From an uncultured Rickettsiales bacterium (lineage in GTDB: Bacteria > Pseudomonadota > Alphaproteobacteria > Rickettsiales > CAZAGG01): a DNA stretch of 64,000 bases. The stretch is taken from positions 61,384 through 125,383 of the forward strand of contig CAZAGG010000009.1 of the NCBI GenBank assembly GCA_964484565.1, given 5' to 3'. Numbering within the stretch: the stretch's first letter is position 1; the number at the start of each line of letters is the position of its first letter. Of this stretch, positions 1 to 64,000 are shown piece after piece. The translations under genes and the position numbers were made by a program. The notes under the pieces were generated by a model. It saw only the letters and a list, made by a program, of their open reading frames with translations, was not told the origin of the DNA and made no database searches.

Positions 1-6
1 AATAAC

Positions 7-1146
7 ATGCCGAAAGAAGAGTTTGGTCTTTACGCACTCATTCTTGGCTATTATGCCTATGCAGTAATTTTTGCCGAGTTTGGCCTAAGAACTGTGGCAA
101 CCAATGAGCTATCAAAAGATGTTAAATCAGAAGCTGCAAGTAGAATATATTCATCTTACATTATCCTGAGAGTTTTCATTGCCTTTTTGTGCATATCGCT
201 AATTGCGGTTATAACTTCTCTGGTCAGACCTGATATATTTGTCCCTGTAATGCTGGTTATGGCATCACTTATCTTTGCTGCGCTTCACACAGATTGGCTG
301 TTTATTTCCGCCAAGAACTACTTAATGGCTGGGTATGCGGCAACAATAAGATGGTTTTTATATCTGGCGTTGGTTTTGATTAGTATTCTGATATTGCAAG
401 ATAAAATGGAAGTTAAGTTTATCTCCGCCATATTCTTATGTTCTTGGATATTAACAATTTTAATTACGTGGCATTTGGTATCTCGCAAGGTAAATAGCAA
501 ATTTAGAATCTCTGCATTCAATAAAGTGGACTCTAAAAATCTAGTTGTAAGGGGTATTCCCGTACTGGGTTCTACGCTTATATATCAACTGCTGCAAAAC
601 TTCGATTTGCTATGGGTGGGTTATCATTTTGGCAGTGCAAGTGCAGGCTCTTATTACATAGCAAACAGCGTTGTTTCTGCGGGTTTCATATTCTCTAACT
701 CAATGTCGCAAATCGCACTTGCAAAACATGCGGGTATAGAGTCAAAACCTGCAAGTGAAATTAAGCGTTTTTTATTTTCTGATTTAAAAATGATTCTGGC
801 ACTTGCTTTAGTAATGTCAGCTGCGATTTACTTTCTTTTTCCGCTACTTGTACCAATCTTTTTTGGGGATAACTATACCGATGCGGGAGCTTTGTGTATC
901 TATTTAATACCTTATTTTGTATTCTATCAAATATCTGCGGTGCTTGCCTTTTTTATGATTGCGATAAAAATGCAAAAACAAGTTTTCTTATCAAATTTAT
1001 TAGTTGCTGCTCTTTTGCCGTTATTGCTTATTTTTGCGGTTTCATTTGAAACGGTTGAAGCAATTGCTTTAGTAAAGGGCTTGATAATGCTTGTAACGAT
1101 ATTTGCGATGTCTTTAATGCTATTTAAGGGGCTGCAAAAAACGTGA
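7..1146 (+). CDS. Oligosaccharide flippase (Wzx/MOP family), probably 5'-truncated by the window edge
   Basis: Many hydrophobic helices; 'EFGLYAL..AEFGL' and 'D..WVGY..G...AG.Y..A' patterns typical of Wzx; frame is open from base 1. Confidence 0.8.
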   Translation: MPKEEFGLYALILGYYAYAVIFAEFGLRTVATNELSKDVKSEAASRIYSSYIILRVFIAFLCISLIAVITSLVRPDIFVPVMLVMASLIFAALHTDWLFISAKNYLMAGYAATIRWFLYLALVLISILILQDKMEVKFISAIFLCSWILTILITWHLVSRKVNSKFRISAFNKVDSKNLVVRGIPVLGSTLIYQLLQNFDLLWVGYHFGSASAGSYYIANSVVSAGFIFSNSMSQIALAKHAGIESKPASEIKRFLFSDLKMILALALVMSAAIYFLFPLLVPIFFGDNYTDAGALCIYLIPYFVFYQISAVLAFFMIAIKMQKQVFLSNLLVAALLPLLLIFAVSFETVEAIALVKGLIMLVTIFAMSLMLFKGLQKT

Positions 1147-2390
1147 ACTTATCTTTCACCAAAGGTTTTATATGCTTCATTGCCGCAATTGCGATAATAC
1201 CCCACCATATCGTTGAACAATCAGGTTTTAAGCCAATAGTTCAGCTTGGATTTATTTTCTCAAGTCTTGCTCTGTTTTTCATTGGTCTTTTTAACTCAAG
1301 GAATCAAACGGGATATACAATATTTCAGAAGTTTATTGCAGTGATTGTATTGTTTCTTCTTATGACCTGCTTTGTTCAGGATACACTAAAGAATGAGATA
1401 AACCTAGATGCCTACAAGATATTTTTCATAGCAGGGTTCATATTTTTTGCATCCGACTTGGTTAAAACCACAGATTTTGAATCTCTAATGCGTCTTTATT
1501 GGAAGATACTTTCGATTTACATTTTAGTGATGGTTAGCACCTTTATCGCAAGGCCAAAAGATGAATTGTTTTTTGGTGAGCAAGCGGATTTTAGGCTGAA
1601 CTTACTTAGTTCACCTACTCTGGTTGCAACTTTCTGCCTTACCTATGGATTGGTTGCATTAAGTGCATACAGATATTTGGAAGGCAGGTGGCAAAAGATC
1701 TCGCATCTATTTCTCACCGCTGGAGCTTTCTATATCATGTTTGCAACAGCAAGTAGGCAGGTTGCTCTAATTTTCGGTTTATATTTGATTGTCAAATTTG
1801 TTTACGCGCGTACTTGGAAAAAAAGGATGCAAACCGTAAAAATCATATCTCTCGCAATGGTATTATTCCTCTTATTCAGCGCATTTGTTAATGATACACT
1901 TATTAGAAGATTCATTTTCAACCCGCAGGAAGATTATACCTCTGGAAGGGCTGTATCAATATCTCTATGGCTTGAGAAAAAAGAGGTTGAAGGTTCTCCG
2001 CTTGGTATTGGTTATATCGGGGAAAACATTAATTATGAACTAATGTTACTATGGCCGCATAATGAAGTGGTTCGATTGTTTATTGAAGGTGGCTATGCTG
2101 GCTTATTCTTCGTTTTAACAATCATGAGTTTTGCCTTTTTGTGTATGCATAAATCGCTTAGAGTAATTCGAGAACCGATAAGCCGAGCGGTTATAATTGT
2201 ATCTTTTCTTGAGGTAATGACACAGATACTTCTCAATAACTATTTTAATAATATTTACAGGGCTTCTTTTGTGTTTCTGATACTAGCGATGGCAGGAGCC
2301 TATGCGTCGAGGGTATCGAATGCTCAAAAAATCTCATTAAGATCAGAATATGCAAGACTACAAGAAAAAGAACTTCAGTTGGCTTCCTAA
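1143..2390 (+). CDS. O-antigen polymerase/ligase family membrane protein (Wzy/WaaL-like)
   Basis: Multi-TM protein with 'TASR', 'TSGR', 'LGIG' and 'PHNE..RLFIEGG..G' Wzy_C motifs. Confidence 0.8.
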   Translation: MNLSFTKGFICFIAAIAIIPHHIVEQSGFKPIVQLGFIFSSLALFFIGLFNSRNQTGYTIFQKFIAVIVLFLLMTCFVQDTLKNEINLDAYKIFFIAGFIFFASDLVKTTDFESLMRLYWKILSIYILVMVSTFIARPKDELFFGEQADFRLNLLSSPTLVATFCLTYGLVALSAYRYLEGRWQKISHLFLTAGAFYIMFATASRQVALIFGLYLIVKFVYARTWKKRMQTVKIISLAMVLFLLFSAFVNDTLIRRFIFNPQEDYTSGRAVSISLWLEKKEVEGSPLGIGYIGENINYELMLLWPHNEVVRLFIEGGYAGLFFVLTIMSFAFLCMHKSLRVIREPISRAVIIVSFLEVMTQILLNNYFNNIYRASFVFLILAMAGAYASRVSNAQKISLRSEYARLQEKELQLAS

Positions 2391-3003
2391 AAACCAAATG
2401 CTAAGGAGCTTGATGCAAAGCTGCTTAGGGGTTCTTGCGATTAATTGGGTCTTTCAGGGCGTCAGAGGAATGCAAAATAAAGAGCTTTCCTTTCGCATTT
2501 TTTTATTCATGTTTGCGGCAGTTATTTTGAATATTCTTATAGATAACGTATTTATTGCGATATTCGTGGCTCATACAATCAACTGGCTTTTCAACGGCCA
2601 TATTTGGGTATGTGTTAGGTATTGTAGCTTTTACAAAAGAAATCCAGATGCTTTGCAAGAATTTCTAAACTCACTGATTAACGATATTCGCAAAAGAAGT
2701 TTCATTAAAGAAGCTGTTTGTATTGGCTCGGTAGGAGATAAAAATCAGATTAACTCGCATAAATCCGATATTGATCTTCGGATATTCTTTGCAAGTGGAT
2801 TTGATAATTATTTAAAGATAAATCTATATCTATTAAAGCTCAGAAGTCTTGCATTTTTAAAAGTAATTCCGTTGGATTTATATGCGTATGATTCCATTTT
2901 GCGCTTGAGAAAATTTCGACAAGATGAAGGCTTGCTAATCATCAAAGATGAATATGGAGATATTGCAAAACTGTTTAGTGATAGAATCCAAAAAAATGCG
3001 TAG
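2350..3003 (+). CDS. Membrane-anchored pol-beta-type nucleotidyltransferase-fold protein
   Basis: N-terminal hydrophobic helices, then 'IGS.........SDIDLRI' and a third acidic 'PLDLY' motif. Confidence 0.6.
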   Translation: MQDYKKKNFSWLPKNQMLRSLMQSCLGVLAINWVFQGVRGMQNKELSFRIFLFMFAAVILNILIDNVFIAIFVAHTINWLFNGHIWVCVRYCSFYKRNPDALQEFLNSLINDIRKRSFIKEAVCIGSVGDKNQINSHKSDIDLRIFFASGFDNYLKINLYLLKLRSLAFLKVIPLDLYAYDSILRLRKFRQDEGLLIIKDEYGDIAKLFSDRIQKNA

Positions 3004-3907
3004 CGCACTCATAATCCCAGTTTATAACGCAATGCCATATCTTCGAGATTTCATCGAAGGTCTTGAAAAGCAAGTAATAAAGCCAGATGAAATTTTGTTT
3101 ATAGATTCCTCATCATCAGATGGAACGGCTAGTTTTTTAAGCAAAGAAGGCTACAGCGTGCTTGCAATAGACAAGCAAAGATTTAATCATGGCGGAACCA
3201 GAAGAATGGCTACAGAGATTGTTCATGCCGACTTATATATTATGATTACTCAAGATGCTTTCTTAAATGATGAAGACAGTATCAAGAATATCATCACCCC
3301 ATTTTTGGAGGATATAAGGATTGGTTCTGTTTATGGAAGGCAACTTCCGCATGTAAATGCTTCATATCTGGCGGCATTCGCAAGAGAATATAACTATCCG
3401 TCTGCATCAATAACTAAAACGATGAATGATGCAAAAGCTATGGGAATCAAGGCTTGTTATTCCTCAGATTCTTTTGCAGCTTACCGAAAAATTGCTCTTG
3501 ATGATGTTGGGGGTTTTCCAGAAAATGTAATCGGCACGGAAGATACTTACGTTACCGCAAAGATGATGATTAAAGGCTGGAAACATAGGTATGAAGCAAG
3601 CGCAACCGTTAGGCATTCTCACGACTATACACTACTTGAGCAATTGAAGCGATATTTTGATATAGGTGTTTTTTACGGCGATGAAAACTGGATAGGGCAA
3701 AATTTTGGCTCAGCAGGCGGGGAGGGATTTAATTTTGTTAAAAACGAGCTTGAGTACCTAATCAAAAGGAAGAAATATACATTAATACCCTATAGTATTA
3801 TTGCAAACTTCATGAAAATAGCGGGCTACAAACTAGGCATGAATCATAAATTTTTGTCTCAGGGCTTGAAAAGAAAAATATCTATGTTCCCCCCTTACTG
3901 GTCTTGA
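2996..3907 (+). CDS. Glycosyltransferase family 2 (rhamnosyltransferase-like)
   Basis: 'IIPVYNA', 'IDSSSSDGT', 'FNHGGTR', 'TQDA', 'ED', 'HSHDY' motifs; ATG at 2996 chosen over the upstream ORF start at 2948. Confidence 0.88.
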   Translation: MRSALIIPVYNAMPYLRDFIEGLEKQVIKPDEILFIDSSSSDGTASFLSKEGYSVLAIDKQRFNHGGTRRMATEIVHADLYIMITQDAFLNDEDSIKNIITPFLEDIRIGSVYGRQLPHVNASYLAAFAREYNYPSASITKTMNDAKAMGIKACYSSDSFAAYRKIALDDVGGFPENVIGTEDTYVTAKMMIKGWKHRYEASATVRHSHDYTLLEQLKRYFDIGVFYGDENWIGQNFGSAGGEGFNFVKNELEYLIKRKKYTLIPYSIIANFMKIAGYKLGMNHKFLSQGLKRKISMFPPYWS

Positions 3908-3923
3908 GGCCAAGCCCATGTTT

Positions 3924-4049
3924 TATAGTATTTCTATTTTTATCTGATAGATTCGCATTTCATCGGTCTCACCGTGCTCACTTATTATTCATACGCTCCG
4001 CGCGCCTCGCCTAGAAAAACTTGCTCTCAAATAAAACTAGAAACACTAT
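3924..4049. repeat. About 126-bp palindromic MITE-like element, copy 1 (resembles Rickettsia palindromic elements)
   Basis: Near-identical to 55978-56103; imperfect terminal inverted repeats TATAGTATTTCTATTTT / AAAACTAGAAACACTAT; core GTGCTCAC..TACGCTCCG. Confidence 0.85.
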
Positions 4050-5926
4050 GATTTTCTTTTTTTGATTTTCTTTGCAGGTTTAGGTTTGTTTTTCTTATCA
4101 AAAGAGCGGGTTTTTTCTAAAACTATCATTCCAGATATTGGGTTTGATTCTTTGATTCTAACCTCGATTTTATCACCTAAATTATAAATCGCTTTGCTCC
4201 TTCTGCCTATCACGCAGGTTCTTATCTCGTTATAATGGAAATAGTCATCTCCAAGTAAAGAATAGGGAAGCATTCCTTCAGTTCCTGTGTCGGTGATAGT
4301 TACAAATATTCCCGAATTGCCGATTCCAGAGATTACTCCGCTGAAGTCTTTACCAACCATATCTTGCATATAAGCTGCAATATATCGAGAAACTGTTTCG
4401 CGTTCGGCCTGCATAGCCTTTCTTTCAGTTTCAGAAATATGTTCTGATATAAGCTCAAGCTCTTTTTGCAGAGATTTTTTGCCTTCGACTAAAGCAATTA
4501 AAGCTCTGTGAACCACTAGATCTGAATATCGTCTTATTGGTGAAGTGAAGTGGCAATAATCGTTTAGGCCAAGTCCGAAATGGCCATGATTATCGGTAGT
4601 GTAATAAGCCTGCATTTGCGCCCTCAAAACCTGAGAGTTAATTAGCTTTGCATCTGGCCTATCAATACTTTGCTTTAAAAGGCGGTTAAAGTCCCCGCCA
4701 TGAGTTAGTTGGCCGCGCCCTACATTGATTCCTATTTCCGAAAGAAAGTCTTGCAGGTCAATGATTTTCATAGGATCAGGTTTTTCATGAACCCGATAAA
4801 TCGCTGGAATTCCAGCTTGTGAGAGTGATTCTGCTGCGGCTATGTTTGTGGCAATCATCATTTCTTCAATGATTTTGTGGCTTTCAAAACGCTCACGCTC
4901 TTTTACTTCTTTAACGCTGCCATCTTCATTAAAAAATATCTTATATTCGGGAATATCAAGTTCTAGGGTGTTGCGTTTTTTCCTGTCTTTTAGAAGAGCT
5001 TTATAGGCAGAATATAGATTTATGATAACTGGGTTGTAAAGCTCTGTTATTCCTTGTTTTCCTCTGCTTTCTATAGTCTGGTGCAGTTGATTATAAGTAA
5101 TTCTTGCATGCGAACGCATTAGGCCGCGAAGGAAATTATGACGAATTTTTTTTCCTTCGCTATTTATCCATATCTCAACTGCGACGCATCCCCTATCTTC
5201 ATTCGGACGAAGTGAGCAAAGGTTATTAGATAGGTTCTCTGGCAACATAGGAAGCACCATATTCGGGAAATATACGGAATTTCCTCTTTGCAGGGCTTCT
5301 CTATCCAGATTGCTATCTGTTTTTACGTAATATGAAACATCGGCAATTGCTATAACGAGCTTGAATCCACCTTTGTTTTTTATATCGTTATCTGGCTCTG
5401 CATATACTGCATCGTCAAAGTCTCTCGCATCTTCACCATCAATTGTGACAAGGGGGATTTCCCTTAAGTCAGTTCTTCCTGCGAGGTCTGGAATGTTATT
5501 TCCTGAGGCCTCTCGAATTGCCTCTTTACTAAACTCATGGGGCAGATTGTGGGTATGTATTGAAATAACGCTAAAGCAATTTGGATCAGATTCTTTGCCG
5601 ATAATTTCCGTAACTTTTGCAAGTTTTCCCGCTGCGATTTTTATTCTGCCCCGATAGCGACGATACTCTGGAAGCAGTTCGGCTTTAACAATTTCTCCGT
5701 CAGAAACTAGGCTATCGGTTATTTCGTATTGATTTCTATCACGTTTATTAGCGGGTAACAGGAAAAATCCTGTTGTTTTCTTTCTTACGACTCCCACAAT
5801 AATTTGGCTTTCTGTCTGAGCCTTACTTTTTAGGGGTTTATTGTGGTGTGAAGAGCTTTCTTTGCCCTTTCTGTTTTTAAAAGAATTTTTTCTTTCAGGC
5901 TCGAAAGTTTTTCTGCGCTTTTTCAA
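4046..5926 (-). CDS. rnr: Ribonuclease R (RNB + S1 domains)
   Basis: 'TIDGEDARDFDDAV', 'HFTSPIRRYSDL', C-terminal S1 domain and Lys-rich tail. Confidence 0.93.
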   Translation of the reverse strand: MKKRRKTFEPERKNSFKNRKGKESSSHHNKPLKSKAQTESQIIVGVVRKKTTGFFLLPANKRDRNQYEITDSLVSDGEIVKAELLPEYRRYRGRIKIAAGKLAKVTEIIGKESDPNCFSVISIHTHNLPHEFSKEAIREASGNNIPDLAGRTDLREIPLVTIDGEDARDFDDAVYAEPDNDIKNKGGFKLVIAIADVSYYVKTDSNLDREALQRGNSVYFPNMVLPMLPENLSNNLCSLRPNEDRGCVAVEIWINSEGKKIRHNFLRGLMRSHARITYNQLHQTIESRGKQGITELYNPVIINLYSAYKALLKDRKKRNTLELDIPEYKIFFNEDGSVKEVKERERFESHKIIEEMMIATNIAAAESLSQAGIPAIYRVHEKPDPMKIIDLQDFLSEIGINVGRGQLTHGGDFNRLLKQSIDRPDAKLINSQVLRAQMQAYYTTDNHGHFGLGLNDYCHFTSPIRRYSDLVVHRALIALVEGKKSLQKELELISEHISETERKAMQAERETVSRYIAAYMQDMVGKDFSGVISGIGNSGIFVTITDTGTEGMLPYSLLGDDYFHYNEIRTCVIGRRSKAIYNLGDKIEVRIKESNPISGMIVLEKTRSFDKKNKPKPAKKIKKRKS

Positions 5927-6014
5927 GATTTATGGCTCTCTTTAAATAATATTTGTAAACAATCCTAGAGCTTGTTATTAAAGAAAGCAATAACTGCAAA
6001 TTGAGGTGATAATT

Positions 6015-6476
6015 ATGTCTATAGAAGCTAAATTAAAAGAACTTGGAATTGTTTTGCCAGAAGCGGTTGCTCCTGCGGCGGCTTACGTACCTTTTGTGGT
6101 TACGGGAAATCTAGTGTTCATCTCAGGTCAGCTCCCTTTAATTAATGGCAAAGTTGAGCATAAAGGTCAGGTTGGTTCTGATTTTAATATAGAAACAGCA
6201 AAACCAGTTGCTAAACAGTGTGCTATAAATGTTCTGTCACAACTGAAAGCTGCATGTGGTGGTAATCTTGATAAAGTAAAGAGATGCGTTAAACTCGTTA
6301 TTTTTGTAAACTCAGCAGAGGGCTTTTCTGAGCAGCACCTAGTTGCAAACGGAGCATCTGAGTTTATCGTGGAAGTGCTCGGTAAGGAAAAAGGTTCTCA
6401 TGCCCGCTCTGCTATTGGCGTTCAGGGGCTTCCAATGGGAGTGCCTGTCGAAGTAGAAGCATTCTTTGAAATCTAA
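6015..6476 (+). CDS. RidA/YjgF-family protein
   Basis: 'YVPFV..GNLVFISGQLP', 'VANGAS', 'HARSAIGV..LP..VPVEVE'. Confidence 0.9.
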   Translation: MSIEAKLKELGIVLPEAVAPAAAYVPFVVTGNLVFISGQLPLINGKVEHKGQVGSDFNIETAKPVAKQCAINVLSQLKAACGGNLDKVKRCVKLVIFVNSAEGFSEQHLVANGASEFIVEVLGKEKGSHARSAIGVQGLPMGVPVEVEAFFEI

Positions 6477-6491
6477 TATACGATTCATCTG

Positions 6492-6779
6492 ATGACTATT
6501 GATATAAAAGGCATAACTAAGGTAGCCAAACTTGCAAGAATCAGCCTAAATGATTCAGAAAAAGAGCATATGGCAAATGAACTTAACGGAATCATCAAGT
6601 GGGTTGAGCAGCTCGGAGAAGTTAATACGGATGGTGTTCCGCAAATGTTTGGGCATTCGGGCATGACTCTTCCAATGCGTGAGGATGTTGTAAGCGACGG
6701 CGGAATCCAGCAGGATGTTTTATCTAACGCACCAAATGCTGAATATGGCTGCTTTGCAGTGCCAAAGGTTATTGAATAG
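6492..6779 (+). CDS. gatC: Asp/Glu-tRNA amidotransferase subunit C
   Basis: 'KVAKLARI', 'MREDVV', 'F.VPKVIE'; directly upstream of gatA. Confidence 0.95.
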   Translation: MTIDIKGITKVAKLARISLNDSEKEHMANELNGIIKWVEQLGEVNTDGVPQMFGHSGMTLPMREDVVSDGGIQQDVLSNAPNAEYGCFAVPKVIE

Positions 6780-6796
6780 GGGAATTGTAAAAAGAT

Positions 6797-8248
6797 ATGG
6801 TTAAAACAATTGCAGAAGCCAGAGATAAGCTGATTAAACGCGAAATATCATCAGAAGAGCTTACCAAGACTTATGTTGAGAAATGTGCGAAATTAAATCC
6901 AGATATTAATGCTTACATTACTTTGACTGAAGATGCAGCGTTGCAAGCTGCCAGAAAAAGCGATGAGAAAATCAAGGCTGGTAATGCTGGGATTATGGAA
7001 GGCATTCCTGTTGCGGTTAAAGATCTTTATTGCACTAAGGGCGTGAAAACGACAGCCGCTTCAAAGATACTTAGCAATTTTATTCCGCCATATGAATCAA
7101 CGGTATCTGCAAATCTTTTTGCAGCGGGCGGAGTAATGCTTGGTAAAACGAATATGGATGAATTCGCCATGGGTTCAACCAACAAAACCAGCTATTTTGG
7201 CAGTGTGAAAAATCCGCTCAAGCGTAAAGGTGATGACACAGTTCTTACACCGGGTGGGTCATCAGGTGGCTCTGCTGCTGCGGTTGCTGCGGATATGTGT
7301 CTTGGTGCGCTTGGTTCTGACACGGGTGGGTCAATAAGACAACCTGCATCATTCTGCGGAATTGTTGGAATAAAACCAACCTACGGCAGGTGCTCACGTT
7401 ATGGAATGGTTGCCTTTGCAAGCTCGCTTGATCAGGCGGGGCCAATGACTAAAACTGTTCGTGATTCGGCTATAATGTTAGAAGCAATTTCTGGATATGA
7501 TCCAAAAGATTCAACCTCTGTAAATAAACCAGTTCCCAAATATGAAGAGTCTGTTGGTGCAAGTATTAAGGGTATGAAAATTGGTATTCCCAGAGAATAC
7601 AAAATTGATGGAACGCCAAAAGAAATTGATGAAACTTGGCAAAAAGGTATCGAGTGGGTTAAAGATGCTGGTGCAGAAGTGGTTGAGATTAGCCTGCCAC
7701 ATACAAAATATGCTCTGCCAGCTTATTACATTATTGCCCCTGCTGAGGCTTCTTCAAACCTCGCAAGATATGACGGCGTAAGATATGGAGTAAGAACAGA
7801 GCCAGAAAAAGGTGGAATTAATGAGCTTTATGAAGCAACTCGTGCCGCAGGTTTTGGCAATGAAGTAAAACGCCGCATTCTGATAGGAACTTATGTTTTA
7901 TCGCACGGTTATTATGATGCTTATTACAAAAAATCTCAGCGGATTAGAACGCTGATAACCAAAGATTTTGATGAGGCTTTCACAAAGGTTGATGCGATAC
8001 TTACGCCAACAACTCCTTCAGCAGCATTTGCGCTTGATGAGAAAATTACTGATCCCGTTAAAATGTATTTGAATGACGTTTTTACAGTTTCGGTAAATTT
8101 GGCTTGGTTGCCTGCGATTTCTGTTCCCGCAGCGTTGGATGCAGATGGTCTCCCGCTTGGGCTTCAAGTGATAGCAAGATCATTTGACGAAGAAACCTGC
8201 TTCAAAGTTGGTTCAGTCATCGAAAAGAATGCTGGGTTCATTTCCTGA
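6797..8248 (+). CDS. gatA: Asp/Glu-tRNA amidotransferase subunit A
   Basis: Amidase signature '[26 protein letters not shown]', '[13 protein letters not shown]'. Confidence 0.97.
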
Positions 8249-9492
8249 TGAATAATAAAAACGAAGTTTTAATTACCACTCTACCATCTGGGCTTAGGGT
8301 GGCAAGCAAGCACATGCATGGTGTTGAGACTATATCTTTCGGTGTATTTGTTGATGTTGGTGCACGTTATGAAGATGAAACTAATAACGGCGTTTCGCAC
8401 TTCCTTGAGCACATGGCGTTTAAAGGCACATCAACCAGAAGCGCGCAGGATATTGCTATCGAGTTTGACTCAATCGGCGGACATCTCAATGCTTATACAT
8501 CAATGGAGCAAACGGTTTATTACGCTAAAGTTTTAAAAGAAAACATTGAAGATGCGGTGGATATAATATCAGACATCCTGCAAAACAGTGTGTTTGATGC
8601 AGGCGAGCTTGATAAGGAGAGAGAAGTAATTCTGCAAGAAATTGCGATGCATAAAGATACTCCAGATGATCTGGTTTTTGACTATTTCCAGCAGACAGCT
8701 TTTCCAAATCAGCCTTTGGGGCGTTCAATTCTTGGAACCAGCAAACTTATTGAGTCATATAACCGCGATGATTTGATTAAATATCTAAAGAGGCACTATA
8801 CCGCAAACAAAATGGTGGTGGTTGCGGCAGGTAATATTGAGCACAATAAAATTCTTGATCTGGCATCTCGCGCATTTGAACGTTTTAAAAGCGATGAAAT
8901 TGTAAAACCAGTGTCTGGAAACTATGTAGGCGGAGATATAAGAAAGCAGCAAAAATTAGAGCAACTTCATATGGTTATGGGGTTTGATGGCATGGCTTAT
9001 ACTGATGAGCGTTATCCTGCACTTCAGGTTATGTCAACGGCACTTGGTGGGGGAATGTCGTCACGCCTATTTCAAGAGATACGCGAAAAGAGGGGGCTTG
9101 CTTATTCGGTTTATTCTTTCACTATTTCGTATCGTGATTCTGGAATTTTCTGCATTTACGGTGGAACTTCAGAAAAGCAGGGTAGCGAATTTATAAAAGT
9201 GGTAAGTGATGAAGTTGAAAATTTCGCCAAAAATATTTCTGATGCCGAAATAAGCCGTGCAAAAGCACAGATAAAAGCAGGCATTCTAATGTCACTTGAG
9301 AGCACATCTTCTCAGCTTGAAAGCGTTGGAAGAAGCGTTCTTATTTATAACCGCTACCGCACACCAGAAGAGCTAATCGGCAAAGTTGATGCAGTCACTA
9401 AAGAGCAGATGGTTGAAATTTTAAATCAAAGCCTATCAAGCCCGAGAACCTTCACCGTCCTTGGCGAAATCAAATCGTTAAAGAACGTTTAG
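8248..9492 (+). CDS. M16 (pitrilysin/MPP-like) zinc peptidase
   Basis: Inverted zinc motif 'HFLEHMAFKGT', 'GGGMSSRLFQEIREKRGLAYSV'. Confidence 0.93.
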   Translation: MNNKNEVLITTLPSGLRVASKHMHGVETISFGVFVDVGARYEDETNNGVSHFLEHMAFKGTSTRSAQDIAIEFDSIGGHLNAYTSMEQTVYYAKVLKENIEDAVDIISDILQNSVFDAGELDKEREVILQEIAMHKDTPDDLVFDYFQQTAFPNQPLGRSILGTSKLIESYNRDDLIKYLKRHYTANKMVVVAAGNIEHNKILDLASRAFERFKSDEIVKPVSGNYVGGDIRKQQKLEQLHMVMGFDGMAYTDERYPALQVMSTALGGGMSSRLFQEIREKRGLAYSVYSFTISYRDSGIFCIYGGTSEKQGSEFIKVVSDEVENFAKNISDAEISRAKAQIKAGILMSLESTSSQLESVGRSVLIYNRYRTPEELIGKVDAVTKEQMVEILNQSLSSPRTFTVLGEIKSLKNV

Positions 9493-9497
9493 AACAA

Positions 9498-10151
9498 CTA
9501 AATCTTTTGACCTGTTTTTTGCCAATCACTTAGGAATGTTTCTAAGCCTTTATCGGTGAGGGGGTGGTTGAAGAGTTGTTTGATAACTGATGGGGGGGCG
9601 GTGATTACATCGGCTCCCATTTTTGCTGATTCTACAACGTGCATTGGGCTTCTGATTGAGGCAACTAGAACCTGTGTTTCAAAGTCTGGGTAATTATCGT
9701 AAATAGTGCAAATATCTGCGATTAGCTGCATTCCATCTGTGCCTATATCATCTAGCCTACCAACAAACGGAGAGATAAAGGTTGCGCCAGCCTTTGCGGC
9801 GAGAATAGCCTGTGCAGGTGAGAAACAAAGGGTTACATTAACCATTGTGCCTTCATCGGTTAGGGTTTTGCAGGCTCTTATTCCGTCATAGGTGAGTGGA
9901 AGTTTTACGGTTATATTTTCAGCGATTTTTGCGAGCTTTCTGCCTTCTGCAATCATTTTATCGGCTTCGGTTGCAATAACTTCTGCGCTTACAGGGCCTT
10001 TAACCACATCGCAAATTTCTTCTAGAACTTCTATAAAATTTCTGCCACTTTTTGCAACCAAAGTTGGGTTGGTTGTTACCCCATCAATAAGACCAGTTGC
10101 TGCAAGTTCTCGAATTTCTTTGATGTCGGCAGTGTCGATAAAAAATTTCAT
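9498..10151 (-). CDS. fsa: Transaldolase / fructose-6-phosphate aldolase (TalC/Fsa family)
   Basis: 'MKFFIDTAD', 'DGVTTNP', 'SPFVGRLDD'. Confidence 0.92.
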
Positions 10152-10186
10152 GCGGGAATAAGCCTTATAAGTGAGAGTTAATGTAT

Positions 10187-11410
10187 CTAAACTCGCTTAT
10201 ATTTCTCTTCCACATATTTTGCAACCATTGCCTGAAACTCTTCGGCAATTTTATCACCTCTGAGGGTTGCAACTTTTTCGCCGTCTATAAATACGGGTGC
10301 GGCAGGAGATTCTCCACTACCTGGAAGGCTGATGCCGATGTTAGCATGTTTGCTTTCCCCCGGACCATTTACTATGCAACCCATTACGGCGACGTTCATG
10401 TTTTCAACGCCAATATATTGCTTTTTCCACGAGGGCATTGAGTCGCGTAAATAATTTTGAATTTTGTCAGCAAGTTCTTGAAAGAAAGTGCTGGTGGTTC
10501 TGCCGCAACCTGGGCAGGCGGTAACCATCGGCGTAAATGCGCGAAGTCCCATAGATTGCAGAATTTCTTGTGCAACAATAACTTCTTTCGTGCGTGATTC
10601 ATTAGGTGCGGGGGTTAGTGAAATGCGGATAGTATCGCCGATTCCCTCTTGTAATAAAACGGCAAGGGCGGCTGTTGATGCAACGATTCCTTTTGAGCCC
10701 ATTCCCGCTTCGGTTAAGCCAAGATGGAGTGCGTAATTGCTGCGTTTGGCAAGGTCGCGGTAAACTTCTATAAGATCCTGAACTCGGCTTACTTTGCACG
10801 ATATAACGATTTTATCAGATCCAAGACCAATTTCTTCAGCTTTTTTTGCGCTTGTGAGTGCGGAGGTTACGATTGCATCGCGCATTACCTCATCTGAGTC
10901 ACGAGGATTTGCGAGCTTGGCATTTTCATCCATCATTTTGACGGCGAGTTCCTGATCTAGACTGCCCCAGTTTACCCCGATGCGAACTGGTTTGTTGTAT
11001 TCTATCGCTTTTTCAACGATTTGCTGGAATTGCGGGTCTTTCTTTTGTCCAAAACCAACGTTACCCGGATTGATACGGTATTTTGCCAAAGCCTCCGCAC
11101 AGTCTGGATATTTATTAAGTAATGTGTGACCGTTGTAATGAAAGTCACCAACTATTGGAACATCGCATGATTTAGCCGCTAAAATATCTCGAATTCTCGC
11201 CACCTGAGCGGCAGATTCTTCGTTGTTAACGGTGATTCTAACTGCTTCTGAGCCTGCTTGCCAAAGTTCATATATTTGATTTGCGGTTGCAATAGCATCT
11301 GCCGTATCAGTATTAGTCATTGACTGAACAACAATCGGGTGGCCACCACCGATATAGTGGTTGCCAACCTTAACAGCTATAGTTTTATGACGAGCAATTT
11401 TTTGACTCAT
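10187..11410 (-). CDS. ispG: HMBPP synthase (MEP pathway)
   Basis: 'VQSMTNTDT', 'RINPGN', 'RIGVNWGSL', 'CPGCGR', 'GCIVNGPGE'. Confidence 0.97.
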
Positions 11411-11435
11411 GCGGCTCTATATAAAGATATTAATT

Positions 11436-12410
<975 letters not shown>

Positions 12411-12480
12411 TCATAGTATTTGGCGTATTCTTATACGGAATTAGTTTTTAAATCGTTAAAGTTACAGTTTTGTTCAAAAA

Positions 12481-13551
12481 TCATTCATTATTGGTATTTA
12501 TTTTTCTCTCCAACTTAGCAAGACCCTGCATCATCGTCTCAAAATCTGGTGAGGGTTTCATGAACATAACTTGCATGGCGATATAATCACGTTTAAGTTC
12601 TTGCAGTGCTTCAGCCTTTGGCATCAGGCGCAATGAGCCAATATTTGCAGTATCGTAGGAGGCTTTGTTATCCGCAAACATTAGGCTCTTATTTCTAACC
12701 ACCTGTGCCAGCAGTGATAAATTCTGCAATGCTCCATCTGCGATGCCTTTCTGAGCGAGCATATAGGTGTCGTAATAGTGCCGTGACATGCGGTCACGAA
12801 TCTTCGTGCCGTGATATAGCGAATGCAAGATTGTAGCCTTCTCCCAGAAGGTTCGCTCTGCCGTTAGCACATGTACGTTGCAGCTTGGCGCATCAAAAAA
12901 CTGTGGATAGATGTCTGCAACATACGGTGTGATCGCTTTTTCGGTGCTGGGTTCAATTTCACCGCATGCACCGAATTCCAGTTTTACGATAGGCTTTATA
13001 TAGCCAAACTGTCCCTCGCCAAATCGCCCAACACCAAAACCCCCACGCCCAAAACCCCCACCATAGATGAGTTGCCTTGGGTAAGAAAATGAAAGGGTTT
13101 GCTTATCTTTATCATCTGTATCAATGCTGATTTTCCAGCCATCCGACTTGGCAAGAGCATTTTTGAACTGCCGTTGTAAAGCGGGTGCGGCAATATCCGT
13201 CACAAAATACTGTGCAGCACTTTTTAAGGCATCGATTCTGCGCTGACGTTCCTTGCCTGATATATTGCTTTCCATCGGGTCTGCTACATTAACAAAACTG
13301 GGAGCGGCGCGGCTGATGGTCAGATCAATATCTTCTGAAAAGCGGTCAATCAATTGATATGCTTTTGAAAGCGAAGTGCCGCCTTTGAACGTTATCAATT
13401 TTCCTAGCTCAGGTAGAGAAAATAGCTGTTTGAGTGTCCAGCATACCCAGAAATCTTTTTCAACTATGATGGGCAAAATTTCCAGCTTATTTGCTGTTTC
13501 TTCAAATATTTCTTTTCGGTTTTTATCAGGCAGTGTTAGAAATTTTTCCAT
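12481..13551 (-). CDS. AbiEii/AbiGii-family nucleotidyltransferase toxin (type IV TA)
   Basis: 'EKDFWV', 'FKGGTSLSKAY.LIDRFSEDIDL', 'ERTFWEK', 'SRHYYD'. Confidence 0.92.
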   Translation of the reverse strand: MEKFLTLPDKNRKEIFEETANKLEILPIIVEKDFWVCWTLKQLFSLPELGKLITFKGGTSLSKAYQLIDRFSEDIDLTISRAAPSFVNVADPMESNISGKERQRRIDALKSAAQYFVTDIAAPALQRQFKNALAKSDGWKISIDTDDKDKQTLSFSYPRQLIYGGGFGRGGFGVGRFGEGQFGYIKPIVKLEFGACGEIEPSTEKAITPYVADIYPQFFDAPSCNVHVLTAERTFWEKATILHSLYHGTKIRDRMSRHYYDTYMLAQKGIADGALQNLSLLAQVVRNKSLMFADNKASYDTANIGSLRLMPKAEALQELKRDYIAMQVMFMKPSPDFETMMQGLAKLERKINTNNE

Positions 13552-14146
13552 TTTTTGCTTGCTCGATTTTATGAATGGTGTCTGCCATCCAGCTAGGGAT
13601 ACGCATCATAGCCTGATTTAGTGCGGATATATCTCTATCCGTTAACACTTCTGCGCAACGGTTTATAATCTGATTATCAACGTTGTGCTTGCCAAGATAT
13701 GAAAGTGCCTGAATTACCAAGTTAACATGATTAGGAATATTATTGAGCAATTCCACCCGCGCGCGTTTTAATTGAATCGTTTGTCCTGCAACTCTTCGTG
13801 TGCGTGTTGTAGCATTCGTAAGGTAGGAGGGCTTTGCAGGCACCTGCGTTGAGAGTCCTAACATATTTGCTGCCATTGCACCCGACGGAAACACATCATC
13901 TCCTGCCGCCATTGCGCGTGCAATTTTATCGGGATTCGGCGAGAGTTTACCGAGCAGTGTACTTTGTTTTGGATAATCATAAATGCCACGATCAAGGCGA
14001 CGAACCATACCCTGTTTCACAAGTCTAGAAAGCACCTGATCCACAGCCGCACGCGAACCAAGGTCGAGAAAATTTTTGGGCGTAAACACCCAGCCTAGTT
14101 TCTTGCGCTTAATTCTGTTTATTATCTGGCTAGTTATAGATTTCAT
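13526..14146 (-). CDS. DUF6088/AbiEi-like winged-helix antitoxin
   Basis: 'AVDQVLSRL..G..RR..RGIY..P', 'AANMLGLSTQVP'; overlaps the start of the toxin gene. Confidence 0.85.
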   Translation of the reverse strand: MKSITSQIINRIKRKKLGWVFTPKNFLDLGSRAAVDQVLSRLVKQGMVRRLDRGIYDYPKQSTLLGKLSPNPDKIARAMAAGDDVFPSGAMAANMLGLSTQVPAKPSYLTNATTRTRRVAGQTIQLKRARVELLNNIPNHVNLVIQALSYLGKHNVDNQIINRCAEVLTDRDISALNQAMMRIPSWMADTIHKIEQAKNGKISNTA

Positions 14147-14160
14147 ATCACTCTCTTATT

Positions 14161-14190
14161 TGTCAGATTATAGCATAGTTTTATCTGACA
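14161..14190. promoter_or_regulatory. Inverted-repeat operator upstream of the antitoxin
   Basis: TGTCAGAT-N14-ATCTGACA, 14 bp upstream of the antitoxin ATG. Confidence 0.6.
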
Positions 14191-14284
14191 CGCAATAGTG
14201 TGTTAATTGAAAGAATTAAGAGATAAAAAGCTGTTTTTCAAAACTTATATTTCCACATTTGAGTATATAGCTTATATATCCAAA

Positions 14285-15988
14285 TCACTCAGAGTTACTT
14301 GCAGATTCAAGTTGTTGCTCGACATAATTGAAGGAGCTTATTTTTCTAGTTCTAATTTTTTCTTGCAACTTATATTGATGATCTGGGTCGGTGGAGAGTT
14401 TTAAGGCTCTCTCCCACTGGAAAACTGCTTCATTTTTTCTGCCTATCTGGAAGTAGGCATCTCCTAAGTGGTCATTGATATGTGGATCTGAGGGAGATAG
14501 CTCCATAGCTCTTTCTAGATATTTAATTGCTTCGTCAAAATCGCCAAGTTTATATAAAGACCAGCCATAACTATCGATAATTGCTGGGTCATTTGGGCGT
14601 TCCTTAACAGCATCTTTAAGCATCTTTGATGCCTGCTTAAGGTTTATATTCATTTCAAGCCAACTATAAGCAAGATAGTTAATTACGTCTGGCTGATTGG
14701 GTGCAAGACTCAAGGCTTTGTTAAAGGCTTCTTCCGCTTTATCCCATTGCTTGATTCTCTCGTGGGCAATACCTTTAGCGTAAAATATTGGCCAGTGCCA
14801 TTTTTGGGGAGTGGGTATTCTTGCAAAGGCCGCTTCATAAGATTCTATTGCTTCGGGGAATTTTGAATTTGCTCTATAAATATCTCCCGCATGAACGTAT
14901 GGATCGTAAGAATTAGGACGCTCAGCTGCCATAGATCTTAGATATGTTATTGCATCAGATTGTCCTTTAATTCTTTCGAGGCACTGGGCTATTTGTAAGC
15001 GCGCCCTCCAACCATAAACGCTTTTAGCATCAATCTTGCTATAAACTTTAATTGCATCTTCATATTTTGATTCTGCTTCTAAGAACGCGCCAAGCATTAA
15101 TTTCGCGCCTGAAAAGTCTGGCCTTAGATATATTGCCATATTCAAGAAGGAGTATGCATCCGCGCTATTTTCTTCGCTATATATCAAACTTGCGACGTTA
15201 TAGAACACTTCAGCTATGCCTTCTCTTGCGCTTAGAACTGGCATTTTAGATTCAAGGTTGCCAAGAGTAATTAATGCCTCGCGCGAAAACCAGTTGTCGG
15301 CGTTATCTTCAGTGAGTGCCTCATATAATGCTTTGGCTTTTTCTATTTGCCCTCTTCTTTCATAAAAACTACCCATAATTTCTATGATTCTTTGAGCTTT
15401 AATCTCGCTCTGACTAAGGGCTTCAACATATGAAGATTCTGCTTTCTTAAAATCTCCTGTTATTTCATACATCAACGCCATATGATAGCTTACTAGGGGA
15501 GAGAAGTTATCGCTCTCTGCTGCTTGTTTTGATATATCAAGAGCCTCTTCTGCATCGCCACTGCCTAACAATAGCCATGCTTTTACAATGGGCATTAGAA
15601 TTGAGTTAAATCCATAATTTGGGATCTCTTCTGCATACGAAAGGGCTTTGCTGAAATTCCCAGAATTTACTTCTTTAGCAATAAGCAAAAAGCTGACGCT
15701 TGGTGAGCGAATCTGCTGAGAATAGAGCTTCTCTGCAACTTTTACTGCGTGAGTAATGTCTCCCGCTCTTGTAAGGTTTGCCAATGCCTCTGTGAGTAGT
15801 TCTTCTTCTGAAGGCCTGCTTTCTAAGGCTTTTTCAAAATATTTTGCGGCATCGCTATATTTGCCAGTGTTTGCAGCGAATCTTCCTGAAAGGTAGTTTC
15901 CAGAAACAGAATACTGACGCTGAGATTCCTCAGCAAAAGCTGACTCTCCCACTACCGAAAGAATAATAATTGCAAGAATGACGCGCAC
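14285..15988 (-). CDS. Exported tetratricopeptide-repeat protein
   Basis: Signal peptide, 'SGNYLSGRFA', many TPRs, 'NYLAYSW', 'DSYGW', 'DHLGD' (conserved alphaproteobacterial TPR family). Confidence 0.9.
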   Translation of the reverse strand: MRVILAIIILSVVGESAFAEESQRQYSVSGNYLSGRFAANTGKYSDAAKYFEKALESRPSEEELLTEALANLTRAGDITHAVKVAEKLYSQQIRSPSVSFLLIAKEVNSGNFSKALSYAEEIPNYGFNSILMPIVKAWLLLGSGDAEEALDISKQAAESDNFSPLVSYHMALMYEITGDFKKAESSYVEALSQSEIKAQRIIEIMGSFYERRGQIEKAKALYEALTEDNADNWFSREALITLGNLESKMPVLSAREGIAEVFYNVASLIYSEENSADAYSFLNMAIYLRPDFSGAKLMLGAFLEAESKYEDAIKVYSKIDAKSVYGWRARLQIAQCLERIKGQSDAITYLRSMAAERPNSYDPYVHAGDIYRANSKFPEAIESYEAAFARIPTPQKWHWPIFYAKGIAHERIKQWDKAEEAFNKALSLAPNQPDVINYLAYSWLEMNINLKQASKMLKDAVKERPNDPAIIDSYGWSLYKLGDFDEAIKYLERAMELSPSDPHINDHLGDAYFQIGRKNEAVFQWERALKLSTDPDHQYKLQEKIRTRKISSFNYVEQQLESASNSE

Positions 15989-16084
15989 TTGTTTTTGTTT
16001 TTTGTTTAGGCCTTGTTGTTAAATATATTATAAGATTTACCTATCACTTATCTTGAATACATTCCAATCAATTTTAGAGAGTTT

Positions 16085-16852
16085 ATGTCAAAAACTACAA
16101 ATACTTACAAAGCCGATAATCTGACTAATTTTAGACATGGCTTTTTTGGCCGAAAAGGAGGGGTTAGTAAGGAAATTTACTCATCACTTAATTGTGGTTA
16201 TGGTTCAGGAGATGATATTGAGGGTGTTAGACAAAATCGCCATATAGCCTGCATGGCAATAGAAGTGGATGACGCTAATTTATGCGGCCTTCGGCAAATA
16301 CACAGCAATAAAGTTTTTTATGTAACCGAGCCTTATTCTTATGAAAATTTACCAGAAGCAGATGCATTGGTGACTGATAAGAAAGATATAGTTTTAGGAA
16401 TTTTAACCGCTGATTGCACGCCAGTGTTATTTGCAGATAACGAAATTGGAATCATTGGTGCAGCTCATGCGGGGTGGAAAGGAGCTACATCAGGAGTTAT
16501 ACAAAATACACTAGCAGAGATGAAAAAGCTAGGCGCAAAGCAAATTCACGCTGCGATAGGGCCAACAATTGCGTTAGAATCTTACGAGGTTGGCGAAGAT
16601 TTTAAAAGAAATCTTATAGAGAAACATCAAGGTTCATTAGACCATGAGAGGTTCTTTGAAGTAATAAATGGAAAAACTCACTTTAATCTGCCGAGCTATG
16701 TAGAAAATATCCTGATTAACTGTGGCGTTGCTTCGATTTCAAATCTTGGAATTGATACATATTCCAACCAAGAAGACTTTTTTAGTTTCAGAAGAACAAC
16801 ACACAGGCACGAAAAAGCATATGGCCGTCAAATATCGTTGATTTGCAGATAG
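16085..16852 (+). CDS. pgeF: Peptidoglycan editing factor / YfiH-type protein
   Basis: 'HGFFGR.GGVS', 'QIHS', 'TADC.PVL', 'AAHAGWKG', 'FFSFRR'. Confidence 0.92.
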   Translation: MSKTTNTYKADNLTNFRHGFFGRKGGVSKEIYSSLNCGYGSGDDIEGVRQNRHIACMAIEVDDANLCGLRQIHSNKVFYVTEPYSYENLPEADALVTDKKDIVLGILTADCTPVLFADNEIGIIGAAHAGWKGATSGVIQNTLAEMKKLGAKQIHAAIGPTIALESYEVGEDFKRNLIEKHQGSLDHERFFEVINGKTHFNLPSYVENILINCGVASISNLGIDTYSNQEDFFSFRRTTHRHEKAYGRQISLICR

Positions 16853-16907
16853 GATAACTATACTATCATTCGTCCATTAACTTTATAGATTTTACTTAAG
16901 GACTACT

Positions 16908-17774
16908 ATGATTCCCTACGATCAGCGCGAAGGCTTTATATGGATGGATGGCAAACTAGTTGAGTGGAAGGATGCAAAGGTGCACTTCCTAAATCAAGGC
17001 TTGCATTACGGAGGCTGTGTATTTGAAGGAGAGCGTGCATACGGCGGAAAAATCTTCAAACTAAGAGAGCATTCTGCTCGCTTAATTCGCTCAGCGGAAT
17101 TAATAGGCATTAAGTCGCCCTATACTCTAGAAGAAATAGAGCAAGCAACGCTAGATGCGGTGAAGGCAAATAACCTAACCGATGCTTATATTCGCCCTGC
17201 TATGTGGAGAGGCAGTAAAGTTATGGGAATTGCGCCGCAGGGAAATCAAATTCATTTTGCAGTTGCAGCTTGGTATTGGCCATCTTATTTCTCCGATGAA
17301 ATCAGGGAGCGAGGCATTAAACTTGCTTGGTCGAAATGGAAGAGACCTTCTCCTGAAACTGCTCCATCTGAAAGCAAGGCTGCTGGCCTTTATATGATAT
17401 GCTCAATGAGCAAGATGGAAGCGGATGCAGCGGGATTTGAAGACGCTCTAATGCTTGATTATCGGGGCTATGTTGCAGAAGCAACGGGAGCAAATATATT
17501 CTTCATATATGGAGATGAGATTCATACACCAAAGCCAGATTGTTTCCTCAATGGAATCACAAGACTTACAGTGATCGATATTGCAAAATCACACGGTATA
17601 AACGTTGTCGAAAGACACATTAAACCTGAAGAGATTGCTTCTGCAAATGAAGTGTTTATAACGGGCACTGCGGCAGAAATTACTCCTGTTGGTGTTATTG
17701 GCGAGAATAAATATAAAGTCGGCGACATCACCAGAAAGCTGATGGCGGAATATCAAAAAGCTGTTTACGCTTAG
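16908..17774 (+). CDS. ilvE: Branched-chain amino acid aminotransferase
   Basis: 'LHYG..VFEG.RAY', 'E.TGANIF', 'L.GITR', 'TGTAAE'. Confidence 0.92.
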   Translation: MIPYDQREGFIWMDGKLVEWKDAKVHFLNQGLHYGGCVFEGERAYGGKIFKLREHSARLIRSAELIGIKSPYTLEEIEQATLDAVKANNLTDAYIRPAMWRGSKVMGIAPQGNQIHFAVAAWYWPSYFSDEIRERGIKLAWSKWKRPSPETAPSESKAAGLYMICSMSKMEADAAGFEDALMLDYRGYVAEATGANIFFIYGDEIHTPKPDCFLNGITRLTVIDIAKSHGINVVERHIKPEEIASANEVFITGTAAEITPVGVIGENKYKVGDITRKLMAEYQKAVYA

Positions 17775-17802
17775 CACAAACAGCTCTGCTGAGTAGAGTT
17801 TT

Positions 17803-19782
17803 TTATAGTACAAAATCGCTACTTACCAGCGAGATATTACCGCTGAGTTCAATCTCGAGATCGGTTGTGGTGTCGGTATCGTTATCATCAATTTCGATGA
17901 TGGTGTTGCCCCCATCAAAATAATATCTTAGCTGATATGAAGTATCATTCACAAATGCACTGGTATCACGAAAGAGATATACTCCCGTAAACCCGCTTAT
18001 ATCAATCTTATCGCCATCAGTTTGAGAGAAATCGGCAATAATATCGCGTGCCGTCGCACCAATACCAGATTCAGAAGTTGCAACGTAAATAATGCGGTCG
18101 TTGCCTGCACCTCCGTAAATTGTATCTGCACCGAAACTACCTGCGATTATATCGTTTCCATCATCACCATGTAACAAATCGTTATTCGCACCACCGTTTA
18201 TTGTGTCATTCCCTGTGCCACCATAAACAGTATCCGCTCCATCCTGACCATAGAGGATGTCGTTATCTTCCTCTCCTGAGAGGTAATCGCGACCAATACC
18301 TGAATAAATTGTATCATTTCCTAACCCGCCAATAAGGGTATCTGCTCCATCACTACCGATTAAAGAATCACCATCCACACCACCATTTCTGATAGTTCCA
18401 ATAATTGTAGCACCAATAAAATCACTAAGTTTTAAATTATGAATTCCCTCCAGCAAAATTACTGAGTCTGGATATACATCATAATCTTCATCATCAATCT
18501 CAATTATTGTTTTGTAAAAATCATGAAAATACCGAAGTTGAAGTGAAGCATCACTAACAAACTCTCCATCTCCCCTAAAAATATAAGTTCCTGGCAAGCC
18601 ACTGATATCAATTTTATCGCCTTCAGTTTGAGAAAAATCTAAAATATAATCCTGTGTAGTTGGAGTTGCTCCGACCTCTGCAAATGAGGTAATAATAAAC
18701 CGGTCATTACCTTCACCACCTAAAAGAGTATCTGAGCCGAATCCACCTGCAATAGTATCGGATCCTACCTCACCGAAGAGAAAATCATTCTTATTTCCTC
18801 CATTGATGATATCATTTCCTGCACTACCATAAATTCTATCTGCCCCATCCCAACCATATAAAATGTCATCACCATCCCAACCATCTAGAAAGTTATTGAA
18901 TTCATTGCCGATAATAGTATCTCCATAAAGCGAACCAATAGCATTTTCTATATCTGCACCTGTTGCTTCGCTTACTCCTTCTACTGGCACCGCTAACCAG
19001 AAAAATTCTCTTCCGGCCTTATTAACTTCACCTTCATTTAAATTTAAACTTACTCCTTCTCCATTAAATGAATTGTAAGTTTGAACAGATATTGTATCGC
19101 TTCCTCCTGCATCCCAAATTACATATGCTTTTCCTAAACCTTGAAGTTCATAGATATTATCGCCAGCATTATAATCGTTATTTACCCCATATAAAAACTG
19201 AACCGCTGCAACATCATCTAGCATTGGAGTTATGGGAGCTGTTCCATTACCAGAATATAAACCTTCATGATATGTCATCACGGATTTATCCCATGTAAAC
19301 GTAGGTCTTTCAAATTTATAGGGTCTCAGACCGATTGCAGAGCCTATCTCATGGTTAAGACTATAAATTAATGCTACTTCTGGTGATGTATAATTATTGG
19401 ATATAAATATTTGTGATTTCGTCAAAGCATCACCACTTGCATTGATAAATGTGTAACCTGTTGCTTGTTCAACTGTATGGTATGATGACTCCATATCACC
19501 CTTGGCAAAAAACATATCTGCATTGGCGGGATCTAACTCAAAATCTATATTGGCATAACTGCTCCAGTTATTTAGAAGACGCTCAATAAGATTAGCATTT
19601 GGTTCAAAAGACGTTAAATTATTTATTGATAAATTATATGGCAAAAATGTGAAATTCTCTGATGGATTTTCAGCATTTAAACTATATTTCACAGCACTTA
19701 ATGGTGCAGTTGCTGCTAGTCCAGACCAGCTTTTTCCCGATAAAAGATAATTAAAGTTAGGATTTGTGGAAGTGATAGCCAT
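17803..19782 (-). CDS. RTX Ca-binding serralysin-like (M10B) protein with degenerate zinc motif
   Basis: 'HEIGSAIGLRP', Met-turn 'SVMTY', 'PMLDDVAAVQFLYG', 'IWDAGGSDT', many GGxGxD repeats, C-terminal DFVL. Confidence 0.85.
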   Translation of the reverse strand: MAITSTNPNFNYLLSGKSWSGLAATAPLSAVKYSLNAENPSENFTFLPYNLSINNLTSFEPNANLIERLLNNWSSYANIDFELDPANADMFFAKGDMESSYHTVEQATGYTFINASGDALTKSQIFISNNYTSPEVALIYSLNHEIGSAIGLRPYKFERPTFTWDKSVMTYHEGLYSGNGTAPITPMLDDVAAVQFLYGVNNDYNAGDNIYELQGLGKAYVIWDAGGSDTISVQTYNSFNGEGVSLNLNEGEVNKAGREFFWLAVPVEGVSEATGADIENAIGSLYGDTIIGNEFNNFLDGWDGDDILYGWDGADRIYGSAGNDIINGGNKNDFLFGEVGSDTIAGGFGSDTLLGGEGNDRFIITSFAEVGATPTTQDYILDFSQTEGDKIDISGLPGTYIFRGDGEFVSDASLQLRYFHDFYKTIIEIDDEDYDVYPDSVILLEGIHNLKLSDFIGATIIGTIRNGGVDGDSLIGSDGADTLIGGLGNDTIYSGIGRDYLSGEEDNDILYGQDGADTVYGGTGNDTINGGANNDLLHGDDGNDIIAGSFGADTIYGGAGNDRIIYVATSESGIGATARDIIADFSQTDGDKIDISGFTGVYLFRDTSAFVNDTSYQLRYYFDGGNTIIEIDDNDTDTTTDLEIELSGNISLVSSDFVL

Positions 19783-19854
19783 CTGTTTATACTCTATTTT
19801 TAAAAATCATTAACAATTATTTAATGGCTTTTAAAAATATAGTAAAGAACAATT

Positions 19855-20598
19855 TTAAGTCAACCCATATTCTTTATATAACTTATTCAAATCAATAGCA
19901 TAGCCCAGTTCTTGTTGGCTGCGCTTTAAAAACACTTCCTGAGCGTATTCGTGAATGCCGTGTTGTTCGTTTTCTGCATACGCACTACTCAAGAATGATA
20001 GCAATCGGCTTTTTGAGTTGGTTAAAGCCTGATGACTGCCTTGAAGGCTTTTCTCACTTGAAACTATCCCATTGGCTTTAGTTTCATTGTCTTTAGAAGA
20101 TTTCAACTTAGCAAGATCGGCTGTTTTATTTTGAATAGATTTCTCATCACCTTTCAAAATCTCATAACCCATTCTTATGAATTTAAATTGCTTATCAAGA
20201 ATATAATCCAGAGGTTCGCCCGTGTTTTGCAAAAATCTCTCTTTATTAGCTTCTGCTGTTGTTAGCACTTCTCCAGTTAATAATTTTCTTACTGGACTAA
20301 AAACATAAGTATCGGAAATATCGGGTCTTGGGGTGGTGATTTTGAGATTTTCCTTGATGTTATATGCTTTGGTTGAAGCTGGCGGAGCAGAACCTTCTGG
20401 AGCTTGCGGACTAGCAAGCAAGGCTTTTGCTTCGGGTGAGAGCATTATATTATCTTCGGTTTTTGGAGTTTGAGTTGAACCCGCCCCCGTTCCTCCACCT
20501 GCTGCACCGTTATTATTGGGCGTTTGTGTTTGCGCCTCTGTTCTCGGTTTGTAATTGCTGATATGCAAAACCGATTGATACATTGATATTATAGACAT
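19855..20598 (-). CDS. Hypothetical protein (low-complexity N-terminus)
   Basis: Long ORF; ATG at 20598 preceded by AAGGGGG; no family recognised. Confidence 0.7.
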   Translation of the reverse strand: MSIISMYQSVLHISNYKPRTEAQTQTPNNNGAAGGGTGAGSTQTPKTEDNIMLSPEAKALLASPQAPEGSAPPASTKAYNIKENLKITTPRPDISDTYVFSPVRKLLTGEVLTTAEANKERFLQNTGEPLDYILDKQFKFIRMGYEILKGDEKSIQNKTADLAKLKSSKDNETKANGIVSSEKSLQGSHQALTNSKSRLLSFLSSAYAENEQHGIHEYAQEVFLKRSQQELGYAIDLNKLYKEYGLT

Positions 20599-20638
20599 TT
20601 TTTCCCCCTTTGGTTTTATCCACTTAAGGAAAAGCAAG

Positions 20639-20655
20639 TGCAATTTACGTGCCAA
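20639..20655 (-). promoter_or_regulatory. Sigma-54 (-24/-12) promoter
   Basis: Minus strand TTGGCACGTAAATTGCA matches TGGCAC-N5-TTGC exactly, about 40 bp upstream of the ATG at 20598. Confidence 0.7.
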
Positions 20656-20755
20656 AATCAGTTAATTGGAAAAGTTGACAAAGCTGCGTATCTCAAATAA
20701 TCAGTTAACAACACCTAACTAATCAGCAGTTATATTCAACAATAGAGCCTAATCA

Positions 20756-21427
20756 ATGAACACGAAAACAGACTTATGTTTGCCAAAGACGATATTATTC
20801 GATTGGGATAATACTCTGGTTGATACTTGGCCAATTATTCATAAGGCGTTGGTTGATACATTTGAAGAAATGGGGCACGAGCCTTGGACTCTTGATTATG
20901 TTAAGCGCAATGTGAAGAAGTCAATGCGAGACTCTTTTCCCGAACTATTTGGAGAGGGATGGGAAAAAGCTGCCGAGATATATCAAAATGCGTATCGCGT
21001 TAAGCATTTTTCTGGCCTTTGCGGCCTTCCAGAGGTTGAAGATATGTTGAGTTTGCTCCAATCTTCTTCGATACAAATCGGGGTAGTAAGCAACAAAATT
21101 GGAATGCAGCTTCGCAAAGAGGTTTCTCATATGGGGTGGGATAAATACTTCGCAACTGTGGTTGGTGCTAGTGATGCGAAGAGAGATAAGCCTAGTGCTG
21201 ATCCTGCTATTCTTGCGCTGGAAAATATGAATCAGTTACCATCTGAAGATATTTGGTTTGTTGGCGACACCGATGTTGATATTCACTGCGCGATAAATGC
21301 TGGGTTGTTTCCTGTGTTCTATGGTTCGGGAGAATTTGCAGAAGCAGACGATATGCCATCATTCAGGCTTCATGTTGCGTCGCACAATGAAATGATGAAT
21401 ATTATTAACAGCTTAAAACAAAACTAG
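20756..21427 (+). CDS. HAD-family hydrolase (phosphoglycolate phosphatase-like)
   Basis: 'LFDWDNTLVDT', 'VVSNK', 'KP', 'FVGD...D'. Confidence 0.9.
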   Translation: MNTKTDLCLPKTILFDWDNTLVDTWPIIHKALVDTFEEMGHEPWTLDYVKRNVKKSMRDSFPELFGEGWEKAAEIYQNAYRVKHFSGLCGLPEVEDMLSLLQSSSIQIGVVSNKIGMQLRKEVSHMGWDKYFATVVGASDAKRDKPSADPAILALENMNQLPSEDIWFVGDTDVDIHCAINAGLFPVFYGSGEFAEADDMPSFRLHVASHNEMMNIINSLKQN

Positions 21428-21494
21428 TTTAACTGAAGTATTTAGTTGTGATATACCCTGATGGATAGAAAAACTTAGTGTTTGAGTCATCCAT

Positions 21495-22721
21495 ATGAAA
21501 GTAGTTGTGCTTGGTGCAGGTATTGTTGGGGTTACCTCAGCCTATTACCTCGCGGATAGGGGTTATAAAGTTGAAGTTATCGAGCGCAGAGAATCGTCGG
21601 CATTAGAGACAAGTTTTGCCAATGGAGGGCAGTTAAGTTTTAGCCATGCAGAGCCTTGGGCTAATCCTAAGGTGCTTCCTAAGATTGCTAAATGGCTATT
21701 TAGGGAAGATGCTCCTCTGATTTTTCGCTTCAGTCTTGATCCGCATATGTATATGTGGGGGCTTAAATTTTTGGCTAATTGCCTTCCATCAAAGTCGCAT
21801 GAAAATGCGCTGAAATTACTCAAACTGGGGCTTCATAGCAAAACCTGCATTAATAACGTTCAGCAGAGAACGGGCATTGAGTTTGATAATCTCAAAAAAG
21901 GAATACTGCATATTTCGGGCAATGAAGAAGATTTGCTTCACTCAAAGTCGCAAGCAGAATTTCAAGAGAAATATGGCTGTCCTTATAAGGTCTTAACCCA
22001 CGATGAATGTGTTGAGATTGAGCCAGCTCTAGCTTATACCAAAAGAAATCTGGTCGGAGGGGTTCATTACCCACTAGACGAAAGCGGAGATGTAAACAAG
22101 TTCACAACTAATCTGACAAGTTACATAGAAAAAGAGCTAGGCGTTAAGTTTAGATATAATTCGGAAATTGAAGATATAATCACAGAAGATTCTGAGGTTA
22201 AAGGAATTAAGCTCAAAAATGGCGACTTTATCGAAGCAGACATATATGTAATGTCGCTTGGTTCTTATAGTTCGCAAATAAGCAGAAAGATTGGAATCAA
22301 TATTCCTGTTTATCCAATGAAAGGATATAGCATTACTTTGCCAATTGAAAACTCAGATGCTGCGCCTAAGGTTTCAATTACCGATAACGAATTTAAGATT
22401 GTTTACAGTCGTTTGGGTGATAGATTGCGCGTTGCAGGAACGGCGGAGTTTGCGGGCTACAATACAGATATTACGAAATCCAGAGTTGAGCCAATTGTTA
22501 AAGCGGCGATGAATTTATTCCCAAATTGTGGAGATCCCCAAAAGGCAGTTGAGTGGACAGGCCTTCGACCCGCAACACCTAGTGGTTATCCAGTAATTGG
22601 AAAGTCAAAGTTTAAGAATCTCTATTTCAATACTGGTCACGGCACTCTGGGGTGGACTCTTTCTTGCGGAAGTGCAGATATCCTTGCCGATATAGTTGAA
22701 GGCAAAAAACCTAAGATTTAG
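21495..22721 (+). CDS. dadA: D-amino acid dehydrogenase
   Basis: 'VLGAGIVG', 'ETSFANGGQLS', 'YPMKGYS', 'NTGHGTLGWT'. Confidence 0.92.
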   Translation: MKVVVLGAGIVGVTSAYYLADRGYKVEVIERRESSALETSFANGGQLSFSHAEPWANPKVLPKIAKWLFREDAPLIFRFSLDPHMYMWGLKFLANCLPSKSHENALKLLKLGLHSKTCINNVQQRTGIEFDNLKKGILHISGNEEDLLHSKSQAEFQEKYGCPYKVLTHDECVEIEPALAYTKRNLVGGVHYPLDESGDVNKFTTNLTSYIEKELGVKFRYNSEIEDIITEDSEVKGIKLKNGDFIEADIYVMSLGSYSSQISRKIGINIPVYPMKGYSITLPIENSDAAPKVSITDNEFKIVYSRLGDRLRVAGTAEFAGYNTDITKSRVEPIVKAAMNLFPNCGDPQKAVEWTGLRPATPSGYPVIGKSKFKNLYFNTGHGTLGWTLSCGSADILADIVEGKKPKI

Positions 22722-22757
22722 AGCCGCAAGTTAGCAAAGTGTCCGAAACGTCAAAAA

Positions 22758-23672
22758 TTATCCCGTGAAAGAAGTAAAAGGAGAAATTTCTCCTTGTAGG
22801 ATTTTTTCTTCCAATGCTGCGATTTGCTCTTTTATACCTTCTTGGGCTATAAACTTTTCATAAACTGAGTCTTTTAGTCTTGTTTGGAAGAGTTTAACTT
22901 TTTGGAGGGTTCTTTTTCTGGCGAACGACCCGTTTGTGCGGCGGATATTTATTTTTGTATTCATCGAGCTCAGTAATTCCTGTAACCCCGACTTTTCTAA
23001 AGCAGAGGTCAGCACTATATCTGTTCCATCTTCTGATGTTCCTCTGATAATGCGTAATGCGGATGAATATTCAGCTTTGGTTTTGCTTGCAAGCGGTAAA
23101 ATATCGCCATCTGCTTTGTTAATCACCACCATATCTGCCAGTTCTATGATACCCTTTTTGATTCCCTGAAGTTCATCGCCTGAAGATGGCTGGATCATCA
23201 CGATAAAAAAATCAACCATAGCGGCGACATCAATTTCCGATTGGCCTACTCCAACTGTTTCGACTATTATAATATCGAATCCATGAGATTCGCATAAAGC
23301 AATAACTTCAGGAGTATATTTCGCAACTCCTCCGAGATTACATGACGTTGGGGTGGGTCTTACAAAGGCGTTGGGATTTGCTGCCAGCTCTGCCATTCTT
23401 GTTTTATCGCCCATTATTGACCCCCCAGAAACGGGGCTAGATGGGTCTATAGCGAGAACTGCAACCTTATGACCTTTATTAATTAAAATGAGTCCTAACT
23501 CTTCAATAAGTGAAGATTTTCCAACTCCCGGGGGGCCTGAGATTCCAATTCGGATTGTATTTTCTGGCTCTATAATCTCAGCAAGAGATTTTTCAGCAAG
23601 TTTTCTATGCTCTGGTTTGCTTGATTCAACTAGAGTTATTAGTTTTGATAATGATTTTATATCTATGACCAT
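22758..23672 (-). CDS. meaB: Methylmalonyl-CoA mutase-associated GTPase
   Basis: 'GPPGVGKSS', 'AIDPSS..SGGSIMGDKTRM', 'ETVGVGQSE', 'GDELQGIKKG'. Confidence 0.92.
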   Translation of the reverse strand: MVIDIKSLSKLITLVESSKPEHRKLAEKSLAEIIEPENTIRIGISGPPGVGKSSLIEELGLILINKGHKVAVLAIDPSSPVSGGSIMGDKTRMAELAANPNAFVRPTPTSCNLGGVAKYTPEVIALCESHGFDIIIVETVGVGQSEIDVAAMVDFFIVMIQPSSGDELQGIKKGIIELADMVVINKADGDILPLASKTKAEYSSALRIIRGTSEDGTDIVLTSALEKSGLQELLSSMNTKINIRRTNGSFARKRTLQKVKLFQTRLKDSVYEKFIAQEGIKEQIAALEEKILQGEISPFTSFTG

Positions 23673-23704
23673 CCAAAGATTTATATTTCGGATGTCTTAA
23701 AAAG

Positions 23705-24373
23705 TTATTTATAAACTAATAGATCTCCAGCTTGGTGACGCTCTATTTCCCTTTGTGTGAATTTATCTTTGCCCTCAGATTGATAATATTTCATTGTTTC
23801 TTGAATATCTTTAACGATGCCATCGCACATAACTTGCGGAATATGGCCTCTTTCAGCTAATTGACTTAAAGTTATACATAGCCCGTAGAGGTTACTTAAC
23901 ATATCGTTATTGCCTAGCTTAACCTGAATGCCTCTATGGCTTGTATCTAAATCTGGTGAATCCATTTCAGGGTGTCCACCCCCTGCAATCTTGCTGTATA
24001 TCTCATTTGAGATGCGTGATGCATTGAAATCTTTATCGGCAGATGAGGCACTTGAGCCATATTCAGATAGCTCTATGAGTGTTTCTTCTAATTTCTCAGT
24101 TTCATTGTTAAGTCTTGCCATTGCATTATCGAATGCGGACTCGTCATCTTTAAATCTTTTGTGTCTAATTGCATATTCCACAGTAAGAACAAGGGTGGAT
24201 TTAAATTCGTTTCCAACCCATCTTGTTTCCTGATCTGGAATTCTGATGCCGATTGCGTAATCTAGCATTCCATTTTCTGGCGGCAGAAATCTATAGCGTG
24301 CATAAAATCCATCTTCATCAAGATGCTTGTTGTAACTATATCCTAAATAATAAAGCCCTGATTCTTTACTCAT
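23705..24373 (-). CDS. Hypothetical protein
   Basis: 222-aa ORF filling the gap, GGGG upstream of ATG; no family recognised. Confidence 0.7.
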   Translation of the reverse strand: MSKESGLYYLGYSYNKHLDEDGFYARYRFLPPENGMLDYAIGIRIPDQETRWVGNEFKSTLVLTVEYAIRHKRFKDDESAFDNAMARLNNETEKLEETLIELSEYGSSASSADKDFNASRISNEIYSKIAGGGHPEMDSPDLDTSHRGIQVKLGNNDMLSNLYGLCITLSQLAERGHIPQVMCDGIVKDIQETMKYYQSEGKDKFTQREIERHQAGDLLVYK

Positions 24374-24413
24374 AACAGCCCCAGATTCGTTAGTTAATTA
24401 CTAATTTTCTTAC

Positions 24414-24447
24414 CTTATAATGTACTTTTGTAACAGAATTATTACAT
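24414..24447 (-). promoter_or_regulatory. PhoB/OmpR-type direct-repeat box plus -10 hexamer
   Basis: Minus strand ATGTAATAATTCTGTTAC-N10-TATAAG; same layout at 40435-40468. Confidence 0.5.
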
Positions 24448-24663
24448 TTTTGTGGAATTATGATAAATTACGTTATAAACTAGGGGTTGCATAAAACTAG
24501 AAGAGTAAGCGCATATCTGAGGCTTTAAGCCATCAAAAGATATGCATTTTGGGTATATCTGCGATGAAATTTCACAATATATTCACATTTCTTTTAGTAA
24601 GATGGTGCTAGAATGGAAAGTGAGAAATTGTTTCTATTTCAAACTAACAGGGAATAAAATTAA

Positions 24664-26268
24664 TTGACTTTTGACGGACAAAAAAATGAAAGCATCGATG
24701 GCGTAAGTATTTCTTACGATGATGTTGCTTCGTCAAGATCAAGGCCTTTGAAATGGAACGATGTAATTAATGCTGTAAGAACTGGCACTACTAGGATATT
24801 CACAAACTTTATCTATTCAGTCTTTGATAGCCAGCAAGAAGACTACATAAAATCAAAAAAAGATGGAGCAGAAACGCCCGCTAGATTATCCCCGCTTGGT
24901 AAATTCATGGGCAGGGTTGCCGATGGCGTTGGCGGAGTATCTGATAACTTGCTTGAGCGATTAGTTCTAAGGCCAGTTGCCAGAGCCAGAAGTGGCGGCG
25001 ACAAGGATAAAGAAGAGGTAATATTCAAAGAGCTGCATGAAGAATATTGCAAATATGAAGGCGGAATTTCAACAGGCGAAAAGTTTGGCCGAACCGCATG
25101 GGGCTTTTTTGGTGGAGCGTTAGCTAATAATGCCCAAAGAACTTTAATTAGAGTGTTTGATAAGGGTGAGCATAAGCCATGGGTTGATGAAAACGGAAAT
25201 GCAAGACCTGTTCAGTTTGCTAGGTGGACAGCGCAAGAAGCATTCCGTGCAGTATTTAAAGGTGCAGGTGAAGATGTTTTTGCATCTCTTCCCCAATATA
25301 CAATTGCTGGTAAGAAATGGATTAGATTCTTACAGCGATTCGATAAGCAGCTAAACCCAGATAATTATGATGTACAGACAGGTGAAGCTATAGCCAACAA
25401 AAAATCTCTATTCCTTCATGCTGGCGAATGGCAAGGAAAGTTCTATCTCTACAACGTATTTACTAATATGTGGAGGGATATTTATGATTTCGCCATGAAA
25501 CCAATTGAAAGGCTTATTGGCGGAAATAAAAACAACCCTGATGAAGCACCTGCGGAACAAAAGTCGATAGGTGAGAAAATTCGCTCAGTTGGAAGATGGT
25601 TGATTAGAACCCCTATAAAGCAGTTTGCGCCTATGATGTGTTCAACTCCAGCCTTTTGGCTTCCAGGTTATTTCTCAACCACACTTGCATCGCAACTCGA
25701 TGACCCAAATTATCAGCCAAAGGGTGTTGTTGATGAAATTGGTCGCAAATTTGGAAAGATGGTTAATAATGCGGGCATAAAAATTGATGATATAATCGCT
25801 TATGCTCAAGAAAAAGGTATTGCTAAAGATCAAAACTGGCTAGAGGGCATGGGGCAGTATACAGCTAAGGCTTATTCAAGATACTCAATGTATTTTGTGT
25901 TAAAAGAGTTCTTCCAGAATAAATATGCCAATAAAAGTGCTGACTTTGCTATAGATAGGTCAATAGATGGATTTACGGGAATGATTTCTTCCGCGCTTAC
26001 TCTAAACTTCAAGGGAGTAAGGCAAAACTGGAAGCGTCTCAGAGAAGGTGCAGGGATGTATGCAGAAGTTCTAAAGTTCAAAGAAGAAGATTTGTTGGAA
26101 TTGGTAAAAGAGATAAAAGAATTTACAAAAAACAATCAATCAGATGAACAAAAGACAGAAAAAAGTGGCATAGCTCATCAAAAAGAAGAAGAAAAAATAA
26201 ACACTCCATCTTTTACAATAGCAGGTAAGACGAAGGGTGCGCAAGAAATGGCGTATGGTGTGGCCTAG
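24664..26268 (+). CDS. Hypothetical protein
   Basis: 534-aa ORF with TTG start; Gly-rich amphipathic segments; no family recognised. Confidence 0.75.
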   Translation: MTFDGQKNESIDGVSISYDDVASSRSRPLKWNDVINAVRTGTTRIFTNFIYSVFDSQQEDYIKSKKDGAETPARLSPLGKFMGRVADGVGGVSDNLLERLVLRPVARARSGGDKDKEEVIFKELHEEYCKYEGGISTGEKFGRTAWGFFGGALANNAQRTLIRVFDKGEHKPWVDENGNARPVQFARWTAQEAFRAVFKGAGEDVFASLPQYTIAGKKWIRFLQRFDKQLNPDNYDVQTGEAIANKKSLFLHAGEWQGKFYLYNVFTNMWRDIYDFAMKPIERLIGGNKNNPDEAPAEQKSIGEKIRSVGRWLIRTPIKQFAPMMCSTPAFWLPGYFSTTLASQLDDPNYQPKGVVDEIGRKFGKMVNNAGIKIDDIIAYAQEKGIAKDQNWLEGMGQYTAKAYSRYSMYFVLKEFFQNKYANKSADFAIDRSIDGFTGMISSALTLNFKGVRQNWKRLREGAGMYAEVLKFKEEDLLELVKEIKEFTKNNQSDEQKTEKSGIAHQKEEEKINTPSFTIAGKTKGAQEMAYGVA

Positions 26269-26357
26269 ACTCTTTCGGTTCTTTGTTAAAATTTTATTCA
26301 CAAGAGATTAATCTGGCTGTATAGCTAACCTTTAATATATTCTGCAATAGAGTCTAG
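26265..26357. repeat. Short element bounded by 9-bp inverted repeats (possible RPE/MITE relic)
   Basis: CTAGACTCT (26265-26273) and AGAGTCTAG (26349-26357) bracket the whole intergenic space. Confidence 0.4.
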
Positions 26358-26359
26358 AT

Positions 26360-27712
26360 ATGAACAAAAACAAGAAGTTATACATCAAAACTTACGGTTG
26401 CCAGATGAACTTTTATGACTCTGAGCGTATGACCGATTTAATGAAGCCACTAGGCTATGAAATCTCTGATAGCGTGGAAGATGCTGATTTGGTGGTGCTC
26501 AATACGTGCCACATTCGAGAGAAGGCGACAGAAAAGTTATATTCGGAGTTAGGTCGAATTAAGCGTCATAAAAAGAAGAAGCAAGCGAAAGGTTCGGAAA
26601 TGCTGATTGCCGTTTCTGGATGCGTCGGCCAAGCAGAGGGCGAAGAGATTATAACCCGCGCACCATATGTTGATATGGTAATGGGCCCACAAACCTATCA
26701 TCAACTTCCAGAGATGGTTGCAAGAGTTTCAAGAAAATCAGGAGAAGTAATCGAACTTGATTTTAAACCAGAAGAAAAGTTTGACGCTCTCTCAAAAACA
26801 GAAAGTTCTGGCGGGGCTTCAAAGTTTTTGACTGTTCAAGAGGGATGCGACAAGTTCTGCACATTCTGTGTTGTTCCCTACACTAGGGGCGCAGAATATT
26901 CTAGACCTTCAGGCGATATATTAGTAGAAGCAGAAAAACTTGCAAAATCAGGGGCGGTTGAGCTTAACCTGCTTGGGCAAAATGTTAATGCTTATCTCGA
27001 TGATAAAGGAATCAGTCTAGCAAAACTTATTAAGCAGATTGCAAAGATTCCTGCGATACAGCGAATACGCTATACAACTTCGCACCCTAAAGATATGACA
27101 GATGAGCTAATCGAAGCACATGCTGAGGTTGATAAGTTAATGCCATATCTGCATCTGCCTGTGCAGGCTGGCTCTAACGATATTTTAAAGGCGATGAACC
27201 GCAAGCACACCGCTGAGGAATATCTTGCAATTCTTGAGAGAATGAAGAAAGCAAGGCCAGACATAGCCTTCTCATCTGATTTTATAGTTGGTTTTCCTAG
27301 TGAAACGGAGAGAGATTTTCAGAAAACTATGGATATAGTGGCAGAAGTTGGTTATCAGTCGGCCTATTCTTTTAAATATAGCATTCGTCCAGGAACCCCA
27401 GCAGGCGCAATGGAAAATCAGGTTCCTGAAGAGGTCAAATCTGAAAGATTAGAGCGATTGCAGAAACTTATCTTACAAAAACAACTTGAGTTCAATCAAA
27501 ACACTGTTGGAAGGGTTGTTTCTGTGCTCTTTGAGCGTGAAGGAAAGCTAGACGGGCAGGTGGTTGGCAAGAGTCCATATATGCAATCTGTGCATCTTTT
27601 AGAAGGTGAGCAATTTTTAAATCAAATTGTTAACGTAAAAATTACTTCTGCATATCACAATAGTGTTAAGGGAGAATATTGCGATAATAGCGCATACATA
27701 AAAGCTGCATAG
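26360..27712 (+). CDS. miaB: tRNA i6A37 methylthiotransferase
   Basis: 'TYGCQMN..DS', 'NTCHIREKA', radical SAM 'CDKFCTFC', C-terminal TRAM domain. Confidence 0.96.
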   Translation: MNKNKKLYIKTYGCQMNFYDSERMTDLMKPLGYEISDSVEDADLVVLNTCHIREKATEKLYSELGRIKRHKKKKQAKGSEMLIAVSGCVGQAEGEEIITRAPYVDMVMGPQTYHQLPEMVARVSRKSGEVIELDFKPEEKFDALSKTESSGGASKFLTVQEGCDKFCTFCVVPYTRGAEYSRPSGDILVEAEKLAKSGAVELNLLGQNVNAYLDDKGISLAKLIKQIAKIPAIQRIRYTTSHPKDMTDELIEAHAEVDKLMPYLHLPVQAGSNDILKAMNRKHTAEEYLAILERMKKARPDIAFSSDFIVGFPSETERDFQKTMDIVAEVGYQSAYSFKYSIRPGTPAGAMENQVPEEVKSERLERLQKLILQKQLEFNQNTVGRVVSVLFEREGKLDGQVVGKSPYMQSVHLLEGEQFLNQIVNVKITSAYHNSVKGEYCDNSAYIKAA

Positions 27713-27731
27713 AAAGGGTTAGGTTCATTAA

Positions 27732-28733
27732 ATGACAACAGTGCAAGAGAAGTTCACAACCTCAGTATCTTTTTCAGACAACAAGTTGTTGCCAATACTT
27801 TTGGGGGAATACGATAAGCACTTAAATCATATAGAACAAGAAATGAAAGTTTCTACCTCTAGTCGGGGTAACACTGTTTCTATAAGTGGCCATAAAGATG
27901 CCGTTGAAAATACTGCTGCGATATTAAACGCGCTATATAAGAGGGTTGAAAGAGGCCTTCCCCTTGATAATGCAGATGTGGATGCCGCAATTAGAATGAG
28001 CCGAGATAATGAAATAAGACAAGATGAGCTTCCACTAACCAACACAGATGGAAGTGATGTTTTTATCAAAACACCCAAAAAAGCGATATATCCTCATTCT
28101 AAAAATCAGGCTTATTACATTAAACAGCTACAACAAAATGAGGTTGTCTTTGCCCTTGGCCCAGCAGGAACAGGTAAGACTTATATAGCGGTTGCAATGG
28201 CTGTTTCTATGTTTAATGCAAAAAAGGTTGATAGAATAATTCTCTCACGCCCAGCCGTAGAAGCGGGAGAGAAACTAGGCTTCCTTCCAGGTGATATTAA
28301 AGACAAGATAGATCCATATCTTCGCCCTCTATATGACGCTCTGCACGATATGATGCCATCTGAAAAAGTAATGCGCTATATGGAAACGGGAGAGATAGAA
28401 CTTGCACCACTTGCTTTCATGCGTGGAAGAACCCTAAGCAATGCTTTCATAATTCTTGATGAGGCGCAAAATACTACACCAATGCAGATGAAAATGTTTC
28501 TAACTCGTCTTGGTGAAAATTCCCGTATGATTGTAACGGGTGATCTTACTCAGATTGATTTGCCATCCCACAGCCGCTCAGGTCTTAAAGATGCGGTGGA
28601 TAAATTGGGCAATATTGCAGGCATTGAGTTTGCTAATTTCAAGGAAAAAGACATTATGCGCCATCCTCTGGCAGCAAAAATTGTTCATGCTTATGATGAG
28701 TGGGATAAACAACACCCACCCGCAACTGATTGA
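27732..28733 (+). CDS. phoH: PhoH-family ATPase (YbeZ)
   Basis: 'GPAGTGKT', 'RPAVEAGEKLGFLPGD', 'AFMRGRT', 'DEAQN'. Confidence 0.93.
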   Translation: MTTVQEKFTTSVSFSDNKLLPILLGEYDKHLNHIEQEMKVSTSSRGNTVSISGHKDAVENTAAILNALYKRVERGLPLDNADVDAAIRMSRDNEIRQDELPLTNTDGSDVFIKTPKKAIYPHSKNQAYYIKQLQQNEVVFALGPAGTGKTYIAVAMAVSMFNAKKVDRIILSRPAVEAGEKLGFLPGDIKDKIDPYLRPLYDALHDMMPSEKVMRYMETGEIELAPLAFMRGRTLSNAFIILDEAQNTTPMQMKMFLTRLGENSRMIVTGDLTQIDLPSHSRSGLKDAVDKLGNIAGIEFANFKEKDIMRHPLAAKIVHAYDEWDKQHPPATD

Positions 28734-28748
28734 TGAAATAGGCTAAAT

Positions 28749-29531
28749 ATGGTGAGTAAGTCTGACATACTTTCTCTAATTCAACAAATGCCCATATATG
28801 ATACAATGGTAAACGGATGTGTAATAGCAGAATGCACAAACTTCTCAGATAAAATTAGAGAGGTTTTATCCGATAATAATATTCCTGTGCTAATGGTTGG
28901 CGACCATTGTCATACCTTTCTTATTACTGAAACAGATGACTTTGGCATCATGATACTAGACGCAACTGCTCATCAATTCGAAATGTTTGATGAATGGGTT
29001 TTTATGCCAGTTCAAGATGTTGTTGATAAGATAAAAAATAGAAGACCAGATATTCGCATTTGGGGGTATTGGGTTGGAGAAATAGAAGTTAGCAACAAAT
29101 ATAAATTTGATGCAGAATATGGAATTGGCATAAACAAAATTGAAAGAGAATTTCTAGATAGGATATCCGTACCTATCGAAAAATCTGGAATAAGACTAAT
29201 AGATGTAGATAGAGAAGAACAAAATAGAATGCGAGCAGAAAGTGCACTTAACTGCTTGATGGTTTCGCTTGACAGCCTGACTAAGAAATCAACTATTGAG
29301 TGCATGAAATCTCAAGGCTCTAGTATCGTTAGCATTCACCCAAGCTACATACAATCAGAAAGGGAAGAAGTCATTGCTAAAAGCAGAGTGTTTTACATGT
29401 ATGAGAGAGATGCTGCAGAAGTAACAAATGTTATCAATAGTAGGTGGTGTCCTGAATGGATAAAAGGCAAACAAATTCTTCCAGCAGAAGAGAGAGAATC
29501 TAATATACAAAAAGGAGGAGTGGCTCGTTAA
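28749..29531 (+). CDS. Hypothetical protein with papain/transglutaminase-like Cys-His-Asp signature
   Basis: 'ECTNFS...HTFL...ILDATAHQF'; fold assignment is inference. Confidence 0.6.
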   Translation: MVSKSDILSLIQQMPIYDTMVNGCVIAECTNFSDKIREVLSDNNIPVLMVGDHCHTFLITETDDFGIMILDATAHQFEMFDEWVFMPVQDVVDKIKNRRPDIRIWGYWVGEIEVSNKYKFDAEYGIGINKIEREFLDRISVPIEKSGIRLIDVDREEQNRMRAESALNCLMVSLDSLTKKSTIECMKSQGSSIVSIHPSYIQSEREEVIAKSRVFYMYERDAAEVTNVINSRWCPEWIKGKQILPAEERESNIQKGGVAR

Positions 29532-29577
29532 TTTGAATGACTCTAATTCAAAAATTAAATATAGATTGTAATATCAT

Positions 29578-30774
29578 ATGACTGACTCAAAAATTGATGC
29601 AGCTAAAAAAAGAATAAGAGAGTATGTTTTTTCTGATAATTTCTCTCCAGAACGTTTTGTTGAGGTTACGGCTAACCTTCTTAGTGCCATAGAGCAAACT
29701 AGAGACAATGTTGAGTATAATATACTTGGTTGTAAATTAAGAGATCTTATATCTTTTCAGATGATTAATCCAAATGCAGATATTTATGTAAGTGGGCAGT
29801 GGGGAACTAGTTCAAGGCGCGCAACTCAAGAGCCAGATTCTGTAAATGGACTTGCCGAGTTTTTAGAGGCTTATCATAGAACGATGCGCAACGCCGCTGC
29901 AAAATTAAACTCGATTATACAAAATTCAGATGTGGAGCGGAATATTCCATTTTATAAACTCCTATCGGATATGTTTGATATAATAGAAACGGCGGGACAA
30001 TATTACTGGAGCGATATAGATACGGCTAAAGAGTTTCTTGAGGCTTTAGAGAAAATTGATGTAGAGCAAATAGATCGGCGCGCAAGGAATTTTTTTGTAA
30101 ATTTAAAAAGTTATTTTGCTAAGTTTGTTAATTCTGGCGGAGGGTATTTAAATATAGACTATGATAGTAAAGGCTTTGATATATTAGATCAATTAAACGT
30201 ATTACTGACTTTATATTCAACGCCAAGAAGTCCTTTTTTTAAATCAGGGGAAATTAAATTTAGTCTAGCCGATGGAAAATATCAACTTTCAATGCCTGCG
30301 AATGATATTATTGGAACAGACCCAAACAATCACCCTATATCACTTATTGAGTTTCTAACTGCTTCAATTATTGCGGCAAACCGTGTTAAGCCAAGATTGT
30401 TTAAATGGCTTGAAGATAAAGCAGGTGCAGCGGAAATTTTAACGGCGCGACTCATGGGTTTATATGAAAATATAACTGTTAAACTGCGAGAGAAATATCC
30501 ACAGGAAGTTGAGGTTAATTTCCATAAATTCAACCAATTGAGAGTTGCTGCTGATTATGCATTTCAAGATAAGATAGGTGAGCTTTGCATTGTCGCTTCA
30601 GAGTTAATTGGATCGATTAAAAAACGTGAGGTCAATCTATATTCGCAATATCAAACTCAATACGATAATGTTGCAAATGCCTTAAAAGAATTTCTGGGCT
30701 TTTATGGAATTGATACAAAAGAAATGAAAGCGATTGCAGAAGAAGCAAAGAAATCACCGCATCGAGGAAGATAG
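29578..30774 (+). CDS. Hypothetical protein (helical, basic C-terminus)
   Basis: 398-aa AT-rich ORF ending KKSPHRGR; no family recognised. Confidence 0.7.
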   Translation: MTDSKIDAAKKRIREYVFSDNFSPERFVEVTANLLSAIEQTRDNVEYNILGCKLRDLISFQMINPNADIYVSGQWGTSSRRATQEPDSVNGLAEFLEAYHRTMRNAAAKLNSIIQNSDVERNIPFYKLLSDMFDIIETAGQYYWSDIDTAKEFLEALEKIDVEQIDRRARNFFVNLKSYFAKFVNSGGGYLNIDYDSKGFDILDQLNVLLTLYSTPRSPFFKSGEIKFSLADGKYQLSMPANDIIGTDPNNHPISLIEFLTASIIAANRVKPRLFKWLEDKAGAAEILTARLMGLYENITVKLREKYPQEVEVNFHKFNQLRVAADYAFQDKIGELCIVASELIGSIKKREVNLYSQYQTQYDNVANALKEFLGFYGIDTKEMKAIAEEAKKSPHRGR

Positions 30775-30787
30775 GAAAAATGCAGGG

Positions 30788-31540
30788 CTATTTTGGCGCA
30801 GGTCTACGCGGCATAGAATCGTTATAAACGCACACAACATCTGACCCGGCACGAAGAGTAAAGCGAGATGCAACGCGCTCTATAACTATATAATCGCCTC
30901 TTGCGCGGTAGTTAACAATTTGCTCCTTGCCATCAGAGTTTACAATAAAGAAAGCTGGAATTTCAGCATTGGGCTTAAATTGGAAATATGTGAAAGTGCC
31001 ATCATCAAAAATCTTGATGGGAGATGAATATTCAGGGCCTGTAAGTGAATAATTAAAATTATATTTACCAGGTTCTTCAAGCTCTGGAACAGGAATTTTA
31101 TCTTCAACTACGTTATAGCTCATCTCCTCATTAGGATAGATAAATCGCATTACAAAAACCATATCAGGAGAACGAATATCATCGGCTTCTGAGGCGTGAA
31201 GCTCAAAATGATAGATTCTTTTGTCGGTGATGACAGTCATGTTGGTTGTGGCATTTTTATCGACAGGCTTAATAAATATTCTGTCGCCAGATGGAACTAT
31301 TTGCCAAGCTGTTGAATCGCCTATGGAAATTGTTTGTACAACTTCTGCGCCTCTTTCAAACTCGATGCTGGTTTGATAGCCGTAATGGCCAAGAAACTTG
31401 AAAACTTCGTTTTCTTGATAGTTTACAATTCTGATTCTGCTATCTGTGGCTAGCGGTCTTGCCTCTTTTGCAGCATAGCCAGCAGAAGTTACGCTAAAAA
31501 TAGCAACTGAAAAGATAGCAAAAAGAGTGCGAAGTTTCAC
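30788..31540 (-). CDS. virB9: T4SS VirB9/TrbG core protein (paralog 1)
   Basis: Signal peptide, 'DSRIR.V.Y...EV', 'GDS.AWQI', 'TNMTVIT.KR.Y.F', 'P..IFDDG.FTYF.F'. Confidence 0.92.
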   Translation of the reverse strand: MKLRTLFAIFSVAIFSVTSAGYAAKEARPLATDSRIRIVNYQENEVFKFLGHYGYQTSIEFERGAEVVQTISIGDSTAWQIVPSGDRIFIKPVDKNATTNMTVITDKRIYHFELHASEADDIRSPDMVFVMRFIYPNEEMSYNVVEDKIPVPELEEPGKYNFNYSLTGPEYSSPIKIFDDGTFTYFQFKPNAEIPAFFIVNSDGKEQIVNYRARGDYIVIERVASRFTLRAGSDVVCVYNDSMPRRPAPK

Positions 31541-32283
31541 TATTTTGAACCTATAATTTGTTCTATATTATAATCGGTTACTATGAATTCCATAGGTTTG
31601 ATTTCATAAGTTTCCTGATTTACCTCTACCTTTTTATAGCTAAACTTAAGTTTTGCAAGGAAATTGGAAGTTATTGATTCGCCTTGTTGATTTTTAACTA
31701 CCGAACTAAAGCGGATTTCTGCACCATCAGGGAAGGCAACTTTATCATCTGCGTTTGTTGATGATTTGATTGGCGTGTAAGATTCAATAAATATGCTACG
31801 GCTGCTGGTTCTGCCATAAAGTGCAATAGGGCTTTCTGGATTTGTTGGCTCAAGAAATGCACGATATGTTTTAAAAATTTCGGGGTCTGAAAGTGCTCTG
31901 GTTCTATAAAAATTCTTCTCAAAGTCTTCAATAATATAACTTTCACGTGCAATTACATAATCTTTTGCATGAAATTCTATTAATGCATCATCTGTGTAGC
32001 CATATTTATTTGCAAGAGGGATAATTCTTGGGGAATAATTATCTATATCATTTTGGTAGACTACGGCTTCATAACGTTCTTCTAGCGGCAGAATTCCAGA
32101 TATTGCCTGATAGGCATAATAGATAATCAGGCAAGATATTATCATTATAACAATAAGATAAGACCGCTCAGCCATTGGAGAGTTATACTTCGCGTCATAC
32201 CACGAGAGAGACTCGGAAAAGTAATTTCCCTCCTTTATTTTTTGAGCGGCCTCAATAAATTCTAAATTTTCTTCAGTTTTCAT
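31540..32283 (-). CDS. virB8: T4SS VirB8-family protein (atypical paralog)
   Basis: Single TM, 'YV.ARESY', 'P.NP.SP...YG', ends 'KPMEFIVTDY' without NPLG. Confidence 0.82.
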   Translation of the reverse strand: MKTEENLEFIEAAQKIKEGNYFSESLSWYDAKYNSPMAERSYLIVIMIISCLIIYYAYQAISGILPLEERYEAVVYQNDIDNYSPRIIPLANKYGYTDDALIEFHAKDYVIARESYIIEDFEKNFYRTRALSDPEIFKTYRAFLEPTNPESPIALYGRTSSRSIFIESYTPIKSSTNADDKVAFPDGAEIRFSSVVKNQQGESITSNFLAKLKFSYKKVEVNQETYEIKPMEFIVTDYNIEQIIGSK

Positions 32284-32355
32284 TAAACTTGCAATATTAG
32301 TTTAACCGTATTGTAGTATAATAGTGTCTCCATTATAAAGGCAAAGAAATTAAGA

Positions 32356-35300
32356 ATGTGTTTTTTTAATTACAGAACTTGGCTGAATAGACAGAATTTT
32401 TTGTCTGTAACTGTTTTGTTGCTTGTTTCTTTCCTATTTAGCAATGCCTCTTACGCACAGGTAGGCGTACCGCCACAGCAATGTCTCGAGAAGGGTAGGG
32501 CTTGTACGGAAGAATATCCTAATGCCTGTCAGTTTTGGATGTCAAACGACCCCGCTGCGGGTGAGCTTGAAACGACGCTCAACGATCCTGAAAATGGTAA
32601 TCCGCCAATTACTTCAAGTAATAGTAGCGTTACCTGTAACTGTTGGGAACCGTTTATTTCTGGAAGTGTTTTGAACGTTAAGTTTGCAAACGACCCGCTA
32701 AATCCCAATAATCCAAGAAGTTTAAATGTTCTTTGCAGTTGGTCTGAGAATGGAGCAAAACACGGAACTTTAATGGATTGTAGGAGTGCAATATCATTTG
32801 CATTTGGTTTTAATGGTGAAACCTGCGAGGTTAATCCATACGCTGGGAACTCAAACGGAAGTTGCGCTCTCTCAGTTCAGGAGATAGGCAGACTTCCAGG
32901 ATGTACAGCGACAGATAACGGAGAGTATTCAGCGCAACATCAATGCCGAACAAATATAGGTAACGCTATTTCGAATTCAGCTTGCCCTGCAAGATTTCAA
33001 CAATTTTTGGAAAGCATGAACCTTGAAGGATGCGAAAATCGAAAAGAGCTTCCGAAACCAGATGAAGAAATGCAACAAAACTGGTGCAAAAGTTTTGCTG
33101 ATGCGACAAAAGACTCTCTATACCGCGACTATGGAAGAAGGGTTTTGTGTAAAGGCGAAATGGGTGTTGGTAATGAGGGTGTAAGCGATAATAACTATGC
33201 TAGAGCGCAAACGGTTTTAATTAGAATGTGTAATGGCTATGAGCAGGTTAGAAAACCATCTAGTCCAGATATAGTTGATTGTGGCTGTCAGGATGAGTTT
33301 ACTAATACTATGGCCGAGCTATGGGGCTCAAACTCAACGACAATTGATAGTGCATGTTCTGCAATAGTAGAAAGCGGATGTAGGAGTAGCGAGTGCTGGA
33401 ACTCGTTTAAAAATGATTCAGTTTCAGCAGTTTTAAGGCCAGTGCTTGACGGATCTGGAAATGCAAGCGATGTCGCTCAGTTACTAAGAGGGCAGCAAAC
33501 AGCAGGTGGCGTAAGTTGCGAGAGATATGTTGGACCTAAATCAACCGCGTGTAAAGGCCCAGCAGGAAGTTGCGTAACAGCAGGAAGGATTATCTCACCT
33601 GGAAGTGACACTCTCGGAATGTGTCATATTCCAGAGCCAGTGCAAATCGAATATGAAGATAAGCAAAGAATCATAGGTGCTAAACCACTAGGAAGACATG
33701 CAAGAAAGAAGACAGATGTAATAAATCCATATCTAAAAATGCCAGAGCAGGCTTATCGAACGGCGCAATGTTATGGATACGTCAAAGAATTGTGGAAAGA
33801 GAGTGCGTCTTTAGAAAAAGAATTTAGAAGAATTATGGCTGAGTTTAAGAACTGTAGCCGTGTTAACCAGATTAACAATCAAAGCGTTAGTTCGTGCTCT
33901 ATAGCTAGAGAATCTGCTCTTATGCAGCTAAACTCTTCTTTGCAAGGTCTTTTTGGAGTGGATCCAGATTTTTGTAGAAGGAGGCATTGCCAAAAATCTG
34001 GTGATTTTGCAAAATGTATGGAGAATCTACCTCAAACGGCGGGGGTAAATTTTGAGTGTGTTGAAGACGCGATAATATATGGAAGTGGCTGCGCCGGCTT
34101 GGTTGAGCATAGCACAGATTATCTTGATGATACGGTTGCGATGGGTTGCCCGCTCTCTATGCGAATAACTGCTGGAGATACGCCGTCTCTGGCCAGAAAC
34201 AAGATAACTCAATGTGTTGATAATGTTATCCGCTTAAATAGGCATCTTCCAGTCGTCAGAACTGTTACCAAAAGAGAGCCAATTTCAGATGATGAATATG
34301 CAGTTAAATATTGTCAGCTAATTGGCTTAAGCGAAGATATTGCCGAAAGTCGCTCTGATGAGAAATATGACCTATTTAAAATGAGCGGAAGCAAAGATAG
34401 AGCGGCGTTAGGCGGAGGTTCAATTTACAGATATCAGTGTTTGGCGGCACAGAAAAAATCTAGGGTTGAGCCACTAACTAGTAATGGCAAAACAGTTTTA
34501 GCAGAAAGAATATTAGAGCCAGAGCCATCTTCGGCAACTTTTGAATCCAGCCTTTATGGTACGCCTGCAAATGAAGCAAATTTAGAATACGCGCTTGCGA
34601 ATATGCCACCTTATCCAGATATGGATATGAATCGCTTGAACCAAGAAGAAGGCAGTATTTGTCGCCCTATAATGGAAGATATGGCCGAGAAACCAGAAAC
34701 CAGATATAATCCTAAAAAAGAACAAAATCAGAACTTTACAACCTTAAATCAGTTAGGAGAAAAATTCTCAGGAGATCACTCCGATGGTTTTAGCCCAAGA
34801 CATTTAGAAGATTTTAAGAGAGGTTATACTGAGGGTTCTGATATAATTCCACAATGCTTCCAGTGCAGCGGTGGAGCAGCAAATAAAGATCTTAAAACGT
34901 TATATCAGTTAATGCACTGGAATCGTTTACCTTATAAAAACTGTATCAACTGTATTAAAACTTGCAAACTTCCTAATAACCGAACCTGTACTTGTACCGC
35001 GAGCGTTCAAAACCCAGATTATCAAGGTCAGGCGGGAGGAAACCAGCCGATGCAGAATTATGAAGGTAGCTCAAACCAGCCAGAATTTATAGATAAAATC
35101 GAAACCAGAGTTTGCGATATAAGTCAGGAAAAATGCTGTCCAGATGGTTATGTTGAGTCGTGCTCAGGCCAAGTTTGCAGCACGGAATATATGCCAACCG
35201 AACCTCAGCCAGTTGATAATTGCTGCACAGCTACGGGGGAAGGTAACTGTGTCGAAGATGTAAACCATCCATGGCCAAGCGAGAACGAGCGTTGCAGATG

Positions 35301-38300
35301 GAGTAAGTCTGATCAGGATCGCTTTGCAGCCGCGCCATTCTGTAATACTTGCCCATCAAGTTCGCCAGAGGCATGTTGCGGTGATTACCTAACCGATGAT
35401 ATAGTGCCTCATAATATACTGAAACTAAGGGCAAAGCGCGACTCTTGGGGTAAGGAAGAGTATAACTTCCCACAGGGACAAATGTCGCGTGCACGAATTA
35501 ACACTAATGAGGGTGGCTCATCAAGACCGCCAGAGGGCGGGCCAATCAATGTAGAAAGAAATCCAGATGAAGACATGAAGCGAATCTCGCCAGTGCCAGA
35601 AGGATTTTATTTTGAAGAAGAATTCGGTTACGGGGGAGCATTATTTAGAGGCGGCCTACTCAATAGACAAGCCCCGCTGTATGACCATAAAGTAAAGCCA
35701 TATATGATATGGTGGGATGAAGGTTTGCCAAGTTGTAAAGGTTGGAACGATGCCATAGTTGGAATCGGAGATGAAAACCGAAACTGTGGTTATGGTGGAT
35801 GGGAAGAGCTTAAATTATATCAACATCGCTGTTTAAGAGAATTCTCAACTAACTGTATGTGTAATTATGAGCGTACCTTTAAATATGGTTCGGCTGAGGA
35901 ATATGTTCATGCAGCATCGGGAACTTATGTCTCTCCCACTAGCTTTACTTATGTAGGATCAACTCCAACTGCAAAAGCTAATTCACAAATATGGCCAATT
36001 GGCTGGAGAGGATATGTCTCTGAGCCAGATCCAGAATATCGCTTTCCAGCATTTGGAATGGTTGAGGCATATGGTGCTGGAAACAGCGTTGCGGCTCTAA
36101 GAGGAAATGCAGCAAAGTATGTAAACCCAGAGCTATACGGCATTACTAGAAATATGGATGGTCTTAAGAAGCTGGTTGAAACTGGAGCATTAAGGCAAGG
36201 TCTTGAGAATGCGAAAGAAGGTGATATTCTAATTTGGGATAGGGATGTTCTTTGGGGCTCAGATTGCAATAAGCAAACCATGACTTGCTCTAGTTTCGTT
36301 AAACTTGCAGGAAAAGAGCCTTTAAAAACTCCAGAAGCAAGACTGCCGCATGTCGCACATGTTCGTGCGGCTTACACTCCTGCCTCAGTTCTTGCACATT
36401 GTGAAGCTAGAAAACTATTATGCAAAACTGCAATAGAAGTAGGAGGTAATAATAGAAGAATTGGTGATATTCAAGATAATCCTTTCTTTAGAGGCAATAG
36501 ATCGCCTGCCGCTAATCAAGATCCTTTGACTTTTAGAGAGCAAGATCTTGCAGAGTGTCAACCTGAGAATGGTTTTGATTTCAAAACAGGAAACTGCTCA
36601 GCATATCAACCTTATGTAGATTCATTAAAATCACCTGAAAAATGGTATGTCATAGTCTCTGAAAAGAATTATGGCAAATATCCAGATATTTGTGGTAACA
36701 CAGATAAATGGGGTATTGTAACTTCCAGAACGCTTATTCATCCATCAATATCGGCAGATAAACTTGGTCTTCCCAAAGATATAGCAAAGTCTGAGGGTTC
36801 TTGTTCCGATCCTCAAATTGCAAGGTGTAGAGAAGAAAAATGGGATAAAGTTAAAGTTTATAATCCGCGGCTAGACTGGCGAGTTCCAAATACTATAAGG
36901 GCTTGTCGAGAGGTTGCAAATTTCTCAGATGATCCAGCAAGATTACTAGCACAGAGAAACCTCATATTTGATGCAATATATGCTGGGTGTGATCCAATTC
37001 CAGCATTAAGACAACTAGGGGGAAGCCCAAAACCTGTGTCAAATCGTAACTTTGGTAAGGCTACAGTAGACAGAACAACTGAACCAACTGAGCCAGGTAC
37101 AAATGACGGTCCTCAAAAACTGGCGATTATGGAATTTTTATCTAGCGATATTATCCCACCAATTTTAGAAGAAACCAGAAGACCTGAAGATATTCCTCTG
37201 CCACCAGAGTTTGCTGATGGGTCAATAATTAGTACGGGTCTTGGTTTGATTCCTGAAATTAGCATCTGGACTAGAAGAGGAGGTGATGGTTCTGGCGGAG
37301 GAGGTAATGGCTCAGGAACTGGAGACAATGATAACGATGGCAATGGCTCTGGTGGAGGTGATGGCTCTGGCGGTGACGGAGGAGGGGGCAATAATTCAAA
37401 CGATAATGGCTTAGCAGGAGCTAATAAAAGTGGATGGCCAGCTTGTGAAATGCCTCAGAATCTATATGTTTCCAATTGTTCGGGTTGTTATGTAACAACG
37501 GGAAGATGCGGAATCAGCGGCTCTGGAGTTTTTGCGACTAGATGTACGTCTACAATTTCGACCACTAAAAAAGCTCCATCGGAATTCGCAGCAGGAGATG
37601 GCTACGCCTGTGTTAAATCACAAAACGGTGAAGATATTTGTGTAAGAGGTGCAGGAATCCTCGCACAGCCTGCAATGAATAGTGGCAGCATATGCAGTGG
37701 CGGAAAGTGTATATGCCTTGAGTCATGCCAGACAACACAAAGAGCAGTTAGTGCAGATGCGGCATCTGGTGCAAAGACAGATATGAAGAAATTTATGAGT
37801 GAGATTAAGCAGTGCGTTACCAGAGTTCCTCTCACGAATGACACAGAAGATAAGGTTTATAATTGGACAGACTTAAAGCAAGGGAAGTTTCCAAGCGAAC
37901 TTAAAGCGCCACCATCTGATTTTACTGATAAGAATCCTAAGCTCGGATTACCGAAATGTGCAAATCCTGTTCCAAATCAGTGTTTAGATCCTGCAATTTG
38001 TTTCGACTCTATCGCAAATGAAAATCAACAGTGCGATTTTACAGGCGAGCGAACCCCATGCAAAACAAGTTTGCAAAGAGATAATGGTTATGACCACGAT
38101 TTTGTAGCTGACTTCCTATATCACTACACAAACTTCTGTAAAGTTGGCGCTTTGAAAAGCGATCCAGCGATGTGCAGGGCTATGACAAATACTCCTACTA
38201 TAGAGTGGTTATTCAAGCCAGAGATTGCAAATAAACTAAAAGATGCCGACATGAAGGAAATGCAGGGCGTAAGCGGCATGATATTCTATAAACTTACCAA

Positions 38301-38688
38301 AACGGAATATGCTGCTGAAGAATCTTCTTGGCAGAATCCAACGATAGATGAGCTAAAGCAGAAGATGGTGTTGTTTAAGGATATTGTTGCTAAACAGGAT
38401 GTAACTAAAAATCCTTCAGCAATTTTGCCAGCTCCGTCAATCGCAATAATTATCAGCGATAGATATTATAGAGGCCAAAGCGCAATAGTTTATGATTATC
38501 ACCAAGATAGAAACTGCGTTGATTTGATTAGCTCTAACTGGCTTGAAAACTCTTCTTGTGCAGCTAAAACACAGCAATTTGATGCTCATAACTGCTATCA
38601 GGCAATTCCTACATTCAAAAAAGGCTGTATAGAATATTGTGTTCCGCTATCAAGAATTAGCTTTATGTTCAACCCCGAGGCTCCGTAA
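32356..38688 (+). CDS. Giant secreted cysteine-rich protein (2110 aa), function unknown
   Basis: Uninterrupted 6.3-kb ORF, signal peptide ending ASYA|Q, about 100 Cys by manual count, Gly/Asn/Asp linker. Confidence 0.85.
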   Translation: MCFFNYRTWLNRQNFLSVTVLLLVSFLFSNASYAQVGVPPQQCLEKGRACTEEYPNACQFWMSNDPAAGELETTLNDPENGNPPITSSNSSVTCNCWEPFISGSVLNVKFANDPLNPNNPRSLNVLCSWSENGAKHGTLMDCRSAISFAFGFNGETCEVNPYAGNSNGSCALSVQEIGRLPGCTATDNGEYSAQHQCRTNIGNAISNSACPARFQQFLESMNLEGCENRKELPKPDEEMQQNWCKSFADATKDSLYRDYGRRVLCKGEMGVGNEGVSDNNYARAQTVLIRMCNGYEQVRKPSSPDIVDCGCQDEFTNTMAELWGSNSTTIDSACSAIVESGCRSSECWNSFKNDSVSAVLRPVLDGSGNASDVAQLLRGQQTAGGVSCERYVGPKSTACKGPAGSCVTAGRIISPGSDTLGMCHIPEPVQIEYEDKQRIIGAKPLGRHARKKTDVINPYLKMPEQAYRTAQCYGYVKELWKESASLEKEFRRIMAEFKNCSRVNQINNQSVSSCSIARESALMQLNSSLQGLFGVDPDFCRRRHCQKSGDFAKCMENLPQTAGVNFECVEDAIIYGSGCAGLVEHSTDYLDDTVAMGCPLSMRITAGDTPSLARNKITQCVDNVIRLNRHLPVVRTVTKREPISDDEYAVKYCQLIGLSEDIAESRSDEKYDLFKMSGSKDRAALGGGSIYRYQCLAAQKKSRVEPLTSNGKTVLAERILEPEPSSATFESSLYGTPANEANLEYALANMPPYPDMDMNRLNQEEGSICRPIMEDMAEKPETRYNPKKEQNQNFTTLNQLGEKFSGDHSDGFSPRHLEDFKRGYTEGSDIIPQCFQCSGGAANKDLKTLYQLMHWNRLPYKNCINCIKTCKLPNNRTCTCTASVQNPDYQGQAGGNQPMQNYEGSSNQPEFIDKIETRVCDISQEKCCPDGYVESCSGQVCSTEYMPTEPQPVDNCCTATGEGNCVEDVNHPWPSENERCRWSKSDQDRFAAAPFCNTCPSSSPEACCGDYLTDDIVPHNILKLRAKRDSWGKEEYNFPQGQMSRARINTNEGGSSRPPEGGPINVERNPDEDMKRISPVPEGFYFEEEFGYGGALFRGGLLNRQAPLYDHKVKPYMIWWDEGLPSCKGWNDAIVGIGDENRNCGYGGWEELKLYQHRCLREFSTNCMCNYERTFKYGSAEEYVHAASGTYVSPTSFTYVGSTPTAKANSQIWPIGWRGYVSEPDPEYRFPAFGMVEAYGAGNSVAALRGNAAKYVNPELYGITRNMDGLKKLVETGALRQGLENAKEGDILIWDRDVLWGSDCNKQTMTCSSFVKLAGKEPLKTPEARLPHVAHVRAAYTPASVLAHCEARKLLCKTAIEVGGNNRRIGDIQDNPFFRGNRSPAANQDPLTFREQDLAECQPENGFDFKTGNCSAYQPYVDSLKSPEKWYVIVSEKNYGKYPDICGNTDKWGIVTSRTLIHPSISADKLGLPKDIAKSEGSCSDPQIARCREEKWDKVKVYNPRLDWRVPNTIRACREVANFSDDPARLLAQRNLIFDAIYAGCDPIPALRQLGGSPKPVSNRNFGKATVDRTTEPTEPGTNDGPQKLAIMEFLSSDIIPPILEETRRPEDIPLPPEFADGSIISTGLGLIPEISIWTRRGGDGSGGGGNGSGTGDNDNDGNGSGGGDGSGGDGGGGNNSNDNGLAGANKSGWPACEMPQNLYVSNCSGCYVTTGRCGISGSGVFATRCTSTISTTKKAPSEFAAGDGYACVKSQNGEDICVRGAGILAQPAMNSGSICSGGKCICLESCQTTQRAVSADAASGAKTDMKKFMSEIKQCVTRVPLTNDTEDKVYNWTDLKQGKFPSELKAPPSDFTDKNPKLGLPKCANPVPNQCLDPAICFDSIANENQQCDFTGERTPCKTSLQRDNGYDHDFVADFLYHYTNFCKVGALKSDPAMCRAMTNTPTIEWLFKPEIANKLKDADMKEMQGVSGMIFYKLTKTEYAAEESSWQNPTIDELKQKMVLFKDIVAKQDVTKNPSAILPAPSIAIIISDRYYRGQSAIVYDYHQDRNCVDLISSNWLENSSCAAKTQQFDAHNCYQAIPTFKKGCIEYCVPLSRISFMFNPEAP

Positions 38689-38736
38689 GGATATTCGAGG
38701 CTACATATTATCTCTCACATTGCTTATGGGGCTACT

Positions 38737-40392
38737 CTATTCTTCTTTTCCACCTCTTCTGAACAAATTTCTGAATCTAGAAAGAACACTAGCTCTTTTA
38801 GGATCAAGGTCATTACCTTCATGAGGCTCTAGGCGTTTCTCGGCATTTCTTAGTCGCACTTCTGTTTGATGATTTGTGCCTAACGCCTCTTCAATTTTCA
38901 GTTGCTGTTTTCTTTCTTCTCGCTCAATTTCTTGCTGGATATATAATTCTATAGCTTTTTCAATTTCGGCTGGCAGGGAGATAAAGTGTCTAAATTCTTC
39001 GGGAATTTTGACTCCTCTGCGCCCTCTCTTTTTATCCTTTTCGTTCAAGTGCAGCTCGGGAAATATATCACTCATTTTTATAGGCGATAAAATATCTGGC
39101 GAACTGGAAAGAATTTTAAAGATTGTAGTATTTGTCGCATGGCTGGATTGTGAGCCGTTAAGATCAGTTATAAACAAAAATTCATATTCCTCTGTCGGCG
39201 GAGGAAAAGTAAAGTGATGTTTAATTCCTAGATCTAGTATTGTTCCAAGATAAATGCTTGGAATATATTTAATACCTACTTGCCCATTAAAGAATTTATC
39301 ACTTATAAAGACACCAGAAGTTTCGGTAGTAGTGATATCAATTTTACCACCACATACTATAACATAGATTGTAGATTTTCCATCTTGTAATTCTTCGATA
39401 TGCAAGGTTGGTGAATTTGGGTGATAACTACCTTTCTGATTAGGGGCTTGTATTTGTTCTAATAACGATAGTTTGCTATAGCCTAGTATATCAGGTAATT
39501 CATTCTTAACTTTCTCAATAACTAAGTTACGTAATTTTTTAGGGAGACTATCAAACTTTCTTTCATCGATTTGATATGCTGGATTTTCAGCAACATCTTG
39601 CATTCTTGCAAGTAATGCATTTCTCTCACTTGCTATAGATCTCAGGAAAGTTGTAGTTTCGTTACTATATATTTGAATATCAGATTTAAGTTGTTCTGGC
39701 GATTCATTTTTCTGGATTCTTTCGGCGGTGTTCGCATCTTTATCAGTGACTTCATCCCTCTTTTGTATCAGTTCTTTGAGTAGTTTATCAATTTCCGAGA
39801 TGTAAGATCCATATTCCTCACCTGCAATTCGTTTAAGAGCGCATAATCTAAATTGGTTTGTAAGTGGATCTGATATAACCCTTCGAGCGTTTGCCTCACC
39901 ACCAAAGTTATTAGCATATTGTGAAGCAATTAATTCTGCTCTTGCAATTACATCTTCCTCTTTTGCAGATTCTGGAAGTAGTAATTCCGCTAATTCTTCT
40001 GGTATGTATCCTATTGAAACTTCAGCATCATCTTCAATACTAAGAGTGTTTTTAGGTTTTATAGCAAGTAGATCTTCAAGGCTAGAGCCTTCTTGAGTAG
40101 AGAGCCCCGTTTGGATATTTTCTGTTGCGGCTTTATAAGCTCTCACATGGATGTTATTAATACGAGTTATTGCCTTTTGAAGAAGTCCTTCAGCAGATTT
40201 GTTTGCATAGTTATATGACGACTCAGCGCAATCTCTTTGTCTTTCGAGATATTCTATTTCAGAGTCAATTCTTTGAATCAATGGCTTGAAATATCTATCT
40301 TTTTCTGCAACTAACTCAGCTTGAATTTGTACGTTGGTTTTGATTGTAATACCAAGACCAAGTAAATCATCGTCACTGTCATTTCTTGCCAT
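38737..40392 (-). CDS. Hypothetical protein (coiled-coil N-half, basic C-terminus)
   Basis: 551-aa ORF downstream of virB11; ends RFRNLFRRGGKEE; no Walker motif. Confidence 0.75.
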   Translation of the reverse strand: MARNDSDDDLLGLGITIKTNVQIQAELVAEKDRYFKPLIQRIDSEIEYLERQRDCAESSYNYANKSAEGLLQKAITRINNIHVRAYKAATENIQTGLSTQEGSSLEDLLAIKPKNTLSIEDDAEVSIGYIPEELAELLLPESAKEEDVIARAELIASQYANNFGGEANARRVISDPLTNQFRLCALKRIAGEEYGSYISEIDKLLKELIQKRDEVTDKDANTAERIQKNESPEQLKSDIQIYSNETTTFLRSIASERNALLARMQDVAENPAYQIDERKFDSLPKKLRNLVIEKVKNELPDILGYSKLSLLEQIQAPNQKGSYHPNSPTLHIEELQDGKSTIYVIVCGGKIDITTTETSGVFISDKFFNGQVGIKYIPSIYLGTILDLGIKHHFTFPPPTEEYEFLFITDLNGSQSSHATNTTIFKILSSSPDILSPIKMSDIFPELHLNEKDKKRGRRGVKIPEEFRHFISLPAEIEKAIELYIQQEIEREERKQQLKIEEALGTNHQTEVRLRNAEKRLEPHEGNDLDPKRASVLSRFRNLFRRGGKEE

Positions 40393-40434
40393 ATAGTTAA
40401 ATCCATAAGTATTATCGTTCCAAATAACTTAAGG

Positions 40435-40468
40435 TTTATAAGCTGGTTGTATTGCAGATTTATGACAA
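40435..40468 (-). promoter_or_regulatory. PhoB/OmpR-type direct-repeat box plus -10 hexamer
   Basis: Minus strand TTGTCATAAATCTGCAAT-N10-TATAAA; close to the Pho-box consensus CTGTCATAWAWCTGTCAY. Confidence 0.55.
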
Positions 40469-40481
40469 ATGTTAAGTTTTC

Positions 40482-41456
40482 TTAGGCGCAATATATATCG
40501 GAGACGAAACGTCTGCCTTTGTCTCCGCGTTTTAGCTGAATTACTACGTTGACAACACTTTTAATATATTCATGAATCTGGTCGCGTTCTAGGCCAAGAC
40601 CTGCCTGCATTACCATCAGAATAAGCTGCTCAAACGCAAGCATAGGGCTATCGGCGTGCAAGGTTGCAATTGAACCAGGGTGGCCTGTATTTATGGCTCT
40701 GAGAAAGCTGAAGGCTTCTTTGCCTCGTAACTCACCTAGAATAATTCTATCGGGTCGGAGCCTTAAGCAAGACTCGATGAGAGACTGAACATCAACATTC
40801 GCCCTTCCCTGTCCGCCGCGTGATGCAAGAAGATGAACTCTGTTTGGCAAGTGTTCAATATCCACTTCCCTTGCATCTTCAATGGTTATAACCCGCTCAG
40901 ATTCTGGAATTACTTTTAGAGTTGCGTTTAAGAATGTTGTTTTACCTGTTGAAGTTCCACCACTTATTATGATGTTTTTCTTAGCAAGAACTGCTTGTTT
41001 GATGAATTCTTTTATTTCTCCCGCATCAAGCAAGGCGCGGAGCTTTTGACTGCTTTTATCTTCTTGCTGTTTTACTTGAGTTGTTTGAAATGCGCCAATT
41101 GCCTCATATTGATCGAGATCAAAGTTTAAGATTGTCTGCTTACGAATAGACATTGCAATAGTTCCAACCTCGCAGGCGGGTGGAAAAACAATCTGGATAC
41201 GATAACCAGCAGGCAATGATGCAGATAGTAACGGCGTTTCTTCGCTTATTCTTTGTTCAGTAGATTGAGCAACTAGTCTTGCCAGTGCTTTTAAGTGCTC
41301 TAAATCAAACTCAGGAATGCTCTCTCTTATCATATCTCCGCGATATTCAACCCATGCTTCTGACGGGCGATTGATTGATATTTCGCTTACTCCTTCTCTT
41401 TCAAATAATTTCTTTAAAGGAGTTAGATATGTCTCAAGAGCGGTAAAGTTACTCAT
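40482..41456 (-). CDS. virB11: T4SS ATPase VirB11
   Basis: 'SGGTSTGKTT', 'TIED..E', 'LRLRPDRIILGELRG', 'NTGHPGS..TLHA'. Confidence 0.96.
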   Translation of the reverse strand: MSNFTALETYLTPLKKLFEREGVSEISINRPSEAWVEYRGDMIRESIPEFDLEHLKALARLVAQSTEQRISEETPLLSASLPAGYRIQIVFPPACEVGTIAMSIRKQTILNFDLDQYEAIGAFQTTQVKQQEDKSSQKLRALLDAGEIKEFIKQAVLAKKNIIISGGTSTGKTTFLNATLKVIPESERVITIEDAREVDIEHLPNRVHLLASRGGQGRANVDVQSLIESCLRLRPDRIILGELRGKEAFSFLRAINTGHPGSIATLHADSPMLAFEQLILMVMQAGLGLERDQIHEYIKSVVNVVIQLKRGDKGRRFVSDIYCA

Positions 41457-41461
41457 TATGC

Positions 41462-42649
41462 TTATCTTATAAAGTTGATTTGCTGGCCTATATTGTTTGG
41501 GAACATAAGATCTCGATTTACAAACACTTTAACAGGTGTTCCCTGATGAACTGTGATGGTTGGTCTTAGGTCGATAAATTCATCGACAATCCCTTTGGTA
41601 ATTCCACCAACATTACCAATAACTTGTTGAGCGGCTTGTGCGGTTGCTGTTCCTGAGTTTTCAGTGCTGCCATCGCTATAGGTTCTGCGGCTGGTAGTTG
41701 CGCTATCTGTGATTTGGTCAATACCATAGGCAACGCCTAAAGTAATTGTGCTGGTAAGAACTGCGGTTGAAAATATCTCCATAAACTTGCTATCAACGAT
41801 TCCTTCTAATCCAGATCTTCCTAGATTATCAACCCCTGGTGAGTTTACCATAACATCAACGCCGTCTGGCCTTATAACCCTTGTCCAAACTACCAGAACT
41901 CTTTTTTGCCCCCTGCGAACAAGCGTATTATATGTTCCAATTAGGCGTGAACCCTTATGAATCATCACTTTAGTTCCACTTTCCGCATATATGTTGCGGT
42001 TGACGATTGCTCTTAGCATGCCAGGTAAATCAGTATTTATTGCTGTTTCTAAGGTTGCATCAATGACCTTCCCCTGCGCAATAACTGCGTTTGTATTGCC
42101 AATTCTGCGAGCCTCTGCTTTTTCTGCTTCGGTGGTTGAAATGACATTTTGAGCAAACTCCATGTTAGGGTCTTCTGATGGTGGTTTTTGTTCGCTAGAT
42201 CCGCCACCAGCAATTCTAGATACAATACCTTTGTTGCTATTCAAAATGACCATGTTTGATCTAATCTTGGCAAGTTTGGTTTCGTTGTAATTTCCGCTTG
42301 AGTCTGTGAATAGTGGTGAATCAGCCTCTTCACCTGGTAAGGGCGGTGGTGGAGGCGGAGGAGGCGCACTAACTGTAGGAGCGGGAGGAATCGGAGCAGG
42401 AGGCGGAGGCATTACAGGAGCAGGCGCAACAGTAGCAACTGCCTGTGATTTTTTCTCTGCTTGTTGTTTGTTGTTATCTGGTTCATCGCCGCCAAATATG
42501 AAATATAATACCGTGCCTATAACTCCAACAAATCCAGCTAGGAATATAAAGGTTCTGGCAGGGGTTGCTGAAACAGAAGGTTTTCCACTGCTAACAGGTT
42601 TTGGCTGCTCTAAGGGTTCTTCAGGAGGTTGCTGATATTGTTCTACCAT
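41462..42649 (-). CDS. virB10: T4SS VirB10/TrbI
   Basis: TM plus Pro-rich stalk, 'QG..I.A.LETAINTDLPG', 'GSRLIG', 'D.LGRSG', 'PTI.V.QG...VFV.RDL.F'. Confidence 0.95.
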   Translation of the reverse strand: MVEQYQQPPEEPLEQPKPVSSGKPSVSATPARTFIFLAGFVGVIGTVLYFIFGGDEPDNNKQQAEKKSQAVATVAPAPVMPPPPAPIPPAPTVSAPPPPPPPPLPGEEADSPLFTDSSGNYNETKLAKIRSNMVILNSNKGIVSRIAGGGSSEQKPPSEDPNMEFAQNVISTTEAEKAEARRIGNTNAVIAQGKVIDATLETAINTDLPGMLRAIVNRNIYAESGTKVMIHKGSRLIGTYNTLVRRGQKRVLVVWTRVIRPDGVDVMVNSPGVDNLGRSGLEGIVDSKFMEIFSTAVLTSTITLGVAYGIDQITDSATTSRRTYSDGSTENSGTATAQAAQQVIGNVGGITKGIVDEFIDLRPTITVHQGTPVKVFVNRDLMFPNNIGQQINFIR

Positions 42650-42662
42650 CTGTTACCTAATA

Positions 42663-43757
42663 TTATTTTTTGTTGGTTAGCTTGGATTCATTATAAACGC
42701 AAACTATCTGATTGTTATTTCTAAGTGAAAACTGAGTTGCCACCTGATCTATAACGATAAAATCCCCCTGAAATCTTGTTTGCACCGCAATCTCTTTGCC
42801 ATCTTTATCTACCACTGCAAACTCTGGAACAATTTTGTTTCCATCTCTAAACTGCATATATGTGTTTTGTCCGTCATCAAATACTTTGACAGGTGCAAAA
42901 ACATCTGGACCAGTCAGAGTATAGTTGAAATTAAATGCACCACTAGCACTTTGACCTTGTTGAACATTAACGCTTGGTGGGGGAGGAGATAGTTTGTCAA
43001 GTGAGGGGATTTCCTTTGCTTTTTTAGGTTCCGCTAATTGTTTTGTTGCTGAATCTGGCTGTGGCTTTGCAAAACTTTTCGATTGAATTTTGAGTAGTTT
43101 AAGTTCGCTGTCATCAACTGGCGGTTTTGATACAGGAACTTCCATTTCCTGCGTGCCACTTCGCCCTGCAAAAGATGGAGGGGGTGGAGGAATCATACCA
43201 AATTCAGAAGCATCATTAGGCAGTCTAGCAGGAATAAATTGCTCAGAGGATGATTCGGGCATTCTTTGTTTTGGAGCTTGTGCGATAACTGGTGCAGCCA
43301 TTTGAGCCTTTGGCTTGTTATCATCTAGCTCAGGATAAAAGAAACGAATAACATAAGAGAGATTTTTATCGCCTGTTGGCTTAGCAACCAAATCAAACTG
43401 ATAAACCCGTTTATTGGTTATAACGGTCATGTTAGTGCGGATTGTTTCTTCTAAGGCTTTGATGAATAAATGCCTTCCCGCTGGGATTATTTGCCAAGCA
43501 GATTGATCACCTACTGAAATGGTTTGTATTTGTTCTTCTTTTGAGAACTCTATATTTGACTGAAAACCGTAATTGGTGGTGATGACATAGACTTCATTTT
43601 CGTTATAAACCAGTGTTCTAATTCTGCTATCTGTTGATATTGGATCGAAATCTCTGCCTGCCTGTGCGAGTGAATCTTTTGCTAAACTCATAGATAAAAA
43701 GAGAGCAGAAAACAAAATAGCCAGTGTTTTTTTGTTAATAAACATTATTAATCTCAC
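42663..43757 (-). CDS. virB9: T4SS VirB9/TrbG (paralog 2, with Pro-rich insertion)
   Basis: 'DSRIRT.VY', 'TNMTVITNKRVYQF', 'PVKVFDDG..TY'; lies between virB8 and virB10. Confidence 0.9.
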   Translation of the reverse strand: MRLIMFINKKTLAILFSALFLSMSLAKDSLAQAGRDFDPISTDSRIRTLVYNENEVYVITTNYGFQSNIEFSKEEQIQTISVGDQSAWQIIPAGRHLFIKALEETIRTNMTVITNKRVYQFDLVAKPTGDKNLSYVIRFFYPELDDNKPKAQMAAPVIAQAPKQRMPESSSEQFIPARLPNDASEFGMIPPPPPSFAGRSGTQEMEVPVSKPPVDDSELKLLKIQSKSFAKPQPDSATKQLAEPKKAKEIPSLDKLSPPPPSVNVQQGQSASGAFNFNYTLTGPDVFAPVKVFDDGQNTYMQFRDGNKIVPEFAVVDKDGKEIAVQTRFQGDFIVIDQVATQFSLRNNNQIVCVYNESKLTNKK

Positions 43758-43758
43758 C

Positions 43759-44454
43759 TTACCTTCCCATGAATTCTTCGTCTAAGCGATAGTTATTAAC
43801 CTGAAAACCTAGAGGATTTAAATATCGGTCTCTTAATGTAAGCTCTAGTTTTATAAAATCAAATGATAATAGAACTATATAGTTTTTCGTAACTCTTTGT
43901 CCTCTATTTTCATCTACGGCTGTTATTCTAACTTGAGCTGTATTTTCATCTAGGAATGTTATGGCCTTGAAGTCTGCAAAACGTTTATATTCTGAGCCAT
44001 ATTGACTCACTAAACTTTCTTTATTGTTTGGGTCATAAATTCGTCGGTATTGTCCAAAAATTTGAGGCGTTGACATTACCCTAACCATATCAAAATTATA
44101 AGCAAATGACGCAGCGTCATATGTTTCTCTTGCTCTAATATAGCTTGTAACGAAATGCTGTTTGAGGGCTTCGTTAGCTGTCATCTCTTTTGCTTTTAGA
44201 GGATTAACAACTTGTGTCATTCCCGTTTTTTCATCAACTTGAATAAGAAATGGCTGAACAGATTTAAGTGGGGTAAGCCTTGCAACAGAAATTGTCGAAA
44301 GCAACACAACAACCAGTGCAACAAGCGTTACCAGTGCCAGAATATTACGTTGCACAAGCACTCTTTGGTATCTATCTTGATACCAATTTCTTTTAGGCTC
44401 TTGTTTTGAAGAACCTGCTTTTGCCTGATCAATAAAGTTTTTAAGTTGTGACAT
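43759..44454 (-). CDS. virB8: T4SS VirB8 (canonical paralog)
   Basis: 'P..I.VD..TG', 'Y..ARETY', 'RYLNPLGFQV..YR'. Confidence 0.93.
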   Translation of the reverse strand: MSQLKNFIDQAKAGSSKQEPKRNWYQDRYQRVLVQRNILALVTLVALVVVLLSTISVARLTPLKSVQPFLIQVDEKTGMTQVVNPLKAKEMTANEALKQHFVTSYIRARETYDAASFAYNFDMVRVMSTPQIFGQYRRIYDPNNKESLVSQYGSEYKRFADFKAITFLDENTAQVRITAVDENRGQRVTKNYIVLLSFDFIKLELTLRDRYLNPLGFQVNNYRLDEEFMGR

Positions 44455-44558
44455 TGATATGTAAGCAATCTATTAGAAATTCTGAATATCTTGAATATCT
44501 ATCCAAATTATTAAATAAACGTCAAAACAATACGTATACAGAAAAATAAAATAATTTC

Positions 44559-45725
44559 ATGCAAAATAGTATAGCATTATACATTCATTGGCCATTTTGT
44601 TTATCGAAGTGTCCTTACTGCGACTTTAACAGTCATGTTAGAGAGAGTATAGAGCCTTTAGATTGGCATAAGGCCATGTTGATAGAGCTTGAAAGAGAGC
44701 TTGCGGATGTCTCTTCCCGAGAAATTTCCAGCATTTTTTTCGGGGGTGGAACACCATCGTTGATGGATGCTAAGCTGGTTGAAAAACTTATAGAAAAAGC
44801 AGAAAAACTGAACGGCTTCAGCGACAATATAGAAATAACGTTAGAGGCCAATCCAACCTCGGCGGAATATAATAAGTTTATTGATTTTAAAAGTGCAGGG
44901 GTGAATCGCGTTTCAATGGGAATTCAGTCACTTAACCCTGAATCATTAAAGTTTTTGGGCAGAAAGCACAGCGCAGAAGATGCTATTAAGGCCTTTGGCT
45001 ATGCAAAGAAGATATTCGATCGTTACTCTTTCGATATGATATATGCGCTTCCAAATCAAACACTTAAGGATTGGGAGTTGGAACTAAAACAAGCACTGGA
45101 AGTTGCAGATAACGCAGGGCACATGTCTCTTTATCAGCTAACCATCGAGGAAAACACCAATTTTTATCAGCTTCATAAAGCGGGAAGGTTGATTCTCCCA
45201 GAGGATGAGATAGCAGAAGATATGTATATGCAAACATTGGAAATAATGTCTTCTAAGGGGTTGGAAATGTATGAAATATCAAATTTTGCGAAACAAGGCG
45301 AAGAATCAAGGCACAATCTAACCTATTGGCAATATGGAGATTATGTAGGCGTAGGTGCTGGCGCGCACGGTAGATTTAAAAATAAAGCTAATGGCAGAAA
45401 AGTTGCAACCAGAGCTTTTCGCCTTCCAGAAAAATGGCTCTCAGAAGCTCTCAGCAATGGCTCTGCAAGAGAAGTATTTGATGAAATATCCCCAGAAGAT
45501 TCGTTTATTGAGGGTTTATTGATGGGGCTTCGCCTAAGTGAGGGAATAAAAATTAGTAAACTTGAGCATGAATCTGGCGCAAAGTTTGTGGATAATATAA
45601 ACATGCAAAACTTATATTCACTTATTGAAGAGGGCTTCTTGAGCTATAAGGAAAATGATTATCTTAAAGCAACTCCAAATGGTTTTTTAATACTGAACGA
45701 AATAATCAGGAAGATAATTGCTTAG
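44559..45725 (+). CDS. hemW: Radical SAM heme chaperone (HemN-like)
   Basis: 'YIHWPFCLSKCPYCDFNS', 'GGGTPS', 'YEISNFA', 'HN..YW'. Confidence 0.92.
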   Translation: MQNSIALYIHWPFCLSKCPYCDFNSHVRESIEPLDWHKAMLIELERELADVSSREISSIFFGGGTPSLMDAKLVEKLIEKAEKLNGFSDNIEITLEANPTSAEYNKFIDFKSAGVNRVSMGIQSLNPESLKFLGRKHSAEDAIKAFGYAKKIFDRYSFDMIYALPNQTLKDWELELKQALEVADNAGHMSLYQLTIEENTNFYQLHKAGRLILPEDEIAEDMYMQTLEIMSSKGLEMYEISNFAKQGEESRHNLTYWQYGDYVGVGAGAHGRFKNKANGRKVATRAFRLPEKWLSEALSNGSAREVFDEISPEDSFIEGLLMGLRLSEGIKISKLEHESGAKFVDNINMQNLYSLIEEGFLSYKENDYLKATPNGFLILNEIIRKIIA

Positions 45726-46533
45726 ATAAATTGCAAAAGTCTTGGATGGAGAGGTTCTCGGCTCGTTTTGTTTCGGCGATTCCTAGAGAATTTAGAATTT
45801 CCGCTGGATTTTCAAATGCCCCCTTAAGGCTTGCGCGAAGCATCTTCCTTCTTTGTCCAAATGCGGCTTGAAGAACTGCTTTGAGGCTCGAATAATCCAT
45901 TTCGTAAAGCGGTTTTGGATAAGGCTCAAGCCTAATTACAGAAGATACGACTTTAGGCGGTGGATAAAATGCCGAAGGCGGAACGTCAAAACATTTTTCA
46001 ACCCTGCAAAGAACCTGAGAAATAACAGATAATTTACCAAATGACCCTCTATCTGGCTCTGAGACAATTCGTTCGGCAACCTCTTTTTGAAACATAAGTG
46101 TAAGACTTGAAAATAAATTAGGGTTTTTCTCTATTAAATCGAGCCATTTAACTAGTAACACTGTAGATATATTGTAAGGCAAATTAGCGATAATTTGTAT
46201 TTTAGAACTTATTGATTCGTAATCGAAACAAAGCGCATCGGCATTATATACTTCTAAAGTAGGATAGTAAGTTTTTAGATCTTCAAGAAGGGGGAGTATG
46301 ACTTTATCCATCTCAATTGCTATGAATCTTTTAGGGTTAGATTCAAGAATTGCCCTAGAAAGCCCTCCTGGACCTGGTCCAATTTCAATTACGGTTGCAT
46401 TTGCATCTATCTGCGCGTGTTTTACAATTTTTCTGGTTAGATTTAGGTCATACAAGAAATTTTGGCCAAATCTTTTTGTGGCTCGTATATTATGTTTTTC
46501 AACAAATTCACTAACTGATGGAACTGTAATCAT
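45706..46533 (-). CDS. rsmA: 16S rRNA m6,2A dimethyltransferase
   Basis: 'FGQNFL', 'EIGPGPG', 'ANLPYNIS', 'MFQKEVA', 'QRRKMLR'. Confidence 0.96.
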   Translation of the reverse strand: MITVPSVSEFVEKHNIRATKRFGQNFLYDLNLTRKIVKHAQIDANATVIEIGPGPGGLSRAILESNPKRFIAIEMDKVILPLLEDLKTYYPTLEVYNADALCFDYESISSKIQIIANLPYNISTVLLVKWLDLIEKNPNLFSSLTLMFQKEVAERIVSEPDRGSFGKLSVISQVLCRVEKCFDVPPSAFYPPPKVVSSVIRLEPYPKPLYEMDYSSLKAVLQAAFGQRRKMLRASLKGAFENPAEILNSLGIAETKRAENLSIQDFCNLSKQLSS

Positions 46534-46601
46534 TTATACCTTATAGTCTCATCTTGATATTTTGTCATCTTTTGTAAAGTTTATTGAATATTAGTGCCCG
46601 A

Positions 46602-47522
46602 ATGCATATATACCTTCCGATAGCTGAAATGCCTGTAAACATCCTAGCAATTCTTGCTTTGGGCGCTATAGCGGGTGTGTTTGCGGGTATGTTCGGTGTT
46701 GGAGGCGGATTTCTTCTGACTCCATTCCTTATATTTTTTGGTATTCCACATGATGTAGCTGTTTCTAGCTCTGCAAATCAGATAATTGCTTCATCTGTAT
46801 CAGGATTTTCCGCACATTGGCGCAAACGAAACGTTGATGTAAAAATGGGGCTATATCTTCTTGCAGGCGGAATGGTTGGCTCAACATCTGGGGTTAGTTT
46901 GTTTAGTAGCCTGAAAGCATCTGGGCAGATTGATGTTTTTATTACAGTATGTTATATCATATTCTTGGGTGTTATCGGCGCAGTGATGGCGATTGAAAGT
47001 GGTAGGGCAATGCTCAGAAAACGGGCGGGAGAAGAATATATCCCCAAAAAGAAGGGGCATAATTCTCTTCAAAAATTACCTTTTAAAACCAGATTTCCAG
47101 ATTCAAAATTATACATAAGTGCTTTGCTTCCAATAACTCTGGGGTTCGCGGTCGGAGTTTTGGTCTCTGTAATGGGCATTGGCGGCGGCTTCATAATGAT
47201 TCCCGCAATGATATATATTCTAGGTATGCCAACATCAGTCGTGATTGGAACTTCGCTATTTCAGATTATATTTATCACCAGCAATGTGACCATGTTAATG
47301 GCTTATAAAACTCAAACGGTAGATATAGTTCTTGCATTGATTTTAATAGCAGGTTCTGTTTTTGGCGCGCAGATAGGAACAAAACTTGGAATGAAAATAC
47401 CATCTGAAAAGCTAAGAGCAATGCTTGCCATGATGGTTTTATCGGTTTGCCTAAAACTTGCGTATGGTTTGTTTGTGACCCCTCCTGATATCTATACCAT
47501 AACTGAGATGGGCATTAAATAA
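46602..47522 (+). CDS. TauE/SafE-family membrane protein
   Basis: 'MHIYLPIAE', 'GMFGVGGGFL.TP', 'MGIGGGFIM.P'; usual partner of TIGR02186. Confidence 0.9.
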   Translation: MHIYLPIAEMPVNILAILALGAIAGVFAGMFGVGGGFLLTPFLIFFGIPHDVAVSSSANQIIASSVSGFSAHWRKRNVDVKMGLYLLAGGMVGSTSGVSLFSSLKASGQIDVFITVCYIIFLGVIGAVMAIESGRAMLRKRAGEEYIPKKKGHNSLQKLPFKTRFPDSKLYISALLPITLGFAVGVLVSVMGIGGGFIMIPAMIYILGMPTSVVIGTSLFQIIFITSNVTMLMAYKTQTVDIVLALILIAGSVFGAQIGTKLGMKIPSEKLRAMLAMMVLSVCLKLAYGLFVTPPDIYTITEMGIK

Positions 47523-48265
47523 TGCGTTACTTGCTTGTTTTTCTTATCTTATTATGCACAGTTAATATGTTGGCAAGGCCTGCAAACGCAGAACAACTTA
47601 TAGCTGATATATCTCGTCATGAAATTGAGATAGACTCTTCTTTCAGGGGAATGGATATTTTGCTATTTGGGGCAGCAACCCCTACAGGAGACATATTTGT
47701 AGCCGTAAGGGGTGAAGATAAAAGCTATGTTATTAGAAAGAAAGAACGCATTGGCGGTGTATGGATTAATACAAAATCGCATCAGTTTAATTCAATACCC
47801 GCATTTTATGTCAATGCGTCTAGCAGGAGTACAACTTCGCTAAATATCACAGAAAGAAGCTCAATTCTCACAACTCTTAATTTGGGGTTAGATAATATAA
47901 TCAAAATAGAAAACAGCAATCTGCAACAAATTGATTTTAAAGATGCTTTTGTTAATAAAAAGACCGAGAAAAAACTTTATCAAGATGAGATGCAAAAAAT
48001 TTCTTTTATGGGAGAAACACTTTTTAGAACGGTGTTGAAATTTCCAGAGAATACTCCGAGAGGTGTTTATTCAATAGATATATATTTGGTGGAAGGTGGA
48101 GTTTTGAAATCCTTTCAAACTATTCCATTGGTGGTGAGGAAAAAAGGATTCGATGCTTTCGTTTTTGATTTCTCAAGGGGTTATCCTTTTATTTATGGGC
48201 TATTTGCTATACTAATAGCAGTCTTTGCTGGTTGGTTCGCAGGCGAAATGGTAAGAAAAGTATAG
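47522..48265 (+). CDS. TIGR02186-family protein
   Basis: 'L.AD.S...I.IDSSF.G..ILLFGA', 'RKKER..G.W.N', 'LFR....P', C-terminal TM. Confidence 0.85.
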   Translation: MRYLLVFLILLCTVNMLARPANAEQLIADISRHEIEIDSSFRGMDILLFGAATPTGDIFVAVRGEDKSYVIRKKERIGGVWINTKSHQFNSIPAFYVNASSRSTTSLNITERSSILTTLNLGLDNIIKIENSNLQQIDFKDAFVNKKTEKKLYQDEMQKISFMGETLFRTVLKFPENTPRGVYSIDIYLVEGGVLKSFQTIPLVVRKKGFDAFVFDFSRGYPFIYGLFAILIAVFAGWFAGEMVRKV

Positions 48266-48278
48266 GTTATAGTATAGC

Positions 48279-50129
48279 ATGAAGCGTTCTGAGAAAATTA
48301 AGATTGCGATAGCATCTACGGCAAGGGCGGTGAGTGGAAAGCAAAAACTCGGCGTTACCTATGCAGGCAATAATCCAAATGCGACCATAACCAATAACGG
48401 TGATTTGAGATTTACAAACGTTACTGACGATATTTCAGCAAAAGAAATGGCAAGACTTCGTGGCGAGGCTGACTCGGCCGCTCTTTTTCTGAAACATCAC
48501 AATCAATCTCTGCATTACAAACTGCAACCTAAAGAAGATAAGGCAAAGGCTATCTTCGATGCATTAGAGCAAGCTAGAATTGAATCTTTGGGCGCAAAGA
48601 ACTTTCGTGGAATTTCTGAGAATATTGCTTCAAAAATCTATGAAAATATGCAAGAAAACGGCTATGAGCGCATATCTGAAAGAGCAGATCCGCCCGTTGC
48701 AGATCTTATAGCCTTGCTTCTTAGGCAGAAGGTTGCAGGCATCAATCCGCCCGAATTTATGAATCGTTTGCTTACTGTTTGGGGTGCTTGGATAGAATCT
48801 CAGGTAGGAAAAGACCTAGACGAGCTTTCAAATTCGGTTGATTCGCAGCAGAAGTTTTCAAAACTTTCGTTAAAACTGATTAAAAATCTATATGAAAGAG
48901 ACTCCAGTGAATCTAGCGATAAACAAAATGATGAAGATTCTTCTGAAGATGAAGCGACGGGCAAGAAAAATAGCGATTCAAACTCAGATGACTCTAATAG
49001 TGACGAATCTGATTCTATGGGAATTGATCTAAGCGACCATCTGGGCGATAAAATTGCTTCAAAGTCAGATGCTAGCAAGAGCGGAAATACAAAAAAATCA
49101 AGTGATATTTCAGATGTTGACGGCGCAGAAGATGATGCGCGTTCAGAAGATGACTCTAACCCTCCGCGTTTGCCAAATTTCGTCGAAACATCAGGTTTCG
49201 ATAGTAGCAATTATAAAGTCTATACAAGAGAATTTGATGAAATTGTTAAGGCATCTTCTTTGGCATCACAAGATGAGCTTACAAGACTAAGATCGCAATT
49301 AGATGACAGACTTCAGGGAATGCAGGCTGTAATATCTAGGCTCGCAAATCGCTTGCAGAGAAAGCTAATGGCTAAGCAAAAAAGATCTTGGCAGTTTGAG
49401 CAAGAAGAAGGCTTGCTTGATTCTGCAAAACTTCCACGAATTATCACTGATCCGTCATATCATTATCTTTACAAACATGAGAAAGATTCTGATTTTAAAG
49501 ATACAGTTGTTAGCATACTCCTTGATAATTCTGGCTCTATGCGTGGAAGGCCGATAATGATGGCAGCTTTGACGGGTGACATTCTCTCAAAAACGCTGGA
49601 GCGTGTAGGTGTAAAAGTCGAGGTTCTAGGGTTTACAACGCGAGAATGGAAGGGTGGTAAATCAAGACAGAAGTGGACTCAAAATGGCTCTAATCCAAAT
49701 GTTGGCAGGCTAAATGACTTGCGTCACATAATATATAAATCGGCTGACTCAACATGGAGATCTTCACGAAAGAACATGGCATTAATGCTCAAAGATGGAA
49801 TATTGAAAGAAAATATTGATGGCGAAGCAATACTTTGGGCATACTCCCGATTAAAACAACGCAAAGAGCAGCGCAAAATATTAATAGTCGTCTCAGATGG
49901 CGCACCAGTTGATGACAGCACTTTATCAGTGAATACAGGCAACTTTCTTGACCTTCATTTGCGCGAAGTTATTGCTCAAGTTGAGGGTGACGGGATTGTC
50001 GAAATGGTTGCTATCGGCATTGGCCACGACGTTACAAGATATTACAAAAAAGCCGTCACCATTTCAGATGTAGAGCAACTCGGCAAAGTTATGATGGATG
50101 AGTTAGGCCAATTATTCAACGCAGTGTAA
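48279..50129 (+). CDS. cobT: CobT-family VWA protein
   Basis: 'RGEADS.AL', acidic linker, '[12 protein letters not shown]', 'GRLNDLRHI', 'KENIDGEA', 'SDGAPVDD'. Confidence 0.92.
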
Positions 50130-50192
50130 AAGAAATATTAACTATAACGAGTTAGTATCGCATAAGGTTATAACTAATTCGAGTATTACAAA

Positions 50193-50654
50193 ATGTCTAA
50201 AAATATCTATATTGATCTAATATTGTTAATTGAGCGATTACATCGCAGATTCCTTGATGTTATAAAAGCAGAGCTGGATAGACTGAAAATCGAAGATATA
50301 AACAACGTTCAGACCCTGATTTTATATAATATCAATAGCGAGCAAATAACTATTGGCGAGCTTACGGTTAGAGGATATTATTTAGGTTCAAACGTATCTT
50401 ATAACGTTAAGAAGCTAGTCGAAAGTGGTTATCTTCTGCAAGAAAAATCCCCGCATGATAAGCGTTCTACTAGAGTTAAGTTGTCTCAAAAAGGGCTTAA
50501 CATATGCGAAAGAATAGATAACCTATATCAAAAGCATGTCGAAGCGCTAGATAAAGGCATTATAAAGATTGACGAAATGTCAAAACTAAACACCGATTTA
50601 AAGTCACTAGAAAGATTCTGGACAGATTACATTAACTCAGTATTTAAGTTGTAA
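50193..50654 (+). CDS. MarR-family regulator (LdtR-like)
   Basis: 'ERLHRRFLDVIK', 'RGYYLGSNVSYN.KKLV'. Confidence 0.88.
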   Translation: MSKNIYIDLILLIERLHRRFLDVIKAELDRLKIEDINNVQTLILYNINSEQITIGELTVRGYYLGSNVSYNVKKLVESGYLLQEKSPHDKRSTRVKLSQKGLNICERIDNLYQKHVEALDKGIIKIDEMSKLNTDLKSLERFWTDYINSVFKL

Positions 50655-50682
50655 ATCCATAATTTATGTATATCATGAATGA

Positions 50683-64000: not shown

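Follow-up and report, generated by a model that had tools for sequence, protein, structure and literature searches.

A giant cysteine-rich protein encoded beside the duplicated virB8-virB9 pair of a Rickettsiales type IV secretion system

Why the type IV secretion system (T4SS) of Rickettsiales called rvh carries duplicated VirB8 and VirB9 proteins is a question dating from its description in 2009, and its role in basal, apparently non-intracellular members of the order has only been guessed at, "bacteria killing" having been proposed from scattered PGB and M23 proteins. The 64,000-nucleotide stretch of DNA from an uncultured Rickettsiales bacterium analysed here (the window) places a gene for a very large protein, hereafter the giant, beside the second virB8-virB9 pair. 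What is this protein, and is it tied to the secretion system? The family it represents provides a concrete, testable handle on both the rvh duplication and the function of rvh in basal lineages: the gene is large and order-specific, lies physically next to the duplicated pair in most of the lineages where it occurs, is made up of wall-hydrolase modules and is sometimes fused to pilin. Should the link prove functional, no multidomain wall module of the PrgK kind would have been described before in a P-type T4SS of a Gram-negative bacterium, and the giant would mark a lifestyle change within Rickettsiales. No description of the family was found in the portions of the literature searched.

The locus and its genome

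A preliminary description of this DNA had listed virB8-virB9-virB10-virB11, an orphan gene, an opposite-strand gene for a 2110-aa protein and a second virB8-virB9 pair starting 72 bp from it; all of these positions are confirmed by the open reading frame list and Pfam (Table 1). The second VirB9 is the more canonical of the two copies (239.2 bits against NCBIfam TIGR02781 VirB9, cut-off 217.7), and the second VirB8 is the divergent one. The reported absence of mobile elements also holds: relaxase, integrase and transposase families were matched by none of the 53 window ORFs of at least 90 aa, the scan being run at E<=0.01 for 16 ORFs and at E<=1e-5 for 37. The word orphan suits orf551 insofar as it matched no family and had no relatives in 40 related genomes, but there are two paralogues elsewhere in its own genome. 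It occupies the place after virB11 where virD4 usually sits.

Table 1. Features of the T4SS locus, in window coordinates.
Feature	Position	Strand	Description
virB9-II	30788..31540	-	250 aa; CagX E 2.3e-63 (Pfam); signal-peptide-like N-terminus
virB8-II	31540..32283	-	247 aa; Pfam VirB8 E 9.1e-23; one TM segment, ~residues 41-65
Divergent intergenic region between virB8-II and giant start codons	32284..32355		72 bp
Giant gene	32356..38688	+	2110 aa, 99 Cys
Signal-peptide-like N-terminus, giant residues 1-35	32356..32460	+	ends ...LLLVSFLFSNASYA before Q; hydropathy script
Variable Cys-rich N-terminal region, ~residues 36-1139	32461..35772	+	common to close relatives only
Family-defining core, residues 1140-1515	35773..36900	+	CHAP/NlpC-P60-like papain fold with large insertions (AF2 model, alignments)
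C-terminal extension, residues 1516-2110	36901..38685	+	GCDP motif, Gly-rich linker, Cys-rich terminal domain
orf551	38737..40392	-	551 aa; no family, no signal peptide; 3' of virB11
virB8-I/virB9-I/virB10/virB11 operon	40482..44454	-	
virB11	40482..41456	-	T2SSE E 2.2e-33 (Pfam); NCBIfam VirB11 3.1e-163
virB10	41462..42649	-	TrbI E 1.6e-50 (Pfam)
virB9-I	42663..43757	-	CagX E 1.2e-53 (Pfam); contains insertion
virB8-I	43759..44454	-	PF04335 E 2.5e-49 (Pfam)

The virB8/virB9 duplication, which had been taken as a hallmark of rvh, is borne out by the genome as a whole, which has two copies each of VirB8 and VirB9, all within the window, together with the further rvh hallmarks of two VirB4 (contigs C10 and C7) and four VirB6 (three on C10 and one on C7). 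VirD4 lies away from the window's contig, on C10, and three virB2 genes lie on C7, the rvh components being scattered in islets. The giant gene and virB8-II/virB9-II may have a promoter in common; promoter-like hexamers are present in the region between them, but their count over the whole region is not above that in shuffled controls.

The giant protein and its core domain

Cysteine makes up 4.69% of the giant (99/2110 residues). The protein belongs to no Pfam or NCBIfam family, and neither the whole protein nor its parts were matched by Pfam even at E<=10, M23, SLT, CHAP and TraN or adhesin-type domains included. Its sole hydrophobic window is N-terminal, ending ...SNASYA-Q, as located by a hydropathy script rather than a dedicated predictor; the same kind of script finds signal-peptide-like N-termini in most homologues, and the giant is probably exported through this putative signal peptide. 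Within the variable region that follows, residues 13-380 of the giant align with homologue P0004 at 28% identity, homologue P0005 has an M23 module in place of the region, and more distant loci have no match to it. The C-terminal extension recurs in the second ORF of L014 and in L015, L087 and P0023. It may be the fused counterpart of an exported downstream gene that is separate in other lineages, the likeness consisting of a short motif with a non-significant hhalign score.

The core, about 370 residues long, is the part common to the whole family. Its AF2 model (pLDDT 77.4, pTM 0.79) was compared by VIA-align with 48,161 chains; the top match was the CHAP structure 5t1q (Z 6.4, rmsd 3.1 over 108 residues), and about 40 of the best 50 matches were CHAP/NlpC-P60 wall hydrolases or amidases, as judged by their titles. 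The Z scores, at most 6.4, are in the middling range by the tool's own scale, and a Foldseek search found nothing. The core models as a CHAP/NlpC-P60-like papain alpha+beta fold with large insertions. Homologue P0048 passes the Pfam CHAP cut-off (31.5 bits against 26), and some other members have sub-threshold scores. Weaker matches to the model (Z 3.1-3.6) include the T6SS amidases Tse1, Tae2 and Tae3.

Five core residues are invariant (Y1155, C1167, G1219, G1440 and C1446 in window numbering), the two cysteines each being kept in 59/59 cores; these cysteines may be disulfide partners. The other positions expected of an active site are less constant. At the canonical CHAP histidine position, His1332, 28 of the 59 cores have His, and K, Y and R occur in 13, 9 and 6; Glu1436 is retained by 40/59 cores, and at Asn1438 37/59 have Asn and 21 have Asp. 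Because the His, acidic and Asn positions vary, the core, though conserved, may lack enzymatic function. The window's giant itself retains C1167, C1446, His1332, Glu1436 and Asn1438, but with neither M23 nor SLT, and with the His found in only 28 of the 59 cores, catalysis by this protein is uncertain; it may act by binding or scaffolding instead.

Relatives, fused domains and gene order

A profile search for the family returned 285 clusters at 50% identity. Of 400 Rickettsiales genomes sampled, 137 have the core, against 0/398 sampled from other orders of Alphaproteobacteria; it is near-universal in some Rickettsiales families (18/18, 36/40, 18/18 and 34/40 genomes), and none was detected in other families (0/39, 0/39, 0/39 and 0/28). 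Families with the gene have larger genomes; it was not found in several large families that consist mainly of small ones. Members are 1000-3300 aa long and their N-termini change fast. Among the 16 non-self matches of a first sample of relatives, 12 carry PF01551 (M23), five PF01464 (SLT) and two PF00877 (NlpC/P60), the domain hits having been re-checked on 13 of the 16; among 30 members in a second sample, M23 was found in three and SLT in one. The motifs expected of M23 and SLT (H-x3-D, H-x-H and E-S) can be read in the corresponding segments of P0011, P0012 and P0025. The giant defines a Rickettsiales-restricted family with a constant CHAP/NlpC-P60-like part and a variable N-terminal part that often carries M23, SLT or NlpC/P60, and the earlier guess of a wall-lytic factor agrees with both the core model and these partners.

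Three divergent members contain an in-frame TrbC/VirB2 pilin domain scoring above the Pfam cut-off of 27.9 bits (P0023, 41.5; P0028, 42.2; L087, 45.4). Two were found among 43 Pfam-scanned family proteins and one in the order-wide genome search; L087:4709-10627 is an uninterrupted frame of 1973 aa that includes the VirB2 domain. All three carry the core of the window's protein, and P0023 and L087 its C-terminal domain as well. These fusions tie the family physically to the T4SS. They would also fit a giant that serves as an adhesin or contact stabiliser, displayed on the pilus or the cell surface and taking no part in wall lysis. Its core would then be a degenerate binding module, and the protein would take the place of a missing VirB5 tip adhesin or act like the Cys-rich mating-pair stabiliser TraN. 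The non-conserved catalytic His and the size, cysteine content and predicted export of the giant suit such a protein, and rvh is described as having no VirB5 (PMC2653234); PF07996 (VirB5) is unmatched in this genome, but the 14 control genomes have no match either, which makes the point a weak one. Only three fusions were found, however, the giant has no adhesin- or TraN-type match at E<=10, and the M23 and SLT domains that look intact in many relatives suggest genuine chemistry on the wall, so that we consider a purely adhesive role quite unlikely.

The preliminary description had proposed synteny of homologues with virB8/virB9 as a check on the idea of a T4SS accessory, and the outcome is largely in its favour. 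Of 42 informative loci, all from distinct species genomes (a further 12 are cut by contig ends and uninformative), 35 have the giant gene divergently next to virB8-II/virB9-II, and this linkage is seen in 12 of the 15 families. The remaining seven, which include the VirB2-fused copy of G089, are unlinked to vir genes and lie among housekeeping genes. The window's virB8-II shares only 21-39% identity with its counterparts next to giant homologues at 35 other loci; for virB9-II, compared at 33 other loci, the figure is about 50%. The neighbours on the other flank vary by locus (H+-PPase, mutL, a LOG-like gene). Downstream of the giant homologues there is a conserved gene, one cluster of which spans 18 loci and encodes exported proteins of 280-691 aa of no known family; no small conserved immunity-type gene was found beside the homologues in the loci compared. 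The splitting of a T4SS locus by the giant is not a general trait of the family: virB10/virB11 are near the giant gene in none of 54 distinct other loci, and its position between two clusters is therefore specific to this lineage.

Homologues in genomes lacking a T4SS had been named as evidence against a link, but each of the 41 genomes in the first sample has VirB8. The converse association is looser. The rvh system, with two VirB8 copies, occurs with no giant in 24 of the 40 relatives; the giant is therefore not an obligatory rvh component, and the duplicated pair works without it. The accessory idea gains from the synteny and the VirB2 fusions and loses from the seven unlinked loci and these 24 relatives. 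Those same loci, the existence of rvh without the giant in most families, and the commonness of M23, SLT and NlpC/P60 in housekeeping wall enzymes could also mean that the giant is a housekeeping or otherwise unrelated envelope protein, such as a wall-remodelling or division hydrolase, whose place beside virB8-II/virB9-II is merely inherited gene order. We regard this as very unlikely, given that the divergent adjacency survives at 21-39% VirB8-II identity while all other neighbours change, that some members are fused to VirB2, that the family is confined to one order among the genomes sampled, and that the genome already encodes five M23 and three SLT proteins elsewhere.

Known systems and a proposed role

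The conserved position beside virB8-virB9 in many uncultured Rickettsiales points to a hitherto undescribed wall-directed T4SS accessory. The explanation we prefer, and to which we give about an even chance, is that the giant is a Sec-exported, VirB1/PrgK-like cell-wall accessory of rvh docking through VirB8-II/VirB9-II. It would enter the periplasm by the Sec pathway, where VirB8-II/VirB9-II, encoded beside it, would bring it to the secretion machine, much as PrgL recruits PrgK in pCF10; at the machine it would bind or cut peptidoglycan, whether that of its own cell while the system is being assembled or that of a contacted cell. In some lineages a fused VirB2 module may tether it to the pilus or display it there.

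PrgK of Enterococcus faecalis pCF10 and TraG of pIP501 are VirB1-like multidomain hydrolases of Gram-positive T4SSs. PrgK, of LytM-SLT-CHAP composition, binds PrgL, a VirB8-like protein, and neither the LytM nor the CHAP domain of PrgK has hydrolytic activity (PMC11323569). As in PrgK and TraG, an M23/LytM, SLT and CHAP set occurs in an envelope protein at a T4SS locus, the relatives of the giant carrying M23 and SLT with the CHAP-like core, and as with PrgK and PrgL the giant gene is paired, by position, with a VirB8 paralogue. The likeness is one of domain set, with no sequence homology claimed, and the window's giant has neither M23 nor SLT. Unlike PrgK and TraG, moreover, the giant is from a Gram-negative alphaproteobacterium; its family is 1000-3300 aa long, is Cys-rich and has a cleavable-looking signal peptide in place of a TM anchor; and insertions make up about 250 residues of the CHAP-like core, which in most members has no significant Pfam CHAP match.

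The VirB1/RvhB1 lytic transglycosylase of P-type T4SSs is likewise a Sec-exported wall enzyme aiding assembly, and its SLT domain is also present in some members of the giant family. VirB1 has been reported to contact VirB8 and VirB9. It is, however, a small single-SLT protein. The window's giant has no SLT domain, and three other proteins of this genome have one. Rickettsia RvhB1 sits in its own islet (PMC2653234). The size of the giant family and its fast-changing N-termini are well beyond any known VirB1-type enzyme, an observation that counts against the preferred reading.

A different view is that the giant is a secreted bacteriolytic weapon, a peptidoglycan-degrading exoprotein or effector aimed at neighbouring bacteria. 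It would leave the cell by Sec and, in a second step, through the outer-membrane part of rvh or another route, and its adjacency to virB8-II/virB9-II would reflect co-regulation with a bacteria-killing T4SS. Both Schon et al. (2022, PMC9352585) and Verhoeve et al. (2024, PMC11077975) propose that the rvh of basal Rickettsiales serves to kill other bacteria, with PGB- and M23-domain proteins named as candidate effectors by the former. The intact-looking M23 and SLT motifs of relatives, modular and fast-evolving N-termini like those of polymorphic toxins, the Tse1, Tae2 and Tae3 fold matches, and the finding of the gene in larger-genome families but not in those made up mostly of small genomes would all fit. 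X-Tfe, from the Xanthomonas killing T4SS, and the Tse1/Tae T6SS amidases similarly link peptidoglycan-directed M23 or NlpC/P60-type domains to contact-dependent secretion. Such effectors start out in the cytoplasm and are encoded next to their immunity genes. The giant, in contrast, has a predicted Sec signal, unlike the known killing effectors recruited by VirD4, and its family has a partly degenerate active site; no small conserved gene of the immunity type was seen among the neighbours, and the product of the gene conserved downstream is itself exported. The window's giant also has no M23 or SLT, the sole universal part of the family has no conserved catalytic His, and the VirB2 fusions are easier to square with a protein that stays on the machine than with one that is released; a weapon is unlikely in our judgement.

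A bolder reading, which we put forward only tentatively as a less probable proposal, is that VirB8-II/VirB9-II did not originate as spare or regulatory copies. They would instead be the part that provides docking within an ancestral module of four genes (virB9-II, virB8-II, the gene for the giant core protein and that for the exported downstream partner), which mounts a huge disulfide-rich, wall-directed protein on the machine or pilus, a protein fused in some lineages to a VirB2 pilin. Free-living or epibiotic Rickettsiales might have used such a module to make contact with walled cells or to attack them, and loss of the giant as lineages became intracellular would have orphaned B8-II/B9-II in Rickettsia and its kin. 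The second pair in the window is a duplicate of the RvhB8-II/RvhB9-II type. In Rickettsia these genes are directly beside virB7-virB8-virB9-virB10-virB11-virD4 in islet C, with no giant described there (PMC2653234); unlike Rickettsia, the environmental lineages couple the VirB8-II/VirB9-II pair to a giant gene.

Arrangement of the vir genes and the giant gene

The ORF list and Pfam bear out the gene order given in the preliminary description, namely virB8-B9-B10-B11, an orphan, a 2110-aa gene on the opposite strand (the giant) and a second virB8-B9 pair. In the table, the copies beside virB10-virB11 are designated I, the pair lying back to back with the giant is designated II, and the orphan is named orf551. 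The 72-bp gap claimed between the second pair and the giant was also found, separating the start codons of virB8-II and the giant. The reported absence of mobile-element genes stands as well: none of the 53 ORFs of at least 90 aa in the window matched a relaxase, integrase or transposase, and the neighbourhood consists of chromosomal housekeeping genes (miaB, phoH, hemN-like, ksgA and others). As the window lacks mobile genes, the giant was ruled out as a conjugative or mobile-element gene.

Features of the window, with positions, strands and assignments
Feature	Position	Strand	Assignment or remark
AbiEii toxin and DUF6088 partner	12484-14146	minus	type IV toxin-antitoxin pair
TPR protein, 567 aa	14288-15988	minus	
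RTX protein, 659 aa	17806-19782	minus	RTX calcium-binding repeats
Two ORFs, 260 aa and 398 aa	28749-30774	plus	between phoH and virB9-II; no Pfam or NCBIfam family
virB9-II, 250 aa	30788-31540	minus	ORF list and Pfam
virB8-II	31540-32283	minus	ORF list and Pfam
giant, 2110 aa	32356-38688	plus	ORF list
orf551, 551 aa	38737-40392	minus	follows virB11; no family
virB11	40482-41456	minus	NCBIfam VirB11, E 3.1e-163
virB10	41462-42649	minus	ORF list and Pfam
virB9-I, 364 aa	42663-43757	minus	Pfam CagX match, split by insertion
virB8-I	43759-44454	minus	ORF list and Pfam
Ankyrin-repeat protein, 407 aa	51943-53163	minus	

The giant contains 99 cysteines, and its single hydrophobic segment, at the N-terminus, looks like a signal peptide by sequence. 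Neither the whole protein nor any of three parts of it matched Pfam at E ≤ 10, and there was no NCBIfam match. Among the vir proteins, VirB9-II and VirB8-I are the more canonical copies; in VirB9-I an insertion of ~110 residues splits the VirB9 match into residues 17-154 and 269-357.

The host genome (27 contigs totalling 2.2 Mb; marker-gene completeness 100%) carries the hallmarks of the rvh (Rickettsiales vir homologue) T4SS when components are counted genome-wide. The duplication of virB8 and virB9 noted earlier as rvh-like was confirmed, with two copies of each, all inside the window, plus two VirB4 (contigs C10 and C7) and four VirB6. A tandem array of three virB2 paralogues sits immediately upstream of the C7 VirB4 and a VirB6 (G000:C7:99836-104029). 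The VirB5 model found nothing in this genome, but control genomes were equally silent. Note that orf551 occupies the place after virB11 usually held by virD4; the reading of orf551 as a divergent VirD4 was rejected, given the lack of any T4SS-DNA_transf match and the location of VirD4 on C10. The same genome holds two orf551 paralogues, on contig C3 (85% identical, residues 1-333) and contig C1 (26% identical), and no match was found in 40 related genomes. The protein lacks a signal peptide, appears rich in coiled coil, and may be a lineage-specific secreted substrate.

Distribution of the family and linkage to the second virB8-virB9 pair

With the giant as sole query, relatives were found in 16 of the 40 related genomes; these match solely through a core (~residues 1110-1515), and a few also through the C-terminus. 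A core profile built from 14 sequences and searched against 1.84 billion cluster representatives matched 285 proteins at E ≤ 0.001, 203 of them at E ≤ 1e-30. Among the 150 matches listed, most are 800-3600 aa, shorter ones possibly being fragments, and the core lies in the C-terminal half, often at the extreme C-terminus.

Across the Rickettsiales, 137 of 400 sampled genomes, representing 83 of 190 genera, contain the core. Presence is nearly all-or-none at the level of taxonomic family: the core occurs in 18/18, 36/40, 18/18, 34/40, 3/3 and 4/5 genomes of some families, and was not found in others (0/11, 0/11, 0/12, 0/39, 0/39, 0/28 and 0/39). A further 400 genomes were sampled from the class; two matches proved to be Rickettsiales, and the 398 genomes from other orders yielded none. 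A tblastn search of plasmids and phages with the core gave no match. Genomes bearing the gene are mostly 1.6-2.7 Mb, and in the large families with no match most genomes measure 0.8-2.0 Mb, several being closed as one contig; we infer that these are the classical host-restricted families. Full-text literature searches and passages of PMC9352585, PMC11077975, PMC10847448 and PMC2653234 yielded no description of the giant family or its synteny, which figures or supplements may nevertheless show.

Synteny was assessed from the flanks of each match, taken to a maximum of 10 kb per side. Relatives contributed 16 loci, and a scan across 185,579 species genomes contributed 45; seven were common to both, leaving 54 distinct loci, of which 12 are uninformative because the giant's frame meets a contig end. 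The virB8-II/virB9-II pair lies upstream on the opposite strand in 35 of the 42 informative loci, and the maximal frames of virB8-II and the giant homologue are usually less than 200 bp apart. Two small genes intervene at one linked locus, and three others have an extra same-strand frame (354-1779 aa) between or adjoining them; the clearest of these, 1779 aa long, resembles a split-off N-terminal portion of the giant. At the seven unlinked loci the neighbours are housekeeping genes, namely thiG/parAB, glyQS, lpx genes, hisDG, a trypsin-like protease, an ABC transporter and malate synthase. Counted by family, 12 of 15 show linkage (the exceptions being f8, f10 and f19), which is the safer figure because related genomes are not independent. 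The predicted synteny of homologues with virB8/virB9 is thus widespread without being universal. The conserved unit is specific, because the genes on the giant's other flank vary between loci; that the order was simply inherited, without any functional link, seems to us very unlikely.

Neither virB10 nor virB11 lies near the giant homologue at any other locus, so the sandwiching of the giant between two vir clusters is a local arrangement, and the locus split described earlier is not a conserved feature. That description also held that homologues away from T4SS genes, or in genomes lacking a T4SS, would count against an association; the former exist, as noted, and of the latter none was found. 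VirB8 was present in all 41 genomes of the first sample, mostly in two copies, and 24 genomes have a T4SS and no giant. At one locus virB9-II is followed, ~1.5 kb downstream and in the same orientation, by a free-standing virB2 (L072:2539-2895, minus strand), and at another (L088, G209:C6) virB2 is upstream of two large ORFs followed by virB8, virB9, virB10 and virB11.

The core, its companion domains and a candidate role

The first of two core models, built from 14 sequences, was poor (pLDDT 58.5); the other, built from 59, had pLDDT 77.4 and pTM 0.79. The top match of an exhaustive VIA-align search was 5t1q, a Staphylococcus CHAP amidase (Z 6.4, rmsd 3.1, 108 residues), in a list full of CHAP and NlpC/P60 endolysins, autolysins, endopeptidases and T6SS amidases; the first model yields the same families. 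Judged by the scale of the tool itself, such Z values are middling, and weight rests on the uniformity of the list and on coverage of the whole CHAP domain. Foldseek found no PDB match at E ≤ 0.001 with either model, which is unsurprising because ~250 residues of insertions interrupt the domain. PDB sequences searched with the core alignment profile gave nothing under E 0.5, and an ESM Atlas search with the core gave no usable match. Sequence support for CHAP is thin yet consistent: one relative exceeds the Pfam cut-off within the core (31.5 vs 26 bits), and others have sub-threshold CHAP or DUF1287 matches.

Y1155, C1167, G1219, G1440 and C1446 are invariant across the 59 cores, as are C1144, C1483 and C1491 at all aligned positions. 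The stretch GDI.IWD...PHVAYV...E-x-N-x-GK looks like the CHAP strands bearing His and Glu/Asn. The window's core has all of Cys, His, Glu and Asn, but the CHAP-type His is retained in only 28 of 59 cores; family-wide, a role in binding or scaffolding is as conceivable for the core as an enzymatic one. Judged from the aligned ranges, the Cys of typical CHAP domains may map close to S1179/A1180 and not onto an invariant Cys, a placement on which we do not rely.

Among the 16 non-self matches of the first search, Pfam recognised Peptidase_M23 in 12 (up to three stretches), SLT in five and NlpC/P60 in two. Of the 16 loci from relatives, one has M23 together with SLT. In a second sample of 30 members, M23 occurred in three, SLT in one and nothing recognisable in 24. 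Those M23 and SLT segments that were inspected contain the H-x3-D / H-x-H and E-S motifs. Only the nearest relatives share the giant's N-terminal 1100 residues; residues 1-420, 421-1100 and 1516-1700 matched no locus ORF at 1e-3 by phmmer, and the library protein P0005 has an M23 module in place of the first ~400. On sequence grounds, then, the family is a constant CHAP-like core behind interchangeable heads, often predicted wall-hydrolase domains.

Two proteins of the large library, P0023 and P0028, contain a TrbC/VirB2 pilin domain. Searching the order with this type of region found a third fusion, just 27% identical, as an uninterrupted 1973-aa frame in a species genome (L087:4709-10627, G089:C6), with TrbC at residues 514-586 (45.4 bits vs cut-off 27.9) and the core at 1142-1486. 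The three fusions fall in the same subfamily as the giant, whose core and C-terminal domain recur in P0023 (29% identity over 287 residues) and in the G089 frame. The giant itself has no such hydrophobic pilin module. Fusions of this kind are difficult to account for unless the family acts at the secretion machine. Two metagenome scans did not find the DNA context of P0023 and P0028. The L087 frame adjoins ilvC and an MBOAT gene, not vir genes; the pilin fusion and the loss of virB8-II/virB9-II linkage both fall within family f8.

The closest precedent is PrgK of pCF10, which PMC11323569 describes as a wall hydrolase of the T4SS that combines LytM, SLT and CHAP domains, LytM and CHAP being catalytically silent and regulatory; the VirB8-like PrgL binds PrgK and is thought to deliver it to the channel. 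The giant family likewise has this domain vocabulary and, next door, a dedicated VirB8 paralogue. For these two reasons we favour, by analogy and at about even probability, the reading that the giant would be a Sec-exported, wall-directed accessory docking on VirB8-II/VirB9-II. A complex prediction of the core with the VirB8-II periplasmic domain and VirB9-II scored 0.00 and says nothing either way. That the giant is a released bacteriolytic weapon would agree with the bacteria-killing rvh proposal in the texts of Schon et al. (PMC9352585) and Verhoeve et al. (PMC11077975), but we consider it unlikely, as it accords less well with the Sec signal, the pilin fusions and the lack of a neighbour of immunity type. 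We judge it distinctly improbable that the giant is a pilus or surface adhesin without a lytic role.

The downstream gene and environmental occurrence

A same-strand ORF of at least 150 aa begins directly behind the core ORF at 36 of the 54 distinct loci, in many cases with an overlap of a few bases. Half of these (18/36) form one homologous group of 280-691 aa, including L053:10721-12742, L026:8027-9616, L044:10811-12883 and ORFs from 15 further loci. Most have a signal-peptide-like start of their own, a C...DPP..W motif and Gly-rich stretches, and the four of the 18 scanned have no Pfam family. Because a GCDP motif, a Gly-rich linker and a Cys-rich domain follow its core, the giant may be a fusion of the core gene and the downstream gene (or the two may have separated elsewhere by fission). 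This stays a suggestion, since hhalign of the C-terminal extension against the downstream group gave a non-significant probability (3.4%), with only the short GCDPP..W motif in common.

The segment 30788-38688 was found whole in two runs labelled hot springs metagenome, which may be its source, and ~42% of its sampled words occur in runs labelled sludge and wastewater metagenome; these labels hint at an environmental rather than animal-associated habitat.
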